From an uncultured Clostridium sp. (GTDB lineage: Bacteria; Bacillota; Clostridia; TANB77; CAG-508): 64,000 bases of DNA. This document shows, piece after piece, positions 1 to 64,000 of this stretch (position 1 is the stretch's first letter; every line of letters begins with the position of its first letter). The notes below the pieces were generated by a model that saw only the letters and a list, made by a program, of their open reading frames with translations, had not been told where the DNA came from and made no database searches. The translations under genes were made by a program, and so were the position numbers. The stretch is taken from assembly GCA_964371215.1 (NCBI GenBank), contig CAYJKU010000001.1:172412-236411 (forward strand), written 5' to 3'.

Positions 1-2
1 AT

Positions 3-254
3 TTAAGATTAAGTAGTAAAGTAAAAAAAGAAGCTTTTTTTGAAATAATATTTATGACATATAGTTATGTTCATAGAGTAATAAATGAAGAAGCTTTTCC
101 TAATAGTATAAAATTATATGATAAAGAAATTATGACAGGTAGAGGTATGGGAAAATACACATATAAACCAGAAGTAAGAAAAGAAGCAGAAATATTTTTA
201 AGAGAAGAAATGAATAAATATTTCAGTAAAGAAAAAATTGTATATATAGTATAA
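3..254 (+). CDS. 3' end of a CDS truncated by the window edge; product not identifiable from the C-terminal residues
   Basis: Frame 3 is open from base 3 to the stop at 252-254, so the ATG at 54 is probably internal. A hairpin terminator follows. Confidence 0.5.
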   Translation, partial: LRLSSKVKKEAFFEIIFMTYSYVHRVINEEAFPNSIKLYDKEIMTGRGMGKYTYKPEVRKEAEIFLREEMNKYFSKEKIVYIV

Positions 255-258
255 ATAT

Positions 259-292
259 AAAAACGAATGTATTTAGGTTACATTCGTTTTTC
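259..292. terminator. Bidirectional intrinsic terminator between convergent genes
   Basis: Arms aaacgaatgt (261-270) and acattcgttt (280-289), with A-run and T-run flanks on either side. Confidence 0.7.
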
Positions 293-294
293 TC

Positions 295-828
295 TTAATC
301 TTTCCATATATTATTATTTATAAATTGTGTTAAAGCCATTATAAAAGCTGATTGTGTTAAATCAATTCTAGTAATAGTATTATGTGTTAGAAAACTAATT
401 CCACCATTAGTACTTCTTAAATCATTTTGTTTAAATATGTTATCCATAACAGTTCCTAAATCTTTATCAATAATATTTTTTACGTATTTTTCAGGAACTG
501 GAAAAGAAGGACTTGTACCAATACTTTGGTAATTATTGTTATTTTCAATTACTGCAACATTAGTTATTACCCAATTTGAAAAATAATTATTAATACCAGA
601 TTCTATTGATATATAGTAATCAGCAGAAATATTATTAGAATTAGCATATGTGATTAAATTAGCAACTCTATTTTTAGCACCTAATAAAATATCTTCATTT
701 ACTGGTTGATCTGGTACATCAGAATTTACTGGAACACCTATAATTTCTACATTATCAAAAAAATGTTCAAAAGCTTTTTTTGCACCTTCAATTTTACCAG
801 GATTTTTAGTTGCTATTAACACTTTCAT
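295..828 (-). CDS. yjjX: Inosine/xanthosine triphosphatase, YjjX (DUF84) family
   Basis: N-terminal MKVLIATKNPGKIEGAKKAF, DQP, GAKNRVANL and ISIESGI motifs are colinear with E. coli YjjX over the full length. Confidence 0.85.
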   Translation of the reverse strand: MKVLIATKNPGKIEGAKKAFEHFFDNVEIIGVPVNSDVPDQPVNEDILLGAKNRVANLITYANSNNISADYYISIESGINNYFSNWVITNVAVIENNNNYQSIGTSPSFPVPEKYVKNIIDKDLGTVMDNIFKQNDLRSTNGGISFLTHNTITRIDLTQSAFIMALTQFINNNIWKD

Positions 829-830
829 TT

Positions 831-1709
831 TTAGTCTCCTTTTATATCTTTTTTTATATCTAAAATAAATTCTTTATCATTTAAATATTCTAAAATACCA
901 GAATCAGTTTTGAAGTTGAATTTTAAAATATAACTATATAACATTTGATATCTTTTTTTGAATTGTTTATTTACATCATTTATACCATATTTACCATCAC
1001 CTATAATAGGGTAGCCAAGGTGTGCAAGATGTGCTCTTATCTGATGAGTTTTACCTGTTTCTATTTCAACATCTAGTAAACATGTATTATTTGAATATTT
1101 TTCTAAAATAGAATAATTAGTAACTATTTTAGAACAACCTTTTTTAAAGTCGTCATAAATATATACTCTAGAATTTTTAATATCTTTAAAATGATATGCC
1201 TCACATCTTGAATTAGTTTTTTTAGGAATATTATATACTAAAGCCATATAGTGTTTTTCAATCTCATGGTATTTAAATTTATTAAAAAGAATATTTAGTG
1301 ATTCTTCATTTTTGGCAAAAAGTATTAATCCACAAGTATTTCTGTCAATTCTGTGACAAGGCATAGGCAAGAAAGTAGACTCAATATATTTTTTATGGAC
1401 AATATTAGTTAAACTATTATCTCCAGTTACTTCTAAATTTATTGGTTTATTTATAATTAAAATATTTTCATCTTCATAAAATATTTTTAAATCAATATTA
1501 TTTTCTAGTTTTGCGTCAGGTATATATACCTCAATTTGATCATTAAAAAAAACAGTTACATTTTCATTAACTCGTTTACCGTTAATTTTTATATCCTTTT
1601 TTCTAAGCAACTTAAAAAACATATTGTTATTTAAATTAGCAATATTACCAAATAAAAAGTTATTTAATTTTTTTCCATTATATTTTTCATTTACAATTAA
1701 TTTTTTCAT
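831..1709 (-). CDS. RluA-family pseudouridine synthase with N-terminal S4-like domain
   Basis: Catalytic HRIDRNTCGLILFAK motif and GKTHQIRAHLAHLGYPIIGDGKYG motif. Confidence 0.9.
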   Translation of the reverse strand: MKKLIVNEKYNGKKLNNFLFGNIANLNNNMFFKLLRKKDIKINGKRVNENVTVFFNDQIEVYIPDAKLENNIDLKIFYEDENILIINKPINLEVTGDNSLTNIVHKKYIESTFLPMPCHRIDRNTCGLILFAKNEESLNILFNKFKYHEIEKHYMALVYNIPKKTNSRCEAYHFKDIKNSRVYIYDDFKKGCSKIVTNYSILEKYSNNTCLLDVEIETGKTHQIRAHLAHLGYPIIGDGKYGINDVNKQFKKRYQMLYSYILKFNFKTDSGILEYLNDKEFILDIKKDIKGD

Positions 1710-1835
1710 ATAAATATTATATAGGGATTAAAAGAAAAAAGCAAGATATTACATTTATTTGGAAAAGAAAACTTAATAATGTACTAGTTATATAAAAGAA
1801 AAAATGATATAATAATATTATGTGAGGGAATAAAT

Positions 1836-2987
1836 ATGAAGATAATATATAAGATTGTAATGAGTAGCATAATCCTTCTAATTATGTTAGTAATTGGAGG
1901 ATTAGCATATATAATATATAATAATTTGATGAATAATCAGATTAATTCAAATGTTGTTGCTGAAGAAGAATTTAGAACAGAAATAGATAATTCAAAAGAA
2001 GCAGAAGAAGAAAATTCACAAAAAGAAACTATTCCTAGTAATTCGGATTCAATAATTGCAGAATTAGAAAATCAGGTGAATAATCAAACAGTTGACGAAC
2101 CAGAACCAGAAGTAATCGTAGAAATAGATAAATATTTTTATAATCAGTTAAATGAATATTCAAAAAGAATATATGAAGAATTTTATGAAAATGAAGTAGA
2201 AATGAGAACAGGTACATATAAAGTACAATTTGGAGGATTTTTTACTAGTACATTGCAAAAACAGAATGGTTCAGAATTACTAGGAGATTATTATCAATCT
2301 GCAATTGAAGCATATCTATATGATAATCCAAATGTATTTTATTTGAATGTTAAAAACATGTACTTAAATATAGAGACAATTACGAAAGGTGGTAAAAAAA
2401 CATATAATGTGTATATAGATAATGGAGAAGCTGTCAATTATTTAGCAGATGGATTTAACTCGAAAACAGATGTAGATAATGCATTAGCTAAAATAGAAAG
2501 TGAAGCAAACTATATATTAAGTAAAAAGACCAATAATACTTATGAAAATATTAAAATGGTACATGATTATTTAATAGATAATATAGAATATGATAGAACA
2601 ATTTCAAATCTATATATTTATGATATATATGGAGCATTAGTAAATAAAGATGCTGTATGTGAAGGGTATGCAAAAAGTTTCAAATATTTAATGGATAAAT
2701 TAGGAATACCATGTGTTATGGTAATAGGAGAAGCAACAAATTCAACAGGTAATACTGAAAATCATGCATGGAATTATGTTGAGATAAATAATAACTGGTA
2801 TGCAATTGATACAACATGGGATGACCCTATATCTGAAACAGGGTATGTAGGATATGAAGCAAGATACAGATATTTTTTAGTAGGAGAAAATGAGATAAGA
2901 AAAGATCATGTTGAAAACAATCAATTTACAGTAGGTGGGAAAATATTTAATTATCCTAATTTAAGTAAAGAAAATTATGTTAAATAG
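1836..2987 (+). CDS. Membrane-anchored transglutaminase-like (Cys-His-Asp core) protein
   Basis: N-terminal TM helix. Core is DAVCEGYAKSFKYLMDKLGIP ... NHAWNYVEINNNWYAIDTTWDD. Confidence 0.8.
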   Translation: MKIIYKIVMSSIILLIMLVIGGLAYIIYNNLMNNQINSNVVAEEEFRTEIDNSKEAEEENSQKETIPSNSDSIIAELENQVNNQTVDEPEPEVIVEIDKYFYNQLNEYSKRIYEEFYENEVEMRTGTYKVQFGGFFTSTLQKQNGSELLGDYYQSAIEAYLYDNPNVFYLNVKNMYLNIETITKGGKKTYNVYIDNGEAVNYLADGFNSKTDVDNALAKIESEANYILSKKTNNTYENIKMVHDYLIDNIEYDRTISNLYIYDIYGALVNKDAVCEGYAKSFKYLMDKLGIPCVMVIGEATNSTGNTENHAWNYVEINNNWYAIDTTWDDPISETGYVGYEARYRYFLVGENEIRKDHVENNQFTVGGKIFNYPNLSKENYVK

Positions 2988-3003
2988 AAATATTTGTGAA
3001 AAT

Positions 3004-3032
3004 TTGGAAAAACTTAAAATGTATGGTATAAT
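3004..3032 (+). promoter_or_regulatory. Sigma-A type promoter (TTGGAA-17-TATAAT with TGn extended -10)
   Basis: TTGGAA at 3004-3009, 17-nt spacer ending in tgg, TATAAT at 3027-3032. Confidence 0.55.
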
Positions 3033-3085
3033 AGTATTTATAAAGTTTTTGGTCCGACTTTATCTATAGTTTGAATGGAGGTTTC

Positions 3086-3451
3086 ATGAATATAGTAGAA
3101 CATATTTGCAAAAACCCAAAGCCAAATAAATGGCGAATGAAACTACGGATGTATGAGTTCAAAATGTATTCTATATTTTTCGGAATGTATATTGCATTTA
3201 TGGCATTATTTATGCCGTTATCTATAACATACATAACACCGGAAGTGGTAGCTGTATGTATCAGTATTATCACTAGTGGTGTATCAGCACATTATTTCAC
3301 AAAATTCGTTGTATTCAAAGAGAATAAAAAGTATATAATGATATCAATTTTATTAGGAATATTACTAGTAATAAGCTGGACAGCAAAAGAGCCAGAAACA
3401 TATCAACAAGCAGTTGATGTTAATAGTGAATCTAGAATCTATTCTATATAA
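3086..3451 (+). CDS. Small hydrophobic membrane protein, unknown function
   Basis: A GGAGG lies 6 nt upstream of the ATG at 3086 (the track start at 3071 is TTG). About three hydrophobic segments. Confidence 0.55.
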   Translation: MNIVEHICKNPKPNKWRMKLRMYEFKMYSIFFGMYIAFMALFMPLSITYITPEVVAVCISIITSGVSAHYFTKFVVFKENKKYIMISILLGILLVISWTAKEPETYQQAVDVNSESRIYSI

Positions 3452-3490
3452 GCAGAATATAGAAGATATAAAGAAGAATAAAGGACCAAG

Positions 3491-3516
3491 AAGAGAAGTG
3501 TAATACTTCTCTTTTC
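3491..3516 (+). terminator. Intrinsic terminator
   Basis: Arms aagagaagt / acttctctt, followed by tt. Confidence 0.55.
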
Positions 3517-3621
3517 ATATATATAATATAATTCACACAAAAAACACATAAAAAAAATGTTTTAATAACAATAAATCAATAATATATACATATAATAAAT
3601 ATATCTAATTATGAAAGAAGG

Positions 3622-4290
3622 ATGTATATGAAAAAAAATCAAATAAGTTCAAATGAAATAGTTAAGGTAGAAAATATAATAGATTATAATAAAAAATTAG
3701 AAGTAAGAGATAAAACATTTGAAAAATTAATGTTTGTATATAGTTTGGCAATAAGACAATTAGAACATAATATTAAAGTCATAAAAGATGAATATGATAT
3801 TTTATATGATTATAGATTAATAGATAACATACAATCTAGGATAAAAAGTCCAGAAAGTATTGTTAAAAAAATGGAAAATAAAAAATTAGAATTGACATAT
3901 AAAAATATGATGAATAATATAAATGATATAGCGGGAATAAGGATAATATGTCCACTTAAAAAAGATATATATACAATACAAAATATATTAGAAAAAATGG
4001 ATGATGTAAATATTATTAAAGAAAAAGATTATGTTAAAAATCCAAAGGAAAGTGGATATTCTAGTTATCATATTGTAGCAGAAGTTCCTATTAAATTATC
4101 TCAGAAAAATACATATATAAAAACAGAAATACAAATAAGAACAATAACAATGGATTTCTGGGCAGGGTTAGAACATAAGATGATGTATAAGCCAAATGGA
4201 GAAATAAATATTAAAAACCAAAAAGAGTGGAAAAAATGTGCAAAACTTATTTCGAAAATAGATGAAAAGATGATGTTAATTAATAATTAA
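3622..4290 (+). CDS. Small alarmone synthetase (RelQ/RelP-type GTP pyrophosphokinase, RelA_SpoT domain only)
   Basis: DIAGIRIICP, SGYSSYH and EIQIRTITMDFWAGLEHKMMYK motifs. About 220 aa, single domain. Confidence 0.85.
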   Translation: MYMKKNQISSNEIVKVENIIDYNKKLEVRDKTFEKLMFVYSLAIRQLEHNIKVIKDEYDILYDYRLIDNIQSRIKSPESIVKKMENKKLELTYKNMMNNINDIAGIRIICPLKKDIYTIQNILEKMDDVNIIKEKDYVKNPKESGYSSYHIVAEVPIKLSQKNTYIKTEIQIRTITMDFWAGLEHKMMYKPNGEINIKNQKEWKKCAKLISKIDEKMMLINN

Positions 4291-4302
4291 GAATGTGTGA
4301 AA

Positions 4303-4333
4303 TTGTCAGAAAAGGGATTTTTGGCAATTTTTT
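4303..4333 (+). terminator. Intrinsic terminator after the alarmone synthetase gene
   Basis: A 10-bp stem (ttgtcagaaa / tttttggcaa, with G-U pairs) followed by a T6 run. Confidence 0.6.
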
Positions 4334-4409
4334 AGCATAATTAGAAGGATTTATGTAAAACGCGTAGAATATTATAATTACATGAATAAAAAAGAAAGGA
4401 TGGGAATTT

Positions 4410-6194
4410 GTGAGATATAGTCAACAAACAATCGATGAGGTAAGACAAGCTAGTGACATAGTAGATGTAATATCTGGATATGTTCAGCTAAAAAGAAAAG
4501 GCAGAAATTATTTTGGATTGTGTCCATTTCATAATGAAAAATCGCCATCGTTTGCAGTTTCGCCAGATAAACAAATTTTTCATTGTTTTGGGTGTAATGA
4601 AGGTGGAAATGTATTTACATTTTTATCTAAAATAGAAAATTTAGGATTTGTAGAAACCATACAAATGCTTGCAGAAAAAGCTAATATGAATATAGTACCA
4701 ATTGATAATAATCAAGATATGTCAAAAGAGATATTAAAAGCGAAGGTATATAAAGTAAATGAATTTGCTGCACAATATTATCATGAAAACTTATATAAGC
4801 CACAATCTAAAGTGGCACAAGAATATATAAAACAAAGAAAATTAACAAATAATACATTAAAAGCATTTCAATTAGGTTTTTCAGGTAAATTTGATGAATT
4901 ATATAAAGAGTTAATTAAAAATGGTTTTGAGGAACAAGAAATTTTAGAGTCAGGTTTAGTAAATAAAAATGATAATGGAACATATATAGATAGATATAGA
5001 AATAGATTAATGTTTCCAATATGTGATGCAAGAGGAAAAGTAATTGGATTTGGGGGAAGAGTATTAGATGATTCTAAACCCAAATATATAAATTCACCAG
5101 AAAACTTAGTATATAATAAAAGTAGAAATTTATATGGATTAAATGTAGCTAAAAAAAGTGATACTAAAAAAATCATAATAGTTGAAGGATATATGGATGT
5201 TATATCACTTTATCAAAGAGGTATAACAAATGTAGTTGCACCACTTGGAACAGCACTTACAACTAATCAAGGATGGTTACTTAGAAATAATTCAGAACAA
5301 GTAGTTATAAGTTTTGATTCAGATGAAGCTGGTAAAAAAGCTAAATTAAGAGCAGTAGAAATCCTTCAAGAAATGGGAATAGATATTAGAATCCTTAATA
5401 TTGAAGGAGCAAAAGATCCAGATGAATATATTATTAAATATGGTAATGCTAGATTTAATAATATAGTTGAAAAAGCAATGTCTGTTGTTGAATTTAAAGT
5501 AAGTATTTTAAAATCTGAATTAGATTTAGAAAATACAAGTGATAAAATTAAATTTTTAAATCAGATAGCAAAATTAATTTCTAAAGTTTCAAATACAATG
5601 GAAAAAGAAATATATATTGAAAAAATAGCACATGATTATAATATTTCAAAAGAAGCAATTTATTCAGAAGTAAATAAATTAATTTATTCTGAAAATAAGC
5701 TTGAAAAAAATCAAGAACCTGTCAAAAATATTCCACAGGTATCTAATCAAAATAATATTAAAATAAAAGTATCAGATGCTACTATTAAGCGAGAAAACAC
5801 AATAATATATATGTTATTAACAGAAAATACAAACATCTTTGAATTAATTAAGCAAAATATTAAAGAAGAAGATTTTAAATATGAATTAAATAATAATATT
5901 GTAAAAGTATTGTATGAAGAATTTGAAAAAGGTAATAGTAATATAAATGGAATAATAGATACTTTGGAAAAAGATGAACAAAACCATATTTCATCAATAT
6001 TAATTGAAGACCATGAAATTAAAGATATAGAAAAAGCAATAGACAATATATTAACTAATTTTACTAAAGGGAAATTAACAGAAAGAAAACTAGAGATTCT
6101 AAATTTATTAGATATAGTATCAAATGATGAAGAAAAATCAAATTTAGAAAAAGAATTAAATCAAATAATAATAGAAATGGCTAAAATAAAATAG
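4410..6194 (+). CDS. dnaG: DNA primase
   Basis: GTG start. Zinc ribbon [17 protein letters not shown], a TOPRIM region ([15 protein letters not shown]), and position directly upstream of rpoD. Confidence 0.95.
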
Positions 6195-6201
6195 GAAGGA
6201 A

Positions 6202-7347
6202 ATGTTTACGATGAGTAAAGAAAATGAAATAAATAACGAAAAATTAAATAATCAAACAGATGGAGAAAACTTAAAAGACGAAAAAGTAAAGAGTATATTA
6301 AAAAAAGCTAAAGAAAAAGGAACAATAACATATGGAGATTTAGCGACAGAATTAGATGAAGTTAATCCAGAGCAAATAGACAAGGTATTTGATGCATTTG
6401 AAGAATTAGGTGTAGATCTATTAAATGAAGAACTAGAAGAAGAACCAGATATAGAAGATTTAAAAGAAGTAGAAGACTTAAGAATAGAAGCATTAACAGA
6501 TGCTAATTTCGATAATATAAATGTTGATGATCCTGTAAGGATGTATTTAAGAGAAATTGGAAGAATACCACTTTTAACTTTCGAACAAGAGGCAGAACTT
6601 GCAGAAAAAATACTTGCAGGTGATGAAGAGGCAAAACAAATTTTATCTGAATCAAATTTAAGATTAGTTGTAAGTATAGCTAAAAAATATGTAGGTAGAG
6701 GAATGCTATTTTTAGATTTAATTCAAGAAGGAAATATGGGATTAATAAAAGCAGTTGAAAAATTCGATTATTTAAAAGGATTTAAATTCAGTACGTATGC
6801 AACTTGGTGGATTAGACAAGCAATAACTAGAGCTATTGCAGATCAAGCAAGAACAATAAGAATACCAGTTCACATGGTTGAAACAATAAATAAATTAATT
6901 CGTACATCAAGACATCTATTACAACAATTAGGAAGAGAACCAAGTCCAGAAGAAATATCTAAAGAAATGGAAATACCAGTACAAAAAGTATTAGAAATAC
7001 AAAAAATAGCACAAGATCCAGTATCATTAGAAACACCAATAGGTGAAGAAGAAGATAGTCATTTAGGAGACTTTATTCAAGATGAAGATTCTCCAGCACC
7101 ACATGATTCAGCTGCATATACATTATTAAAAGAACAATTAGAAGAAGTAATAAATACTTTAACACCAAGAGAAGCTAAAGTTTTAAAATTAAGATTTGGA
7201 TTAGAAGATGGGAAAGCTAGAACATTAGAAGAAGTTGGGCGTGAGTTTGAAGTAACAAGAGAAAGAATAAGACAAATTGAAGCTAAAGCTTTAAGAAAAT
7301 TAAGACATCCTAGTAGAAGTAAAAAATTGAGAGATTATATGGCATAA
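6202..7347 (+). CDS. rpoD: Primary RNA polymerase sigma factor
   Basis: Regions 2-4 are conserved ([67 protein letters not shown]). Confidence 0.97.
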
Positions 7348-7359
7348 AATGGAGGAAAA

Positions 7360-8427
7360 ATGAACGAAGTTTTAGAAACAATAAATAGAGAACTTGTATT
7401 TAATATTGTAATTGCAATTGCAATTGTTATACTTTTTCAAACATTAAGTAGTAGCATAGCATATTTTATTGTAAGATTATTTAAGTTCAATAGAAGAAAA
7501 ACTAAAGCAGTAAAAGAAATTAGAGAATCAGCATTCTATAATCCACTTAAAGTATTTTTTATGATTTTAGGTGTATATGTTGGTTTCATATATTTAAGAA
7601 CACCACTTAATATATCTGAAAATATAATGGGAATTGTTACATCTATATTTAAAGTTGTAAGTATTTTAGCATTTACAAGAGCCTTAGCAGCTAGTTTTGT
7701 TGATGATTCAAGTTTGGTGAAAAAAATTAGAAAGAAATACAAAAAAGAAGATGATGACAATATGTTTTCTGTTGTATTAAAAGTTGTTAGAGCAATAATA
7801 TATACAATAGGAGTATTAGTTGTAATAATTGTATTAGGTATAGATATTACAGGTTTAGTTGCAGGTCTTGGTATAGGGGGTATTGTAATAACTCTTGCTG
7901 CACAAGATACAGCTAAAAATCTTTTGGGTGGTGCCATGATATTTATGGATAAACCATTTGCAGTTGGGGAATGGATTCAAATAGATAAATATGAAGGAAC
8001 AGTTGAAGATATAACTTTTAGAAGTACGAGAATAAGAACATTTGAAAATGCATTAGTAAATATACCAAATGGTAATGTTACAAGTACATCACTAACTAAT
8101 TGGAGTAAAATGGAAAAAAGAAGATATAAAACAAATATAACAGTTGAATTAGCAACTCCATTAGAAAAATTAGAAAGATTTAAGTTAAGAGTTGAGAACA
8201 TGTTAAAAGAACGTGAATCAATATTAGAAGATTCTATTATAGTTAAATTTGATATTATTAGAAGTAATAGTTTAAATATTTTAATATATAGTTTTGCAGA
8301 TTGTGTAGATTATATAGGGTTTTTAACAGAAAAAGAAAACATAAATTATAAAATAATGGCAATAGTTCATGAAGAAGGTATAAAACTTGCATGTGATGAA
8401 CAAACAATAAATATTAAAAAAACTTAA
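7360..8427 (+). CDS. Mechanosensitive ion channel (MscS family)
   Basis: TM helices followed by LAAQDTAKNLLGGAMIFMDKPFAVGEWIQI..GTVEDITFRSTRIRT. Confidence 0.88.
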   Translation: MNEVLETINRELVFNIVIAIAIVILFQTLSSSIAYFIVRLFKFNRRKTKAVKEIRESAFYNPLKVFFMILGVYVGFIYLRTPLNISENIMGIVTSIFKVVSILAFTRALAASFVDDSSLVKKIRKKYKKEDDDNMFSVVLKVVRAIIYTIGVLVVIIVLGIDITGLVAGLGIGGIVITLAAQDTAKNLLGGAMIFMDKPFAVGEWIQIDKYEGTVEDITFRSTRIRTFENALVNIPNGNVTSTSLTNWSKMEKRRYKTNITVELATPLEKLERFKLRVENMLKERESILEDSIIVKFDIIRSNSLNILIYSFADCVDYIGFLTEKENINYKIMAIVHEEGIKLACDEQTINIKKT

Positions 8428-8428
8428 A

Positions 8429-8456
8429 AGTTAAACATATATGTTTGACTTTTTTT
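8429..8456 (+). terminator. Intrinsic terminator
   Basis: Hairpin agttaaacata/tatgtttgact followed by T6. Confidence 0.7.
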
Positions 8457-8519
8457 CACAAAATAGACATAATATATTGGTAAAATAGGTGTATTAATTT
8501 AAATATAGGAGTGATAAAA

Positions 8520-9197
8520 ATGAGTAATAAATCTATACTTGTAGTAGATGATGAAATAAGAATGAGAAAATTAATAAAAGATTTTCTTACATCAAAAGGA
8601 TATAGTATTATAGAAGCAGAAGATGGAGAAAAAGCATTAGAGGTATATGAGGAAAATAAAAATAAGATTGAATTGATTTTATTAGATGTCATGATGCCAA
8701 AACAAGATGGGTGGTCAGTTCTTAGAAAAATAAGACAAGAATCAAATATTCCAATAATAATGTTAACAGCAAGAGGTGAAGAACAAGATGAGCTTTTTGG
8801 ATTTGAATTAGGTGTAGATGAATATATATCAAAACCATTTAGTCCTAAAATTTTAGTTGCAAGAGTTGAAGCGATACTAAAAAGAGTAAGTGCAAATGAA
8901 AATGAAGTTTTAGATATTGCTGGAATTGAAATAGATAGAGAAGGTAGAATTGTTAAAATTGAAGGAAAAACAATTGAAATGAGCCTAAGAGAATTTGAAT
9001 TATTAATATATTTAATAGAAAATCAGAATATAGCACTTTCAAGAGATAAAATATTAAACAGTGTGTGGAATTATGATTATTATGGAGATTCAAGAACAAT
9101 AGATAGTCATGTCAAAAAAATCAGACATAAATTAGGTAAAAAAGGAAAATATATCAAGACAATGAGAGGTATTGGATATAAGTTTGAAATAAAATAG
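8520..9197 (+). CDS. OmpR-family response regulator
   Basis: Receiver domain (LVVDDE, DVMMP, MLTA) plus winged-helix C-terminus (RTIDSHVKKIRHKL, MRGIGYKF). AGGAG lies 8 nt before the ATG at 8520. Confidence 0.92.
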   Translation: MSNKSILVVDDEIRMRKLIKDFLTSKGYSIIEAEDGEKALEVYEENKNKIELILLDVMMPKQDGWSVLRKIRQESNIPIIMLTARGEEQDELFGFELGVDEYISKPFSPKILVARVEAILKRVSANENEVLDIAGIEIDREGRIVKIEGKTIEMSLREFELLIYLIENQNIALSRDKILNSVWNYDYYGDSRTIDSHVKKIRHKLGKKGKYIKTMRGIGYKFEIK

Positions 9198-9206
9198 GAG
9201 AAATTA

Positions 9207-10712
9207 ATGGAGAAATTTAAAAAATTAATAAGATCAGTTAGAGTTAAATTGTTTTTGTTAATATCTATAATAATATTAGCAATAATACTATTTTTAATAG
9301 TAGTTAATAACTTAATATTTGCTACATTTTATATGTATGCAAAAACAAATTCTTTAAAAGTAGCATATGAAGATATTCAAACTTGTAGTAGTAACTTAGA
9401 AGATCCAAGTGTAGAAACACATTTAGAAGAAATAGCAACAAAAAATGATTTTGATATAGTAATTAGAAGTGACAAAAACACAAGTTTGTATACATCAAAT
9501 AAAGATTTTTTTGTTACATTTAATGAGATTAATAGTATAACAAATGGGAATTATGTAGGTGAAGGATCTAGAGTATTAGAGAAAACAGATAAATATGAGA
9601 TTTTAGATGTACAAGATACTAGAAATGGAATGGATTATATACTATTATCTTCTGAACTTGAAAATGGAATGTCTGTACATATTAGAACACCTGTAAGTTC
9701 AATATATGAGAGTGTAAATATATCTAATAACTTCCTATACTTAATGGCTGGATTTGCCATATTATTATCTGCAGTAATTGTTACATTTGTATCTAGAAAA
9801 TTCACTGATCCAATATTAGAATTAAATAAAATAGCTAAAAAAATGAGCAATTTAGATTTTACACATAAATATCAAGAAGGAAAAATCGATGATGAAATTA
9901 ATACATTAGGTAAAAGTATTAATACAATGTCACAAAAATTAGAAGGAACAATAAAACAACTAAGAGCTACAAATATTGAACTTGAAAAAGATATTGAAGA
10001 AAAATCTAAAATAGATGAAATGAGAAAAAGCTTCATATCTGATGTATCACATGAATTAAAAACACCAATAGCACTTATACAAGGATATAGTGAAGGATTA
10101 CTAGAAAATGTTAATAGTGATGAAGAAAGTAGAAAATTTTATGCTGAAGTAATTTTAGATGAAACAAATAAAATGGATAGACTTGTAAAACAATTATTAG
10201 AACTTATGAAATTAGAATATGGAAAAAGAGAATTTAATGATAAAGAATTTAATATTGTTGAATTACAAAAAGAAATAATAAGAAAATCTAAAGTTATGTT
10301 AGAAGAAATGCAAATTGTAGTTAAATGGGATACATCTGAAGAAATAACTGTATTTGCAGATGAATTCTATATTGAACAAGTAATAACAAATTATTTAACA
10401 AATGCTATAAAATTTGCTAAAAATATAGATAAAAAAGAAAAAATAATTAGAATAACAAATACTGTTGATGTGAAAAATAATAAAGTAAGAATTAAAGTAT
10501 TTAATACAGGTGAGAGTATAGAAGAAGATAAAATTATTAAATTATGGAACAGATTTTATAAAACAGATGAATCAAGAAATAGAGAAAATGGTGGAACAGG
10601 AATTGGTCTTGCTTTTGTTAAGGCAATAATGAATAATTATAACAATGAATATGGTGTTATAAATATAGATGATGGTGTAGAATTCTATTTTGATTTAGAT
10701 ATGAAGATTTAA
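9207..10712 (+). CDS. Sensor histidine kinase (two TM helices, HAMP, HisKA, HATPase_c)
   Basis: H-box FISDVSHELKTP, N-box YLTNAIKF, G-box GGTGIGLAFVKAI. Confidence 0.92.
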   Translation: MEKFKKLIRSVRVKLFLLISIIILAIILFLIVVNNLIFATFYMYAKTNSLKVAYEDIQTCSSNLEDPSVETHLEEIATKNDFDIVIRSDKNTSLYTSNKDFFVTFNEINSITNGNYVGEGSRVLEKTDKYEILDVQDTRNGMDYILLSSELENGMSVHIRTPVSSIYESVNISNNFLYLMAGFAILLSAVIVTFVSRKFTDPILELNKIAKKMSNLDFTHKYQEGKIDDEINTLGKSINTMSQKLEGTIKQLRATNIELEKDIEEKSKIDEMRKSFISDVSHELKTPIALIQGYSEGLLENVNSDEESRKFYAEVILDETNKMDRLVKQLLELMKLEYGKREFNDKEFNIVELQKEIIRKSKVMLEEMQIVVKWDTSEEITVFADEFYIEQVITNYLTNAIKFAKNIDKKEKIIRITNTVDVKNNKVRIKVFNTGESIEEDKIIKLWNRFYKTDESRNRENGGTGIGLAFVKAIMNNYNNEYGVINIDDGVEFYFDLDMKI

Positions 10713-10768
10713 AAACAAATATATTCTTTTGTATCTACTTCTTCGAGTGAAGATTTTAACTAAAACTA

Positions 10769-10797
10769 TTGACAATAAAAAAAGATAAATATACAAT
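10769..10797 (+). promoter_or_regulatory. Sigma-A promoter TTGACA-17-TACAAT (copy 1)
   Basis: TTGACA at 10769-10774, exact 17-nt spacer, TACAAT at 10792-10797. Confidence 0.6.
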
Positions 10798-10839
10798 AAT
10801 GTAGAAAATAGTTAAAACAAATGAAAAGAGGCAGATACT

Positions 10840-10947
10840 ATGAAAAAATATCACAGCCTAAGAGTAATTGACAAAAAAAGAGATAAAAAAGAAGCAAGAT
10901 ATAGAACAAGTTTAATTAAAGTCATAGATAACAGTGGCTTTGATTAG
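10840..10947 (+). CDS. Candidate 35-codon leader ORF (MKKYHSLRVIDKKRDKKEARYRTSLIKVIDNSGFD), copy 1
   Basis: GAGG lies 8 nt upstream of the ATG. The stop codon lies inside the 3' arm of the downstream hairpin. Too short for the ORF track. Confidence 0.3.
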   Translation: MKKYHSLRVIDKKRDKKEARYRTSLIKVIDNSGFD

Positions 10948-10958
10948 ACTTGTTTTGT
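10905..10958 (+). terminator. Terminator/attenuator-like 17-bp hairpin in the 5' leader (copy 1)
   Basis: Arms aacaagtttaattaaag (10905-10921) and ctttgattagacttgtt (10938-10954) pair at all 17 positions, 2 of them G-U. Followed by ttgtt. Confidence 0.45.
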
Positions 10959-11021
10959 TATAAATAAAATTTAGAATTAAAATATGAAATTTATAAAAAA
11001 ATAAAAGGAGATAATAGTTGC

Positions 11022-12317
11022 ATGAGAGAAAAAAATAAAGGTATAACATTAATAGCACTTGTTATTACAATAATAGTATTAATAATATTGGCAGGAGTAT
11101 CAATAGCAATGTTGACAGGAGAAAATGGAATATTGACACAAGTGGCTGAAGCGACAAAGGCGACGGAAGAAGCAGAGATTGAAGAAAGAATAACTTTGGC
11201 AATAAATGGTAGTTACGATAATACAGGGAAAATAAATGTGGATAAATTAAAGGATGAATTAATAAAAATTCCTGGAATAACAAAAGAAGATGAAAGTGGA
11301 ATAATAAAAACAGATTTTCCGAATACATTACCATTTGAATTTAAAGTAGATGGATATGATGTCAAAATAACTTCAAGGTATGATATAGAAATAGACGTTG
11401 AACCACTGTATGTTGGACCAATAGGTGGAGGGACTTTTACGGATAAAGCAAATAAAACAGCATATGTACCTGAAGGAGGAGAAGTATCAAGTAAGGAAAC
11501 AGAAGATGAAATATCAGAAGGATTAGTAATGGAACTAGATAATAGTGAATATGTATGGGTAGAAGTTCCAAGAGAAATATTTATATCAGCAACTTCAAAT
11601 ACAGACTATGCAGAGATTCAAAATGATATATTAGGATATTTAACAGATAGTGGGAATACTATAAATCCAAGTAATTATAGACTGAAATCAGGAACAAATG
11701 CAAATGCAAGAGAAGCAGGAGATATTGAGTTAGCAGAGTCATGGTATAACGGTAATGGATTAACAGAAGAAGAATATGTAGAGTTGAAGGAAAATATATT
11801 AAATGGAATATATGAAAATAGTGGGTTTTGGATTGGAAGATATGAGGTTGGGAATCAATCAGATATAGCAGTAATACAGTATAATCAAACACCGTATACA
11901 AATCTAACATTAGCAGAATCTCAAGCAAAAACTAAGGATTTAAATGATAATGCAACATTAATGCTAGGTATACAATGGGATTTGACATTGAAATTTATGG
12001 AAGAAAAAGGATTAACAAAAGATGGTATTGATGTAGATTATGAAATGGTATTTAGAAATAGTGATTCTATAGGGAATTATAACGGAGTAAGAGCAAATAC
12101 TGGAGCAACAGAAAAAGCAACAGTGTTAAATATATGTGATCTAGCAGGTAATGTAAGTGAATGGACACTAGAAAGAAGTACGTCAGGATACTATATCTGT
12201 ACACTTAGAGGAGGAACAGCTAACTATTCGGGAAGTGTAATTCCGGCAGGAATAAGAACAAGTAATACAATAACTACTGCTCATCAGGATATTGGTTTTA
12301 GAGTTGTATTATATTGA
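11022..12317 (+). CDS. Prepilin-like N-terminus fused to a C-terminal FGE-sulfatase (SUMF1)/C-type-lectin-fold-like domain; probable surface protein
   Basis: MREKNKG/ITLIALVITIIVLIILAGVSIAML resembles a class III (prepilin) signal, but residue +5 is Ala. C-terminal motifs are FWIGRYEVG, GNVSEWTLE, LRGG and IGFRVVLY. Confidence 0.6.
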   Translation: MREKNKGITLIALVITIIVLIILAGVSIAMLTGENGILTQVAEATKATEEAEIEERITLAINGSYDNTGKINVDKLKDELIKIPGITKEDESGIIKTDFPNTLPFEFKVDGYDVKITSRYDIEIDVEPLYVGPIGGGTFTDKANKTAYVPEGGEVSSKETEDEISEGLVMELDNSEYVWVEVPREIFISATSNTDYAEIQNDILGYLTDSGNTINPSNYRLKSGTNANAREAGDIELAESWYNGNGLTEEEYVELKENILNGIYENSGFWIGRYEVGNQSDIAVIQYNQTPYTNLTLAESQAKTKDLNDNATLMLGIQWDLTLKFMEEKGLTKDGIDVDYEMVFRNSDSIGNYNGVRANTGATEKATVLNICDLAGNVSEWTLERSTSGYYICTLRGGTANYSGSVIPAGIRTSNTITTAHQDIGFRVVLY

Positions 12318-12397
12318 TATTTTTAGAGTATAAATGAAGAAGGAAGTAAAAGATATTAAAAAATATTGTAATTATAATTGGTGAAATAATTGATATG

Positions 12398-12692
12398 GAT
12401 AATGGATTTTCAAATATAAGTATGTAATTTAGAATATAAATAAGAAAATAAATTAGAAGAGTTAGGGATAAAACATAAATTAATAAAGCCCTATACTCCA
12501 AGACATAATGGAAAAGTAGAAAGAAGCCATAGAAAAGATCAAGAAAGATTTTATTATAAAAAAATATTTATAAGTTTAGAAGATTTAAAAAGTGCAGCAA
12601 AATATTGGATAAACGAATATAACAATTTTCCAATGAGACCACTCAAATGGCTAAGTCCAAAGGAAAAATATTTAGAATATATAGCAAGTTAA
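12398..12692 (+). pseudogene. 3' remnant of an IS481/IS3-type DDE (rve) transposase, frameshifted and 5'-truncated
   Basis: Frame 3 reads ENKLEELGIKHKLIKPYTPRHNGKVERSHRKDQERFYY...NNFPMRPLKWLSPKE, ending at the stop at 12690-12692. An upstream DNG-like piece (MDNGFS) is in a different frame. No start codon or N-terminal half is present. Confidence 0.7.
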
Positions 12693-12799
12693 AGTACATA
12701 AATAGCATATAATGTATTTCAAAGGTAGTAATAACAAGAAAGTGTGACATATGTTTGACAAACCTACACTTCTTCGAGTGAAGATTTTAACTAAAACTA

Positions 12800-12828
12800 T
12801 TGACAATAAAAAAAGATAAATATACAAT
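12800..12828 (+). promoter_or_regulatory. Sigma-A promoter TTGACA-17-TACAAT (copy 2)
   Basis: Same sequence as 10769-10797. Confidence 0.6.
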
Positions 12829-12870
12829 AATGTAGAAAATAGTTAAAACAAATGAAAAGAGGCAGATACT

Positions 12871-12978
12871 ATGAAAAAATATCACAGCCTAAGAGTAATT
12901 GACAAAAAAAGAGATAAAAAAGAAGCAAGATATAGAACAAGTTTAATTAAAGTCATAGATAACAGTGGCTTTGATTAG
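12871..12978 (+). CDS. Candidate 35-codon leader ORF, copy 2
   Basis: Identical to 10840-10947. Confidence 0.3.
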   Translation: MKKYHSLRVIDKKRDKKEARYRTSLIKVIDNSGFD

Positions 12979-12989
12979 ACTTGTTTTGT
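12936..12989 (+). terminator. Terminator/attenuator-like 17-bp hairpin (copy 2)
   Basis: Identical to 10905-10958. Confidence 0.45.
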
Positions 12990-13052
12990 TATAAATAAAA
13001 TTTAGAATTAAAATATGAAATTTATAAAAAAATAAAAGGAGATAATAGTTGC

Positions 13053-14546
13053 ATGAGAGAAAAAAATAAAGGTATAACATTAATAGCACTTGTTATTACA
13101 ATAATAGTATTAATAATATTGGCAGGAGTATCAATAGCAATGTTGACAGGAGAAAATGGAATATTAACACAAGCAATAAATGCGGGAGATGAAAGTAAAA
13201 AAGCAGAGGAAGAAGAAAAGTTAAGATTAGCATTAATAGAATATAAAGCACAAAAATATACAGATAATAAAGACTTAAAAGAATTTTTAGAAAGCCATAA
13301 AGATATATTATCAGTAGAAGGAGATACTGCACCATATACAGTAATAGTAGATGAATATCAAGTAGAAATAGATGTAAATGGAGAGTATGTTGAAAATGAT
13401 TTTCAGTTAGCAGGACCAAGACCAAAAGTGGAAAATATAAAAGTAACAATAGATGGAATAATAGAACCAACTAATGGAAGTTTGGAAGAAGGAACAACAC
13501 TACAAATAAACTTTGATACAAGTATAGAAAGTGGAACAATAAAATCAATTTCGCCACAATTGCCATACACAACAAATGGAACAGATAAAGAAATAGAATT
13601 TACAATAATAGGAACAGTAAATGGAGTAGATTATACAATAACAAGAAAAATATCAGTAGAAAATAAATATCGTGAATTATCAGAAATTGAAAAAGCAGCA
13701 TTGACATCAGAGATAGAAGTGTTCTCGACAATGGAAAATAGAGAAATAAGAGATGAATATAATAATAAAATTATGATTCCTGCAGGATTTGGAATAGCAT
13801 CAGACTCAGGTGTAAATGTAACAGAAGGTATAGTAATAGAAGATGCCGATAATGGAAATCAATTTGTATGGATACCGGTAGGTGATATAAATAATAATGG
13901 AACAAATGTAAACATACAATTATCCAGATATAAATTTGATGCAGATGGAGATGAAACTGCGATAGGATTACAAGAATCAGTAAATAATTATGGATATGCA
14001 GAAGAACAAATAGGAACAAAAGGAAATGCAGTAGCAAAAGATTTAGGAGAATTCATATCGAAAACAGAAGCTTCAGGAGGATATTATATAGCAAGATATG
14101 AGGCAAGTAATAATAATGGAGTGGTAGAAAGTAAAGGGAATAAAGAAGTATGGGGAAATATAAGTCAATTAGAAGCATCAACAAAATCAAAAGAAATGTA
14201 TAAAAATGAAGTAACATTTGCAAGCGATTTAGTAAATTCACTTGCATGGGATACAGCATTAGTATGTATACAAAAATTTACAGAATATACAAATTATTCA
14301 AAACAAGGAAGTGCAAATGAATTAAGGGAGAATACTGGATTATCAGAAGATCAAAAATTGAAAATATATGATATGGCATCAAATATATATGAATTAAGTA
14401 CAGAGACATATAGAGATTCAAATGACTCAGCTGTGATTAGAGGTGGGTATTATCGTATTACTACTAGTAAAACTGATTTTAGAGATCATCGAGATGCTAA
14501 TTATAGTAGTAATGATATAACTTTTAGAGCTATTTTATATCTATAA
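13053..14546 (+). CDS. Paralogous prepilin-like N-terminus with a variable middle region and an FGE-sulfatase/C-type-lectin-fold-like C-terminal domain
   Basis: The first 40 aa are identical to the 11022 gene. Later motifs are NQFVWIPVG, YYIARYEAS, NIYELSTE, IRGGYY and ITFRAILYL. Confidence 0.6.
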   Translation: MREKNKGITLIALVITIIVLIILAGVSIAMLTGENGILTQAINAGDESKKAEEEEKLRLALIEYKAQKYTDNKDLKEFLESHKDILSVEGDTAPYTVIVDEYQVEIDVNGEYVENDFQLAGPRPKVENIKVTIDGIIEPTNGSLEEGTTLQINFDTSIESGTIKSISPQLPYTTNGTDKEIEFTIIGTVNGVDYTITRKISVENKYRELSEIEKAALTSEIEVFSTMENREIRDEYNNKIMIPAGFGIASDSGVNVTEGIVIEDADNGNQFVWIPVGDINNNGTNVNIQLSRYKFDADGDETAIGLQESVNNYGYAEEQIGTKGNAVAKDLGEFISKTEASGGYYIARYEASNNNGVVESKGNKEVWGNISQLEASTKSKEMYKNEVTFASDLVNSLAWDTALVCIQKFTEYTNYSKQGSANELRENTGLSEDQKLKIYDMASNIYELSTETYRDSNDSAVIRGGYYRITTSKTDFRDHRDANYSSNDITFRAILYL

Positions 14547-14595
14547 AACTGAATTAAAAAGTTATTTATAAAAATGAAGTAGACTAATTAAAAAT

Positions 14596-14635
14596 AAATA
14601 ATACGGGCATCAAAATAGTGGTGTTCGTATTATTT
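14596..14635 (+). terminator. Possible intrinsic terminator
   Basis: Arms aaataatacg / cgtattattt with a long (20 nt) loop. Confidence 0.35.
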
Positions 14636-14767
14636 ATAGATAATAACAAAAAAGCTTGCCCCAAAAGGAGAAGATTTAATAGTGACAACTATGAAGATTA
14701 AATATATGTGAGTAGTATATATAAAAGACTAACTCATAAATTTAGATGAAGAGAAAAATATGGAAGT

Positions 14768-15271
14768 TTAACTATTTTTAATATACCATGACATAATTTC
14801 GACAAAATCACTTGTACACTTGTGTGGTGAAGTAGTTATTAAAGTATTTAATTCTTCAAGAGAAATATGTGAAATAGATTTTATTTCATCAGTATTTATA
14901 TTTAGAGGTCCATCATAGTTTAATATAAAAAGAGTAGAAAAAGATGAAATATTCATTTTATATGGGGAAAAAGACTCAATTTTTCTTAATGAATGATTTG
15001 TTATATTAAGTTCTTCGGATAGTTCCCTATACGCAGCTATTTCATAATCTTCTCCAGATTGTACATAACCTCCAACTGAAAATTCATAGCAATTAGGGCA
15101 ATAATTTTTTTTATCAGAACGTATTGGAATGATGAGTTTATTATCTTTTGAAAAAATTAAAATATGAATAACACGGTAGTTTTTAGTATCATTAGTATCA
15201 AGAAACTCTCTAGTTGTCTTTGCAACTACATTATCATCATTATCGACTAAGTCAATATATTCTATACTCAT
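14768..15271 (-). CDS. NUDIX hydrolase (Idi/YfcD-like subfamily)
   Basis: Nudix box GGYVQSGEDYEIAAYRELSEELNI. Confidence 0.8.
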   Translation of the reverse strand: MSIEYIDLVDNDDNVVAKTTREFLDTNDTKNYRVIHILIFSKDNKLIIPIRSDKKNYCPNCYEFSVGGYVQSGEDYEIAAYRELSEELNITNHSLRKIESFSPYKMNISSFSTLFILNYDGPLNINTDEIKSISHISLEELNTLITTSPHKCTSDFVEIMSWYIKNS

Positions 15272-15452
15272 AATATTATTTCCTTTCTATAATTTCTGTG
15301 GCAAGTCCTTATATGTATATTCTTTCTTAATATTATATCATATTATCAATTTTAAATAATATTATTTTATTAAAAATTAAAGATTATAATTCTTTTGAAT
15401 TTAAGAGGATTTAGATATTTCATATTTAATCTTAAAAAAACATTAAAAAGTA

Positions 15453-15481
15453 TTGCATTTAGTAGTAGTATCTGGTATAAT
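15453..15481 (+). promoter_or_regulatory. Sigma-A promoter for rpsB-tsf (TTGCAT-17-TATAAT, TGn extended)
   Basis: TTGCAT at 15453-15458, TATAAT at 15476-15481, preceded by tgg. Confidence 0.6.
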
Positions 15482-15591
15482 AGTGAGCGTATTAATCACA
15501 CAAATGGAGTTTTTAGGTAGTGCTTAAATAATTAAGTCCTGGAAAACGATGAAATTTGTGGAAGAAAATAACAAACAAGGAGGAATTTAAA

Positions 15592-16371
15592 ATGGCAGTA
15601 GTTGCAATGAAACAATTACTTGAAGCTGGTGTTCACTTTGGACATCAAACAAGAAGATGGGATCCTAAAATGGCGGAATACATATTCCAAGCTAGAAATG
15701 GAATCCATATTATCGATTTACAAAAGACATCTAAAAAATTAGATGAAGCGTATGCATTTATTAAAGGGCAAGCAGAAGAAGGGAATACAATATTATTTGT
15801 AGGAACTAAAAAACAAGCTCAAGAATGTATGAAAGAAGCAGCAATCAAATGTGGTATGTTCTATGTTGACCAAAGATGGTTAGGTGGAATGTTAACAAAC
15901 TTTGGAACAATCCAAAGAAGAATTAAAAGATTAAAAGATTTAGAAACAATGCAAGAAGATGGTACATTCGATATATTACCTAAAAAAGAAGTTATAATTC
16001 TTAAAAAAGAAATGGAAAAATTAGAAAAAAATCTTGGTGGAATTAAAAACATGGAAAAAATACCAAGCACAATATTCTTAGTTGATCCTAAAAAAGAAAG
16101 AATAGCTATATTAGAAGCTAAAAGATTAGGAATTCAAGTTGTAGGATTAGTTGATACAAATTGTAATCCAGAAGAATTAGATTATGCTATTCCAGGTAAT
16201 GATGATGCGATAAGAGCAGTAAAATTAATTGCTGATGTTATGGCAAATGCAGTTATTGAAGGAAAACAAGGTGAAAGTTTCGAAATGGAAGCTGAAACAG
16301 CAGTTGAAGCAGAAGTTAAAGAAGAAACAGTTGAATCTATTGAAGAAGTAGTAGCTGAAGAAAATAAATAA
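15592..16371 (+). CDS. rpsB: 30S ribosomal protein S2
   Basis: [34 protein letters not shown] lies 8 nt upstream of the ATG at 15592 (the track start at 15556 is upstream and lacks an SD). Confidence 0.97.
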
Positions 16372-16482
16372 TATAAGGAGGGCATATCTTGATTTTTAAT
16401 TAAATAAAATTTTTAGATATGTTCTTTGTATATATAAAATAGAATTTTATAAAATAAATTAAAAATATATAGGAGGATTAAA

Positions 16483-17361
16483 ATGGTTACAGCAAGTTTA
16501 GTAAAAGAATTAAGAGAAAAAACTGGTGCAGGAATGATGGACTGTAAAAAAATATTAACAGAGACAGATGGAGATATGGAAAAAGCAATTGAGCTTTTAA
16601 GAGAAAGAGGAATAGCAAAAGCGGCTAAAAAATCTGGAAGATTAGCAGCTGAAGGTATTGTTGAAGCATATGTTTCAGAAGATGGAAAAGTAGGAGCTGT
16701 TGTTGAAGTTAATTCAGAAACAGATTTCGTTGCGAAAAATGAAGAATTTAAAGCATTTGTTTTAAATGTAGCAAAACAAGTAGTTGAAAAAAATCCAGCT
16801 ACAGTTGAAGAGTTATTAGCTCAAGATTCAATTGAAGTACCTGGTAAAACAGTAAATGAAGTTTTAGTAGAAAAAATAGCTACAATTGGTGAAAACATGA
16901 ATGTTAGAAGATTCGAAAGATTTGAATCAGAAGGATTAGTTGAAAAATATATCCATGGTGATGGAAAAATAGCTGTTTTAGTTGATTTTTCTAAAGGTAA
17001 AAAAGAAGTAGCTAAAGATGTTTGTATGCAAATTGCAGCAGCTAAAGCTGAATTCTTAAAAAGAGAAGAAGTACCAGCAGACAGAGTTGAAAAAGAAATG
17101 GAAATATTAAAAGTTCAAGCTATGAATGAAGGAAAACCAGCTCAAATAGCTGAAAAAATAGTTCAAGGTAGAATTGGAAAATTCTATGAAGAAATCTGTT
17201 TAGTTGATCAAGCATTTGTTAAAAATCCAGATGTTAAAATATCTCAATTATTAAAAGATAGTGATAGTGATATAGTAAGATTTGCAAGATTTGAAAAAGG
17301 TGAAGGAATTGAAAAACAAGAATCAAACTTTGCTGAAGAAGTTATGAATCAATTAAAATAA
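16483..17361 (+). CDS. tsf: Elongation factor Ts
   Basis: LVKELREKTGAGMMDCKK and EVNSETDFVAKN motifs. Confidence 0.97.
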   Translation: MVTASLVKELREKTGAGMMDCKKILTETDGDMEKAIELLRERGIAKAAKKSGRLAAEGIVEAYVSEDGKVGAVVEVNSETDFVAKNEEFKAFVLNVAKQVVEKNPATVEELLAQDSIEVPGKTVNEVLVEKIATIGENMNVRRFERFESEGLVEKYIHGDGKIAVLVDFSKGKKEVAKDVCMQIAAAKAEFLKREEVPADRVEKEMEILKVQAMNEGKPAQIAEKIVQGRIGKFYEEICLVDQAFVKNPDVKISQLLKDSDSDIVRFARFEKGEGIEKQESNFAEEVMNQLK

Positions 17362-17379
17362 TATTATAGAAACCGAGGA

Positions 17380-17410
17380 ATAAATCATCAATTTGGTGGT
17401 TTATTTTTTT
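17380..17410 (+). terminator. Intrinsic terminator after tsf
   Basis: About 9-bp stem (ataaatcat / gtggtttat, with G-U pairs) followed by T7. Confidence 0.55.
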
Positions 17411-17563
17411 GTGTTTTAAATAATTACTAAAAATATATGAAAATAAGTTGGGAGTAGATAAAAATCTATATAATAAATTTATAAAATTATAAAAAAAGCT
17501 ATATTTTTTTATATCTTTATGATAAAATAGGGAAAGTTAAAATATAATATAAGGAGAAACAAA

Positions 17564-18271
17564 ATGTCAGAAGCAAAATATAAAAGAGTCTTACTAAAGT
17601 TAAGTGGAGAAGTATTAGCAGGAGAAAATAAATTTGGAGTAAATGTAGAAACTGTTGGTAAAATCTGTGATAAAGTCAAAGAAGTTGTTGAAATGGGAGT
17701 TGAAGTTGCAATAGTAGTAGGTGGAGGAAACTTCTGGAGAGGAAGAAATGGACACCAAATGGAAAGAACAACAGCAGATTATATGGGAATGTTAGCAACA
17801 GCTATGAATGGATTAGCATTACAAGATGCATTAGAAGCAAGAGGGTTATATTCAAGAGTTCAAACAGCTATTGAAATGAGAGAAATCGCAGAGCCATATA
17901 TTCAAAGAAAAGCAGATAAACACTTAAAAAAAGGAAGAGTTGTAATATTTTCTTGTGGTACAGGACACCCATTCTTTACAACTGATACAGGTGCAGTATT
18001 AAGATCTATAGAAATTAATGCAGATATTTTATTATTAGGAAAAAATGTTGATGCTATATATTCAGCAGATCCAAAAGTAGATCCAAATGCAAAAAGATAT
18101 GATGAAATATCTTATATAGAAGTATTAGAAAAAGATTTAAAAGTTATGGATTCAACTGCAATAGCAATGTGTAGAGATAACAATATGCCAATACAAGTTT
18201 TTGGTACTAATGATCCAGAAAATATTGTAAGAGCTGTTAAAGGTGAAAAATTAGGAACAATAGTTAAATAA
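17564..18271 (+). CDS. pyrH: UMP kinase
   Basis: [21 protein letters not shown] and [10 protein letters not shown] motifs. Confidence 0.97.
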
Positions 18272-18284
18272 GGGGGAAATTAGA

Positions 18285-18833
18285 ATGGAATATTCAAATA
18301 TTAAAGAAAAAATGGGGAAAACAATAGATGTTTTCAATACTAAATTAAGTGAAGTAAGAGCGGGAAGAGCAAATCCAGCTATATTAAATAAAGTAAGAAT
18401 AGATTATTATGGAACACCAACACCAATAAGCCAAGTTGCAGGAGTATCTGTACCAGAAGCTAGACTAATAGTAATCCAACCATGGGATGCAAGTGTTTTA
18501 AAAGAAATAGAAAAAGCTATATTAGCATCAGATATTGGTATTAATCCAAATAACGATGGGAAAGTTATAAGATTAAATTTCCCAGAATTAAATGAAGAAA
18601 GAAGAAAAGATATAGTTAAAGAAATTAAAAAAATGGCAGAAGAAGCAAGAGTTGCTGTAAGAACTATAAGACGTGAAGGTATGGATGAAGCTAAAAAAGA
18701 ACAAAAAGATTCTGTAATAACAGAAGATGAATTAAAAGCAGCAGAAGCAGAAATTCAAAAAATGACAGATAGTAGTATAGGTGAAATTGACAAAATATTA
18801 GAAAATAAAGAAAAAGAAGTAATGTCTATATAA
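18285..18833 (+). CDS. frr: Ribosome recycling factor
   Basis: RAGRANPAILNKVRIDYYG and IRREGMDEAKK motifs. Confidence 0.97.
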   Translation: MEYSNIKEKMGKTIDVFNTKLSEVRAGRANPAILNKVRIDYYGTPTPISQVAGVSVPEARLIVIQPWDASVLKEIEKAILASDIGINPNNDGKVIRLNFPELNEERRKDIVKEIKKMAEEARVAVRTIRREGMDEAKKEQKDSVITEDELKAAEAEIQKMTDSSIGEIDKILENKEKEVMSI

Positions 18834-18854
18834 TATAGATTTTGGGGAAAATAA

Positions 18855-19772
18855 ATGGAATTCAAACAAGAACTAAAAAAGTATCAAGATATAGTAAATA
18901 AAGAAATAGGAAAATATAAAATTATAGAAGATAAAAGTCCAGAAAAAATGCTTAATGATTCTATAGAATATAGTTTTATTTCAGGAGGAAAAAGGCTAAG
19001 ACCAATATTGGTTTTAGCTACATATTCTTTATTTAAAGATGAAATTAATGAAGTGTTGCCATATGCTATAGCGATAGAAATGGTACATAATTTTTCATTA
19101 ATACATGATGATTTACCAGGAATAGATAATGATGATATAAGACATGGAAAACCAACAAATCATAAAAAATTTAATGAAGCAACAGCTATATTAGCAGGTG
19201 ATAGTTTATTAAATAAAGCATATATATTAATTAGTGAAGATTTAAATAAAGAAATGAGTAAGCACATAGATTGTGGAAAACAGAATATAAATTTAGAAAA
19301 GAAATTAAAAATATTTAATGAATTTGGGATAGCTGTTGAAAGAATGATTGCAGGAGAATATGTAGATACAGAGGTTGAAGGAACCAAAATAGACAAAGAA
19401 TGTTTGGAATATATCCATAAAAATAAGACAGGAGCATTACTTAAATTATCTGTGAGAATGGGAGCGATTCTATCAACAGATAATATAGATGATGTGGAAA
19501 GATTGACTAAATATGCAGATAAAATAGGTTTAGCTTTTCAAATAAAAGATGATATATTGTCTGAAGAAGGTGATGAAGAAACATTAGGGAAACCAGTAGG
19601 AAATGACAAAAAAATGGATAAGTGTACATATGTTTCTGAATATGGAGTAGAAAAAGCAAAACAAATTTTAGATGATGTAATAAATGAAGCAATAGAACAA
19701 ATTGAAATATATGGAGCTAAAGCAGAGTTTTTAAAACAATTAGCGATATATATAAAAAATAGAAATAAATAG
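18855..19772 (+). CDS. ispA: Short-chain (E)-polyprenyl diphosphate synthase (FPP/GGPP synthase)
   Basis: First Asp-rich motif LIHDDLPGIDNDDIRHGKPTNH. Second motif FQIKDDILS. Also GKPVGNDKKMDKCTY. Confidence 0.88.
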   Translation: MEFKQELKKYQDIVNKEIGKYKIIEDKSPEKMLNDSIEYSFISGGKRLRPILVLATYSLFKDEINEVLPYAIAIEMVHNFSLIHDDLPGIDNDDIRHGKPTNHKKFNEATAILAGDSLLNKAYILISEDLNKEMSKHIDCGKQNINLEKKLKIFNEFGIAVERMIAGEYVDTEVEGTKIDKECLEYIHKNKTGALLKLSVRMGAILSTDNIDDVERLTKYADKIGLAFQIKDDILSEEGDEETLGKPVGNDKKMDKCTYVSEYGVEKAKQILDDVINEAIEQIEIYGAKAEFLKQLAIYIKNRNK

Positions 19773-19787
19773 AAAAGAGTGTATGAA

Positions 19788-20501
19788 ATGGAATATGATA
19801 TGAATTTTCTACCAAAACATATAGCGATTATTATGGATGGGAATAGAAGATGGGCAAAAGAAAAATCAAGACCAGCAAGTTTTGGACACAAAGAAGGTGC
19901 AAAAACATTAGAAAAAATTGTTAGATATGCAAAAGAAATAGGAATAAAATATATAACAGTTTATGCGTTTTCAACAGAAAATTGGAAAAGAGCTGAAGAA
20001 GAAGTAAAAGCATTAATGTTATTACTTAGAAATTATTTAGATGATTATGCAAAAAAAGCAGATACTGAAAATACCAAAATAAGAGTTTTAGGAGATATAT
20101 CAGCATTATCTGATGACTTACAAAAAAGTATAAATAATTGTATGAAAAGAACTGAAAAAAACACAGGCATAACTTTTAATATAGCTCTTAACTATGGTGG
20201 TAGAGATGAAATTATAAATGCAGTAAAAGAAATTTCTACAAAAATTAAAAACGAAGAAATAGATATTCAAGATATAACAGAAGAATTAATATCAAATAAT
20301 TTATATACAAAAGGTGAACCAGATCCAGACCTGATGATTAGAACAAGTGGAGAATTAAGATTAAGCAATTTCCTACCATGGCAATTAGTATATTCTGAAT
20401 TCGTATTTGTTGAAAAAAATTGGCCTGATTTTGGAAAAGAAGATTTAGATGCCGCAATAGTTGAATATCAAAAGAGAACAAGAAAGTTTGGTGCAAACTA
20501 G
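19788..20501 (+). CDS. uppS: Undecaprenyl diphosphate synthase
   Basis: HIAIIMDGNRRWAK, ITVYAFSTENWKR and IRTSGELRLSNFLPWQ motifs. The start is ambiguous (GTG 19779, ATG 19788 or 19797). Confidence 0.93.
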   Translation: MEYDMNFLPKHIAIIMDGNRRWAKEKSRPASFGHKEGAKTLEKIVRYAKEIGIKYITVYAFSTENWKRAEEEVKALMLLLRNYLDDYAKKADTENTKIRVLGDISALSDDLQKSINNCMKRTEKNTGITFNIALNYGGRDEIINAVKEISTKIKNEEIDIQDITEELISNNLYTKGEPDPDLMIRTSGELRLSNFLPWQLVYSEFVFVEKNWPDFGKEDLDAAIVEYQKRTRKFGAN

Positions 20502-20518
20502 ACCAGAAAGGATAATTT

Positions 20519-21322
20519 ATGGATATTAGAAGAGTAACATCTGCGATTTTAGGATTTCCAATAGTATTGTTAGGATTGATTTTTGGGAATGAATTAATAA
20601 TTGGTATAGCACTTTCAATTATCGCAATAATAGCAATGCAAGAATATTTAAAAGCAGTAGAACATGTATGTAAACCAATTAAATGGATAGGATATATATC
20701 ATGTGTAATTGTAGCATGTGTAGCAATAATACCAAATGAGTGGATGAACCTTATTATTACAACGACAATACCAGTAATTTTGTTGATCCTATTTGGGCAT
20801 GTAATATTTTCAAATATGAAAACAACACTAAAAGATATTGCATATACATTTTTAGGAATAGCATATGTCGTACTATTTACAATGTTTTTAGCATTAATAT
20901 ATGGAATGGAAAATGGGAAAATATTAATATGGTACACATTATTTGCAGCTTGGGGTACAGATCTTTTTGCATATGCAGTAGGTAAGTTAATAGGAAAACA
21001 TAAATTTAGTAGTATAAGTCCAAATAAAACAATTGAAGGTGCAGTTGGAGGAGTAATTGGAGCTATAATATTTGTAGTAATATATACGATAATTATGAAT
21101 AATATATTTTTAACAGATTATTCAATTATATATGTAATAATAATGACAAGTATTTTAAGTTTGGTAGGCCAAATAGGAGATTTTTCTGCTTCAAGTATAA
21201 AAAGACATGTTGGAATAAAAGATTTTAGTGATTTAATCCCAGGACATGGGGGAATATTAGATAGAATAGATAGTTTGATATTTTTAGCACCAGTAGCATA
21301 TTTGTTACTAACTTTTATTTAA
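20519..21322 (+). CDS. cdsA: Phosphatidate cytidylyltransferase
   Basis: C-terminal signature [28 protein letters not shown]. Polytopic membrane protein. Confidence 0.95.
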
Positions 21323-21335
21323 GTGGAGGTAATTA

Positions 21336-22628
21336 GTGATAACAATTATATTATCAGCAATTAAAATAATAGTATTGTTAGGTGTATTAATAACAATACA
21401 TGAAATGGGCCATTTTTTTGTTGCAAAACTGAGTAAAGTAAAAGTTAATCAGTTTGCAATAGGATTTGGTCCTATTATATGGAAAAAACAAGGTAAAGAA
21501 ACAAAGTATTCACTAAGGTTAATACCACTAGGTGGTTTTGTAAGTATGGAAGGTGAAGAAGGTGGAGCAGAGGAAGATGAAAAATCTGAAGAGGATAAAG
21601 GGAACAATCCAGAGGATTCAAACTCTTTTGCTAAAGCAAAAATGTATAAACGAATGCTAATAGTAGCAGCAGGTTCAATTGTAAATATTATATTTGCACT
21701 TTTAATATATTTCATATTAGCATTTACATCAGGGACATTTATATCAAATGACGTAGATAGTTTAATAGATGGTTATGCAGCACAAAGTGCAGGGATTTTA
21801 CCAAATGATAAAATCATTCAAATTAATGGTGAAACTGTAGATAATAAAAAAGAAATAGATGAAATTATAAGTAATTTGGATGGTTCTGAAATATCTGTAA
21901 AAGTATTAAGAGATAATGAAGAAATTGAATATAAATTTAATCCTACAGAAGAAATGTTAGTTTCTACAGGAATATATTTAGATGATAGTGCAAATATATT
22001 GTTTACAGATGAAGGAAGTCCAGCTGAAAAAGCAGGAATATTTAGTAATGATGAACTTATAAAAGTAAATGATATAGAGATAAACAAAGATCCATATAAA
22101 GCAATAGAATTAATTGGAACAGACTATGATGGTGAAGTGAAGTTAACTATAAATAGAGCAGGAGAACAAGCTGAAATTATCGTAATACCAGATTTTATAC
22201 CAGTATATTATATAGGAACAGTGTTTGGATATGCAGAAGATAATTTATTAAATAGAAGTATAAATGGAGTTATGCAAACACAAGAATTTATTTTATCTAT
22301 TGGAGATAATTTAAAACAACTATTCACAGGTCAAGTAGGAATAAATCAGATGACAGGACCTGTTGGTATATCTGAGATAGTAGCTAAAACAGATGGGATT
22401 AGAGAATTCTTTGAAATGATGGCATTAATATCTATTTCATTAGGAGTAACAAATTTATTACCAATACCAGCATTAGATGGTGGTAAAATAGTAATCTTAT
22501 TTATTGAATTAATAAGAAGAAAACCTATGAAGAAAGAAACAGAAATAAATATTCAATTAATTGGTTTTTGTTTATTAATAGCATTATCTTTGTATATATC
22601 ATTTAATGATATTATTAGAATTTTTTAA
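21336..22628 (+). CDS. rseP: RIP site-2 metalloprotease (RseP/RasP family)
   Basis: GTG start after GGAGG. HEMGHFFVAK, PDZ-like middle region, NLLPIPALDGG. Confidence 0.93.
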   Translation: MITIILSAIKIIVLLGVLITIHEMGHFFVAKLSKVKVNQFAIGFGPIIWKKQGKETKYSLRLIPLGGFVSMEGEEGGAEEDEKSEEDKGNNPEDSNSFAKAKMYKRMLIVAAGSIVNIIFALLIYFILAFTSGTFISNDVDSLIDGYAAQSAGILPNDKIIQINGETVDNKKEIDEIISNLDGSEISVKVLRDNEEIEYKFNPTEEMLVSTGIYLDDSANILFTDEGSPAEKAGIFSNDELIKVNDIEINKDPYKAIELIGTDYDGEVKLTINRAGEQAEIIVIPDFIPVYYIGTVFGYAEDNLLNRSINGVMQTQEFILSIGDNLKQLFTGQVGINQMTGPVGISEIVAKTDGIREFFEMMALISISLGVTNLLPIPALDGGKIVILFIELIRRKPMKKETEINIQLIGFCLLIALSLYISFNDIIRIF

Positions 22629-22672
22629 ATAGGTAAATTAATAAAAATAATGTAAATATAGTTTAAAAATAT

Positions 22673-22701
22673 TTGACAAATAAAAGTATTTGATAGATAA
22701 T
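22673..22701 (+). promoter_or_regulatory. Sigma-A promoter TTGACA-17-GATAAT upstream of glgP
   Basis: TTGACA at 22673-22678, GATAAT at 22696-22701. Confidence 0.5.
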
Positions 22702-22769
22702 ATTAGAGAGCATAAGATAAATTAAAGAAGAAACAAAATGAAAGAATATATAAATACTAAGGAGGAAAA

Positions 22770-25337
22770 ATGTATATATTTAACAAAATAACTGTTAATC
22801 CACAGTTACCAAAAAGGATTGAAAAATTATCAGAAATAGCAAATAATTTATGGTGGTCTTGGAATACTGAATTCCTAAGATTATTTAAAACAATAGATAT
22901 AGATTTATGGGAACAATCACATAAAAGTCCAGTGAAGTTTTTAAAAAACGTATCACAAGAAAAATTAGAAAAAGTAACTAAAGATGTTGCGTTTTTAAAA
23001 GAATATGATAAATTAGTTGAAAACTTTAATTCATATATGAATAGTAAAAACACATGGTTTGCAAATAATTATCCAGAAAATAAAAATGATTTAATAGCAT
23101 ATTTTTCAGCAGAATATGGATTAGATGAAACAGTTCCTATTTATTCAGGAGGACTTGGAATATTATCTGGAGATCATTTAAAATCAGCAAGTGATTTAGG
23201 AATTCCACTTATAGCAGTAGGATTATTATATAAAAATGGATATTTTAATCAAAAAATAAATGGTCATGGAGTACAAGAAACAGAATACCATGCAATAGAC
23301 TTAATGGATTTACCAATTAAACCTACAAAAAATGAAAATGGTGATGATGTAATTGTATTTGTTAAATTTCCTAAAAGAAGAATATATTTAAAGGTTTGGG
23401 AAGTAAAAGTTGGAAGAACAACTTTATACTTATTAGACTCAGATATAGATAAAAATCATGAAGAAGATAGAAACGTAACACTAAATCTTTATGGTGGAGA
23501 TCAAGAGATGAGAATGCGTCAAGAGATAGTTCTAGGTATGGCAGGTACTAATTTATTAAGACAACATTTAAAATTAGAACCAACTATATACCATATGAAT
23601 GAAGGGCATTCATCATTCTTAACTGTTGAATTAATAAAAGATATAATGAGAGAAAAACAAGTATCTTATGCAGTTGCAAAAGATATGGCAACATCTAAAA
23701 CGTTATTTACAACACATACACCAGTACCAGCAGGTAATGATATATTCCCAATGCATTTAGTTGAAAAATATTTTAAAGAATTCTGGCCAAGATTAGGACT
23801 AACTAGAGAAGAATTTTTAGCATTAGGTATTAGACCAGATGGTAGTTTTGATGAAGGATTTAATATGGGAATATTAGCACTTAAAATTGCGGGAAGAAAA
23901 AATGGAGTTAGTAAACTTCATGGAGCAGTTTCGAGAGAATTGTTTGCAGATGTATGGCCAAATATAGCTGCAAATGAATCACCAATTACACATGTAACAA
24001 ATGGTATACATACTTGTAGTTGGCTTGCACCAAAAATGAAAGAATTATATAACGAATATTTAGTTCCTTTTTGGCAAGATAATATGCACATGAATCATGT
24101 ATGGGAAAAAATTAAAGATATTCCAAATGAAAAATTATGGAATGTACATACAGAAAGAAAAGAAAAATTAATTAATTTGGTTAAAGAAAGTACAACTAAT
24201 AGATTGAGAAGAGCAGGATATAATTATGAAGAAATAAATGATGTTATTTCAAAATTAAATCCAAAACATCTAACAATAGGTTTTGCAAGAAGATTTGCTA
24301 CATATAAAAGAGCAACATTAATATTTAAAGATATTGAAAGAATGACACAAATATTTAATAATGAAGAAAAACCAGTACAATTAATATTTGCAGGAAAAGC
24401 ACATCCAGCAGACAAAGAAGGTCAAGATCTAATTAAATTAATACATGAAATATCTATGATGCCACAATTTAAAGGTAAAATATTTATACTTGAAAACTAT
24501 AATATAGCAATGTCAAGATATTTAGTATCAGGTGTAGATGTATGGCTTAACAATCCAAGAAGACCAATGGAAGCATCAGGAACAAGTGGACAAAAAGCAT
24601 CTGTAAATGGAGTTGTAAATTTCAGTGTATTAGATGGATGGTGGGCTGAAGGTTATACTGGAACTAATGGTTGGACAATAGGAACAAATGCAGAATATGA
24701 TTCTTATGAAGTTCAAGATAGAGCAGATAGTGAAAGTATATATCATACATTAGAAGCTAAAATTATTCCAACATATTATAAAAGAAATGATAAAGGAATT
24801 TCAGAAAAATGGATGGAAGTTATGAAAAACTCAATCATAACAACTGGTGGAGAGTATAGTACAGCGAGAATGTTAGTTGATTATGCAAATCAATTATATA
24901 TGCCACTTGCAAAATTAACAAAAACACATTTTGACAATATAGAAGAAGTTGCTTCATATAACTCTTGGAAAAGAGATTTAACAAATAACTGGAAAGATAT
25001 TAAATTGACTCAAAAAGATAATTTAACAGATATAACAATCGACGCAGGAAATAATATAGAAGTATCTTGTGAAGTACAACTTCCTAATATAAGTGTAGAA
25101 AATATTTCAGCAGAAGTATATTATGGAAAAATATTAGACAATGGAGTTGTTGAAGATGTTGAAATAATTCCAATGAATTTAAAAATTAAAAATGAAACAG
25201 AAAAAATATATACATATACAGCTAAATTAGAACTTTCAACAGGTGGAAATTATGGATATACTTTTAGAATAGTTCCAAAACATGATATGTTAATTGAACC
25301 AACAGACTTAAATTTAATTAAATGGGTTGCAAAATAA
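22770..25337 (+). CDS. glgP: Alpha-glucan (glycogen/maltodextrin) phosphorylase, GT35, long bacterial form
   Basis: YFSAEYGL..PIYSGGLGILSGDHLKSASDLGIPLIAVGLLYKNGYFNQ. PLP-site region EASGTSGQKASVNG. Confidence 0.92.
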   Translation: MYIFNKITVNPQLPKRIEKLSEIANNLWWSWNTEFLRLFKTIDIDLWEQSHKSPVKFLKNVSQEKLEKVTKDVAFLKEYDKLVENFNSYMNSKNTWFANNYPENKNDLIAYFSAEYGLDETVPIYSGGLGILSGDHLKSASDLGIPLIAVGLLYKNGYFNQKINGHGVQETEYHAIDLMDLPIKPTKNENGDDVIVFVKFPKRRIYLKVWEVKVGRTTLYLLDSDIDKNHEEDRNVTLNLYGGDQEMRMRQEIVLGMAGTNLLRQHLKLEPTIYHMNEGHSSFLTVELIKDIMREKQVSYAVAKDMATSKTLFTTHTPVPAGNDIFPMHLVEKYFKEFWPRLGLTREEFLALGIRPDGSFDEGFNMGILALKIAGRKNGVSKLHGAVSRELFADVWPNIAANESPITHVTNGIHTCSWLAPKMKELYNEYLVPFWQDNMHMNHVWEKIKDIPNEKLWNVHTERKEKLINLVKESTTNRLRRAGYNYEEINDVISKLNPKHLTIGFARRFATYKRATLIFKDIERMTQIFNNEEKPVQLIFAGKAHPADKEGQDLIKLIHEISMMPQFKGKIFILENYNIAMSRYLVSGVDVWLNNPRRPMEASGTSGQKASVNGVVNFSVLDGWWAEGYTGTNGWTIGTNAEYDSYEVQDRADSESIYHTLEAKIIPTYYKRNDKGISEKWMEVMKNSIITTGGEYSTARMLVDYANQLYMPLAKLTKTHFDNIEEVASYNSWKRDLTNNWKDIKLTQKDNLTDITIDAGNNIEVSCEVQLPNISVENISAEVYYGKILDNGVVEDVEIIPMNLKIKNETEKIYTYTAKLELSTGGNYGYTFRIVPKHDMLIEPTDLNLIKWVAK

Positions 25338-25360
25338 CATACTAGATGAATATAATAGTT

Positions 25361-25393
25361 AAAATAAGACAAAATATTTTGTCTTATTTTTTT
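25361..25393 (+). terminator. Intrinsic terminator after glgP
   Basis: Arms aaaataagac / gtcttatttt followed by a T-run. Confidence 0.75.
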
Positions 25394-25420
25394 ATAAAAA
25401 AATTAAAAAAACTCAAAATG

Positions 25421-25449
25421 TTGATATAAAAAAAATGTAGTGATATAAT
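25421..25449 (+). promoter_or_regulatory. Sigma-A promoter TTGATA-17-TATAAT (TGn extended)
   Basis: TTGATA at 25421-25426, tga then TATAAT at 25444-25449. Confidence 0.55.
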
Positions 25450-25555
25450 CAAGGTATTTAGTAAAGACATATGGAAGAAACGAAAAAAGAAGGGAGGAAA
25501 TTAGAACATTAATAAAAATATAAAAACAATATAAGATTAGAATTAGGGGGAAAAG

Positions 25556-27670
25556 ATGAAAACAATTTTAAAAACAACTTTAATATTAGCAATGTTTATA
25601 CTATTAATTAGTATAAGTGGTTCTGTTTTTGCAGCAGATGTTACAACTTTACAAGAATTTAAAGATGCTGTAATGGCAGGTGGAACAGTTGATTTAAGAG
25701 CAGATATAGCTCTAGATGCAATGGTAGATATTACATCTACAACTACAATAAATGGTAATGGATTTTCTATAGATGCAGGTGGGCTTGCAGATAGAGTATT
25801 TGTTACTCCAGATGATTTTAATGGTACATTTACTTTAAACAATGTAAGTGTAACAGGATTTTCAAAAACATTAGTAACAGTAGCAGGGAATAATGCAGCT
25901 GTTACAATAAATGGTGGGGCATATGATGCAGAAAATAATGAAACTCATATAGTACTAGCAAAAACAAGTGCAGCAGTAAATGTAGATGGTGCAATGTTTA
26001 AAAATGTAGCAACACCAACATCAGGAGCTTTTGCAGCAATAGTAGCATCTGGGGGAGCAGTAAATGTAAAAAATACAACATTTGAAAATAGCAGATGTGC
26101 TATATTTTTAGCAAATGGGGGAACTCTAACAGAGGAAAATATAACATATACAAATAATGTAGCAGATGTATATAATCAGAAAATTGATACAAATACAGTA
26201 TATACAGAATCAGCATTTGTTGCATCAATAAAAAATGGTGGAAAAATAGTATTAGGTGCTAATATACCGTTAACAGCAACAGTTATGATACCAGTAGATA
26301 AAAGTGTAGAAATAACAGGAAATGGATTTGATATAGATGCAAGTGGGCTTGCAGATAGAGTATTTGTCACTGAAAAAACATATACTGGAACATTTACTTT
26401 AAATAATGTGAATGTAACAGGATTTTCAAAAACTGTAGTTACTACAGAAAGTGGAAAATTAGTTATAAATGGAGGAATGTTTGATGCAAATAACAATCAA
26501 ACACACATTATATTAGCAAAAACAAGTACAGATGTTACAATTGATGGATCAACATTTAAAAATGTAGCAACATCTTCTTCATCAGTATCATCAGCAGTTG
26601 TAGCATCAGGTGGAAATATAACTATTAAAAATTCAACATTTGAAAACAACAGATCGTCTATTTTTGTATTAAATAGTGCAACATTAACAGAAGAAAAAAA
26701 TACTTTTGTTAATAATAAAGCAGATGTATATAGTCAAGATACAAATACAAATACAGTATATACTGAAACTGCATTAACAGAATCTATAAAAAATGGTGGA
26801 ATAGCAGTAGTAGCTGGAGATATAACTTTAACTAATACTACAATGCCATATGAATTAACAGATATGTTAAAAGTAGCTAGTAATGCTACACTAACAATTA
26901 GTAAAGATGTCACTTTAGTAGTTGGTGAAAATGCTAAAATAGTTAATGAAGGAACAATTGTTAATAAAGGGACTATAGATAAAAAAGGTATAGTAGAAAA
27001 TATAGGAACATATTCAGATATGGGACAAACTATGTATAATTATACTACAAGTATTAAAAACATAGCTGCAGAAGGTAGTGTGAATGAAGTAACTTTAACA
27101 AATGCAGATGCAGATGAAATGAATAGAATAATAAAAGAAAGTATAATGAAAAATGAATATTATAGAAATATATTATTAGTAAATAAAGAAGTAGTAATTG
27201 AATTAGTATTTTCTTTAATGAACAGTCCAGATGAATATTTAATGAAAGCATTTAAAGATGCAATGCCAGATTTATCATTAGCACAATTCATGAATATAGA
27301 TGTAGTGATGAACACAGGTGATGAAAAAATGGATTTATCAGAATTAGCAGAACAAATTAAAATATCTTTTAAAATGCCAGAAGATTTTGAAAATGCGCCA
27401 GAAGGTAAAGAACGTACATTCTATATATTAAGAGAACATGGTCAAGAAATTACAAAATTAGAATTAACTAAAAATGAAGATGGAACATATTCTTTCTATT
27501 CAGATAAATTTTCAACTTATGCAATAGCATATATGGATATAGATGCTGTTGTAGCTCCTGTTGAAAATCCAGAAACTTCAGACAATATAGTAACTTATGC
27601 AGCATTAGTAATAATAGCAGTAGTAGGATTAGGAATTACAGGATATAGTGTTAAAAAAAGTAGAAAATAA
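25556..27670 (+). CDS. Secreted repeat-containing beta-helix-like surface protein with C-terminal sorting-signal-like tail
   Basis: Signal peptide ending VFA/AD. Two ~190-aa tandem repeats plus the start of a third. C-terminus is NPETS, then a hydrophobic helix, then KKSRK. Confidence 0.75.
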   Translation: MKTILKTTLILAMFILLISISGSVFAADVTTLQEFKDAVMAGGTVDLRADIALDAMVDITSTTTINGNGFSIDAGGLADRVFVTPDDFNGTFTLNNVSVTGFSKTLVTVAGNNAAVTINGGAYDAENNETHIVLAKTSAAVNVDGAMFKNVATPTSGAFAAIVASGGAVNVKNTTFENSRCAIFLANGGTLTEENITYTNNVADVYNQKIDTNTVYTESAFVASIKNGGKIVLGANIPLTATVMIPVDKSVEITGNGFDIDASGLADRVFVTEKTYTGTFTLNNVNVTGFSKTVVTTESGKLVINGGMFDANNNQTHIILAKTSTDVTIDGSTFKNVATSSSSVSSAVVASGGNITIKNSTFENNRSSIFVLNSATLTEEKNTFVNNKADVYSQDTNTNTVYTETALTESIKNGGIAVVAGDITLTNTTMPYELTDMLKVASNATLTISKDVTLVVGENAKIVNEGTIVNKGTIDKKGIVENIGTYSDMGQTMYNYTTSIKNIAAEGSVNEVTLTNADADEMNRIIKESIMKNEYYRNILLVNKEVVIELVFSLMNSPDEYLMKAFKDAMPDLSLAQFMNIDVVMNTGDEKMDLSELAEQIKISFKMPEDFENAPEGKERTFYILREHGQEITKLELTKNEDGTYSFYSDKFSTYAIAYMDIDAVVAPVENPETSDNIVTYAALVIIAVVGLGITGYSVKKSRK
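25637..26764 (+). repeat. Two tandem ~570-bp coding repeats inside the surface-protein gene
   Basis: aa ~28-213 and ~214-403 align throughout (GNGF(S/D)IDA(G/S)GLADRVFVT..GTFTLNNV(S/N)VTGFSKT..THI(V/I)LAKTS..FKNVAT..TFEN(S/N)R..ADVY(N/S)Q..NTVYTE). Confidence 0.85.
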
Positions 27671-27712
27671 TATATATTATAGAATTAGTTTTATATTAAA
27701 TAATTAAAAAGA

Positions 27713-27751
27713 AAAATCGAGTTTAAACAAAATAGTTAAACTCGATTTTTT
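27713..27751. terminator. Bidirectional intrinsic terminator
   Basis: Arms aaatcgagtttaa / ttaaactcgattt, with A-run and T-run flanks. Confidence 0.8.
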
Positions 27752-27761
27752 ATATGTTGAA

Positions 27762-29039
27762 TTATAAGATAGCACCAAGTACCAAAATCCCTATATTATC
27801 ATTATAAATTTTATCAAAATCAGAAATAGGGAGAGGATTTTCTCCTAATCCAGCTTCTATAGTATATCCAGGTTTATTGTAATTTTTAATAAACCAATCT
27901 TTATATCCAGCAAAAGCAGAGCTATATGGTGTATCAAGTAAAGGGTAACCACTAGATTTTGAAAAAGACTCACCAATTAAAATACTATCTTGTGGTACAA
28001 AATCTTTATATTTCCAGAATATCACTTCACCTTGTGTATGATATGCAAGAATCAATCTGAAATTATTTTGCAGAGTAAAATTGTAAATTGCTAATGCTTC
28101 AGGCTCAGTTAATGGACCATATCCAACAAAATCGCGAGGAGCAGGAGAAGTATAACCTTGTGAATATTTAATTTCTTTTGCTGTTTGCCAATCAGCAGGG
28201 AATTGTAAGTTTAAATCTATACCAGAAATATTAGATTTCCACCCTTCAGGGAAAGATATATTAGGATAATCTTCAGATATTTTTTTTGCTTTCATATATA
28301 CAGCTGAATCTTTTGGTAGATTATCTGTTACTAAGTCAATTGCATCAGGATTCATCATAGGTGCAATAAATATTGTTGAATTATTAAAAATTTCTTTAGC
28401 ATTATAATTATATATTTTTGAATTATTAATATAAGTTAAGCAAAAATCTTCAACAAATTTCATAAGAACAGGGGAAGTAATCCATTCATTAGCATGAATT
28501 GCACCAGAATAAAATACTTTATTTGAGCCATTACCAATTTTTATAACAGGTAAGTCTTTACCCATAACACTATAACCAATAGTTGAAATGTCTAAAAAAG
28601 GATATACTTTTTTTAAGGATAAAAGATTTAATTGTAAAATATCATATGTATAACTAATATCTGTTGGAATTATATTGCCAAATGGAATAATAAGTTCTTG
28701 ACCAACAAATAAGAGTGAATTTCTAGATAGATTAGGATTTGAAGCAAGTATCCTATTTATACTTGTATCAAAATATGTAGATATTGAAGATAAAGTATCA
28801 TACTGATTAACTGTGTAAGTTGTATATCCAGAAATATATGGATATAATTTCTCCCATGTATTTTTTCCTACAATACCATCAACTACTAGACCAAATTGTG
28901 ACTGGAAGTTTTTTACCGCAATAGCAGTTTTTAATCCAAACATTCCATCAATATTTGAATCATAAAAATCTAATTTTTTTAAAGTGGATTGTAATAATTG
29001 GACAAATACTCCACTTGAACCAATTTGTAATATTTTCAT
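27762..29039 (-). CDS. M14 zinc carboxypeptidase-type gamma-D-glutamyl-(L)-meso-diaminopimelate peptidase with PG-binding and LysM domains
   Basis: PG_binding_1-like N-terminus (GMFGLKTAIAVKNFQSQFGLVVDGIVG), a LysM segment (YTVNQYDTLSSIS), and the HANEWITS zinc motif. Confidence 0.8.
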   Translation of the reverse strand: MKILQIGSSGVFVQLLQSTLKKLDFYDSNIDGMFGLKTAIAVKNFQSQFGLVVDGIVGKNTWEKLYPYISGYTTYTVNQYDTLSSISTYFDTSINRILASNPNLSRNSLLFVGQELIIPFGNIIPTDISYTYDILQLNLLSLKKVYPFLDISTIGYSVMGKDLPVIKIGNGSNKVFYSGAIHANEWITSPVLMKFVEDFCLTYINNSKIYNYNAKEIFNNSTIFIAPMMNPDAIDLVTDNLPKDSAVYMKAKKISEDYPNISFPEGWKSNISGIDLNLQFPADWQTAKEIKYSQGYTSPAPRDFVGYGPLTEPEALAIYNFTLQNNFRLILAYHTQGEVIFWKYKDFVPQDSILIGESFSKSSGYPLLDTPYSSAFAGYKDWFIKNYNKPGYTIEAGLGENPLPISDFDKIYNDNIGILVLGAIL

Positions 29040-29119
29040 AAAATCACCTAATATATATTATGAGAGATATGTAGAAGTGTTACAAATAACTTAGTAAAAA
29101 AAGAAATAGTATAATTTAA

Positions 29120-30370
29120 CTATTTCTTTTTATTATGATAACTTAAATATTTTTCTAGAGCACTATCAGGATTATATATACCAGTAAAATCTTTGATTGG
29201 AGCAAATTCTTCTTCTGGATTTACTCGAAGTAATATCATATCATCAAAAAATTCAAATGCATCAAAGATAAAATTTTCAAATTTAAAACTATTAGGTTTA
29301 TCTGGAATTTGTTTCATACCTTCGTCATTTATAAAGGCATTCTTTTTAAAAGCTTTATGATATTTTAAAGTTAAGTTGCTGACTTTTTCAACAGCATCTA
29401 TATTCATTAAATGTGATACCATATTAGCTTCCCTATATAAATACAAATCATTTTCATCTTTAGATTCGGAAAGTTCTAAATCAATTAAATCATAATCTAA
29501 TATGGAAGGTTTACCATATTTTTTGCAGAACACAGCAGTTCTTTCAAGAGGGTCATTTTTAAATATAGATTTAGAGGCAATACTTAAATTTTTATCTGAT
29601 GTTAATCCAATTAAAAGTGGATCAATATTTTTTAGTAAAACATTATCTATACCGCCAAAAGAAACCCATTTAATATTTTTAGATATCATATCAGATATTA
29701 AATTATGTTTTTTCAAAGAAGAGAAAACATTACCATTACCATTTGAACCTTCTTTAATTCTATGTAATTCTGATAAAATCAATTTTTTATCTTTAGATAT
29801 AATAGGTAGTTTTCCTTGAGTAAAAAATATTATATGATCTTTTGGATAATTAAAAAAGTTATGTTTTTTAAAATATTCTTGAGTTTGACCATTATTTTCT
29901 TCACTAGTCATAATATACCAGTAAAGAGTTATATTAAATTTTTTATTTGTTTTTTGTATATCTTCACAAAGAATTTGAAATAGAGATTTTTGAGTTTTAT
30001 CAATAGTAAGTTCATAAGTTCCTTTTGGACCTTTATATCCAAGTCTTGAACCTTGACCACCAGCAAGTGTAACTACAGCTATTTCTTCAGAAGATATTAT
30101 ATTATTACCAATATTTTCATAATAAAGTATTTCTTCATCTGCTAAAATATTTTTCTCATAATGTTTTAATGGAGTTATATCTTTTGGAGATATTACTTCA
30201 TCAATTTTAGAATTTTCATATAATGTGAAAATATTGTTAAAATCAATATTTTCTATTTGGGATAATAAAGTTTCTTTTTCGATATCAGATAATTCATCAT
30301 AAAAATCAAGTAAATGTTCTTGATTATGTAATAATAAATTCTGTCGAATTTCATCTAATTTAGTACTCAT
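29120..30370 (-). CDS. UDP-sugar / UDP-N-acetylhexosamine pyrophosphorylase, eukaryote-type UDPGP (UAP1-like) family, paralog 1
   Basis: LAGGQGSRLGYKGPKGT nucleotide-binding loop, WYIMTS, GNGNVF, FKFENFIFDAFEFF. Confidence 0.8.
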   Translation of the reverse strand: MSTKLDEIRQNLLLHNQEHLLDFYDELSDIEKETLLSQIENIDFNNIFTLYENSKIDEVISPKDITPLKHYEKNILADEEILYYENIGNNIISSEEIAVVTLAGGQGSRLGYKGPKGTYELTIDKTQKSLFQILCEDIQKTNKKFNITLYWYIMTSEENNGQTQEYFKKHNFFNYPKDHIIFFTQGKLPIISKDKKLILSELHRIKEGSNGNGNVFSSLKKHNLISDMISKNIKWVSFGGIDNVLLKNIDPLLIGLTSDKNLSIASKSIFKNDPLERTAVFCKKYGKPSILDYDLIDLELSESKDENDLYLYREANMVSHLMNIDAVEKVSNLTLKYHKAFKKNAFINDEGMKQIPDKPNSFKFENFIFDAFEFFDDMILLRVNPEEEFAPIKDFTGIYNPDSALEKYLSYHNKKK

Positions 30371-30385
30371 AAATTCACCTCTAAT

Positions 30386-31192
30386 TTAATTATATACAGT
30401 TGGTATAGCAGATTTTAATGATTTTATTACCATATCTTTATTTGGCATATCACTTGATTCTAGTTCTTGAACTACTTTGTCAATATCATATGGAAGTCTT
30501 ACTATTTGAAAAGAAATTGAAGATAGTTCTAAGTTTCCATAATCACCTTCTATTATTATATAAGATGCTAAAGTTGAAAATTTGTTACTATTTAATTCAA
30601 CATCTTTATTTAACATTTCCACAGGTATTCCAACACTTCCAGGGTTCAATAATGTTTTATTTTTATATCTAGTAATAAATGGAGTATGTATATGACCATA
30701 ACAAACTATGTCTGGAATTTTATCTGATTTGCTTTTTCCTATAAATTCAGTATTTTCAAATAAAGGATCAGCAGAAGAAAGTATAGGTTTATTACTTCTA
30801 AACATCGTAGAAGGATACATTGGGTTGAATATATCTACTAAATTGTGTGGAGAAGCATGAAAAAGTCTAATTAAGTGTCCACTCATATAGAATTCGTGTG
30901 AGCGAGGTAGATTTAAAATATATTCAGCTCTTTTTTCTCCAATACATTTTCTAGTCCAAAAGTTTTTATCCTTAACATCCGGATTGCAAATAGCATAATC
31001 TGTGTTTCCAATTAAAACTACTTCACAAACTTCTTTTAGTTTATCTATAACTAAGTCAGGGTGATTACAATTAAAAATACTATCACCAAGACAAAAAATT
31101 CTTTTAATTCCTCTTTTTTTAATATCATTTAAAACAGAGTTTAAAGCAAATAAATTGCCATGAACATCTGATAAAATTGCGATTTTTTCCAT
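30386..31192 (-). CDS. Calcineurin-like metallophosphoesterase
   Basis: ILSDVHGN, LGDSIF, GNTD and GHIH motifs in the canonical order. Confidence 0.85.
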   Translation of the reverse strand: MEKIAILSDVHGNLFALNSVLNDIKKRGIKRIFCLGDSIFNCNHPDLVIDKLKEVCEVVLIGNTDYAICNPDVKDKNFWTRKCIGEKRAEYILNLPRSHEFYMSGHLIRLFHASPHNLVDIFNPMYPSTMFRSNKPILSSADPLFENTEFIGKSKSDKIPDIVCYGHIHTPFITRYKNKTLLNPGSVGIPVEMLNKDVELNSNKFSTLASYIIIEGDYGNLELSSISFQIVRLPYDIDKVVQELESSDMPNKDMVIKSLKSAIPTVYN

Positions 31193-31200
31193 AGTACCTC

Positions 31201-32421
31201 CTAAAATCCAATAATTTCATTATATACATCTATAGCAAAATTATCTGTCATTCCTGTAATATAACAAATAATTGCTCTAATATAATTTTCTTGAGTATTT
31301 TCATAAAATAAAACTGTATTATTTAAGTTTAAGTTTTCTCTATCATCAATATTAGAATATTGTATTAAAAATTCTTTAAATCCTTTTGCAAGTTTAGGAT
31401 AATTTTCAAATAAAGTATTACATGATGAAATCATATTTGTTCCATTAAAAGAATTTTTTAATGTAGAATATATTTCAGTTAATATTAATTCAAAATATTT
31501 AACAGATGATTGAACCTTATGTGAAAAATATATGTTTTCATAGTTGAACTTTTTTAATTTTTTCATAAGCTCAAAAGCTTCATGTGAGAAAGTTAATCCA
31601 TTTTCAAGTGAAGAGTTAGCAAATAAGTCAGTAATAAGGTAATTAATTATAATTGAATTATTTACTTGTTTAATATTAGAGTCTTTCAATAATTCTGTTA
31701 ATTCAGGAAGAGTATTTTCAAGCAATCCAAGAGATATAGCATCTTCAATATCTCTTCCTAAATATGAAATAGTGTCTGAAATTTTAACAACACAACCTTC
31801 CCAGGTATATGGCATAAATTCATTAGGTTTAGAGTAATTATTTAAATCAATAAATTCTTCTCTAGGTTTTAATCCATTTTCATTTACTTCACCACAATGT
31901 GAAATAATACCATCTCTAACAGCATAAGTTAGATTTAAGTTTGTTTTATTTCTATCACGGTCTTCTAATAATTCAATATTATCTATAAAATTTAATCCAT
32001 TTTTTTCATGCCAAAAAGATTCATCTAAATCTTCTTTACAAATTTTTGAAATAACTTTTTCTCCTGAATGTCCAAAAGGGGTATGGCCAATATCATGTCC
32101 AACAGAGATTGCTTTAGTTAGTTCTAAATTTAAACCAAAATGTTTAGCAATTGTATAACTGATTGATTCAACATGATTCACATGTTCAATCCTTGTACAT
32201 ATATGATCATTATTAGGAGAGAAAAAAACTTGAGTTTTATGTTTTAATCTTCTATAACCATTACAATGTAATAAACGAGTATAATCTCTTTCAAAATCTG
32301 TTCTTTGCTCATTTGGAGCTGTATATATATTATTAACTCTTGAAATCATATTAATCCATTTTGGATTCTTTATATTTGCAGAGTGTTCTTTTAATAAATC
32401 CTTCATAATACCTCTTTTCAT
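31201..32421 (-). CDS. dGTPase-like HD-domain triphosphohydrolase (Dgt/COG0232 family)
   Basis: YRRLKHKTQVF, TRIEHVNHV and VGHDIGHTPFGHSGE motifs. The true start may be the internal ATG at 32406, which follows AAGAGG. Confidence 0.85.
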   Translation of the reverse strand: MKRGIMKDLLKEHSANIKNPKWINMISRVNNIYTAPNEQRTDFERDYTRLLHCNGYRRLKHKTQVFFSPNNDHICTRIEHVNHVESISYTIAKHFGLNLELTKAISVGHDIGHTPFGHSGEKVISKICKEDLDESFWHEKNGLNFIDNIELLEDRDRNKTNLNLTYAVRDGIISHCGEVNENGLKPREEFIDLNNYSKPNEFMPYTWEGCVVKISDTISYLGRDIEDAISLGLLENTLPELTELLKDSNIKQVNNSIIINYLITDLFANSSLENGLTFSHEAFELMKKLKKFNYENIYFSHKVQSSVKYFELILTEIYSTLKNSFNGTNMISSCNTLFENYPKLAKGFKEFLIQYSNIDDRENLNLNNTVLFYENTQENYIRAIICYITGMTDNFAIDVYNEIIGF

Positions 32422-32498
32422 ATTTAAATATTTAACAGATTATACCATTAAACATTGAAAAATACAATAATTCGTAGATAGAATATATATGGTGGATA

Positions 32499-32527
32499 TT
32501 GTAAAATAATGGAATAAATGGTAGAAT
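32499..32527 (+). promoter_or_regulatory. Sigma-A promoter TTGTAA-17-TAGAAT (TGn extended)
   Basis: TTGTAA at 32499-32504, tgg then TAGAAT at 32522-32527. Confidence 0.45.
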
Positions 32528-32608
32528 ATACATATATTTTATATAAATAACCTATTTAGATTTACTTGTCCAGTCTACTAAAATGGGGAAACACAAAGGA
32601 GAATAGGT

Positions 32609-32794
32609 ATGAGCAAGAATATGCCTGAAATAATACAAGGCCCTGGTGGTGAAGTATTAATTGAAATAGCAACTGGCAAATATGTGTACACTATAACGGA
32701 AACTATAGACGTAGAATTTTATGAGGATCTTTATGAGGATCTTTATGATGAAGATGATGAAAAAAATCTGATAGAATATAGAAGTGATGAATAA
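32609..32794 (+). CDS. Small acidic protein, unknown function
   Basis: AAGGAG lies 7 nt before the ATG and a terminator follows. The C-terminus YEDLYEDLYDEDDE is encoded by a 12-bp tandem duplication (32720-32743). Confidence 0.55.
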   Translation: MSKNMPEIIQGPGGEVLIEIATGKYVYTITETIDVEFYEDLYEDLYDEDDEKNLIEYRSDE

Positions 32795-32797
32795 TAT

Positions 32798-32828
32798 AAA
32801 CACCTTAGGACAAGAAGGTGTTTTTTTA
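32798..32828 (+). terminator. Intrinsic terminator
   Basis: Arms aacacctt / aaggtgtt followed by T7. Confidence 0.75.
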
Positions 32829-32978
32829 TTTGAATTGAATTTAAAAAAGTTAGAAGTAATTATTGATAAAAGAAATCATAAGTGATATTGTAGATATACA
32901 TTAATATAAATATCCATTTCAATTTGAGTTGTCCTAAATTGAATAAAATGGATAAATAAATTTAAGGAGAGATATATT

Positions 32979-33122
32979 ATGTCCTCAAAAAAAAGTCCAT
33001 TAGAAAAATTTCTTGAAAAAGATAGAGAGTGTAACAATGGAGATAACGAATGTTGTGGTAATAAAGTGAAATTAAATGACAATGATGATGAAAAAGATTT
33101 TGAATGCAATTGCTTTGACTAA
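32979..33122 (+). CDS. 47-aa Cys-rich acidic peptide (MSSKKSPLEKFLEKDRECNNGDNECCGNKVKLNDNDDEKDFECNCFD), not in the ORF track
   Basis: AAGGAG at 32964-32969 lies 9 nt upstream of the ATG, and a hairpin terminator lies 14 nt after the stop. It replaces the antisense 77-aa track ORF. Confidence 0.55.
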   Translation: MSSKKSPLEKFLEKDRECNNGDNECCGNKVKLNDNDDEKDFECNCFD

Positions 33123-33135
33123 AATTAAATAATGT

Positions 33136-33175
33136 AAAATAGCTTTCTTTGGACAACAGGAAGCTATTTTAGTTT
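33136..33175 (+). terminator. Intrinsic terminator after the Cys-rich peptide gene
   Basis: Arms aaaatagctt (33136-33145) / aagctatttt (33161-33170). Confidence 0.6.
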
Positions 33176-33231
33176 GTAAAAAGAACTGAATAGAGAATTT
33201 GTTATATATTGTTAAAAAAAGAAAAATTTTG

Positions 33232-33260
33232 TTGACAAAAAGTATATTTATATTTAGAAT
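33232..33260 (+). promoter_or_regulatory. Sigma-A promoter TTGACA-17-TAGAAT upstream of tmk
   Basis: TTGACA at 33232-33237, TAGAAT at 33255-33260. Confidence 0.55.
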
Positions 33261-33299
33261 GTGAATGTATAACGAAAAAAATATTTAAAGGAGAGTCAA

Positions 33300-33974
33300 A
33301 TGGGGAAATTATTTGTTATTGATGGAACTGATGGTAGTGGAAAACAAACTCAATTTAAAAAATTAATAGAAAAACTAGAAAGTGAAGATATAGATTTTAG
33401 AACAGTAAGTTTTCCTAACTATGATAGTCCAAGTTCAGCACTTGTTAAAATGTACTTAGCAGGAGATTTTGGAAAAAATGCTAAAAATGTAAGTCCATAT
33501 ATAGCTTCAACATTTTATGCAGCAGATAGATATGCAACATTTCAAACAGGATTTAAAGAATATTATGATAATGGTGGAATAATACTTGCAGATAGATATA
33601 CAACTGCTAATATGGTACATCAAGCAGGTAAAATATCTGATGAAGTAGAAAGAAATAAATTTATGGATTGGTTAGTAGATCTAGAATTTAATTTATATGG
33701 TCTGCCAAAACCAACAGAAGTATTTTTCTTAAATATGCCAGTTGAAAAATCAATTGAATTAATGAAAGATAGAGAAAACAAAATAACAAAAGAAGCAACA
33801 AAAGATATACATGAAAGTGATAAGAATCATTTATTAGATGCATATAATGCGGCATGTATTTTATCTAAAGAACAAAATTGGTATGAAGTATCTTGTGTTA
33901 AAGAAAATAAAATAAGAACAATAGAAGATATACATAAAGAGATATATGAAGAAGTAAAAAAATATGTAAAATAG
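33300..33974 (+). CDS. tmk: Thymidylate kinase-like nucleoside monophosphate kinase
   Basis: P-loop FVIDGTDGSGKQTQ and a DRY motif (LADRYTTANMVHQ). Confidence 0.8.
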   Translation: MGKLFVIDGTDGSGKQTQFKKLIEKLESEDIDFRTVSFPNYDSPSSALVKMYLAGDFGKNAKNVSPYIASTFYAADRYATFQTGFKEYYDNGGIILADRYTTANMVHQAGKISDEVERNKFMDWLVDLEFNLYGLPKPTEVFFLNMPVEKSIELMKDRENKITKEATKDIHESDKNHLLDAYNAACILSKEQNWYEVSCVKENKIRTIEDIHKEIYEEVKKYVK

Positions 33975-34094
33975 AAAAAGTTGTTTAAAGGAGATAATAA
34001 GAGAAAAAGCTAGTAATAAGATGAAAATGCTAGATAAACAACTCGTAGTTATCTATATTAAACTCATATAGAATTAATAGAACTTAAATAAAAT

Positions 34095-34123
34095 TTGGAA
34101 TAAATCTGGAAAAATTGTATAAT
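34095..34123 (+). promoter_or_regulatory. Sigma-A promoter TTGGAA-17-TATAAT driving the large ncRNA
   Basis: TTGGAA at 34095-34100, 17-nt spacer, TATAAT at 34118-34123. Confidence 0.55.
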
Positions 34124-34129
34124 ATATAC

Positions 34130-34715
34130 CGATGGTGCATTATTCTAGTCATGCAAACTTTATGAGGGTGGGGCTAAAAATCCACTAAAGGACATATCGT
34201 TGAAGTTTCTTATTTATGCGCGAAATGCCAGTTTTGTGTGTATCTAGGGAGTAAAGGTGTTAGGGTATTATATAATGGCATATATAAAATCCCTAATTCC
34301 GTGGAGGCTTAAAAGTAATTTTAAGTATAACCTACGTTGAGTGCCAAGACACAAAAAACGTAGCGTAGTCTGTCTTGAGTGAAAATATTGGGATTAGTTT
34401 ATCAATTATGAAATTGTTTTTGCAAAAAAGACTAGTAAAGGTAATTTGCATGTTAAGGAAAACTTCTAGGATGTTTGCTTACATCTATTAGCAAAAAAGT
34501 CTAGGGATTAAGGTACAGATTTGAGTGGCGATCTGGTGTCTATTTATTTAAATAGATGTTTCTTTTAAACGGAAACGACTCTTATAGTAATATAAAGTAA
34601 GAAATAGAGAAATTCAACCAGACCTAAACTGTAAAATTTACTTAGGCTTTTACCATCTAGAGAGAATATAATGTAGATAGATTTAATCTGATTTGGATTT
34701 TATCTGTCTATTTTC
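34130..34715 (+). ncRNA. Large structured non-coding RNA, OLE-like (ornate, large, extremophilic RNA class); boundaries approximate
   Basis: About 585 nt with no ORF on either strand and visibly more G/C than the flanks. Many local helices, including cttaaaa-GTAA-ttttaag (GNRA loop, 34307-34324), caagaca/tgtcttg (34346-34376), tgcaaa/tttgca and tctattta/taaataga. A motif CTAG(GGA)nTAAAGGT recurs three times. It has its own promoter and a 3' hairpin with a T-run at 34672-34716. Directly upstream of a 4-TM OapA-like gene. Confidence 0.55.
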
Positions 34716-34733
34716 ATAGATAGGAGAAAAAAA

Positions 34734-35351
34734 TTGAAATTAAAAACAAAAAGAAAAGAAGATTTAACAGAGGAAATTGAGAAAACTAAAGAAGAAAAAA
34801 ATAAAAGTAAAAAAGAGAATGAGAAAAAAGAAAATACAAATATAAGATGGTTTATACAAGTATTTATAATGACATTTATATTGTCAATTGTTTTTTCATT
34901 TATATCATCAAATGGAGTATCTAACTTAGATGTAGTACCGGCAATATTAGTTTTAATTGGAGTTGTATTTTTAGGAATATGTTTTGATATTATTGCAGTA
35001 GCAGTTACAGTTGCAAATGAACACGAATTTCATGCTAAAGCAACTAAAAAAGTAAAAGGTTCAAAAAAATCTATAAAATTAATTAAAAATGCACCAAGAG
35101 TAGCAAATATATGTGCAGATGTTATAGGAGATATTTGTGGAGTATTAAGTGGTGCGATAAGTGCAATGATATCTATTAAAATAGGCCAAGAAGCAAATAT
35201 ACCGTTTGATGTACAATTCATAATTAGTGCATTAGTTGCAGCATTTACAGTAGGAGGAAAAGCAATAGGAAAAGAAATTGCAAATAATCAATCTACAAAA
35301 ATAGTACATAATGTAGGAATAATATTACATAAATTTAGTAAAAATAAATAA
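34734..35351 (+). CDS. oapA: Four-TM membrane protein with Lys-rich N-terminal tail; OapA-like (OLE-associated protein A) by context
   Basis: TTG start 6 nt after AGGAGA. About 22 kDa with four hydrophobic helices and conserved-looking acidic residues in the TM helices (CFDIIAVAV, CADVIGDICG). Position immediately 3' of the large ncRNA. Confidence 0.45.
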   Translation: MKLKTKRKEDLTEEIEKTKEEKNKSKKENEKKENTNIRWFIQVFIMTFILSIVFSFISSNGVSNLDVVPAILVLIGVVFLGICFDIIAVAVTVANEHEFHAKATKKVKGSKKSIKLIKNAPRVANICADVIGDICGVLSGAISAMISIKIGQEANIPFDVQFIISALVAAFTVGGKAIGKEIANNQSTKIVHNVGIILHKFSKNK

Positions 35352-35371
35352 TATAAAATTTAGGGGGATAT

Positions 35372-36130
35372 ATGAAGGCATTAATAACAGGAGCATCATC
35401 AGGGATAGGAAAAGATATAGCATTTTCTCTTGCTAAAAGAGGATATGATGTAGTTTTAGTAGGAAGAGACAAAGAAAGATTAGAAGAATGTGGAAACGAA
35501 ATAGAAGAAGAATATGCAGTCACAGTAAAAAAAATAGCTGTTGATTTATCTAATCAAGAAAATTGTAAAGCATTATATAAAAAAGTACCTAATGTTGATA
35601 TATTGGTAAATAATGCTGGATTCGGTGATTGTGGGAATTTTACAGATACATCACTAGAAAAAGATTTGAAAATGATAAATACAAATATATCTGCATATCA
35701 TATTTTAACAAAACTATATTTAGATGATATGAAAAAAGAAGGACAAGGTAAAATATTAAATGTTGCATCAATTGCAGGATTTATGCCAGGACCTTTAATG
35801 GCAACATATTATGCAACAAAATCTTATGTAGTACGTTTATCTGAAAGTATAAGGGAAGAACTAAATAAAGAAAAATCTAATGTTAAGATTAGCATATTAT
35901 GCCCAGGACCAGTTAAAACAAATTTTACAAAAACAGCAAATGTTAAATTTAAAATGAAAGGTGCAGATAGTGCTGATGTAGCTGAATATGCAGTAAAGAA
36001 AATGCAAAAAGGAAAATTCTATATTGTACCTAAATTATCTATAAAATTTGCTAAGTTGGGAGCTAAAATTGCACCTACATCATTAGCGGGAAAAGTATCA
36101 TATATGATTCAAAAAAGAAAACTAGACTAA
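35372..36130 (+). CDS. Short-chain dehydrogenase/reductase (SDR)
   Basis: TGASSGIGKDIA, NNAG, and S...YYATK catalytic motifs. Confidence 0.9.
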   Translation: MKALITGASSGIGKDIAFSLAKRGYDVVLVGRDKERLEECGNEIEEEYAVTVKKIAVDLSNQENCKALYKKVPNVDILVNNAGFGDCGNFTDTSLEKDLKMINTNISAYHILTKLYLDDMKKEGQGKILNVASIAGFMPGPLMATYYATKSYVVRLSESIREELNKEKSNVKISILCPGPVKTNFTKTANVKFKMKGADSADVAEYAVKKMQKGKFYIVPKLSIKFAKLGAKIAPTSLAGKVSYMIQKRKLD

Positions 36131-36136
36131 TTTAAA

Positions 36137-36171
36137 TATATAATATATAATATATAATATATAATATATAA
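36137..36171. repeat. Microsatellite (TATATAA)x5
   Basis: Five perfect 7-bp units between the SDR stop and the next start. Each unit junction creates a TATAAT. Confidence 0.9.
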
Positions 36172-36215
36172 TGAAGATGAAAAATGAAAAAGAATAAACA
36201 AACTAAGGAGAAAAA

Positions 36216-36920
36216 ATGAATTTAGTAGCGGTTTTAATAATATTTAATGTACTAATATTAGTATATCAAGTTATAATTGAAATATTTACAACATTATGCA
36301 GAATTACAGGAATAAATCACGATAGTGCACGTTTTCAAGTTGTTTCAATGTTAACTGGAACAGGATTTACGACAGCAGAAAGTGAAGTTATGTTATTAAC
36401 AAAAAAAAGAAGACATTTGGCACAAGTAATAATGTTATTTAGTTATATATTTAATATATCTATAGTTTCTGTATTTGTTAATATTTTTCTAGCAATGCTT
36501 GACACAACAGCAACCCAAGTTCAATTAGGTATAGTTGTTACGTTGTGGAATTTAGTATTAATATATTTTATGAATAAATCTAGAATATTTAGAGGTTTGA
36601 TAGATAAAATTGTTATGAGTATAGTTAATGTGAAAAATAAGAGTAAAGAAAACTTCATATCTGTATATGATACATATGGAAGTAAAGTAATAGCAGAGAT
36701 AGAGCTAAAAAATCTTAGGGAAGAATTTGATAGAAAAACAGTTGAAGATTCTAAACTTAAAACTACATATGGAATACAGCTATTAGTAATAAAAAGAAAA
36801 GAACAAATTATATCTGAAATATATTCGAATACAATGATAAAAAAAGGAGATACTATAGTTGTATTTGGAGCCATGAGAGATATAAAAAATGCTTTTAAAA
36901 AGAAAGTAGAAAAATATTAA
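36216..36920 (+). CDS. Membrane protein with a single pore-loop-like segment and a C-terminal TrkA-C (RCK_C) domain
   Basis: The hydrophobic N-terminal half contains LTGTGFTTAE, which resembles Trk/Ktr MPM pore loops. C-terminus KVIAEIEL...GIQLLVIKRKEQ...IKKGDTIVVFG fits RCK_C. Confidence 0.55.
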   Translation: MNLVAVLIIFNVLILVYQVIIEIFTTLCRITGINHDSARFQVVSMLTGTGFTTAESEVMLLTKKRRHLAQVIMLFSYIFNISIVSVFVNIFLAMLDTTATQVQLGIVVTLWNLVLIYFMNKSRIFRGLIDKIVMSIVNVKNKSKENFISVYDTYGSKVIAEIELKNLREEFDRKTVEDSKLKTTYGIQLLVIKRKEQIISEIYSNTMIKKGDTIVVFGAMRDIKNAFKKKVEKY

Positions 36921-36943
36921 TAAAAATAAATATAAATAAAAAC

Positions 36944-36977
36944 AAAAAAGAAGAGCTAATAAGTTCTTCTTTTTTTG
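36944..36977. terminator. Bidirectional intrinsic terminator
   Basis: Arms aagaagagc / gttcttctt flanked by A6 and T7 runs. Confidence 0.7.
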
Positions 36978-36987
36978 CTAAAATAGA

Positions 36988-37293
36988 TTAAATAGGTGTT
37001 ATATAAGTGATTTTAATATTTAAATCACTTAACATTTTTTTGAAAATTATTAAAAATGTAGAAACATCATTTGAGGGACAAACAATTTCTAAAGAAACTG
37101 TTTTGACTTTTCGTGATTCTAAAAATTTTGAACAATTTTTAGAGAGTAATACCAAATTATTATTTGGTATTGGAGATAAATCTGGATAATATTTTTTTAA
37201 TTTCCGTGTTGTACCAAAATAATGAGTATCATATATCTCTAATTGAGATTTTGAACCATTAATTTTAAGGTAATAGTGTGTAGTAATGACCAT
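36988..37293 (-). CDS. Hypothetical 101-aa protein
   Basis: AGGAGG lies 7 nt upstream of the ATG. No recognisable motif. Confidence 0.5.
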   Translation of the reverse strand: MVITTHYYLKINGSKSQLEIYDTHYFGTTRKLKKYYPDLSPIPNNNLVLLSKNCSKFLESRKVKTVSLEIVCPSNDVSTFLIIFKKMLSDLNIKITYITPI

Positions 37294-37382
37294 AATTATG
37301 ACCTCCTGTAATATATAAGATAATAAAGATTATATCATTTTTTCTTTGGTTTTACAATATATGCTAAATATATAGTTTGGCA

Positions 37383-37411
37383 TTGACTAATAAAAACAAA
37401 TGTTCTATAAT
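37383..37411 (+). promoter_or_regulatory. Sigma-A promoter TTGACT-17-TATAAT with an embedded LexA (SOS) box-like site
   Basis: TTGACT at 37383-37388, TATAAT at 37406-37411. The spacer holds AAACAAATGTTC (37394-37405), which reads GAACATTTGTTT on the other strand and so fits GAAC-N4-GTTT/C. Confidence 0.5.
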
Positions 37412-37426
37412 GATAATGGTGATAAT

Positions 37427-38638
37427 ATGGAAAGACAAATATTACATATAGATGTTAATAATGCATTTTTAAGTTGGACAGCAGTAGAAATGCTTAAAAA
37501 TGGGTATAAAGAAGATATAAGAGAAATTCCATCAATAATAGGTGGAGATGAATCACAAAGAAGAGGTATAGTACTTGCAAAAAGTATGAAAGCAAAGGCT
37601 ATAGGGATAAAAACAGCAGATACAATATATAAAGCAAAAATATTATGTCCAAATATTCAAATATTTTCAAGTGACTATAGTGTATATGTAAAATATTCAG
37701 ATATGCTATATAATCTTTTATTAGATTATACAGATAAAATTGAAAGATATAGTATAGATGAGTGTTTTTTGGATATGACAAATTATTTAATGGATGATAC
37801 ATTGATTAATATTGCAAACAAAATAAGTAAAAGAGTAAAAGAAGAGTTAGGTTTTACTGTAAATATTGGAGTTGCAAATAATAAGTTACTTGCAAAAATG
37901 GCATCAGATTTTGAGAAACCAAATAAAGTGCATACATTGTGGAAAAGTGAGCTAGAATCTAAATTATGGGGGCTACCAGTATCTGAATTATTTATGTTAG
38001 GTAAAAAAACAGTTCCGAAATTATATAATATGCAAATAAAAAAAATAGGGGATTTAGCAATATACAATAAAAACTTAATAACAGCTAAATTTGGAAAGCA
38101 TGGAAAAATGATATGGGAATATGCAAATGGAATTGATGATTCAGAAGTAAAATATATAAAAGAAAAACCAAAAGGTGTAGGAAATTCAGTTACTTTTAGT
38201 GAAGATATAGCAGATATTAATGAATTAGAAAAAATAGTATTTTCTCTTGTTGAACAAGTAACATTTAGATTAAGAAAACATGATATGGTAGCAAAAACAG
38301 TTAGTGTACAATTAAGATCAAAAGATTTTGTAGATAAGAGTCATCAAGAAAAATTAAGTACACCAACTTCTTCTACAAGCGAAATATATATAAAAGCCAA
38401 AAAACTATTAAAGGATATGTATACAAAAGGTCAATTTATTAGATTAGTAGGAGTTAGAGTAGATGGATTAACATCAAAACATGAACAGCAATTATCTATA
38501 TTTGATTTAGAAGAAAGTGGTAATAATAAGAAAAAAGATAAAATAGATAAGGTATTAGATGAATTAAAAAACAAATATGGATATGACTCAATAACAAGAG
38601 CTGGAAAAATGGGAATAGATTTAAAGTTTAAGGAATAA
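37427..38638 (+). CDS. dinB: Y-family DNA polymerase (Pol IV-like)
   Basis: ILHIDVNNAFLS, YSIDECFLDMT and VANNKLLAKMASD motifs. The track ATG at 37400 lies inside the promoter, so ATG 37427 is preferred. Confidence 0.88.
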   Translation: MERQILHIDVNNAFLSWTAVEMLKNGYKEDIREIPSIIGGDESQRRGIVLAKSMKAKAIGIKTADTIYKAKILCPNIQIFSSDYSVYVKYSDMLYNLLLDYTDKIERYSIDECFLDMTNYLMDDTLINIANKISKRVKEELGFTVNIGVANNKLLAKMASDFEKPNKVHTLWKSELESKLWGLPVSELFMLGKKTVPKLYNMQIKKIGDLAIYNKNLITAKFGKHGKMIWEYANGIDDSEVKYIKEKPKGVGNSVTFSEDIADINELEKIVFSLVEQVTFRLRKHDMVAKTVSVQLRSKDFVDKSHQEKLSTPTSSTSEIYIKAKKLLKDMYTKGQFIRLVGVRVDGLTSKHEQQLSIFDLEESGNNKKKDKIDKVLDELKNKYGYDSITRAGKMGIDLKFKE

Positions 38639-38707
38639 AATACAATGAATATCTTTAAAAAAAACTTGAAATATGGTATAATACTATAATAGAAAAAGGA
38701 GAAGTAA

Positions 38708-41700
38708 ATGAATCAGATTTTAGGTGAGTTAGGTAAATCAGAAAAATTTACTCAATTAATTAAGAATATAGAAAAAGAAAGTAGCCCGGTAGAAATATCG
38801 GGCTTAACAGACATAGGCATGCTTCAGATGTTAGCTAGTATAAATGCTTTTAGTAAAAAGCCAATGTTACTTGTAACATATAATGAAATCGAAGCTAAAA
38901 AGATATATGAAAATATACAATATTTTGCAGATAATATAATTAGATTTCCTAAAAAAGAAATTGTAACATATGACTACATTGCAGATAGTAAAGATTTGCC
39001 TTTTGAGAGAATAGAAGCATTAAATAAAATAACACAAAATAAGAATAATATAGTAATTGCAACAATAGAAAGCTTAATGCAAAAATTACCAAGTAAAGAA
39101 ACATTATATAAAAATCAATTAAATTTTAAAGTCGGACAAATTCATAAAGTAGAAGATGTAAAAAAACAATTAATTGATTTAGGTTATACAAGATTTGAAC
39201 TTATAGATGGTAGAGGGCAATTTAGTGTAAGAGGAGGAATTTTAGATATATCTCTTACAACTGAAATTGGTATTAGAATTGAATTTTGGGGAGATGAAAT
39301 AGATTCTATTAGAACTTTTAATATAGTAAGTCAAAGATCAATTAAAAATTTAGATAAAGTATCAATAAATCCTACTCATGAATATGTGCTTGAGGGGGAT
39401 ATTTCTGATGTTATAAAAAGGCTTGAAAAAAAACATATGGTAGATAAAAATCATTTAGATATTATTGAACATGATATTGAGCAGATAAGAAGCGGTAATT
39501 ATGTTAGCAAAATAGATAAATATTTTGATATATTTTATAAAAAACAAGAAACATTATTAGATTATTTAAAAGATGAATATATAGTAATTATTGAAGAAGA
39601 AAATAAGATAAAAGCAAGAGAGCATAATATAATTACAGATAATATTAATTTAATAAAATTGTTATTAGAAAAACAAAAAATAGTGCCACAAGCCTTAGAA
39701 GAATTAGAAACATATGATAAAATAGAAGAAAAATTAAAAAGAAAAAAAATTGTATATTTAGAAAAATATGATAATACAAATATTAGAAATATAGAGAAAT
39801 TTAATTTTAAATATACAGATATATCATATTATAAATCAGAAATAGAAAATTTATTTACAGATTTGAAAGATTGGTTAAAAGATAAGAAAAATATATACAT
39901 GTTAGTTGATACAAAAGAAAAAGCTACTAAACTAGAAAAAGTATTAAAAGAACAAGATATATTAGTTAAGATAGAAGAAAAATTAGATAAAACAATAATA
40001 GTTAAATCTAAAGAAAGATATGTAACAATTTCAATTGGAGATATTGAAAAAGGTTTTGAGTGTAATGAAATTGATCAAATAGTAATATCTGCAAATGATT
40101 TAATTGAAGGAAAACATAAAAGGAAGAAAAAATTCCATTCAGATTTTAATGATGGAGAAAAAATAGTATTTGCAGATTTAAAAATAGGGGATTATATTGT
40201 ACATAGTTCGTATGGAATAGGTATATATATTGGAGTAAATACAATAAAAGCAGATGGAGTTGTAAAAGATTATATAAAACTAAAATATGATAAAGATGCA
40301 ATTTTATATATACCAACAAACCAAATGGAAATGGTTAGAAAATATGTAGCAGGAGATAAATTAAATCCTAAATTAAGTAAATTAGGAACAAAAGATTGGG
40401 AAAATACAAAAACAAAAGTAAAGAAAAATTTAAGAGAAGTAGCAAAAGAATTAATAGAACTATATGCAAGAAGAGAAAAAACAAAAGGTTTTGCATTTAA
40501 TCAAGACACACCTTGGCAATCTGAATTTGAAGGTAAATTTCCATACCAAGAAACAGATGATCAGTTAAGATGTATTGAAGAAGTAAAAAAAGATATGGAA
40601 TTACAAAAACCAATGGATAGACTTCTTTGTGGTGATGTAGGATATGGTAAAACAGAAGTTGCATTAAGAGCAGCATTTAAAGCTGTTATGGATCAAAAAC
40701 AAGTTGCATATTTAGCACCAACAACAGTACTTGCACAACAACAATTTCATGAATTTCAAGAAAGAACGAAAGATTATCCAATAAGAGTAGAAGTGCTAAA
40801 TAGGTTTAAAACTAAAAAATATCAAGATGAAGTAATTAAAAAATTAAAATTAGGGGAAGTAGATATTGTTGTAGGAACACACAGAGTATTAAGTAAAGAT
40901 GTTGGATTTAAAGATTTAGGACTTTTAATAATTGATGAAGAACACAGATTTGGAGTTAAAGCAAAAGAAAAAATTAAAGAATATAAAACAAATGTAGATG
41001 TACTTACAATGACAGCAACACCAATTCCTAGAACACTTCATATGTCAATTGTTGGAGTAAGAGATATGTCAGTTATATATGAACCACCATATAATAGAAA
41101 ACCTGTACAAACATATGTATTAGAATATGACAAAGAAGTTGTTGAAGAATCTATTACAAAAGAACTTGAAAGAGATGGTCAAGTATTTTACTTATTTAAT
41201 AATGTAGAAGGAATTGAAAGAAAAGCACTTGAACTAGAAAATTTAGTAGAAGATGCTAGAGTTGGATATGCACATGGACAAATGACTGGTAAGCAAATAG
41301 AAGAAATAATGGAAGATTTTGTAGAAAAGAAAATAAATGTACTTGTTTGTACAACAATACTTGAATCTGGAATAGATATTCCAAATGCTAATACAATAAT
41401 TGTAGAAGATGCAGATAAAATGGGATTAGCTCAGTTATATCAAATTCGAGGAAGAGTAGGTAGAGGAGATAAACAAGCATATGCATATATAACATATAAG
41501 AGAGATAAACTTCTATCTGAAATAGCAGATAAAAGATTAAAAGCCATAAAAGAATTTACAGAATTTGGTTCAGGTTTTAAAATAGCTATGAGAGATTTAG
41601 AAATAAGAGGAGCCGGAAGTTTAATAGGAGAAATACAATCAGGACATTTAGAACAAGTAGGTTATGAAACATATTGTCATCTATTAGATGAAGTAGTGAA

Positions 41701-42181
41701 AGAAGAAAAAGGCGAAAGTATAGGAATACAGCAAGATATAGATATTCAGATAGATTTAAATGTATCAAGCTATATTCCAGAAACATATATATCAGATTAT
41801 AATCAAAAAATAGAAGTATATCAAAATATAGCTCTTTGCAAAGACGAAGAAGATATATTAAATGTAATTGATGAGATAATAGATAGATTTGGAAATATGC
41901 CTAAAGAAGTTGAAAATTTAATTAATATTGCAAGAATTAAATATATAGCAAAAAATAAAAAAATAGAAAAAATAGTAAGTAAAAGAGTTAGAGAAGAAAA
42001 AAATATTGTAATATTTACAGTAACAGATCAAATTGATATAATGAATTTGATGGTTGAATACAAGAATAAATTAAAAATAGGGACAGGTATGAAACCAGTA
42101 CTTACATTAGAATTAAAATCTAGAAAAGATGAGCAAGAAAAAACGTTAAATGAAATATTGGAATTTTTAAATAAATGTTAG
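38708..42181 (+). CDS. mfd: Transcription-repair coupling factor
   Basis: UvrB-homology N-terminus, CarD-like region (GDYIVHSSYGIG), and SF2 helicase motifs (GDVGYGKTEVA, DEEHRFG, QLYQIRGRVGR). Confidence 0.96.
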   Translation: MNQILGELGKSEKFTQLIKNIEKESSPVEISGLTDIGMLQMLASINAFSKKPMLLVTYNEIEAKKIYENIQYFADNIIRFPKKEIVTYDYIADSKDLPFERIEALNKITQNKNNIVIATIESLMQKLPSKETLYKNQLNFKVGQIHKVEDVKKQLIDLGYTRFELIDGRGQFSVRGGILDISLTTEIGIRIEFWGDEIDSIRTFNIVSQRSIKNLDKVSINPTHEYVLEGDISDVIKRLEKKHMVDKNHLDIIEHDIEQIRSGNYVSKIDKYFDIFYKKQETLLDYLKDEYIVIIEEENKIKAREHNIITDNINLIKLLLEKQKIVPQALEELETYDKIEEKLKRKKIVYLEKYDNTNIRNIEKFNFKYTDISYYKSEIENLFTDLKDWLKDKKNIYMLVDTKEKATKLEKVLKEQDILVKIEEKLDKTIIVKSKERYVTISIGDIEKGFECNEIDQIVISANDLIEGKHKRKKKFHSDFNDGEKIVFADLKIGDYIVHSSYGIGIYIGVNTIKADGVVKDYIKLKYDKDAILYIPTNQMEMVRKYVAGDKLNPKLSKLGTKDWENTKTKVKKNLREVAKELIELYARREKTKGFAFNQDTPWQSEFEGKFPYQETDDQLRCIEEVKKDMELQKPMDRLLCGDVGYGKTEVALRAAFKAVMDQKQVAYLAPTTVLAQQQFHEFQERTKDYPIRVEVLNRFKTKKYQDEVIKKLKLGEVDIVVGTHRVLSKDVGFKDLGLLIIDEEHRFGVKAKEKIKEYKTNVDVLTMTATPIPRTLHMSIVGVRDMSVIYEPPYNRKPVQTYVLEYDKEVVEESITKELERDGQVFYLFNNVEGIERKALELENLVEDARVGYAHGQMTGKQIEEIMEDFVEKKINVLVCTTILESGIDIPNANTIIVEDADKMGLAQLYQIRGRVGRGDKQAYAYITYKRDKLLSEIADKRLKAIKEFTEFGSGFKIAMRDLEIRGAGSLIGEIQSGHLEQVGYETYCHLLDEVVKEEKGESIGIQQDIDIQIDLNVSSYIPETYISDYNQKIEVYQNIALCKDEEDILNVIDEIIDRFGNMPKEVENLINIARIKYIAKNKKIEKIVSKRVREEKNIVIFTVTDQIDIMNLMVEYKNKLKIGTGMKPVLTLELKSRKDEQEKTLNEILEFLNKC

Positions 42182-42202
42182 TATGGAAATAAAGGAGTAG
42201 AT

Positions 42203-42994
42203 ATGGAAAAAAATATAATATCTAGTAGAGAAAATGAAAGCATTAAACATATAAAAAAATTAAAAGATAAAAAACAAAGAGAAATTTCAAATGAATATAT
42301 TATAGAAGGTATAAGAATCGTAGAAGAAGCTTTATTAGAAAATATAGTAATTAAAAAAGTAGTTATATGTGAAGAATTATTAAATAAAAATATAACAGAA
42401 AATATTAAAAATAATATTAAAGAAAAAGATATTATGTATGTAACAGAAAATGTATTTAAAGCAATATCTGAAGTCGAATCACCTCAAGGAATATTGCTTG
42501 TTATAGATAAGTCAAATAATGGTCTAGAAATAGATTTATCAGAAGATATAATAGTGTGTTTAGATGATATTCAAGACCCTGGAAATATGGGAACAATTTT
42601 AAGGACATTAGATAGTATCGGATTAAAACAAGTAATTGTAAGTCCAAATACAGTAGATATGTACAACCCAAAAGTTTTAAGATCTACAATGGGAGCAGCA
42701 TTTAGAGTTAAGGTTTTTAGAGAAGAAGATATTGAAGAAACATTAAAAAACTTAAAAGATAAAGGATTTGAAATAATTGTAACAACACCAAATACAAGTA
42801 CAAATATATATGAAATAGATTATATGAAAAAAATAATTGTAATAGGTAATGAGGGAAATGGTGTTAGAGAACAAATTATACAAATAGCAGATAAAAAAGT
42901 CAAAATACCAATGCCTGGTAAAGCAGAAAGTTTAAATGCTTCAATAGCTGCAGGAATAGTATTATATGAATATGTTAGACAAAATTTAAAATAA
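42203..42994 (+). CDS. TrmH/SpoU-family RNA 2'-O-methyltransferase
   Basis: DIQDPGNMGTILRT, IGNEGNGV and ESLNASIAAGIVLYE motifs. Confidence 0.9.
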   Translation: MEKNIISSRENESIKHIKKLKDKKQREISNEYIIEGIRIVEEALLENIVIKKVVICEELLNKNITENIKNNIKEKDIMYVTENVFKAISEVESPQGILLVIDKSNNGLEIDLSEDIIVCLDDIQDPGNMGTILRTLDSIGLKQVIVSPNTVDMYNPKVLRSTMGAAFRVKVFREEDIEETLKNLKDKGFEIIVTTPNTSTNIYEIDYMKKIIVIGNEGNGVREQIIQIADKKVKIPMPGKAESLNASIAAGIVLYEYVRQNLK

Positions 42995-43005
42995 AGGAAA
43001 TAGAT

Positions 43006-43500
43006 ATGAAACTAAATATAGTAATGGTAGAACCAGAAATACCTCAAAATACTGGTAATATAGTTAGAACTTGTGCAGCGATTGGAGCTAAATTACATTT
43101 AATACATCCACTAGGATTCGATATCTCAGAAAAATCGGTTAAAAGAGCAGGTTTAGATTATTGGGATAAATTAGATATAGAAGAACATGGATCATTATCT
43201 GAATTTTTAGAAAAATACGATATAAATAAAAATAATATGTTTTTAGCAACAACAAAAGGAAAACATGTGTATAGTGAACCAGAATATAATAAGATGGATG
43301 AAATATTTATATTATTTGGAAAAGAAACAAAAGGTCTTCCAGAAGATTTATTAGAAAATAATTTAGATAAAACAATTAGAATTCCAATGAAACATGATTT
43401 AAGATCACTTAATTTATCTAATTCAGTTGCAATAATTGCATATGATATTTATAGACAAAATGATTTTGATGATTTAGAAGAAATAAGCAAATATTTTTAA
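43006..43500 (+). CDS. trmL: tRNA (cytidine/uridine-34 2'-O)-methyltransferase
   Basis: IVMVEPEIPQNTGNIVRTCAA, FGKETKGL and SLNLSNSVAI motifs. About 160 aa. Confidence 0.9.
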   Translation: MKLNIVMVEPEIPQNTGNIVRTCAAIGAKLHLIHPLGFDISEKSVKRAGLDYWDKLDIEEHGSLSEFLEKYDINKNNMFLATTKGKHVYSEPEYNKMDEIFILFGKETKGLPEDLLENNLDKTIRIPMKHDLRSLNLSNSVAIIAYDIYRQNDFDDLEEISKYF

Positions 43501-43526
43501 GAATAATAATTAAATAGATAAAAAGA

Positions 43527-43555
43527 TAAGAGAGCTAAATTAATAGCTCTCTTTA
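43527..43555. terminator. Bidirectional intrinsic terminator
   Basis: Arms aagagagct / agctctctt. Confidence 0.65.
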
Positions 43556-43560
43556 AACAT

Positions 43561-45423
43561 TCAATGTGAGCTAAAATATTCTTCAGCTCGTGCTAATTTA
43601 GAAGTGGTTGTTTCTGTTAAGCCAAGACCTTGTTCTAAAGATTTTGCAAAATTGAAAAGAACAACTTGATCACCCTCTATAAGTTTACACTCAATATATG
43701 TTTCTGAAAATGTTGAAAACTCATTATTAAAACAAGTAGATTCATTCAAAGAAATCTTAATAGTAGTGCCATGGAATTTTACCATCATTTTTGAACGTTC
43801 AATATTAAAGTTATAAAATGGGTATAGCTGGAAATTATTTGAAAAAGATATATTGTGTTTTTCAAGTATTGATTTAGTTAATTGTTCATATTCTACAAAA
43901 TCAATATCAGCATCGAAAGTATATAATTGACACTTTGAAACAGCAGATATATCTTCTATAGGAATTTGCATTGAATAGTAATCTCCAGAAGATATTTTCC
44001 TATATCTAAAGAAAACTAATTTATCTAATTCTTCATATGGTTTGAAATAAGTATCACTAATGTGAACATTACTCCAATCTTGTAACACTTTTACTTTTTT
44101 CTGATTTTGTACCCAATCCATTATTTCATCTTGTGGGTTAACTTCAAATGATGTAGTAAATCTTTTGGTTATTTCAACTTTATCATTTTCAAAAAGACTT
44201 CTTATTTGTGTAACAATATTTTCATCAATATTATGAGAAGGATGAATATCTACTATAACATAATTTTTTTGAATGGTTTTACACACAATATCAGAATATT
44301 CTGTTTCAGATAAATCTTTTACTATTCCATTATCATAAATAATATTAATGGCATTTTTCTTTGGATTATATACAGAAATTTTTCTACAATCTGTTAGTAT
44401 ATAATCAGTATTACAGATAGAACCTGTAATTAGATAAAGTCTTTTAACAAAAATGTTGTAGTCTTCCATATTATCAAATGTTTTATGGAAGATAAATTCA
44501 TCAAATGAATTTAAAACTACAGATGCTAATCTTTTGACTTTTGGATCAAGTACCTTAGAATCAACACTTGTTCTCAAATCCTCAAGGATAAACTCTTCAC
44601 TCATTTTCTCAACTTCTTCTTCTGTAAGCTCTTTTGAATGTAAATATTTTTGCAAATATAATTCACGCATAAAAGTTTCAGTCGAATAGTGAACATTTTT
44701 AAACATCTCAGATCTTGTTAATAATAAATCTACAATATTTGGAAGTGTTTTTGCATTATATCCTAATATCGGGGTTTCACCAGATAAGATAATATTAAGA
44801 TCATCAAAAATTTTAACAAAGTTTTTTCTTTCACCTTTAATATTTAGGATATCTGTTGCCAGGTAATCAATTCTATCGCAATCAATAGAACCAATTAATA
44901 AGGAATCAAATATAGTGTAGATATTTAAATCCATATCAAGTGCTACACTTTTACCAGATTGTTTAATCTTTAGATTTTTCTCAAACAAATCTATTGTTTG
45001 TTCAGTAATATTAAATCCGAAGATATTATCAACAATTTCTGAATATTCACGAAGTCTCTCGATTGTTCTTTCCTCATGAGATTTAGGAGAAAATCCATCT
45101 AATCCATGAGAAAAAGCTAAGTGTCCAAGGTCATGAGAAAGTGCTGCATAAAGAAATACTTCTTTTTGATGTTTAGTTACTTTAAGCCAGTGGAAAATTT
45201 CGGTAGATTTAGAAATTGCTATTCTTGTAGCTTCCATAGTGCCTAAAGCATGAAGAATTCGAGTGTGCATTGCATTTGCAAAAGTTTTAGACAAGCTAGT
45301 TAATCCTAAGTGTTTTTTAAAATAAAGCTCTTGGAAATATTCTAATCGTAAAACTTCTTGAAATTTTTGGTTTAACCGTATTTCACCATAAATAGGGTGT
45401 AGAATTGTAACAGTATTTTTCAT
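43561..45423 (-). CDS. SAMHD1-like HD phosphohydrolase (COG1078 type) fused to a C-terminal CYTH-like domain
   Basis: HD half: HTRILHALG, LSHDLGHLAFSH, DCDRIDYL. C-terminal ~200 aa: VEITKRF, FFRYRK, IERSKMMVKF..IKISLNE and YIECKLIEG, in the order of CYTH strands. The ExExK motif is degenerate (EITK). Confidence 0.6.
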   Translation of the reverse strand: MKNTVTILHPIYGEIRLNQKFQEVLRLEYFQELYFKKHLGLTSLSKTFANAMHTRILHALGTMEATRIAISKSTEIFHWLKVTKHQKEVFLYAALSHDLGHLAFSHGLDGFSPKSHEERTIERLREYSEIVDNIFGFNITEQTIDLFEKNLKIKQSGKSVALDMDLNIYTIFDSLLIGSIDCDRIDYLATDILNIKGERKNFVKIFDDLNIILSGETPILGYNAKTLPNIVDLLLTRSEMFKNVHYSTETFMRELYLQKYLHSKELTEEEVEKMSEEFILEDLRTSVDSKVLDPKVKRLASVVLNSFDEFIFHKTFDNMEDYNIFVKRLYLITGSICNTDYILTDCRKISVYNPKKNAINIIYDNGIVKDLSETEYSDIVCKTIQKNYVIVDIHPSHNIDENIVTQIRSLFENDKVEITKRFTTSFEVNPQDEIMDWVQNQKKVKVLQDWSNVHISDTYFKPYEELDKLVFFRYRKISSGDYYSMQIPIEDISAVSKCQLYTFDADIDFVEYEQLTKSILEKHNISFSNNFQLYPFYNFNIERSKMMVKFHGTTIKISLNESTCFNNEFSTFSETYIECKLIEGDQVVLFNFAKSLEQGLGLTETTTSKLARAEEYFSSH

Positions 45424-45680
45424 AATGTACCTCCTAAATTAAATGTTTGTTTATGTGAACTGAAAGTAGTATATATTGATATATGTAATTTGTCAAGAAA
45501 TTATGCAGTGTTGTCGAAAAGTAGGAAGTTTTGTAGAAGTGGAGCAAAATATACATAAAAGGTTGCAAAATAAAAATAAGTATGTTTAAATATCTAAGAT
45601 TTATTTCGAATTAATTCAAAAATTTTTTAAAATCTTAATTAAAATCCCAATCAAAACAAAATTTATATAGGAGGTATTTA

Positions 45681-46442
45681 TTGAAGTATTTTACATACAA
45701 AGATTACATTAAGTGTATACATACACTTAGATTAAATTCAATTATGAAGTTAGCAGAATCCTTAGAAGAATATAATTCTAAGAGAAAGGATGAACTATAT
45801 TTATATAAAATACTAATTAAAAATATTTTAAGAAATAAAAAACATGCTAAAGAATTTTTAAATAGCTATTTAAAAACTCAATTTAATATTGATGAAAAAA
45901 ACTTAGAGATTTATACAAATGAACATATTGAGAAAAAAGCAAAGACAAATATAATATACAAATTGAATAATACAGATATATTTTTTGTTATTCAATGTAC
46001 AGATGTTTCAAATAATAAACCAATTTATACATTATTAGATAATTGTATAGATATAATGCGAAAATATTGTCATTCAAGGAAAGAAGCCGATCTTTTAAGA
46101 TTACCAGTAATTGTACCAATAATTATATTTACTGGAACAACTAACTGGGAAATTTCTGAAAATATGGATATGAGATATAAAAACAGTTATAAAACATATG
46201 AATTAGATAATATAGAGTTAAAATATAACTTATATCAAATTAAAAATGATGAAAAAAATAAAGAAGATAAAGATGAAATATTAGTAAATAAAGTTTTAAA
46301 AATAAGTAGATCGAATTATAGTAGTGAATTTGTTAAAGAAATTCAAGATTCAAAATTTAAAAAAATGCTTAACATATTAGGAAATGTTGGAGAGATAGAA
46401 GAGATAGTAATAGACAATATATTAAAAAATATAAGTAGTTAA
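45681..46442 (+). CDS. YhgA/Rpn-like (PD-(D/E)XK, Transposase_31) family protein, divergent
   Basis: TTG start 7 nt after GGAGG. Family-like layout: AKEFLNSYL ... IIYKLNNTDIFFVIQCTD ... LPVIVPIIIFTGTTNW. Catalytic residues are not clearly conserved. Confidence 0.4.
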   Translation: MKYFTYKDYIKCIHTLRLNSIMKLAESLEEYNSKRKDELYLYKILIKNILRNKKHAKEFLNSYLKTQFNIDEKNLEIYTNEHIEKKAKTNIIYKLNNTDIFFVIQCTDVSNNKPIYTLLDNCIDIMRKYCHSRKEADLLRLPVIVPIIIFTGTTNWEISENMDMRYKNSYKTYELDNIELKYNLYQIKNDEKNKEDKDEILVNKVLKISRSNYSSEFVKEIQDSKFKKMLNILGNVGEIEEIVIDNILKNISS

Positions 46443-46513
46443 AAAGTCATATAGTTTCACAGTTTTGCTAAAGTTACATAAAATATAGCAGGATAAATTA
46501 TAAAGGTGATAAT

Positions 46514-47272
46514 ATGAAAGAAATAATGGAAGTAAAAGATATTTGCAAAAAATATCAAAATGAAAAAGGTGAAATATTAGCTGTAAATAAAATTAGTTTT
46601 AATATATATAAAGGCGAATTTGTAAGTATAATCGGTCCTAGTGGATGTGGTAAATCTACTATATTATCAATTATTTCTGGTTTAGAAGAAAAAACATCTG
46701 GAGAAATATACATAGAAGGAAAAAGAATTGATTCAATATCAGATGATATTGGATATATGTTGCAAAAAGATTGTTTACTAAATTGGAAAAATGTATTAGA
46801 TAATACAATGTTAGGGCTAGAGATTAAAGGAATCAAGACTCAAGAAAATGTTGAATATGTTTTATCATTACTTAAAAAATATGAGTTATATGAATTTAAA
46901 GATAAGTACCCAGGCGAATTATCTGGAGGTATGAGACAAAGAGTGGCATTAATTAGAACATTAGCAATAAAACCAAAGATTCTTTTATTAGATGAAGCTT
47001 TTTCGGCATTAGATTATCAAACTAGGATTATGGTTACAAACGATATTTATAGAATATTAAAAGAAGAAAAAAAGACAGCTATAATGGTAACACATGATAT
47101 TTCAGAAGCAATAAGTATGTCAGATAGGATAATTGTATTAACAACTAGACCAGCTCAGATTTTAAATATACATGATATTGATTTTGAAGTAGAAAGTAGA
47201 ACACCAATGAACACAAGACAGAACTCTAAATTTAGTAAATATTTTGATTTACTATGGAAGGAGTTGAAATAA
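46514..47272 (+). CDS. ABC transporter ATP-binding protein (NitT/TauT family)
   Basis: Walker A GPSGCGKST, signature LSGGMRQR, Walker B ILLLDEAF. Confidence 0.93.
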   Translation: MKEIMEVKDICKKYQNEKGEILAVNKISFNIYKGEFVSIIGPSGCGKSTILSIISGLEEKTSGEIYIEGKRIDSISDDIGYMLQKDCLLNWKNVLDNTMLGLEIKGIKTQENVEYVLSLLKKYELYEFKDKYPGELSGGMRQRVALIRTLAIKPKILLLDEAFSALDYQTRIMVTNDIYRILKEEKKTAIMVTHDISEAISMSDRIIVLTTRPAQILNIHDIDFEVESRTPMNTRQNSKFSKYFDLLWKELK

Positions 47273-47273
47273 A

Positions 47274-48092
47274 ATGAATAATATAAATATATCAAAAGAT
47301 AGACAAAAATATTTGAAAAAAAATAAAGTAAATAAATATCTAATAATTTGTACACAAATTGGGATATTGGTGGCAATCTTAATATTATGGGAAATACTTG
47401 CTAATATTGGAATTATAGATAGTTTTATGACAAGTAAACCAAGTAGGATAATTGATACATTACTAGATTTTTCAGGTAATGATATATTAAAACATATTTG
47501 GGTAACAACATATGAAACTATAATTGGATTTATATTAGGAACGATTATAGGAATAGTTGTAGCTATAATATTATGGTGGTCAAATTTTTTAGCAAGAGTT
47601 TTTGAACCATATTTAGTTGTATTAAATAGTCTTCCAAAAGTAGCATTAGGACCAATAATAATATTATGGGTAGGAGCAGGTACACCAGCAATAATAGTAA
47701 TGGCTATAGCAATTTCATTGGTTGTTACAATATTAGAAAATTTAAATGGTTTTTTAAAAACAGATGTAGAATTAATTAAAATGGCTAAAACATTTAAAGC
47801 AAGTAAACTACAGATATTAACTAAAATAGTAATACCAGCAAATATTTCAGTATTTATCAATTCATTAAAAGTAAATATTGGTCTTTCATTAGTAGGTGTC
47901 ATATCTGGTGAGTTTTTAGTATCTAAAGCAGGACTTGGGTATTTGATTGTCTATGGTGGTCAAGTGTTTAAGATGGATTTAGTAATGACAAGTGTAATAA
48001 TATTAGGAATTGTTGCAGGTGGTATGTATGCAGTCGTAATATTACTTGAAAAATTTATCCTAAAATCAAAAAAGTTTAAAATTAATGATTAA
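47274..48092 (+). CDS. ABC transporter permease (NitT/TauT family)
   Basis: Polytopic protein with an EAA-like loop (MAKTFKASKLQILTKIVIPA). Start is adjacent to the ATPase stop. Confidence 0.9.
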   Translation: MNNINISKDRQKYLKKNKVNKYLIICTQIGILVAILILWEILANIGIIDSFMTSKPSRIIDTLLDFSGNDILKHIWVTTYETIIGFILGTIIGIVVAIILWWSNFLARVFEPYLVVLNSLPKVALGPIIILWVGAGTPAIIVMAIAISLVVTILENLNGFLKTDVELIKMAKTFKASKLQILTKIVIPANISVFINSLKVNIGLSLVGVISGEFLVSKAGLGYLIVYGGQVFKMDLVMTSVIILGIVAGGMYAVVILLEKFILKSKKFKIND

Positions 48093-48109
48093 ACTTTAAG
48101 GAGGATAAA

Positions 48110-49114
48110 ATGAAAAGAATAATATTAATAATATCTATATTAATTATTGTAATAGGTGGATTTGTAGCAATAAGATATTATGCTAATAATACAGAAGAAG
48201 GACTATTAACAATTAAAGTATCAGAGGTAACTAGATCTATTTTTTATGCACCACAATATGTTGCAATACTAGAAGGATATTTTGAAAAAGAAGGGTTAGA
48301 TATAGAACTTACAACAGGAAGCGGAGCAGATACTGTTATGACATCAGTACTCTCAGGTCAAACAGATATAGGTTTTGCAGGCCCAGAAGCTTCGATATAT
48401 GTATATAATGAAGGTAAAGAAGATTATACAGAGGTTTTTGCACAATTAACTAAAAAAGATGGATCTTTTTTAGTAGCAAAGGAAAATACGAATAATTTTA
48501 GTTTTGAAGATCTAAAAGGAAAGACTATAATACCAGGAAGAAAAGGTGGAGTACCATATATGACTCTTGAATATATATTAAAAAACAATGGTATTGACAC
48601 ACAAGTAGATGTAAATCTAGATGACAGTATAAAATTTGATTTAATGGCAGGAGCTTTTGCAAGTGGTAATGCTGATTATGTAACACTATTTGAACCAACA
48701 GCTTCAATGACAGAAATGCAAAATCAAGGGTATATAGTAATGTCGGTTGGAGAAGAAGCAGGAGAAATACCATATACTGCATATTTTGCAAGTAAAAGCT
48801 ATATAGATGAAAATAAGGAAACAATTCAAAAATTTACAAATGCTATATATGAAGGACAAAAATGGGTAGAATTACATTCTGCTAAAGAGATAGCAGAAAA
48901 AATACAAGGATTCTTTCCAGCAACAGAATTAGAAATAATAGAAAATGCGGTGCAAAGCTATATTGAAATAGATGCATGGAGCAGTACACCAGTTTTAAAT
49001 GAAGAAGGATTTAATAGATTGCAAGACATTATGATAAATGCAGGAGAATTAAATGAAAAAGTACCATTTAATCAAATTGTAAATAATGAATTTGCAGAAG
49101 AGGCAATTAAATAG
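48110..49114 (+). CDS. ABC transporter substrate-binding protein (NMT1/THI5-like)
   Basis: N-terminal anchor helix, then SIFYAPQYVA..GFAGPEA, typical of the sulfonate/nitrate/HMP-binding family. Confidence 0.8.
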   Translation: MKRIILIISILIIVIGGFVAIRYYANNTEEGLLTIKVSEVTRSIFYAPQYVAILEGYFEKEGLDIELTTGSGADTVMTSVLSGQTDIGFAGPEASIYVYNEGKEDYTEVFAQLTKKDGSFLVAKENTNNFSFEDLKGKTIIPGRKGGVPYMTLEYILKNNGIDTQVDVNLDDSIKFDLMAGAFASGNADYVTLFEPTASMTEMQNQGYIVMSVGEEAGEIPYTAYFASKSYIDENKETIQKFTNAIYEGQKWVELHSAKEIAEKIQGFFPATELEIIENAVQSYIEIDAWSSTPVLNEEGFNRLQDIMINAGELNEKVPFNQIVNNEFAEEAIK

Positions 49115-49140
49115 AAAGGACAAATTAGTCCTTTCTTAAT
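49113..49140 (+). terminator. Intrinsic terminator
   Basis: Arms agaaaggac / gtcctttct. Confidence 0.65.
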
Positions 49141-49205
49141 ATTTAGTTTAAAGAAATATATAGAACACTAAAGACAAACAATAACATATAAATTACATAA
49201 AAATA

Positions 49206-49225
49206 TTGACAACTAAAACTGTCAA
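49206..49225. promoter_or_regulatory. Perfect 6-8-6 inverted repeat (TTGACA-N8-TGTCAA), candidate operator overlapping a -35
   Basis: ttgacaactaaaactgtcaa lies about 35 nt upstream of the XRE regulator start. Confidence 0.4.
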
Positions 49226-49258
49226 GTGATATATTTACTTATGAAAGGGAGTGAGAAT

Positions 49259-49588
49259 ATGGTCATTGATTATAGGTTAATAGGTGAGAGAATAAGGAAA
49301 GCAAGAATAGATAAAGGATATGCACAACAAAAGTTGGCAGAAGAAGTAGATGTTGGAGTTGGATATATATCTAGAGTAGAACATGGTGCTCAAATTAACT
49401 TGAAAAAATTAGCAGAAATCAGTTTGGCTCTAGAAGTTCCAATGGAAGAATTAGTTGTTGGAATATCTGTGAAATCTGAAATATATTTAGATAAAGAATT
49501 AACTGCAGTATTAGCTAAATGTACACCTGAAAAACAAAGATTAATATATAATATGGCTAAAATGGTTTTGGATAGTAATTTTGATTAA
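49259..49588 (+). CDS. XRE-family helix-turn-helix transcriptional regulator
   Basis: IGERIRKARIDKGYAQQKLAEEVDVGVGYISRVEHG. GGGAG-type SD before the ATG at 49259. Confidence 0.85.
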   Translation: MVIDYRLIGERIRKARIDKGYAQQKLAEEVDVGVGYISRVEHGAQINLKKLAEISLALEVPMEELVVGISVKSEIYLDKELTAVLAKCTPEKQRLIYNMAKMVLDSNFD

Positions 49589-49672
49589 TTCTTTACAAAT
49601 TGGCAAAAATGATATAAACTACAATAAACAGTAAAAGATATAACAAAAAGATGAAAGTAGGAAATAGAAAAA

Positions 49673-52600
49673 ATGTATTTAAAAAGATTAGAAGTACAAG
49701 GTTTTAAGTCATTTGCTGATAAAACAGTATTAGAATTTATTCCAGGGATTACATCAGTAATTGGACCTAATGGGTCTGGTAAAAGTAACATAGTAGATAG
49801 TATTAGATGGATACTTGGAGAACAAAGTATGAAATCATTAAGAGGTGCTAAATCTCAAGATATAATATTCGCAGGAACACAGAATAGAAAGTCTTTAGGG
49901 TTTGCAGAAGCATCATTAATTTTTGATAATTCTGATGGAGTATTACCTATAGAATATACAGAAGTAACAGTTACAAGAAAAATATATAGAAGTGGTGAAA
50001 CAGGATATTATATAAATAAAGTACCATGTAGATTAAAAGATGTATTAGAATTATTTATGGATACAGGTATTGGAAGAGATGGATATTCAATAATTGGACA
50101 AGGTAAAATAGATGAAATTTTAAGTAATAAATCTGAAGATCGAAGACATATCTTTGAAGAAGCAGCAGGTATTGTTAAGTATAGAACAAGAAAACATGAA
50201 TCAGAAAAAAAACTAGAACAAACTAAATTGAATTTACTTAGAATAAATGATATTTTATCTGAAATAGAAGTAAATATTGATCCACTAAAAACACAATCAG
50301 AAAAAGCAAAAAAATACTTAAATTTAAAAGAAGAATTAAAAAGTATTGAAATAGGACTATTCATATATAATATTGAAAAATATAAAGTTCAGATTGAAGA
50401 AATAATTAAAGATGAAAGTATTTTTAAAAACCAATTAGAAGATGAAGAAAATCAATTAGAGGCAATTAAACAATTAAAAGAAAAATTGAAAATTGAAGTA
50501 GATGAATTAACTATAAAAATAGAAGAAATGACTAATGTTGGATTTGTTGCAGAAAAAGAAATTGAAAAATTAAATTCAGATATAAATGTAAATAAAACAA
50601 GAATAGAAAATAATGAAGAAAATAAGACTAGATATATAAAAGAAATTGAAGAACAAAATAGTCGTATATCTGAATTAAAAGAAGAAGTAAAACAAAAACA
50701 AGACAAAAAAGAAACATTAAAAAATAATAAAGAAAAATTTGAAAATGAATTAAAAGAAAAAGAAGAAGAGTTAAATGAGTTAACATCTAAATTATCTAGT
50801 AAAGAAGTAGAAATAGAAGGATACAAGAAAAAAGTTGAAGAAAATATAGATAAAAGATATGAGCTACAAGCAGATATAAATACACAAGAAATAAATTATG
50901 AAAATGATAGCAAAAGACAAAAACAATTAGATGGAGAAATATCATCAGATATTTCAGAACTTGATTCGAAAAGAATAGATAAAGAAGAAATAGCAAAAGT
51001 ATTTAATGATATAGATAATAAAAGAAATAAAATTGTTTCTAAAATTGAAGAAATAAATAAAGAAAAAGAAAGTGTTGATCAAAAAATTAAAACTTTTGAA
51101 AATCAAATAAATCACTTAGCTGGAGAAAAAAGAATAAAAGAATCTAAATTAAAATTTTTAATAGAGACTGAAAAAGAAAAAGAAGGCTATGTAAAAAGTG
51201 TAAAAGATTTATTAAAAAAATGTGAAAATGAAAAAGAATTAGGAAAAGGAATGCATGGTGTCTTAGCAAATGTAATAGATGTTCCAGAGGAGTATCAAAC
51301 TGCAATAGAAATGTGTTTAGGTATGAGTTTACAAAATATTGTTACAGAAACAGAACAAGATGCAAAAAGACTAGTTGAATATTTAAGAAAAAATAATTTA
51401 GGTAGAGCATCTTTTCTACCAATTTCATCTGTGAAGGGAAATAGAATAGATAAAGTTTCTAAAACAGATAATGGATATATAGGTATTGCAGCAGATTTAA
51501 TAAATTATGATAAAAAATATGAGCAAATAATATATAATTTATTAGGAAGAACTATTATTGTAGACAATATGGAAAATGCAATCAAATTATCTAAGAAAAA
51601 TAATTATTCATTTAGAATAATTACATTAGAAGGTGATGTTGTTAATTCTTCAGGAATGATAACAGGTGGCTCTGTACATAAAAAATCAGTTAATATCTTA
51701 GGAAGAGGAAAAGAAATAGAAAAACTTGAAAAAGATATTAAAGAAGTAGAAAAGAAACTAGAAAAACTTGTAGAAGAAAAAGAAGATTATGAAAATTCTG
51801 TTGAAGAGACATTAGAAGAAGTAATTTCATTGGAAAAAGAAATGCAAGAAATAGATATTGTATATGCAATAGAAAAACAAAAATTGGTTGCTATTGAAGA
51901 AAATATTTCTAAAGTTGAAATAAAACTTGCAAGATTAAAAGAAGAAAAAGCTAATTTGGAAGAACAAAAATTAAATAGTAATAGGGTTAAAGAAAAATTA
52001 GAAAATAAGATAAATGAATTAAATACAGAAATAGAAGAATTATCTAATATAATTAATGAGTTTGTTGAATTAAATAAAGATAACCAAAAATATATTGATG
52101 ATTTAAATTTTGATATAACTAATTTGAAAATATCTGTATCATCTTTTGATGAAAGTGAATCATCTATTACAGAAATTGAAGAGATGATAAATCAAGATAT
52201 TGAAAATACTACAAAGAGTATTCAGAATAAAGAATCACATATTAAAGAAATAGAAAAAGAAAATATTGATTTAGAAAATTCTATTGAAGAAATTACAAAG
52301 AATATAGAAAAAGTGAAATCTAATGTACAAAATAGTGGTGATGAAATAGAAAAACTCAAATTAAAGAGAATAGAAAATAATAAAATATTAGCTAAAAAAG
52401 AAGATGAACTTACAGAAAAATTCACTATAATCGAAGATTTAAAAGGTCATGTATTAAAAATAGATATTAAGAAAACAAAATTAGAAGAAGATGTTAATAA
52501 TATAATAAATAGGATGTGGGAAGAATATGAACTTACTCCAAATGTAGCAAAAGACTTTAAAAAACCAGATAATGTAGATCAAACAAGAAGAAAAGTTAAT

Positions 52601-53224
52601 GTATTAAGAACAGAAATCAAAGAATTAGGAAGTATTAATATAGATGCAATTGAAGAATATAAAAATTTAAAAGATAGATATGATTTTATGTGTGAACAAA
52701 GATTAGATTTAGAAGATACAATGGCTAAACTTAGAAAAATGATTCAAGAAATAACAGATATGATGAAAACACAATTTAAAGCACAATTTAATGTTATTAA
52801 TAAGAATTTTGAAGAAGTATTTAGAGAATTATTCGGTGGAGGATATGCAACACTAAAATTAGCTGATGAAGATAATATATTAGAATGTGGAATAGATATA
52901 AATGTACAACCACCTGGTAAAAAACTTCAAAATATGATGTTATTATCTGGAGGAGAAAAAGCTTTAACAGCTATTGCATTATTATTTGCAATATTAAAAA
53001 TAAACCCAGCACCATTTTGTGTACTTGATGAAATTGAAGCAGCACTTGATGATGTTAATGTATTTAGATATTCAGAATATTTAAAGAAATTTGTAAAAGA
53101 TACACAATTCTTAGTTATTACTCATAGAAAAGGTACAATGGAAGCAGCTGATACTGTTTATGGAGTTACTATGGAAGAAAATGGTATATCTAAATTATTG
53201 TCTATGAAATTGAAAAATGGATAG
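49673..53224 (+). CDS. smc: Chromosome segregation protein SMC
   Basis: Walker A GPNGSGKSN, long coiled coils, hinge, LSGGEKALTAIALLFA and VLDEIEAALD. Confidence 0.97.
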   Translation: MYLKRLEVQGFKSFADKTVLEFIPGITSVIGPNGSGKSNIVDSIRWILGEQSMKSLRGAKSQDIIFAGTQNRKSLGFAEASLIFDNSDGVLPIEYTEVTVTRKIYRSGETGYYINKVPCRLKDVLELFMDTGIGRDGYSIIGQGKIDEILSNKSEDRRHIFEEAAGIVKYRTRKHESEKKLEQTKLNLLRINDILSEIEVNIDPLKTQSEKAKKYLNLKEELKSIEIGLFIYNIEKYKVQIEEIIKDESIFKNQLEDEENQLEAIKQLKEKLKIEVDELTIKIEEMTNVGFVAEKEIEKLNSDINVNKTRIENNEENKTRYIKEIEEQNSRISELKEEVKQKQDKKETLKNNKEKFENELKEKEEELNELTSKLSSKEVEIEGYKKKVEENIDKRYELQADINTQEINYENDSKRQKQLDGEISSDISELDSKRIDKEEIAKVFNDIDNKRNKIVSKIEEINKEKESVDQKIKTFENQINHLAGEKRIKESKLKFLIETEKEKEGYVKSVKDLLKKCENEKELGKGMHGVLANVIDVPEEYQTAIEMCLGMSLQNIVTETEQDAKRLVEYLRKNNLGRASFLPISSVKGNRIDKVSKTDNGYIGIAADLINYDKKYEQIIYNLLGRTIIVDNMENAIKLSKKNNYSFRIITLEGDVVNSSGMITGGSVHKKSVNILGRGKEIEKLEKDIKEVEKKLEKLVEEKEDYENSVEETLEEVISLEKEMQEIDIVYAIEKQKLVAIEENISKVEIKLARLKEEKANLEEQKLNSNRVKEKLENKINELNTEIEELSNIINEFVELNKDNQKYIDDLNFDITNLKISVSSFDESESSITEIEEMINQDIENTTKSIQNKESHIKEIEKENIDLENSIEEITKNIEKVKSNVQNSGDEIEKLKLKRIENNKILAKKEDELTEKFTIIEDLKGHVLKIDIKKTKLEEDVNNIINRMWEEYELTPNVAKDFKKPDNVDQTRRKVNVLRTEIKELGSINIDAIEEYKNLKDRYDFMCEQRLDLEDTMAKLRKMIQEITDMMKTQFKAQFNVINKNFEEVFRELFGGGYATLKLADEDNILECGIDINVQPPGKKLQNMMLLSGGEKALTAIALLFAILKINPAPFCVLDEIEAALDDVNVFRYSEYLKKFVKDTQFLVITHRKGTMEAADTVYGVTMEENGISKLLSMKLKNG

Positions 53225-53261
53225 TATTTATATAAAATAGAAATCTTTATATAAAGAAAAG

Positions 53262-53297
53262 AAGAACTATCAGTACTATGTACTGATAGTTCTTTTT
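53262..53297. terminator. Strong bidirectional intrinsic terminator
   Basis: Arms aagaactatcagtac / gtactgatagttctt followed by a T-run. Confidence 0.85.
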
Positions 53298-53530
53298 TAG
53301 CCATTAATACAATCATAAATTTCCTTAATATTAGGTTCACGACAGAAACAATAACTTGGATATTTTTTGTCACCATGACCTACAAGTCTGTAATATGGAG
53401 AGTGAGGGGAATCATCATTATATACTTCGGCTACAAAATACTTTTTGCCTTTTACCAATTCTGGTATAGGTTTTTCTGTGAAATTCGAACGATAGAAGGG
53501 ATACCAACATCTGAAACAATGGTCTTCCAT
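53297..53530 (-). CDS. Hypothetical 77-aa Cys/His-containing protein
   Basis: AAGGTGG lies 7 nt upstream of the ATG. Cys at residues 5 and 8 and a C-terminal CFC..C cluster. Confidence 0.55.
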   Translation of the reverse strand: MEDHCFRCWYPFYRSNFTEKPIPELVKGKKYFVAEVYNDDSPHSPYYRLVGHGDKKYPSYCFCREPNIKEIYDCING

Positions 53531-53639
53531 AACTAATCCACCTTTATATATTTATTTAGTAAGAGTATACATTCGTTATGGTATTTTGTCAATCTAAAGT
53601 AAAGATATTAAAATAGTAGAATAGGATTATAGAAAACAC

Positions 53640-53668
53640 TTGCAATACAAATGAAAATGTGTTAAAAT
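53640..53668 (+). promoter_or_regulatory. Sigma-A promoter TTGCAA-17-TAAAAT (TGn extended) for rpsF-ssb-rpsR
   Basis: TTGCAA at 53640-53645, tgt then TAAAAT at 53663-53668. Confidence 0.55.
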
Positions 53669-53753
53669 AGTTGTGTTTTGAAAACAGAAATGTTTTTAAA
53701 ATCTCTACTTACATGAAAGATGTAGGTTATATATCCAAAGGGAGGTGAAAATA

Positions 53754-54035
53754 ATGAACAAATACGAAAGTGTTATCATTGTTAATCCAAATTTAGACGA
53801 AGCTGGTTTAAAAGCTATCGAAGATAAAATAACAGGATTAATAAATGAAAATGGAAAAGTAGAATCTTTCGAAAACATGGGAAAAAGAAAATTAGCTTAT
53901 GAAATTAAGAAAAAAGCTGAAGGTGTATATTTCTTATATAACTTTGAAGCTAATCCAGAAGCTATAACAGAAATCGAAAGAAATTACAGAATAGCAGATG
54001 ATATAATGAAATTTATCGTTATAAGAAAAGACTAG
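53754..54035 (+). CDS. rpsF: 30S ribosomal protein S6
   Basis: MNKYESVIIVNP..GKRKLAYEI. GGGAGGTG SD before the ATG at 53754. Confidence 0.95.
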   Translation: MNKYESVIIVNPNLDEAGLKAIEDKITGLINENGKVESFENMGKRKLAYEIKKKAEGVYFLYNFEANPEAITEIERNYRIADDIMKFIVIRKD

Positions 54036-54081
54036 AATAACAATATAAGGACCGAAAGTAAAGTAAGAAAGGTGATAATTT

Positions 54082-54513
54082 ATGAATAAAGTAATATTAA
54101 TGGGAAGATTAACAAGAGACCCAGAAGTAAGATATACACAAACAAATAATACTATGGTTTCATCATTTAGTATAGCTGTTAACAGAAGATTTGTTAGACA
54201 GGGAGAAGAAAGACAAGCAGATTTTGTAAACATAGTAGCATGGAGTAAATTAGGAGAATTTTGTAGCAAATACTTTAAAAAAGGTCAACAAGTAGGTGTC
54301 ATAGGAAGACTTCAAACAAGAACATGGGATGATGATAAAGGTGTTAAACATTATGTAACAGAAATCGTTGCAGATGAAGCATACTTTGCTGATTCAAGAA
54401 GAGAAGGAGATGCTGGAGGAGCAAATGGTTTTGAAAATACATTTGGAACAACAGCGCCAGGAAATATGGGAAATGACTTCGAAATGTCTTCAAGTGATGA
54501 TTTACCATTTTAA
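54082..54513 (+). CDS. ssb: Single-stranded DNA-binding protein
   Basis: MNKVILMGRLTRDPEVRYT OB-fold and an acidic C-terminal tip DDLPF. Confidence 0.96.
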   Translation: MNKVILMGRLTRDPEVRYTQTNNTMVSSFSIAVNRRFVRQGEERQADFVNIVAWSKLGEFCSKYFKKGQQVGVIGRLQTRTWDDDKGVKHYVTEIVADEAYFADSRREGDAGGANGFENTFGTTAPGNMGNDFEMSSSDDLPF

Positions 54514-54532
54514 GTAAAAGGAGGAAATAAAA

Positions 54533-54820
54533 ATGGCTGATAGAAAACAAAATAATAGAAGAAATAACAATAATAATAATGATGACGATTTTAACCCAAG
54601 ATTCAGAAAACAAAGAAAAAAAGTTTGTCCATTATGTAGTGATAAAAATTTCGTTTTAGATTATAAAAATCCAGAACAATTAAGAAAATTTATCAATGAT
54701 AAAGGGAAAATTTTACCAAGAAGAACAACTGGAGCTTGTGCTAAACATCAAAGAGATATAACTATAGAAGTTAAAAGAGCAAGACATATTGCAATGTTAG
54801 GATATGCTCAAAGCATGTAG
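54533..54820 (+). CDS. rpsR: 30S ribosomal protein S18 with an Asn-rich N-terminal extension
   Basis: RKKVCPLC..DYKN..LRKFI..GKILPRRTTG..KHQR..IKRARHIA(M)L. Confidence 0.95.
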   Translation: MADRKQNNRRNNNNNNDDDFNPRFRKQRKKVCPLCSDKNFVLDYKNPEQLRKFINDKGKILPRRTTGACAKHQRDITIEVKRARHIAMLGYAQSM

Positions 54821-54826
54821 TTAAAT

Positions 54827-54866
54827 AAAAAATACCATTAATTTATATTAATTGGTATTTTTTTTG
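54827..54866 (+). terminator. Intrinsic terminator after rpsR
   Basis: Arms aaaataccattaat / attaattggtatttt followed by T-run. Confidence 0.75.
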
Positions 54867-54931
54867 TAAATATAGTGATAAATATTAATATTTGTTATAA
54901 AATATTAATATTAAAAAAGGAGGTTTATATT

Positions 54932-55216
54932 ATGAGGAATTTTGAAAATTTGCAAATTTCTTCAGACAAAATCATTCTGCTTGCTGAATATACAGTAAAA
55001 AACAAATCTACTGTACGGAATACAGCAAAAGAGTTTGATCTTTCCAAAACAACAGTATATGTGTACTTAACAAAAATACTACCAGAGATTGTTCCTGAAA
55101 ATGAATTATATCAAGAGGTTTTAAAAACACTTGCATATAATAAAGCACAAAGAGCAAAACGAGGGTGGCTGGCAATGAGTAGAAAGTTGAAACAAAGTGA
55201 GGATGAAACAAAATAG
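54932..55216 (+). CDS. spoIIID: SpoIIID-like sporulation transcriptional regulator (divergent)
   Basis: AGGAGG lies 8 nt before the ATG at 54932. TVRNTAKEFDLSKTTVYVYLTKILPEI aligns with the SpoIIID HTH (TVRVIAKEFGVSKSTVHKDLTERLPEI). A basic C-terminal region follows. Confidence 0.6.
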   Translation: MRNFENLQISSDKIILLAEYTVKNKSTVRNTAKEFDLSKTTVYVYLTKILPEIVPENELYQEVLKTLAYNKAQRAKRGWLAMSRKLKQSEDETK

Positions 55217-55225
55217 TATAAACTG

Positions 55226-55254
55226 AAAGTTGCCATCAAATATGGCAACTTTTA
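55226..55254. terminator. Bidirectional intrinsic terminator
   Basis: Arms aaagttgccat / atggcaacttt. Confidence 0.8.
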
Positions 55255-55263
55255 CTTATATAT

Positions 55264-56127
55264 TTATCTTTCATAATCTGAATTTGATGTTTCGATTATA
55301 TTTTGATTTGCATCGTTATCATTATAATTTTCTTCATCTTCATTATAAGTAGTACTTTGAATTTTACTTTTAAAATTAATATCTTCTCCTACACAATCTT
55401 TAATAAATCTTTCCTGAATATTTGGTATTAAATCAGAATATCCTAGTTTTTCTAAGTCTACAAAAATATTTTCGTGTAATAAATCTTTAATAATTTTAGT
55501 AGAGTATTTAGGAGAATTAGTGGAAAAGAAGTTTATAATACTATCTTCTACATTATCTCTAATATTATATTTGAATAATGCATTATCTTTTTTATTACGA
55601 GATTCTATAATTGAACTGATTTCTTCTCTACACATTTGAGCAATATTAAATTGTTCTTTTTGCTCATTTTGATTAAAGTAGTTGCTAACTGTATATTTAA
55701 ATCTAGTAAAAAATCCAGATGGAACTACACTGACTTGTTTGAATGATTCTGCTAGTTTAGCTAATTTATTATTAGATTGGATAAGCTCATTTGAGCATTC
55801 AAGATATGAATTTAATAAATCTCGTATAATCATATCAGCAAGAAGGTTTGAAGTAGGAACATTGATGTTATGGTGACCATAATCTTCAACTTTCGAAGCA
55901 TAAAAAGATATGCCTTTTTCTTCAAATTCGTTACTTAATTCAATGATTTTATTATTTATAGTTATCATTGGAGTTGAAAGTTTATTATTAATATCAAAAT
56001 TGTTACACATCTTTTCAAAGTTTTTAGATATTGTTAGTTCATTTTTCATAATTGTTTGTAGGTTATTAAAAATAAGAGATTTAAATGACTCCTCATATTT
56101 TTTGAATTCTTCATCAGTTACTGGCAT
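55264..56127 (-). CDS. Hypothetical 287-aa protein, predicted helical, acidic Asn/Asp-rich tail
   Basis: Long ORF downstream of spoIVA on the same strand. No recognisable motif. Confidence 0.6.
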   Translation of the reverse strand: MPVTDEEFKKYEESFKSLIFNNLQTIMKNELTISKNFEKMCNNFDINNKLSTPMITINNKIIELSNEFEEKGISFYASKVEDYGHHNINVPTSNLLADMIIRDLLNSYLECSNELIQSNNKLAKLAESFKQVSVVPSGFFTRFKYTVSNYFNQNEQKEQFNIAQMCREEISSIIESRNKKDNALFKYNIRDNVEDSIINFFSTNSPKYSTKIIKDLLHENIFVDLEKLGYSDLIPNIQERFIKDCVGEDINFKSKIQSTTYNEDEENYNDNDANQNIIETSNSDYER

Positions 56128-56196
56128 AATTTCTCCTTTATTTATTTGAATAAAGGAATTATATAGATATATAATTTTATTGTCAATATTAGTTTT

Positions 56197-57675
56197 CTAT
56201 AAAATTATACAAATTAATCCGCCACTACCTTCATTAACAATTCGTTCGAGAGTTTCTTGTAATTTAATTTGAGCATCTTCAGGCATTTTAGATAATTTAG
56301 TTTGAAGTCCTTCATTAACAAGTTCATGCAAACTTTTACCAAAAATATTAGACTTCCAAATTTCCTTAGGGTTATTATCAAAACCAGCTAGTAGATAATT
56401 AACTAATTCTTCAGATTGTTTTTCAGAACCAACAATAGGAGAGACTTCAGTTTCCACATTTGTTTTAATTAAGTGGATGGAAGGGGCAGTGGCTTTTAGT
56501 CTTACTCCAAACCTTGAACCTTGTTTAATCATTTCAGGTTCTGCAAGTTCTAAATCTTCGATACAAGGTGTAACAATTCCATATCCTTTAGCTTCAACTT
56601 CTTCAAGAGCATATGCTATTCTATCATATTTTTTCTTTGTAGAAGATAAGTCAGAGATTATACTAAATAAATCACCTTCACTAGAAATATCTACACCACT
56701 AACTTCTGAAAGTATTTCATAAAATAGATTTTCATTTAGAGAGATATCTATATTTATATTTCCAGAGCCAAGTTCAATATTTGTTATACTGGTTTTTAAA
56801 ATAATATCTGTAGTATTGATAGAATTTGCACACATAGAAGCTTCTTTTAAAGTTGAGATAGAAGCAAATGCATCTTTAATTTGATTATATAATTTTGATT
56901 TTAAAGGATGAGTATATTCTAAACTATCAATCCATTTTGGGAGTTTTATTTTAATTTGTTCAACAGGAAATTCATATAAAACTTTTGAAAACATTTCATT
57001 AATATCATTAATAGTAAGATATTCACAATTTATAGGCATAACACTTGTGTTATATTTTTCGCTTAAATCATTAGCTAAATTATAAGTATATTCAGAAGAA
57101 GGGTCATATGAGTTTAGTAAAATAATAAATGGTTTATTTAATGCTTTTAATTCACTTACAACACGTTCTTCAGCCTTTATATAGTCTTCTCTAGGAATAT
57201 CTGTAATAGTTCCATCACTAGTTATTAAAACACCTATAGTGGAATGTTCTTCAATAACTTTTTTAGTCCCTATTTCTGCAGCTGTTTCAAAAGGCATTTC
57301 TTCTTCAGACCATGGAGTTTTTATCATCCTTGGCATATCATCTTCTAAATATCCTATCGCATTATCTACTAAATACCCTACACAATCAACTAATCTAGTT
57401 TTAAATTTTAGATTATTATCTAAACTAACTTCAATAGCTTCATTTGGTATAAATTTAGGTTCAGTCGTCATTATTGTTTTTCCACTTGCACTTTGTGGTA
57501 GTTCATCTTTTGCTCTTTCTTTTTTATAATCATTATCAATATTTGGAATTACTAATAAATCCATAAAATTCTTTATAAAAGTAGACTTACCAGTTCTTAC
57601 TGGACCAACTACTCCTACATAAATATCACCATCAGTTCTTTTTGCGATGTCTTGATACAATCTTGTATTTTCCAT
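56197..57675 (-). CDS. spoIVA: Stage IV sporulation protein A (spore coat morphogenetic ATPase)
   Basis: IYVGVVGPVRTGKSTFIKNFM Walker A, and full-length colinearity with SpoIVA (492 aa). Confidence 0.95.
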   Translation of the reverse strand: MENTRLYQDIAKRTDGDIYVGVVGPVRTGKSTFIKNFMDLLVIPNIDNDYKKERAKDELPQSASGKTIMTTEPKFIPNEAIEVSLDNNLKFKTRLVDCVGYLVDNAIGYLEDDMPRMIKTPWSEEEMPFETAAEIGTKKVIEEHSTIGVLITSDGTITDIPREDYIKAEERVVSELKALNKPFIILLNSYDPSSEYTYNLANDLSEKYNTSVMPINCEYLTINDINEMFSKVLYEFPVEQIKIKLPKWIDSLEYTHPLKSKLYNQIKDAFASISTLKEASMCANSINTTDIILKTSITNIELGSGNINIDISLNENLFYEILSEVSGVDISSEGDLFSIISDLSSTKKKYDRIAYALEEVEAKGYGIVTPCIEDLELAEPEMIKQGSRFGVRLKATAPSIHLIKTNVETEVSPIVGSEKQSEELVNYLLAGFDNNPKEIWKSNIFGKSLHELVNEGLQTKLSKMPEDAQIKLQETLERIVNEGSGGLICIIL

Positions 57676-57811
57676 CTAAATACCTCCTTTTAATCTTGAA
57701 CAATAGGACTTACATAAAAATATTTGAAAAGTCCACTTAATTGTTTGTACCAATTACTTTAGTAATATATATTGAGTAAAAACTAGTAATATACCAAATT
57801 TATAAGAAATA

Positions 57812-57840
57812 TTGATTAATAGAAAAAAATATGTTATAAT
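57812..57840 (+). promoter_or_regulatory. Sigma-A promoter TTGATT-17-TATAAT (TGn extended)
   Basis: TTGATT at 57812-57817, tgt then TATAAT at 57835-57840. Confidence 0.55.
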
Positions 57841-57893
57841 TCCGTAGTGGCATTATGCAATATATGATACAAGGATTGAAAGGGATGAAAATT

Positions 57894-59147
57894 ATGGATA
57901 GATTAAAAAATACTATAGAAATATTAAAAGAAAACAATCAAGAACATATAATAAATCTATTAGAAAAATTAGATGGAGATGCAAAAGAAGAATTAATTAA
58001 TAAAATTAACGAGTTAGATTTTGAAAAGATGATGCATTTATATAATGCTACAGAAAAAGAAGTAGAATATAAAGAAAAAAATATAGAGCCGATAAAAGCT
58101 TTAGATAAATCAAGGATATCGAAAAAACAAGAAGATGAGTTAAATGAAATTGGTGAGAAAATCCTTATAAATGGACAGTATGCAGTTGTAACTATGGCAG
58201 GAGGGCAAGGAACAAGACTAGGGCATCCAGGGCCAAAAGGTACATTTAAATTAGATATATATGGTAAAGGAAAATATTTATTTGAAATATTAGCAGAAAA
58301 CTTAAAAGAAGCAAATGAGTTATATAATACAGTTATTCCATGGTATATAATGACAAGTAGAGAAAATAATCAAGAAACACAAAAATTCTTAAAGAAAAAT
58401 AATTTTTTCGGTTACCCAAAAGATAAAGTAACTTTTTTTACACAAAGTGAATTACCAGTTATGAGTTTTGAAGGAAAATTATTAATAGATGAGAATTATA
58501 AAATTAAAGAAGCATCTGATGGAAATGGAGGTACATATTCTTCATTAAGATCAAGTGGAATACTTGCACAGATGAAAGAAGATGGAATTAAGTGGGTTTT
58601 CATTGGATCAGTAGATAATGTATTATTAAAAATGGTAGATACTTTATTATTAGGATTTGCAAGCAATAAAAAAGTTCAAATTGCTTCTAAAACAGTAATA
58701 AAAGCTAGCCCAGAAGAAAGAGTTGGAGTTTTTTGTAAAATGAATGGAGCTCCTAAAGTTATTGAATATACGGAATTATCAAATGAAATGGCAAAAGAGA
58801 TAGATGAAGATGGTGATTTGAAATATGGAGAAGCACATATTATGTGTAACTTATATACACTAGATGCTATTGAGAAAATCAGTAAAGAAAACTTAGAATA
58901 TCATATAGCTAAAAAGAAAAATGCATATAGAGATGAAAATGGTAGTCTAATAAAACCGGAAGAAGAAAATTCATATAAATTTGAATCATTTATATTTGAT
59001 GCATTTGAATTTTTTGATGATATAGCTCTATTAAGAGGAACAAGAGAAGATGATTTTGCACCAGTAAAAAATGCAGAAGGTGTAGATAGTCCGAAGACAG
59101 CTAAAGAACTATATGAAAAATATTGGGAAAGACAAATAGAAAAATAG
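57894..59147 (+). CDS. UDP-sugar / UDP-N-acetylhexosamine pyrophosphorylase, eukaryote-type UDPGP (UAP1-like) family, paralog 2
   Basis: MAGGQGTRLGHPGPKGT, WYIMTS, DGNGG and YKFESFIFDAFEFF motifs. Start chosen at ATG 57894, after an AAAGGGA SD. Confidence 0.8.
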   Translation: MDRLKNTIEILKENNQEHIINLLEKLDGDAKEELINKINELDFEKMMHLYNATEKEVEYKEKNIEPIKALDKSRISKKQEDELNEIGEKILINGQYAVVTMAGGQGTRLGHPGPKGTFKLDIYGKGKYLFEILAENLKEANELYNTVIPWYIMTSRENNQETQKFLKKNNFFGYPKDKVTFFTQSELPVMSFEGKLLIDENYKIKEASDGNGGTYSSLRSSGILAQMKEDGIKWVFIGSVDNVLLKMVDTLLLGFASNKKVQIASKTVIKASPEERVGVFCKMNGAPKVIEYTELSNEMAKEIDEDGDLKYGEAHIMCNLYTLDAIEKISKENLEYHIAKKKNAYRDENGSLIKPEEENSYKFESFIFDAFEFFDDIALLRGTREDDFAPVKNAEGVDSPKTAKELYEKYWERQIEK

Positions 59148-59155
59148 AGGTAAAT

Positions 59156-59824
59156 ATGGAAAACTGTAAAATAGAAAAATTATATAATTTAGATCAAACA
59201 ATAGCTAAAAGATTATTAGAAAGTAATACATATCCATGGGAAGTATTACCTAAAATTAAAGATTATATATTAGAAGTAGGAAAAACACTTGATTCAGAGA
59301 AATATGATTTAATTGATGGAAATATATGGATTGCTAAGACTGCTACTATAGCAAAAACAGCAAGTATTTCAGGTCCAGCTATAATTTGTGATAATGCAGA
59401 AATTAGACATTCAGCATATATAAGAGGAAATGCAATTATTGGAGAAGGTTCAGTTGTGGGAAATTCAACAGAACTTAAAAATGTAATATTATTCAATAAT
59501 GTTCAAGTACCACACTATAATTATGTTGGAGATTCTATATTAGGGTATAAAGCACACATGGGTGCAGGAGCAATTACATCAAATGTAAAATCAGATAAAA
59601 CATTAGTTATTTTGAAAAATGAAAAAGAAACTATTGAAACTGGTTTGAAAAAATTCGGAGCAATGATTGGTGATGAAGTTGAAGTTGGATGTAATAGTGT
59701 ATTAAATCCAGGTACTGTAATTGGTAGAAATTCAAATATATATCCATTATCTTGTGTAAGAGGAATAATATGTGAAAATAGTATATATAAAAAACAAGGT
59801 GAAGTAGTAGAAAAAAGAAAATAG
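59156..59824 (+). CDS. Left-handed beta-helix (hexapeptide-repeat) acyltransferase resembling the GlmU C-terminal acetyltransferase domain
   Basis: Hexapeptide repeats (IRGNAIIGEGSVVGNSTELKNVILFNNVQV..., KFGAMIGDEVEVGCNSVLNPGTVIG). ATG 59156 lies 9 nt after the upstream stop. Confidence 0.75.
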   Translation: MENCKIEKLYNLDQTIAKRLLESNTYPWEVLPKIKDYILEVGKTLDSEKYDLIDGNIWIAKTATIAKTASISGPAIICDNAEIRHSAYIRGNAIIGEGSVVGNSTELKNVILFNNVQVPHYNYVGDSILGYKAHMGAGAITSNVKSDKTLVILKNEKETIETGLKKFGAMIGDEVEVGCNSVLNPGTVIGRNSNIYPLSCVRGIICENSIYKKQGEVVEKRK

Positions 59825-59857
59825 AAAAAATAATGGAAAGAGAGTAGATAAAAAAAT

Positions 59858-60241
59858 CTATTCTCTTTTTGTATTTACATTTTTTATTGGTAGCAAATAA
59901 CAAATAAAACCATAAAGAGTAGCTCCTAAAAAGATGGATAAATAAGAAATTAAATAATTACTAATAATAAATCTAAGTAAATATAACGAGAAAAAGGCTA
60001 AAATAAAACTAAGTATCCCTTTTTTGATAGGTGTAGCTTCATTTTTTAAAAATAAAATAAATAATAAATCTGTAAAAACTAAAAAAAGAGAAGTAACACA
60101 TATATTAGTGAGATTTTCTATAAAAAAAGAATTAGAAAAGAATATTATAATAGAAAAAATTAAAATTGCAGTAAATAATTTAATTACTGTATGTAATATA
60201 AATATTGGTAAAGAACTAAAAAGCTGTTCATAGTTATTCAT
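59858..60241 (-). CDS. Hypothetical membrane protein (about four hydrophobic segments)
   Basis: Hydrophobic ORF with no motif. The antisense 69-aa track ORF is less plausible. Confidence 0.45.
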   Translation of the reverse strand: MNNYEQLFSSLPIFILHTVIKLFTAILIFSIIIFFSNSFFIENLTNICVTSLFLVFTDLLFILFLKNEATPIKKGILSFILAFFSLYLLRFIISNYLISYLSIFLGATLYGFICYLLPIKNVNTKRE

Positions 60242-60387
60242 AAATACCTCCTTAGTATATTAAATAAATTATTAACTATAAATGTATTTAATATACAAAA
60301 ATTAATTAAATAATAAATGTTTAACTGTATAAAAAAGTTATTTTAGAAAAAGATATATTAAAGAATATATAATAAAGGAGAATAAAT

Positions 60388-61095
60388 TTGTTAATAACTT
60401 TTTTTAGATCAATAGTTTTATATATAATAATTTTAATAGTAATGAGATTAATGGGAAAAAGGCAAATAGGGGAGTTACAACCATTTGAATTTGCAATATC
60501 AATTATGATTGCAGATTTAGCGACAATACCAATGACAGAAATAGGAATACCAATATCAAATGGAATAATACCAATTTTAGGATTACTATTTATGCAATTA
60601 TTAATATCTACAATAAATTTAAAAAGTATGAAATCAAGAGAAATAATATGTGGAAAACCTAGAATATTAATCTATAGAGGAAAAATAGATGAACAAGCAC
60701 TTAGAAAAGAAAGATTTACAATTAATGAATTACAAGAAAGATTAAGAGGGAAAGATGTAAATAGTATATCTGATGTTGAATATGCCATTTTAGAGACAAA
60801 TGGAGAAATTACAATAGTATATAAACCAGAAAAAAGAGCTATAAAAGCAGAAGATATATTAGATGAAATTCAATATGAAGGAATTCAGTATGATTTAGTT
60901 GTAGATGGGAAAGTAATGGTAGAAAATTTAAAGATTTTAAACAAAGATTATATATGGCTAAAAAAAGAGTTAGAGAAATTTGAAATATTACCAGAAGAGG
61001 CATTAGTAGTAACATTAGATGGAAAAGGAGAAATATTTTATCAGAAACTACAAAAATATGAAAAAGGAGGTAGTTGTTATGATAAAAGAAATTAG
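60388..61095 (+). CDS. DUF421 (YetF/YrbG-like) membrane protein
   Basis: TTG start. RLMGKRQIGELQPFEFAISIMIADLA and a YetF_C-like C-terminal half. Confidence 0.8.
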   Translation: MLITFFRSIVLYIIILIVMRLMGKRQIGELQPFEFAISIMIADLATIPMTEIGIPISNGIIPILGLLFMQLLISTINLKSMKSREIICGKPRILIYRGKIDEQALRKERFTINELQERLRGKDVNSISDVEYAILETNGEITIVYKPEKRAIKAEDILDEIQYEGIQYDLVVDGKVMVENLKILNKDYIWLKKELEKFEILPEEALVVTLDGKGEIFYQKLQKYEKGGSCYDKRN

Positions 61096-61474
61096 CATAA
61101 TAGGAATTATAGTGATAATAGTAGTATTTTTGAATAGTATTTCACAAAATTATACGAATGAAAGTATAGATAATATGATTATACATCTAGATGAAGTAAG
61201 AAAAGAATTTATGAAGGAAGAAGAAGAAATCGATTTAGAAAAATTAGATGAAAAAATAGAAATGATGAAAGATGAGTGGGAGTTAAGATATGAAAAATTT
61301 GCATATTATATAGAACATGATGAACTTGAAAAAGTATATACAAGTATAGTTGCAATAGATGGTTTATTAGAAAAAGAAGAATATGGAAATGCAATAGGAG
61401 AACTTGAGAAAGGAAAATATACATTAGAACATATTAGAACAAAATATGAATTTACATTAAAGAATATTTTTTAA
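61079..61474 (+). CDS. DUF4363-like small membrane-anchored protein
   Basis: GGAGG precedes ATG 61079, which overlaps the DUF421 stop. One TM helix then a helical domain. DUF421-DUF4363 pairing is common in Clostridia. Confidence 0.6.
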   Translation: MIKEISIIGIIVIIVVFLNSISQNYTNESIDNMIIHLDEVRKEFMKEEEEIDLEKLDEKIEMMKDEWELRYEKFAYYIEHDELEKVYTSIVAIDGLLEKEEYGNAIGELEKGKYTLEHIRTKYEFTLKNIF

Positions 61475-61480
61475 ACAAAA

Positions 61481-61514
61481 AGAAGGTAGTAAATAAATTA
61501 CTATCTCCTTTTAA
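61481..61514. terminator. Bidirectional intrinsic terminator
   Basis: Arms aggtagtaa / ttactatct (one G-U pair) with A-run and T-run flanks. Confidence 0.6.
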
Positions 61515-61524
61515 TTTATTATAT

Positions 61525-63909
61525 CTAATCTTTAGATATTTTAGCATAAGTTTTTAGTTTTTCATAAACTAAGTGATTTACTGTTCCTAATGGGAATTTA
61601 CCGTTTTTATCTCTTTTTCCAGCTGGAACTCCTGTAAGTATTTCAATTCCTTCTTCAATAGTGGAAATTGCATATACATGGAATTGTTTGTTTTTTACAG
61701 CTTCGATTATTTCTTCATTTAACTGTAAGTTTTCAACATTTTGTATAGGAATCATAACACCATGTGAACCATCTAAACCACGCATTTTACAAATTTGATA
61801 AAATCCTTCTATTTTTTCATTAACACCACCGATTGGTTGAATTTCACCTTTTTGATTTACTGAACCAGTTACAGCAATTGATTGAGATAATGGGATACCA
61901 GATAAGCTAGAAAGTAAACCATATAATTCAGTACTAGAAGCACTATCACCATCAACACCACTATATAATTGTTCAAAACAAATACTAGCAGTTAAACAAA
62001 GTGGAATATCTTGTGCAAACATTTGTCCTAAATATCCACTTAATATTAAAACACCTTTTGAATGTGAAGGTCCTGAAATTTCAACTTCTTTTTCAATATT
62101 TATAATTCCAGATTTACCAGTATAAGTATTTACTGTGATTTTAGCAGGTTTTCCAAATGTATAGTCACCAATAGTCATTACCGTTAAACCATTTAATTCA
62201 CCAACTTGGTGTCCAGATGTTGTAATTAGTAATGAATTATTTTTAATTAATTCTAAATATTTTGTATCATATTTTTTAACTCTATCCATTCTTTCATCTA
62301 AAGCTTTTAATACATGTTTTGATGTTACTATTTTCTCCCTAGACATTTTAGCCCATGTAGCAGATTCGGCAGCAATTTGAGTCAATTCATTAAATCTAGT
62401 TGAAACTTTACTATGATTTCCAGCAAGTCTTGAACCATATTCTACAAGTTTTCCCATAGCCTCTTTATTTAAATGTGGTAAATTTTCATGTTCACAGAAA
62501 CTATGAATAATTTGAGCTAATTTATTTAAATTAGTAGTATTAATTGCAGCATCATCTTCAAATTCAACTTTGATTTTAAATAATTTTCTAAAATCACTAT
62601 CTAATGCTAATAATGTCTGATAAACATTAGCACTTCCAACTAATATAACTTTTAAATCTAGTGGAATAGGTTCTGGTCTTAAAGAAACCATAACCATTGA
62701 TGTACGTTGATCAGCAGCATTTTCAATAGCTAATTCTTTAATTCTTAAAGTCTTTTTAAGAGATTCGTAGCAAATACCATTTTGCAATAAATCTTTTGCT
62801 TGGAATATAATATATCCACCATTTGCTTGATGCATCAATCCTGGTTTTAACATAGTGTAATCTGTTTTTAAAGAACCATACTGATTTTCATATTCTAAAC
62901 TTCCGAAAATGTTATGATATGAATAATTTGAATCCATAACAATAGGGGCACCTTCTGCATGTGAATTATCTATGAAAAGATTAACTCTATAATTTAAACA
63001 TGGATCAGGTTTCTTCATATTTGGATGTTGAGGTTGTTGAGAATTAGTTTTAGTCTCTTCTTCTAAGAAGATAGGAATATTTTTTAAAACATCATTTTTT
63101 ATATCAGTTAAAAATTTATTAATTTTTTTAATTTTCTTATATTTAGATTTTAAGAAATTTATATGAACATTAACTGTCAATAAAGCTATATTTGATTGCC
63201 ATTCAGAAATCTTTTTATCTGAATCTCTTTCTATCTCCTTTATTTTACCGATTACTTCCATTATATGTTCTTGAACAACAGTTGAATTTTGTTCATACTG
63301 AGATTTTAATTCTTCATCTAATTTATCAAATTCTTCTTCTTCAATTGTTTTTCCATCAACTACAGGCATCATAAAAATACCATTTTGAGCTGTTTTTACA
63401 TGGAAGTTATATTTAGCAGCTTTTTCATTTAAAGCATCCAATAATTCAGTTCGCTTTGTTTCAAATTCATGTTTTAGTAATGCTTTTTCTTTTTCGAAAT
63501 CATCTGCATTAAAAGTTTTCTTTATATCTTTTTGAATTTCTTTAATAAAACCATCCATAGATGCTTTGAATTCTTTACCCATTCCAGCAGGTAACTCAAC
63601 AGCAATTGGACAATTTGGATTTTCAAAATTGTTAATATAACACCAGTCAGAAGGTGCTTTTTTCTTTGCAGCTATTTTCTTTAAGTAGTTTTTAGTATAC
63701 ATCGTTTTACCAACACCACTTGGACCTTCTAGAAATAGGTTATATCCTTTAACATTTACTTCTAAACCAAATTCTAATGCTTTAATTCCTCTTTCTTGAC
63801 CAATTCCACCTTCAATTGGCTCTAATTCTTTAGTTGTTTCAAATTTAAATTGAGAAGTATTACATGTCATCCTTAAATCTTTGTAACTTAATTCATTTTT
63901 ACTTTTCAT
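61525..63909 (-). CDS. Lon-like (LonC-type) protease: AAA+ module with a large helical insertion plus an S16 peptidase domain
   Basis: Walker A GPSGVGKT, about 200 aa of coiled/helical insertion, and a Ser-Lys dyad context (VDGDSASS ... GGVNEKIEGF). Confidence 0.8.
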   Translation of the reverse strand: MKSKNELSYKDLRMTCNTSQFKFETTKELEPIEGGIGQERGIKALEFGLEVNVKGYNLFLEGPSGVGKTMYTKNYLKKIAAKKKAPSDWCYINNFENPNCPIAVELPAGMGKEFKASMDGFIKEIQKDIKKTFNADDFEKEKALLKHEFETKRTELLDALNEKAAKYNFHVKTAQNGIFMMPVVDGKTIEEEEFDKLDEELKSQYEQNSTVVQEHIMEVIGKIKEIERDSDKKISEWQSNIALLTVNVHINFLKSKYKKIKKINKFLTDIKNDVLKNIPIFLEEETKTNSQQPQHPNMKKPDPCLNYRVNLFIDNSHAEGAPIVMDSNYSYHNIFGSLEYENQYGSLKTDYTMLKPGLMHQANGGYIIFQAKDLLQNGICYESLKKTLRIKELAIENAADQRTSMVMVSLRPEPIPLDLKVILVGSANVYQTLLALDSDFRKLFKIKVEFEDDAAINTTNLNKLAQIIHSFCEHENLPHLNKEAMGKLVEYGSRLAGNHSKVSTRFNELTQIAAESATWAKMSREKIVTSKHVLKALDERMDRVKKYDTKYLELIKNNSLLITTSGHQVGELNGLTVMTIGDYTFGKPAKITVNTYTGKSGIINIEKEVEISGPSHSKGVLILSGYLGQMFAQDIPLCLTASICFEQLYSGVDGDSASSTELYGLLSSLSGIPLSQSIAVTGSVNQKGEIQPIGGVNEKIEGFYQICKMRGLDGSHGVMIPIQNVENLQLNEEIIEAVKNKQFHVYAISTIEEGIEILTGVPAGKRDKNGKFPLGTVNHLVYEKLKTYAKISKD

Positions 63910-64000
63910 TTGTTTCCTCCATTTATATTATATCCATAAAAATATGGACTAGTAAATTATTTCATAATTAATCAAATTTATTCTATATCATTTGATTTTA

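Follow-up and report, generated by a model that had tools for sequence, protein, structure and literature searches.

Two neighbouring genes of an uncultured gut Clostridium, ORF A and ORF B, begin identically and then part ways, which raises the question of what their products are and how one 5′ end came to stand before two such different bodies. In the window, meaning the whole 64-kb stretch of DNA that was analysed, the relevant features were as follows:

8511-10712, plus strand: OmpR-type response regulator (8511-9197) and HAMP/HisKA histidine kinase (9207-10712), assigned by Pfam and listed as neighbours only
10737-11134, plus strand: repeat copy 1, with promoter-like site, leader ORF, hairpin, RBS and codons 1-38 of ORF A
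10769-10797 (twin 12800-12828), plus strand: putative sigma-70-like promoter TTGACA-17-TACAAT, a consensus match only (11/12 matches)
10840-10947 (twin 12871-12978), plus strand: putatively coding leader ORF of 35 codons (MKKYHSLRVIDKKRDKKEARYRTSLIKVIDNSGFD), with GAGG 8 nt 5′ of the ATG
10901-10958 (twin 12932-12989), plus strand: AU-rich 25-bp hairpin followed by a U-rich tract, terminator-like by leader fold and terminator prediction
11022-12317, plus strand: ORF A, 431 aa, with leader 1-7 ending in Gly, hydrophobic alpha1-N 8-31, pilin-like module ~37-125 and head ~137-431
12444-12692, plus strand: 5′-truncated IS481-family transposase remnant, comprising the last 82 codons (12444-12689, rve_3 domain; PF13683, E 3e-13) and the stop codon
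12768-13165, plus strand: repeat copy 2, lying 5′ of ORF B and extending into it
13053-14546, plus strand: ORF B, 497 aa, with leader and alpha1-N as in ORF A, pilin-like module to ~110, Ig-like spacer ~120-205 and head ~238-497

An ungapped sequence comparison revealed an exact repeat of 398 bp (10737-11134 = 12768-13165, offset 2031), confirming the identity reported in the initial annotation and extending it by one base at the 5′ end (398 vs 397 bp). All the parts previously assigned to the repeat, namely promoter, leader ORF, hairpin, RBS (AAAGGAG, ahead of ORF A and ORF B, respectively) and the first ~38 codons, were found in each copy, and the 285 non-coding bases were 100% identical between copies. 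The 5′ boundary was abrupt, with an ungapped identity of ~30-40% upstream at the same offset, and the 3′ boundary was gradual, with identity decaying from 86% to 60% and then to background within ~100 bp downstream. Because background identity is only ~35%, the chance of such a match is ~0.35^398 and a chance origin is practically impossible. Further copies of the module and the N-terminus, for which a genome-wide search had been proposed, were sought within the 64-kb window, where each was present in no more than these two. The leader ORF had no Pfam match and no tblastn match among 88 related loci, and its 3′ end overlaps the hairpin, a region that matched no Rfam family. The 231-nt leader folded with z = -5.3 relative to shuffles, and the hairpin was among two terminator-like calls (0.4 expected). 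The earlier suggestion that the adjacent OmpR/HK pair regulates the two genes found no support, given that a syntenic relative (L076) keeps the order rpoD-MscS-RR-HK with a sortase rather than pilin-headed genes after the kinase, and that other family members have no such RR/HK neighbour.

Beyond the repeat, sequence comparison bore out the described lengths of 431 and 497 aa, the divergence of the two bodies and four shared motifs (GFWIGRYE/GYYIARYE, NVSEW/NIYEL, RGG in both, and GFR/TFR in A/B). The two proteins share 41 of their first 44 residues and are 26% identical over the C-terminal ~170 aa, and their families are homologous over the whole length (hhalign probability 100%, E 9e-64). 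The closest relatives are different proteins, P0002 for A (49%) and P0122 for B (65%). A and B thus appear, from sequence, to be two old paralogues in a very large modular type IV pilin family of uncultured gut Clostridia.

The perfect 5′ identity is supported as a product of recent recombination between these old paralogues, since relatives also have paralogue pairs in which a common 5′ end gives way abruptly to divergent heads (L031, L055, L046, L021 and L016). For example, P0122 and P0123 are identical to ~residue 215 and then diverge, and P0124 and P0125 share promoter sequence (~155 bp) and coding sequence (~900 nt) before identity becomes random. Copy 2 begins 75 bp past the stop codon of the transposase remnant, whose best annotated matches are IS481 family transposases and of which the 64-kb window holds no second copy. 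The repeat may be read as the footprint of gene conversion, or of a homology-driven insertion next to this remnant, that would have copied one promoter, leader and 5′ segment onto both genes; if the promoter is active, both heads would consequently be made from identical expression signals and with an identical helix. Across the family, recombination at the conserved 5′ end may repeatedly set different heads behind the same front end. We considered it highly improbable that the duplication is an assembly artefact, either through misjoining at a repeat that the reads could not span or through a merging of strain variants. The source does resemble a metagenome-type assembly of an uncultured organism, and an exact repeat of 398 bp exceeds typical short-read length, but the module is entered through two junctions, one from the kinase and one from the IS remnant, each unique in sequence and unlike the other. 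Because these junctions differ and the A body, the IS remnant and the module run continuously, at least two module copies must exist, and the same kind of 5′-shared paralogue pair is present in independent assemblies of relatives.

A programmed exchange of heads is a further possibility, in which RecA-dependent deletion or exchange between the repeats or between genomic copies would produce phase or antigenic variation. Perfect direct repeats do flank the A body, the mosaic paralogues of relatives have their breakpoints at differing depths, and adenine-biased TR/VR pairs mark some pilin-headed relatives (L054, L082 and L070) as real DGR targets, so that selection for head variation can be assumed in part of the family. 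We nevertheless regard it as quite unlikely, since A and B are each complete genes with their own promoter, unlike the silent pilE/pilS cassettes, deletion between direct repeats is one-way, and occasional evolutionary recombination explains the pattern equally well. The 64-kb window holds no silent cassettes, recombinase, invertible element or DGR (template repeat, reverse transcriptase). Of the two origins offered by the initial annotation, recent recombination between paralogues thus stood, while a programmed cassette system was left unproven.

The shared N-terminus reads MREKNKG↓ITLIALVITIIVL (beginning MREKNKG↓ITLIA), with cleavage predicted after Gly. Its odd residues, Ile+1 and Ala+5, are the norm of the lineage and are common to small pilins in complete type IV pilus operons. 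In seven related MAGs (L079, L072, L077, L069, L071, L087 and, in part, L034), the same N-terminus including Ala+5 heads small proteins of 136-169 aa, one to three per locus, whose starts follow the pattern M..(K/R/N/S)G↓ITLIALVITIIVLLILAGVSIAMLTG(E/D/Q)NGIL. On one side of these small pilins lie the gene for a fused PilM/N, a PilO-like gene and one small ORF; on the other come genes for a prepilin peptidase (PF06750, E 5e-30), PilB (PF00437, E 1e-93), PilT and PilC (PF00482), together with two that resemble minor pilins. The only acidic +5 residue in these operons is an Asp in one minor pilin. Four MAGs carry both a pilus operon and a full-length B-like protein (L020+L079, L014+L077, L078+L069 and L025+L034). 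Among B-type members, 44 of 67 matched N_methyl at E<0.01. Family profiles matched Geopilin domain 1 (E 7e-4) and, in PDB, MshA, and AlphaFold2 models had a long, split helix at the N-terminus and then a sheet of four strands, in keeping with the alpha1-C and four strands of the ORF A pilin-like module (~37-125); the module gave no fold-level match to a pilin. Collectively, the N-terminus is almost certainly, on these sequence comparisons, a real if non-canonical class III pilin signal, as the initial annotation had proposed.

Some observations point the other way. Glu5, which is nearly invariant in bacterial pilins and required for homopolymer assembly (PMC4471445), is absent from A and B, which counts against a pilin; against a pilus, no machinery, peptidase or small pilin gene lies in the 64-kb window, as had been noted for the vicinity of the two genes, and the family genes are scattered among housekeeping genes outside pilus operons. 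The Ala at +5 and the lack of pilus genes in the window would also fit type II membrane proteins, whose uncleaved signal-anchor merely resembles a pilin signal and whose FGE-like ectodomains act independently of pilus machinery, as would the N_methyl scores, which are sub-threshold in Pfam for both A (13 bits vs a cut-off of 21.2) and B (13.0 bits). Such an anchor is nonetheless very unlikely here, as the very same stretch, in which Gly-1 and Thr+2 are invariant, opens the small pilin-sized proteins beside the prepilin peptidase in seven operons, and the N-terminal ~38 residues are conserved far more strongly than a plain anchor needs. The signal could alternatively work in this lineage as an all-purpose tag for export and anchoring, with many different binding proteins processed by the prepilin peptidase, held on a short pseudopilus or patch and displayed without a filament, for which the Sulfolobus 'bindosome' offers a precedent (PMC4471445). 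Very many proteins, differing in size and head type and scattered in the genome, begin with this N-terminus, and all of them lack the residue whose loss blocks homopolymer assembly in classical systems. Filament-free display is still unlikely, in that the operons of relatives encode PilT together with small pilins of full length, as ordinary retractile type IV pilus systems do, and the characterised modular pilins PilB and PilC of Streptococcus sanguinis are borne on the pilus.

For the heads, PF03781 scored 21.2 bits on ORF A, below the gathering threshold, and was matched by 31/78 A-type and 32/67 B-type relatives; ORF B itself had no FGE-sulfatase match in Pfam at E<=1. Foldseek placed the DGR variable proteins TaqVP, TvpA and Mtd at the top for the A model, followed by CarF, PvdO, EgtB and PorK, with probabilities mostly of 0.8-1.0 and with all top matches in the FGE-sulfatase/C-type-lectin-like fold. 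The head of A, as modelled, is thus of this fold class. The fold claimed earlier is supported by these data for A and by the relatives of both types, whereas the whole B model returned Ig-like matches only. FGE carries two catalytic cysteines after a GGS motif, with the role known from human FGE. By sequence, the heads of A and B lack both of them, and no Cys follows the RGG motif in either protein or in the family consensus. We therefore find it barely credible that A and B are membrane-anchored active FGEs or related enzymes, despite Pfam and some database names placing relatives in the 'FGE family', given also that the best fold matches for A are non-enzymatic DGR variable proteins, and we propose that the heads are non-enzymatic domains of the FGE-sulfatase/C-type-lectin fold.

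Taken together, A and B are probably modular pilins of a Glu5-less pilus lineage, onto which the 5′ module was copied by recent non-reciprocal recombination and whose heads would bind ligands on the pilus. The leader would be cleaved by the prepilin peptidase of a pilus operon presumably present elsewhere in the genome, the shared hydrophobic helix would dock both proteins into a type IV pilus, most likely as tip or low-abundance subunits, and the head may bind a surface-exposed ligand, a glycan or some other molecule, on the host or on other microbes. The architecture had been thought uncharacterised, which is correct insofar as the literature yielded no experimental study of any family member. 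The combination of N_methyl and SUMF/FGE (IPR012902-IPR005532) is, however, already catalogued, since the census of modular pilins by Raynaud et al. 2021 (PMC8179133) lists it for 8 proteins, and some databases name family members 'FGE family protein', 'PilE' or 'ComGC'.

Among known systems, the modular type IV pilins of S. sanguinis, PilB (pilin + vWA) and PilC (pilin + Ig-like + lectin), resemble A and B in that an adhesive module is grafted via a linker onto a short pilin module (Raynaud et al. 2021, PMC8179133; Shahin et al. 2023, PMC9934059), and PilC shares with ORF B the order of pilin, Ig-like fold and lectin-type head. PilB and PilC differ in having the canonical Glu5 and being encoded in the pilus operon in one copy each, whereas A and B combine Ala5 with an FGE/C-type-lectin head and belong to multi-copy genes that lie scattered or in tandem outside pilus operons and recombine at the 5′ end. 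GspK/PilK and S. sanguinis PilA likewise lack Glu5 and are bulky or tip subunits that start filament assembly, but there the lack is confined to the capping subunit, while here the operon-encoded small pilins show it as well. DGRs are known to diversify pilus adhesins of Bacteroides, and the DGR variable proteins Mtd, TvpA and TaqVP share the FGE-type C-type-lectin fold of A; within the family, sequence variability peaks between RGG and GFR, at the place equivalent to the DGR variable region. In contrast to DGR systems, where variation comes from mutagenic retrohoming, the window lacks a template repeat and reverse transcriptase, variation here comes from paralogy and recombination, and the C-type-lectin heads of the DGR-targeted relatives are of another subtype than those of A and B. 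Finally, in Neisseria pilE/pilS and in the C-terminal 'orphan' cassette systems (CDI, Rhs), conserved 5′/N-terminal homology allows variable 3′/C-terminal parts to be exchanged, as seems to be the case here; unlike in those systems, exchange in the A/B family is deduced from mosaic paralogues, and it would involve full genes, each equipped with a promoter and start codon of its own, instead of silent cassettes, a G4 element or immunity genes.

Sequence comparison within the window revealed that bases 10737-11134 are repeated at 12768-13165, an exact identity of 398 bp at an offset of 2031 bp, with copy 1 running into ORF A (11022-12317, 431 aa) and copy 2 into ORF B (13053-14546, 497 aa). The 5' edge of the repeat is abrupt, since identity just upstream at the same offset is about 30-40%; at the 3' edge identity falls from 86% to 60% and then to background inside about 100 bp, in a stretch where the two genes are already homologous. 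The repeat noted in the initial annotation is thus confirmed as real and exact. Neither the module nor the N-terminus occurs a third time in the 64-kb window, and a 23-mer from the hairpin was absent from the genome and JGI metagenome collections searched.

Elements of the repeat and its surroundings
One per repeat copy: promoter-like site, TTGACA-17-TACAAT, matching the consensus at 11 of 12 positions
One per repeat copy: small leader ORF of 35 codons with a good RBS
One per repeat copy: AU-rich hairpin of 25 bp with a U-rich tail, terminator-like
3' part of each repeat copy: AAAGGAG RBS, then codons 1-38 of ORF A or ORF B
12444-12692, + strand: 5'-truncated remnant of an IS481-family transposase (rve_3; last 82 codons), unique within the window and lying between ORF A and copy 2 of the repeat

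The 231-nt leader gave a folding z of -5.3. An Rfam search over the window at gathering thresholds returned no match in the leader, and none was obtained for 10700-11100 at E<=10, so a riboswitch or other known RNA was rejected. In 88 related loci nothing corresponded to the 285 upstream bases or to the leader peptide, so that the small ORF and hairpin, like the promoter-like site, are peculiar to the source genome; any role of the small ORF and hairpin is speculative. A ribosome completing the small ORF would melt the predicted hairpin, which makes translation-dependent read-through conceivable; alternatively, the small ORF may be an independent mini-gene with its own terminator, the pilin gene being driven from a second, weaker promoter-like site at 10955-10983.

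To their nearest relatives ORF A and ORF B are 49% and 65% identical, respectively, and to each other 26%; the A and B subfamilies separated long ago. Peptide-level selection could account for the roughly 75-87% DNA identity seen across MAGs in the first ~100 coding bases, but not for 285 identical non-coding bases, which require a recent transfer of the 5' region of one copy onto the other. The same signature of a shared 5' part, with breakpoints at differing depths, recurs in tandem arrays of five related loci (L031, L055, L046, L021 and L016). Among related proteins, P0122 and P0123 show no difference up to about residue 215, and the genes of P0124 and P0125, 13 kb apart, have in common ~155 bp of a TTGACA promoter region as well as their initial ~900 nt, past which, inside the head, identity is random. 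Repeat copy 2 starts 75 bp past the stop codon of the IS481 remnant, whose right end may coincide with the repeat boundary (12767/12768). Two routes fit these data: gene conversion would have given A and B the same 5' region, or a segment carrying one copy of the module would have entered by homologous (Campbell-type) insertion. A programmed switch is possible, and nothing in the window requires one. Cassette variation of the pilE/pilS type, in which promoterless silent cassettes without the 5' conserved region donate to one expression locus, was rejected: promoter, RBS and start codon are complete in both copies. Of the initial proposal, recombination is supported by the identical non-coding bases and the mosaic pairs, and a cassette system is unsupported or unproven.

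Both ORFs begin with the leader MREKNKG, ending in Gly; a class III signal is defined by a short, hydrophilic leader with an invariant Gly as its last residue (-1) (PMC4471445). Gly-1 is present in 93/93 family members of the related loci, with leaders of 5-30 aa. The alpha1-N segment of pilins comprises about 21 mainly hydrophobic residues behind the cleavage site, and the corresponding segment here, ITLIALVITIIVLIILAGVSIAML, has 24. AlphaFold2 placed a helix at residues 10-32 in A and 5-32 in B, with a second long helix behind it; in A, helix 37-62 is followed by strands 86-89, 105-109, 112-116 and 122-125, an order that fits the pilin fold, where alpha1-C packs on a 4-stranded antiparallel sheet. 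No structural pilin match for A or B was recovered, as the Foldseek matches were dominated by other domains. Pfam N_methyl (PF07963) scored 13.2 and 13.0 bits for the two ORFs, below the gathering score of 21.2, and was matched at E<0.01 by 44/67 B-type relatives (relatives of ORF B). The mature +5 residue is Ala in both ORFs rather than the canonical Glu, and no G-x4-E pilin was found in 1.33 Mb of related loci.

The window contains no prepilin peptidase, assembly ATPase or platform protein, in agreement with the initial annotation, which had also questioned the pilin signal on account of Ile at +1 and Ala at +5. A pilus operon was found in related MAG loci.

Pilus operon in relatives
L079:7140-17440: complete type IV pilus operon; also in L072, L077, L069, L071 and L087, and in part in L034

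In L079, three tandem genes encode proteins of 159-168 aa that begin M..NKG↓ITLIALVITIIVLLILAGVSIAMLTG(E/Q)NGILTQA and are essentially identical to A and B across the first ~35 mature residues; the N_methyl scores of the operon pilins were 20.4 and 18.8 bits. These genes are flanked on one side by a PilM/N fusion, a PilO-like gene and a small ORF, and on the other by a prepilin peptidase, two minor pilin-like genes, PilB (PF00437, E 1e-93), PilT and PilC (PF00482). The full gene order occurs in L079 and five more MAG loci, with the PilD-PilB-PilT-PilC set in 6/7 loci; L034 holds only PilM/N, the PilO-like gene, the small ORF and a small pilin before the locus ends. The PilB of the relatives' operons, located by tblastn with the L079 proteins, has APTGEGKTT in place of GPTGSGKT, and four MAGs carry both such an operon and a full-length B-like protein. 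The L079 prepilin peptidase (11570-12418) matched Pfam through its N-terminal domain only (PF06750, A24_N_bact, E 5e-30), with no Peptidase_A24 catalytic-domain match at E<=0.01 and no usual GxGD-type second Asp motif seen by eye. In two relatives (L071:17282-20799; L077, about 19475-20071) the operon lies a few kb upstream of rpsB; the window has rpsB at 15556, and the ORF A/B pair lies ahead of it in the corresponding neighbourhood.

Bacterial pilins almost invariably have Glu5; cleavage can do without this residue, homopolymer assembly cannot, and as a rule the tip-capping subunit alone is devoid of it (reviews PMC4471445, PMC10191384, PMC9934059). Ala5 was found in every operon pilin of the relatives, the only acidic +5 residue being the Asp of one conserved minor pilin (G↓FTGIDIS...), with Thr or Ser at that place in the second one. 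Such a pattern, Ala5 in the major pilins and Asp5 in one minor pilin, reverses the usual rule of a Glu5 major pilin with a Glu5-less cap, and a limited literature search found no paper describing a bacterial pilus with Glu5-less major pilins. Since the operon pilins share their N-terminus with A and B, the N-terminus of the two ORFs is almost certainly the class III signal and alpha1-N of the lineage's own pili, with a lineage-wide loss of Glu5, and the doubt raised by Ile+1 and Ala+5 is thereby resolved. Each ORF joins an N-terminal pilin motif to a domain not specific to pilus biology, as modular pilins do; the adhesive role is putative.

Beyond residue ~40, ORF A and ORF B are 26% identical over the last ~170 residues, and all four motifs cited in the initial annotation as marks of the FGE-sulfatase/C-type-lectin-like fold are present in both. 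ORF A matched PF03781 below its gathering score (21.2 bits, cut-off 23.3, E 2.5e-4, residues 358-429 only) and ORF B gave no match to this family, which was detected at E<0.01 in 31/78 A-type (relatives of ORF A) and 32/67 B-type relatives. The AlphaFold2 model of A had a mean pLDDT of 76.6, mostly above 85 in the head, and its top 50 Foldseek matches were almost all FGE/C-type-lectin-fold proteins (best E 1.5e-3, probabilities mostly 0.8-1.0), among them TaqVP, TvpA and Mtd, variable proteins of diversity-generating retroelements (DGRs), as well as CarF, PvdO, EgtB, OvoA and PorK. On the basis of this model, the C-terminal domain of A has the FGE-sulfatase/C-type-lectin-like fold. ORF B is longer by an insertion of about 100 residues, modelled as an Ig-like sandwich, and Foldseek on the whole B model returned Ig-like matches only; single-sequence PDB searches gave nothing useful. 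Compared by hhalign, the two families match from end to end (probability 100%, E 9e-64), and it is this alignment, not a fold search, that assigns the B head to the same fold. Together with the PF03781 matches of the relatives, these results support the fold first proposed. In FGE, including the human enzyme, the catalytic Cys pair comes after the GGS motif. No Cys lies C-terminal of RGG in A, B or the family consensus, so a formylglycine-generating enzyme proper is very unlikely and the heads are read as predicted binding modules, not enzymes.

The family is very large: with either query, over 7,800 of the 8,000 candidates that were scored proved to be matches, and after clustering at 50% identity 18,781 clusters matched at E<=1e-3 and 3,252 at E<=1e-10. 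The 80 related genome loci all belong to MAGs of uncultured Clostridia or Bacillota, and the isolate names of these MAGs point largely to the guts of animals and humans (rabbit, chicken, buffalo rumen, Hadza people). The window itself has a G+C content of 26% and a full-length OLE (ornate large extremophilic) RNA at 34116-34672 (+, 313.6 bits), a mark of an anaerobic Bacillota source. Family genes stand as monocistronic units or tandem arrays among housekeeping genes, without conserved neighbours. The same N-terminus is carried by proteins of 600-670 aa in L021 and by one with a different C-type-lectin head in L054. Conversely, giant proteins bear many tandem copies of the head domain (P0241, 5309 aa, with 18 matched head stretches; P0242, 3527 aa; P0243, P0246 and P0247), and many proteins of ~400 aa have the head from about residue 75-100 with no reported match to the query's pilin module; the head is thus a widely reused module. 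One related locus is syntenic with the window.

Syntenic locus
L076:8984-18903: matches window 3622-10712; small alarmone synthetase-like gene, dnaG, rpoD, MscS, response regulator, histidine kinase

The synteny covers dnaG, rpoD (87% aa), MscS, the response regulator (82%) and the histidine kinase (67%). In L076 a sortase follows the kinase and no A/B-type pair is present there; upstream of dnaG, at a place where the window has none, lies a 373-aa pilin-headed protein with a different, repeat-rich (beta-helix-like) head. The A/B locus is thus an insertion into a conserved backbone, and its link to the two-component system is not conserved. The synteny lends no support to the suggestion that the adjacent two-component system regulates the pair, and this candidate was set aside as unsupported or unproven.

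DGR targeting was evident in three relatives.

DGR-target members of the family
L054:9989-13599: pilin-headed gene of a related locus
L082:9947-11173: the same
L070:1274-2752: the same

In each, an AAC-rich template repeat lies close to the pilin-headed gene and pairs with its 3' end, and mismatches concentrate at template adenines, which identifies these members as DGR targets; L054 additionally contains Avd-like ORFs and a reverse-transcriptase ORF (RYQDDF). The window holds no second copy of any part of the A or B bodies, and no reverse transcriptase was recognised among its YxDD-containing ORFs of at least 150 codons; DGR variable protein status was therefore rejected for A and B.

Collectively, the core interpretation of the initial annotation is supported, with no pilus machinery within the window. 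The duplicated module alone is a modest result, the footprint of a recent recombination, and the A/B locus leads into a very large unstudied family in which a lectin-type head sits on a pilin with an N-terminus that departs from the Glu5 rule. A tentative and, taken as a whole, rather doubtful reading joins these results: an entire lineage of uncultured gut Clostridia might have altered the pilus assembly rule (Ala5 major pilins, the only acidic +5 being the Asp of one minor pilin), with the invariant helix as the universal plug of adhesin genes that are many per genome, scattered and equipped with promoters, their lectin-fold heads being reshuffled by recombination at the shared 5' end and, in some members, DGR-hypermutated; the 398-bp module would then be a recent instance of this reshuffling, and the whole would add up to a combinatorial repertoire of adhesins borne on pili. 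If the proteins are pilus-borne, they would rank as prime candidates for adhesins by which gut bacteria that are abundant but uncultured bind hosts or glycans. They would in that case also offer a natural test of the purpose of Glu5 in filament assembly, and recombination, together with DGRs in some relatives, would be a source of pilus-adhesin diversity in Gram-positive bacteria.

Modular pilins, of which few have been studied so far, have only lately been recognised as a means by which bacteria make their pili sticky. The combination of N_methyl with SUMF/FGE (IPR012902-IPR005532, 8 proteins) was already present in Dataset S1 of Raynaud et al. 2021 (PMC8179133). Among characterised systems, the modular pilins PilB and PilC of S. 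sanguinis come closest, and PilC has the order pilin, Ig-like, lectin, as in ORF B (PMC9934059). Compared with these two, the A/B family is distinguished by its FGE-type head, by an Ala5 signal common to the major pilins, by scattered multi-copy genes outside the pilus operon, and by a recombining 5' end, with some members being DGR targets.
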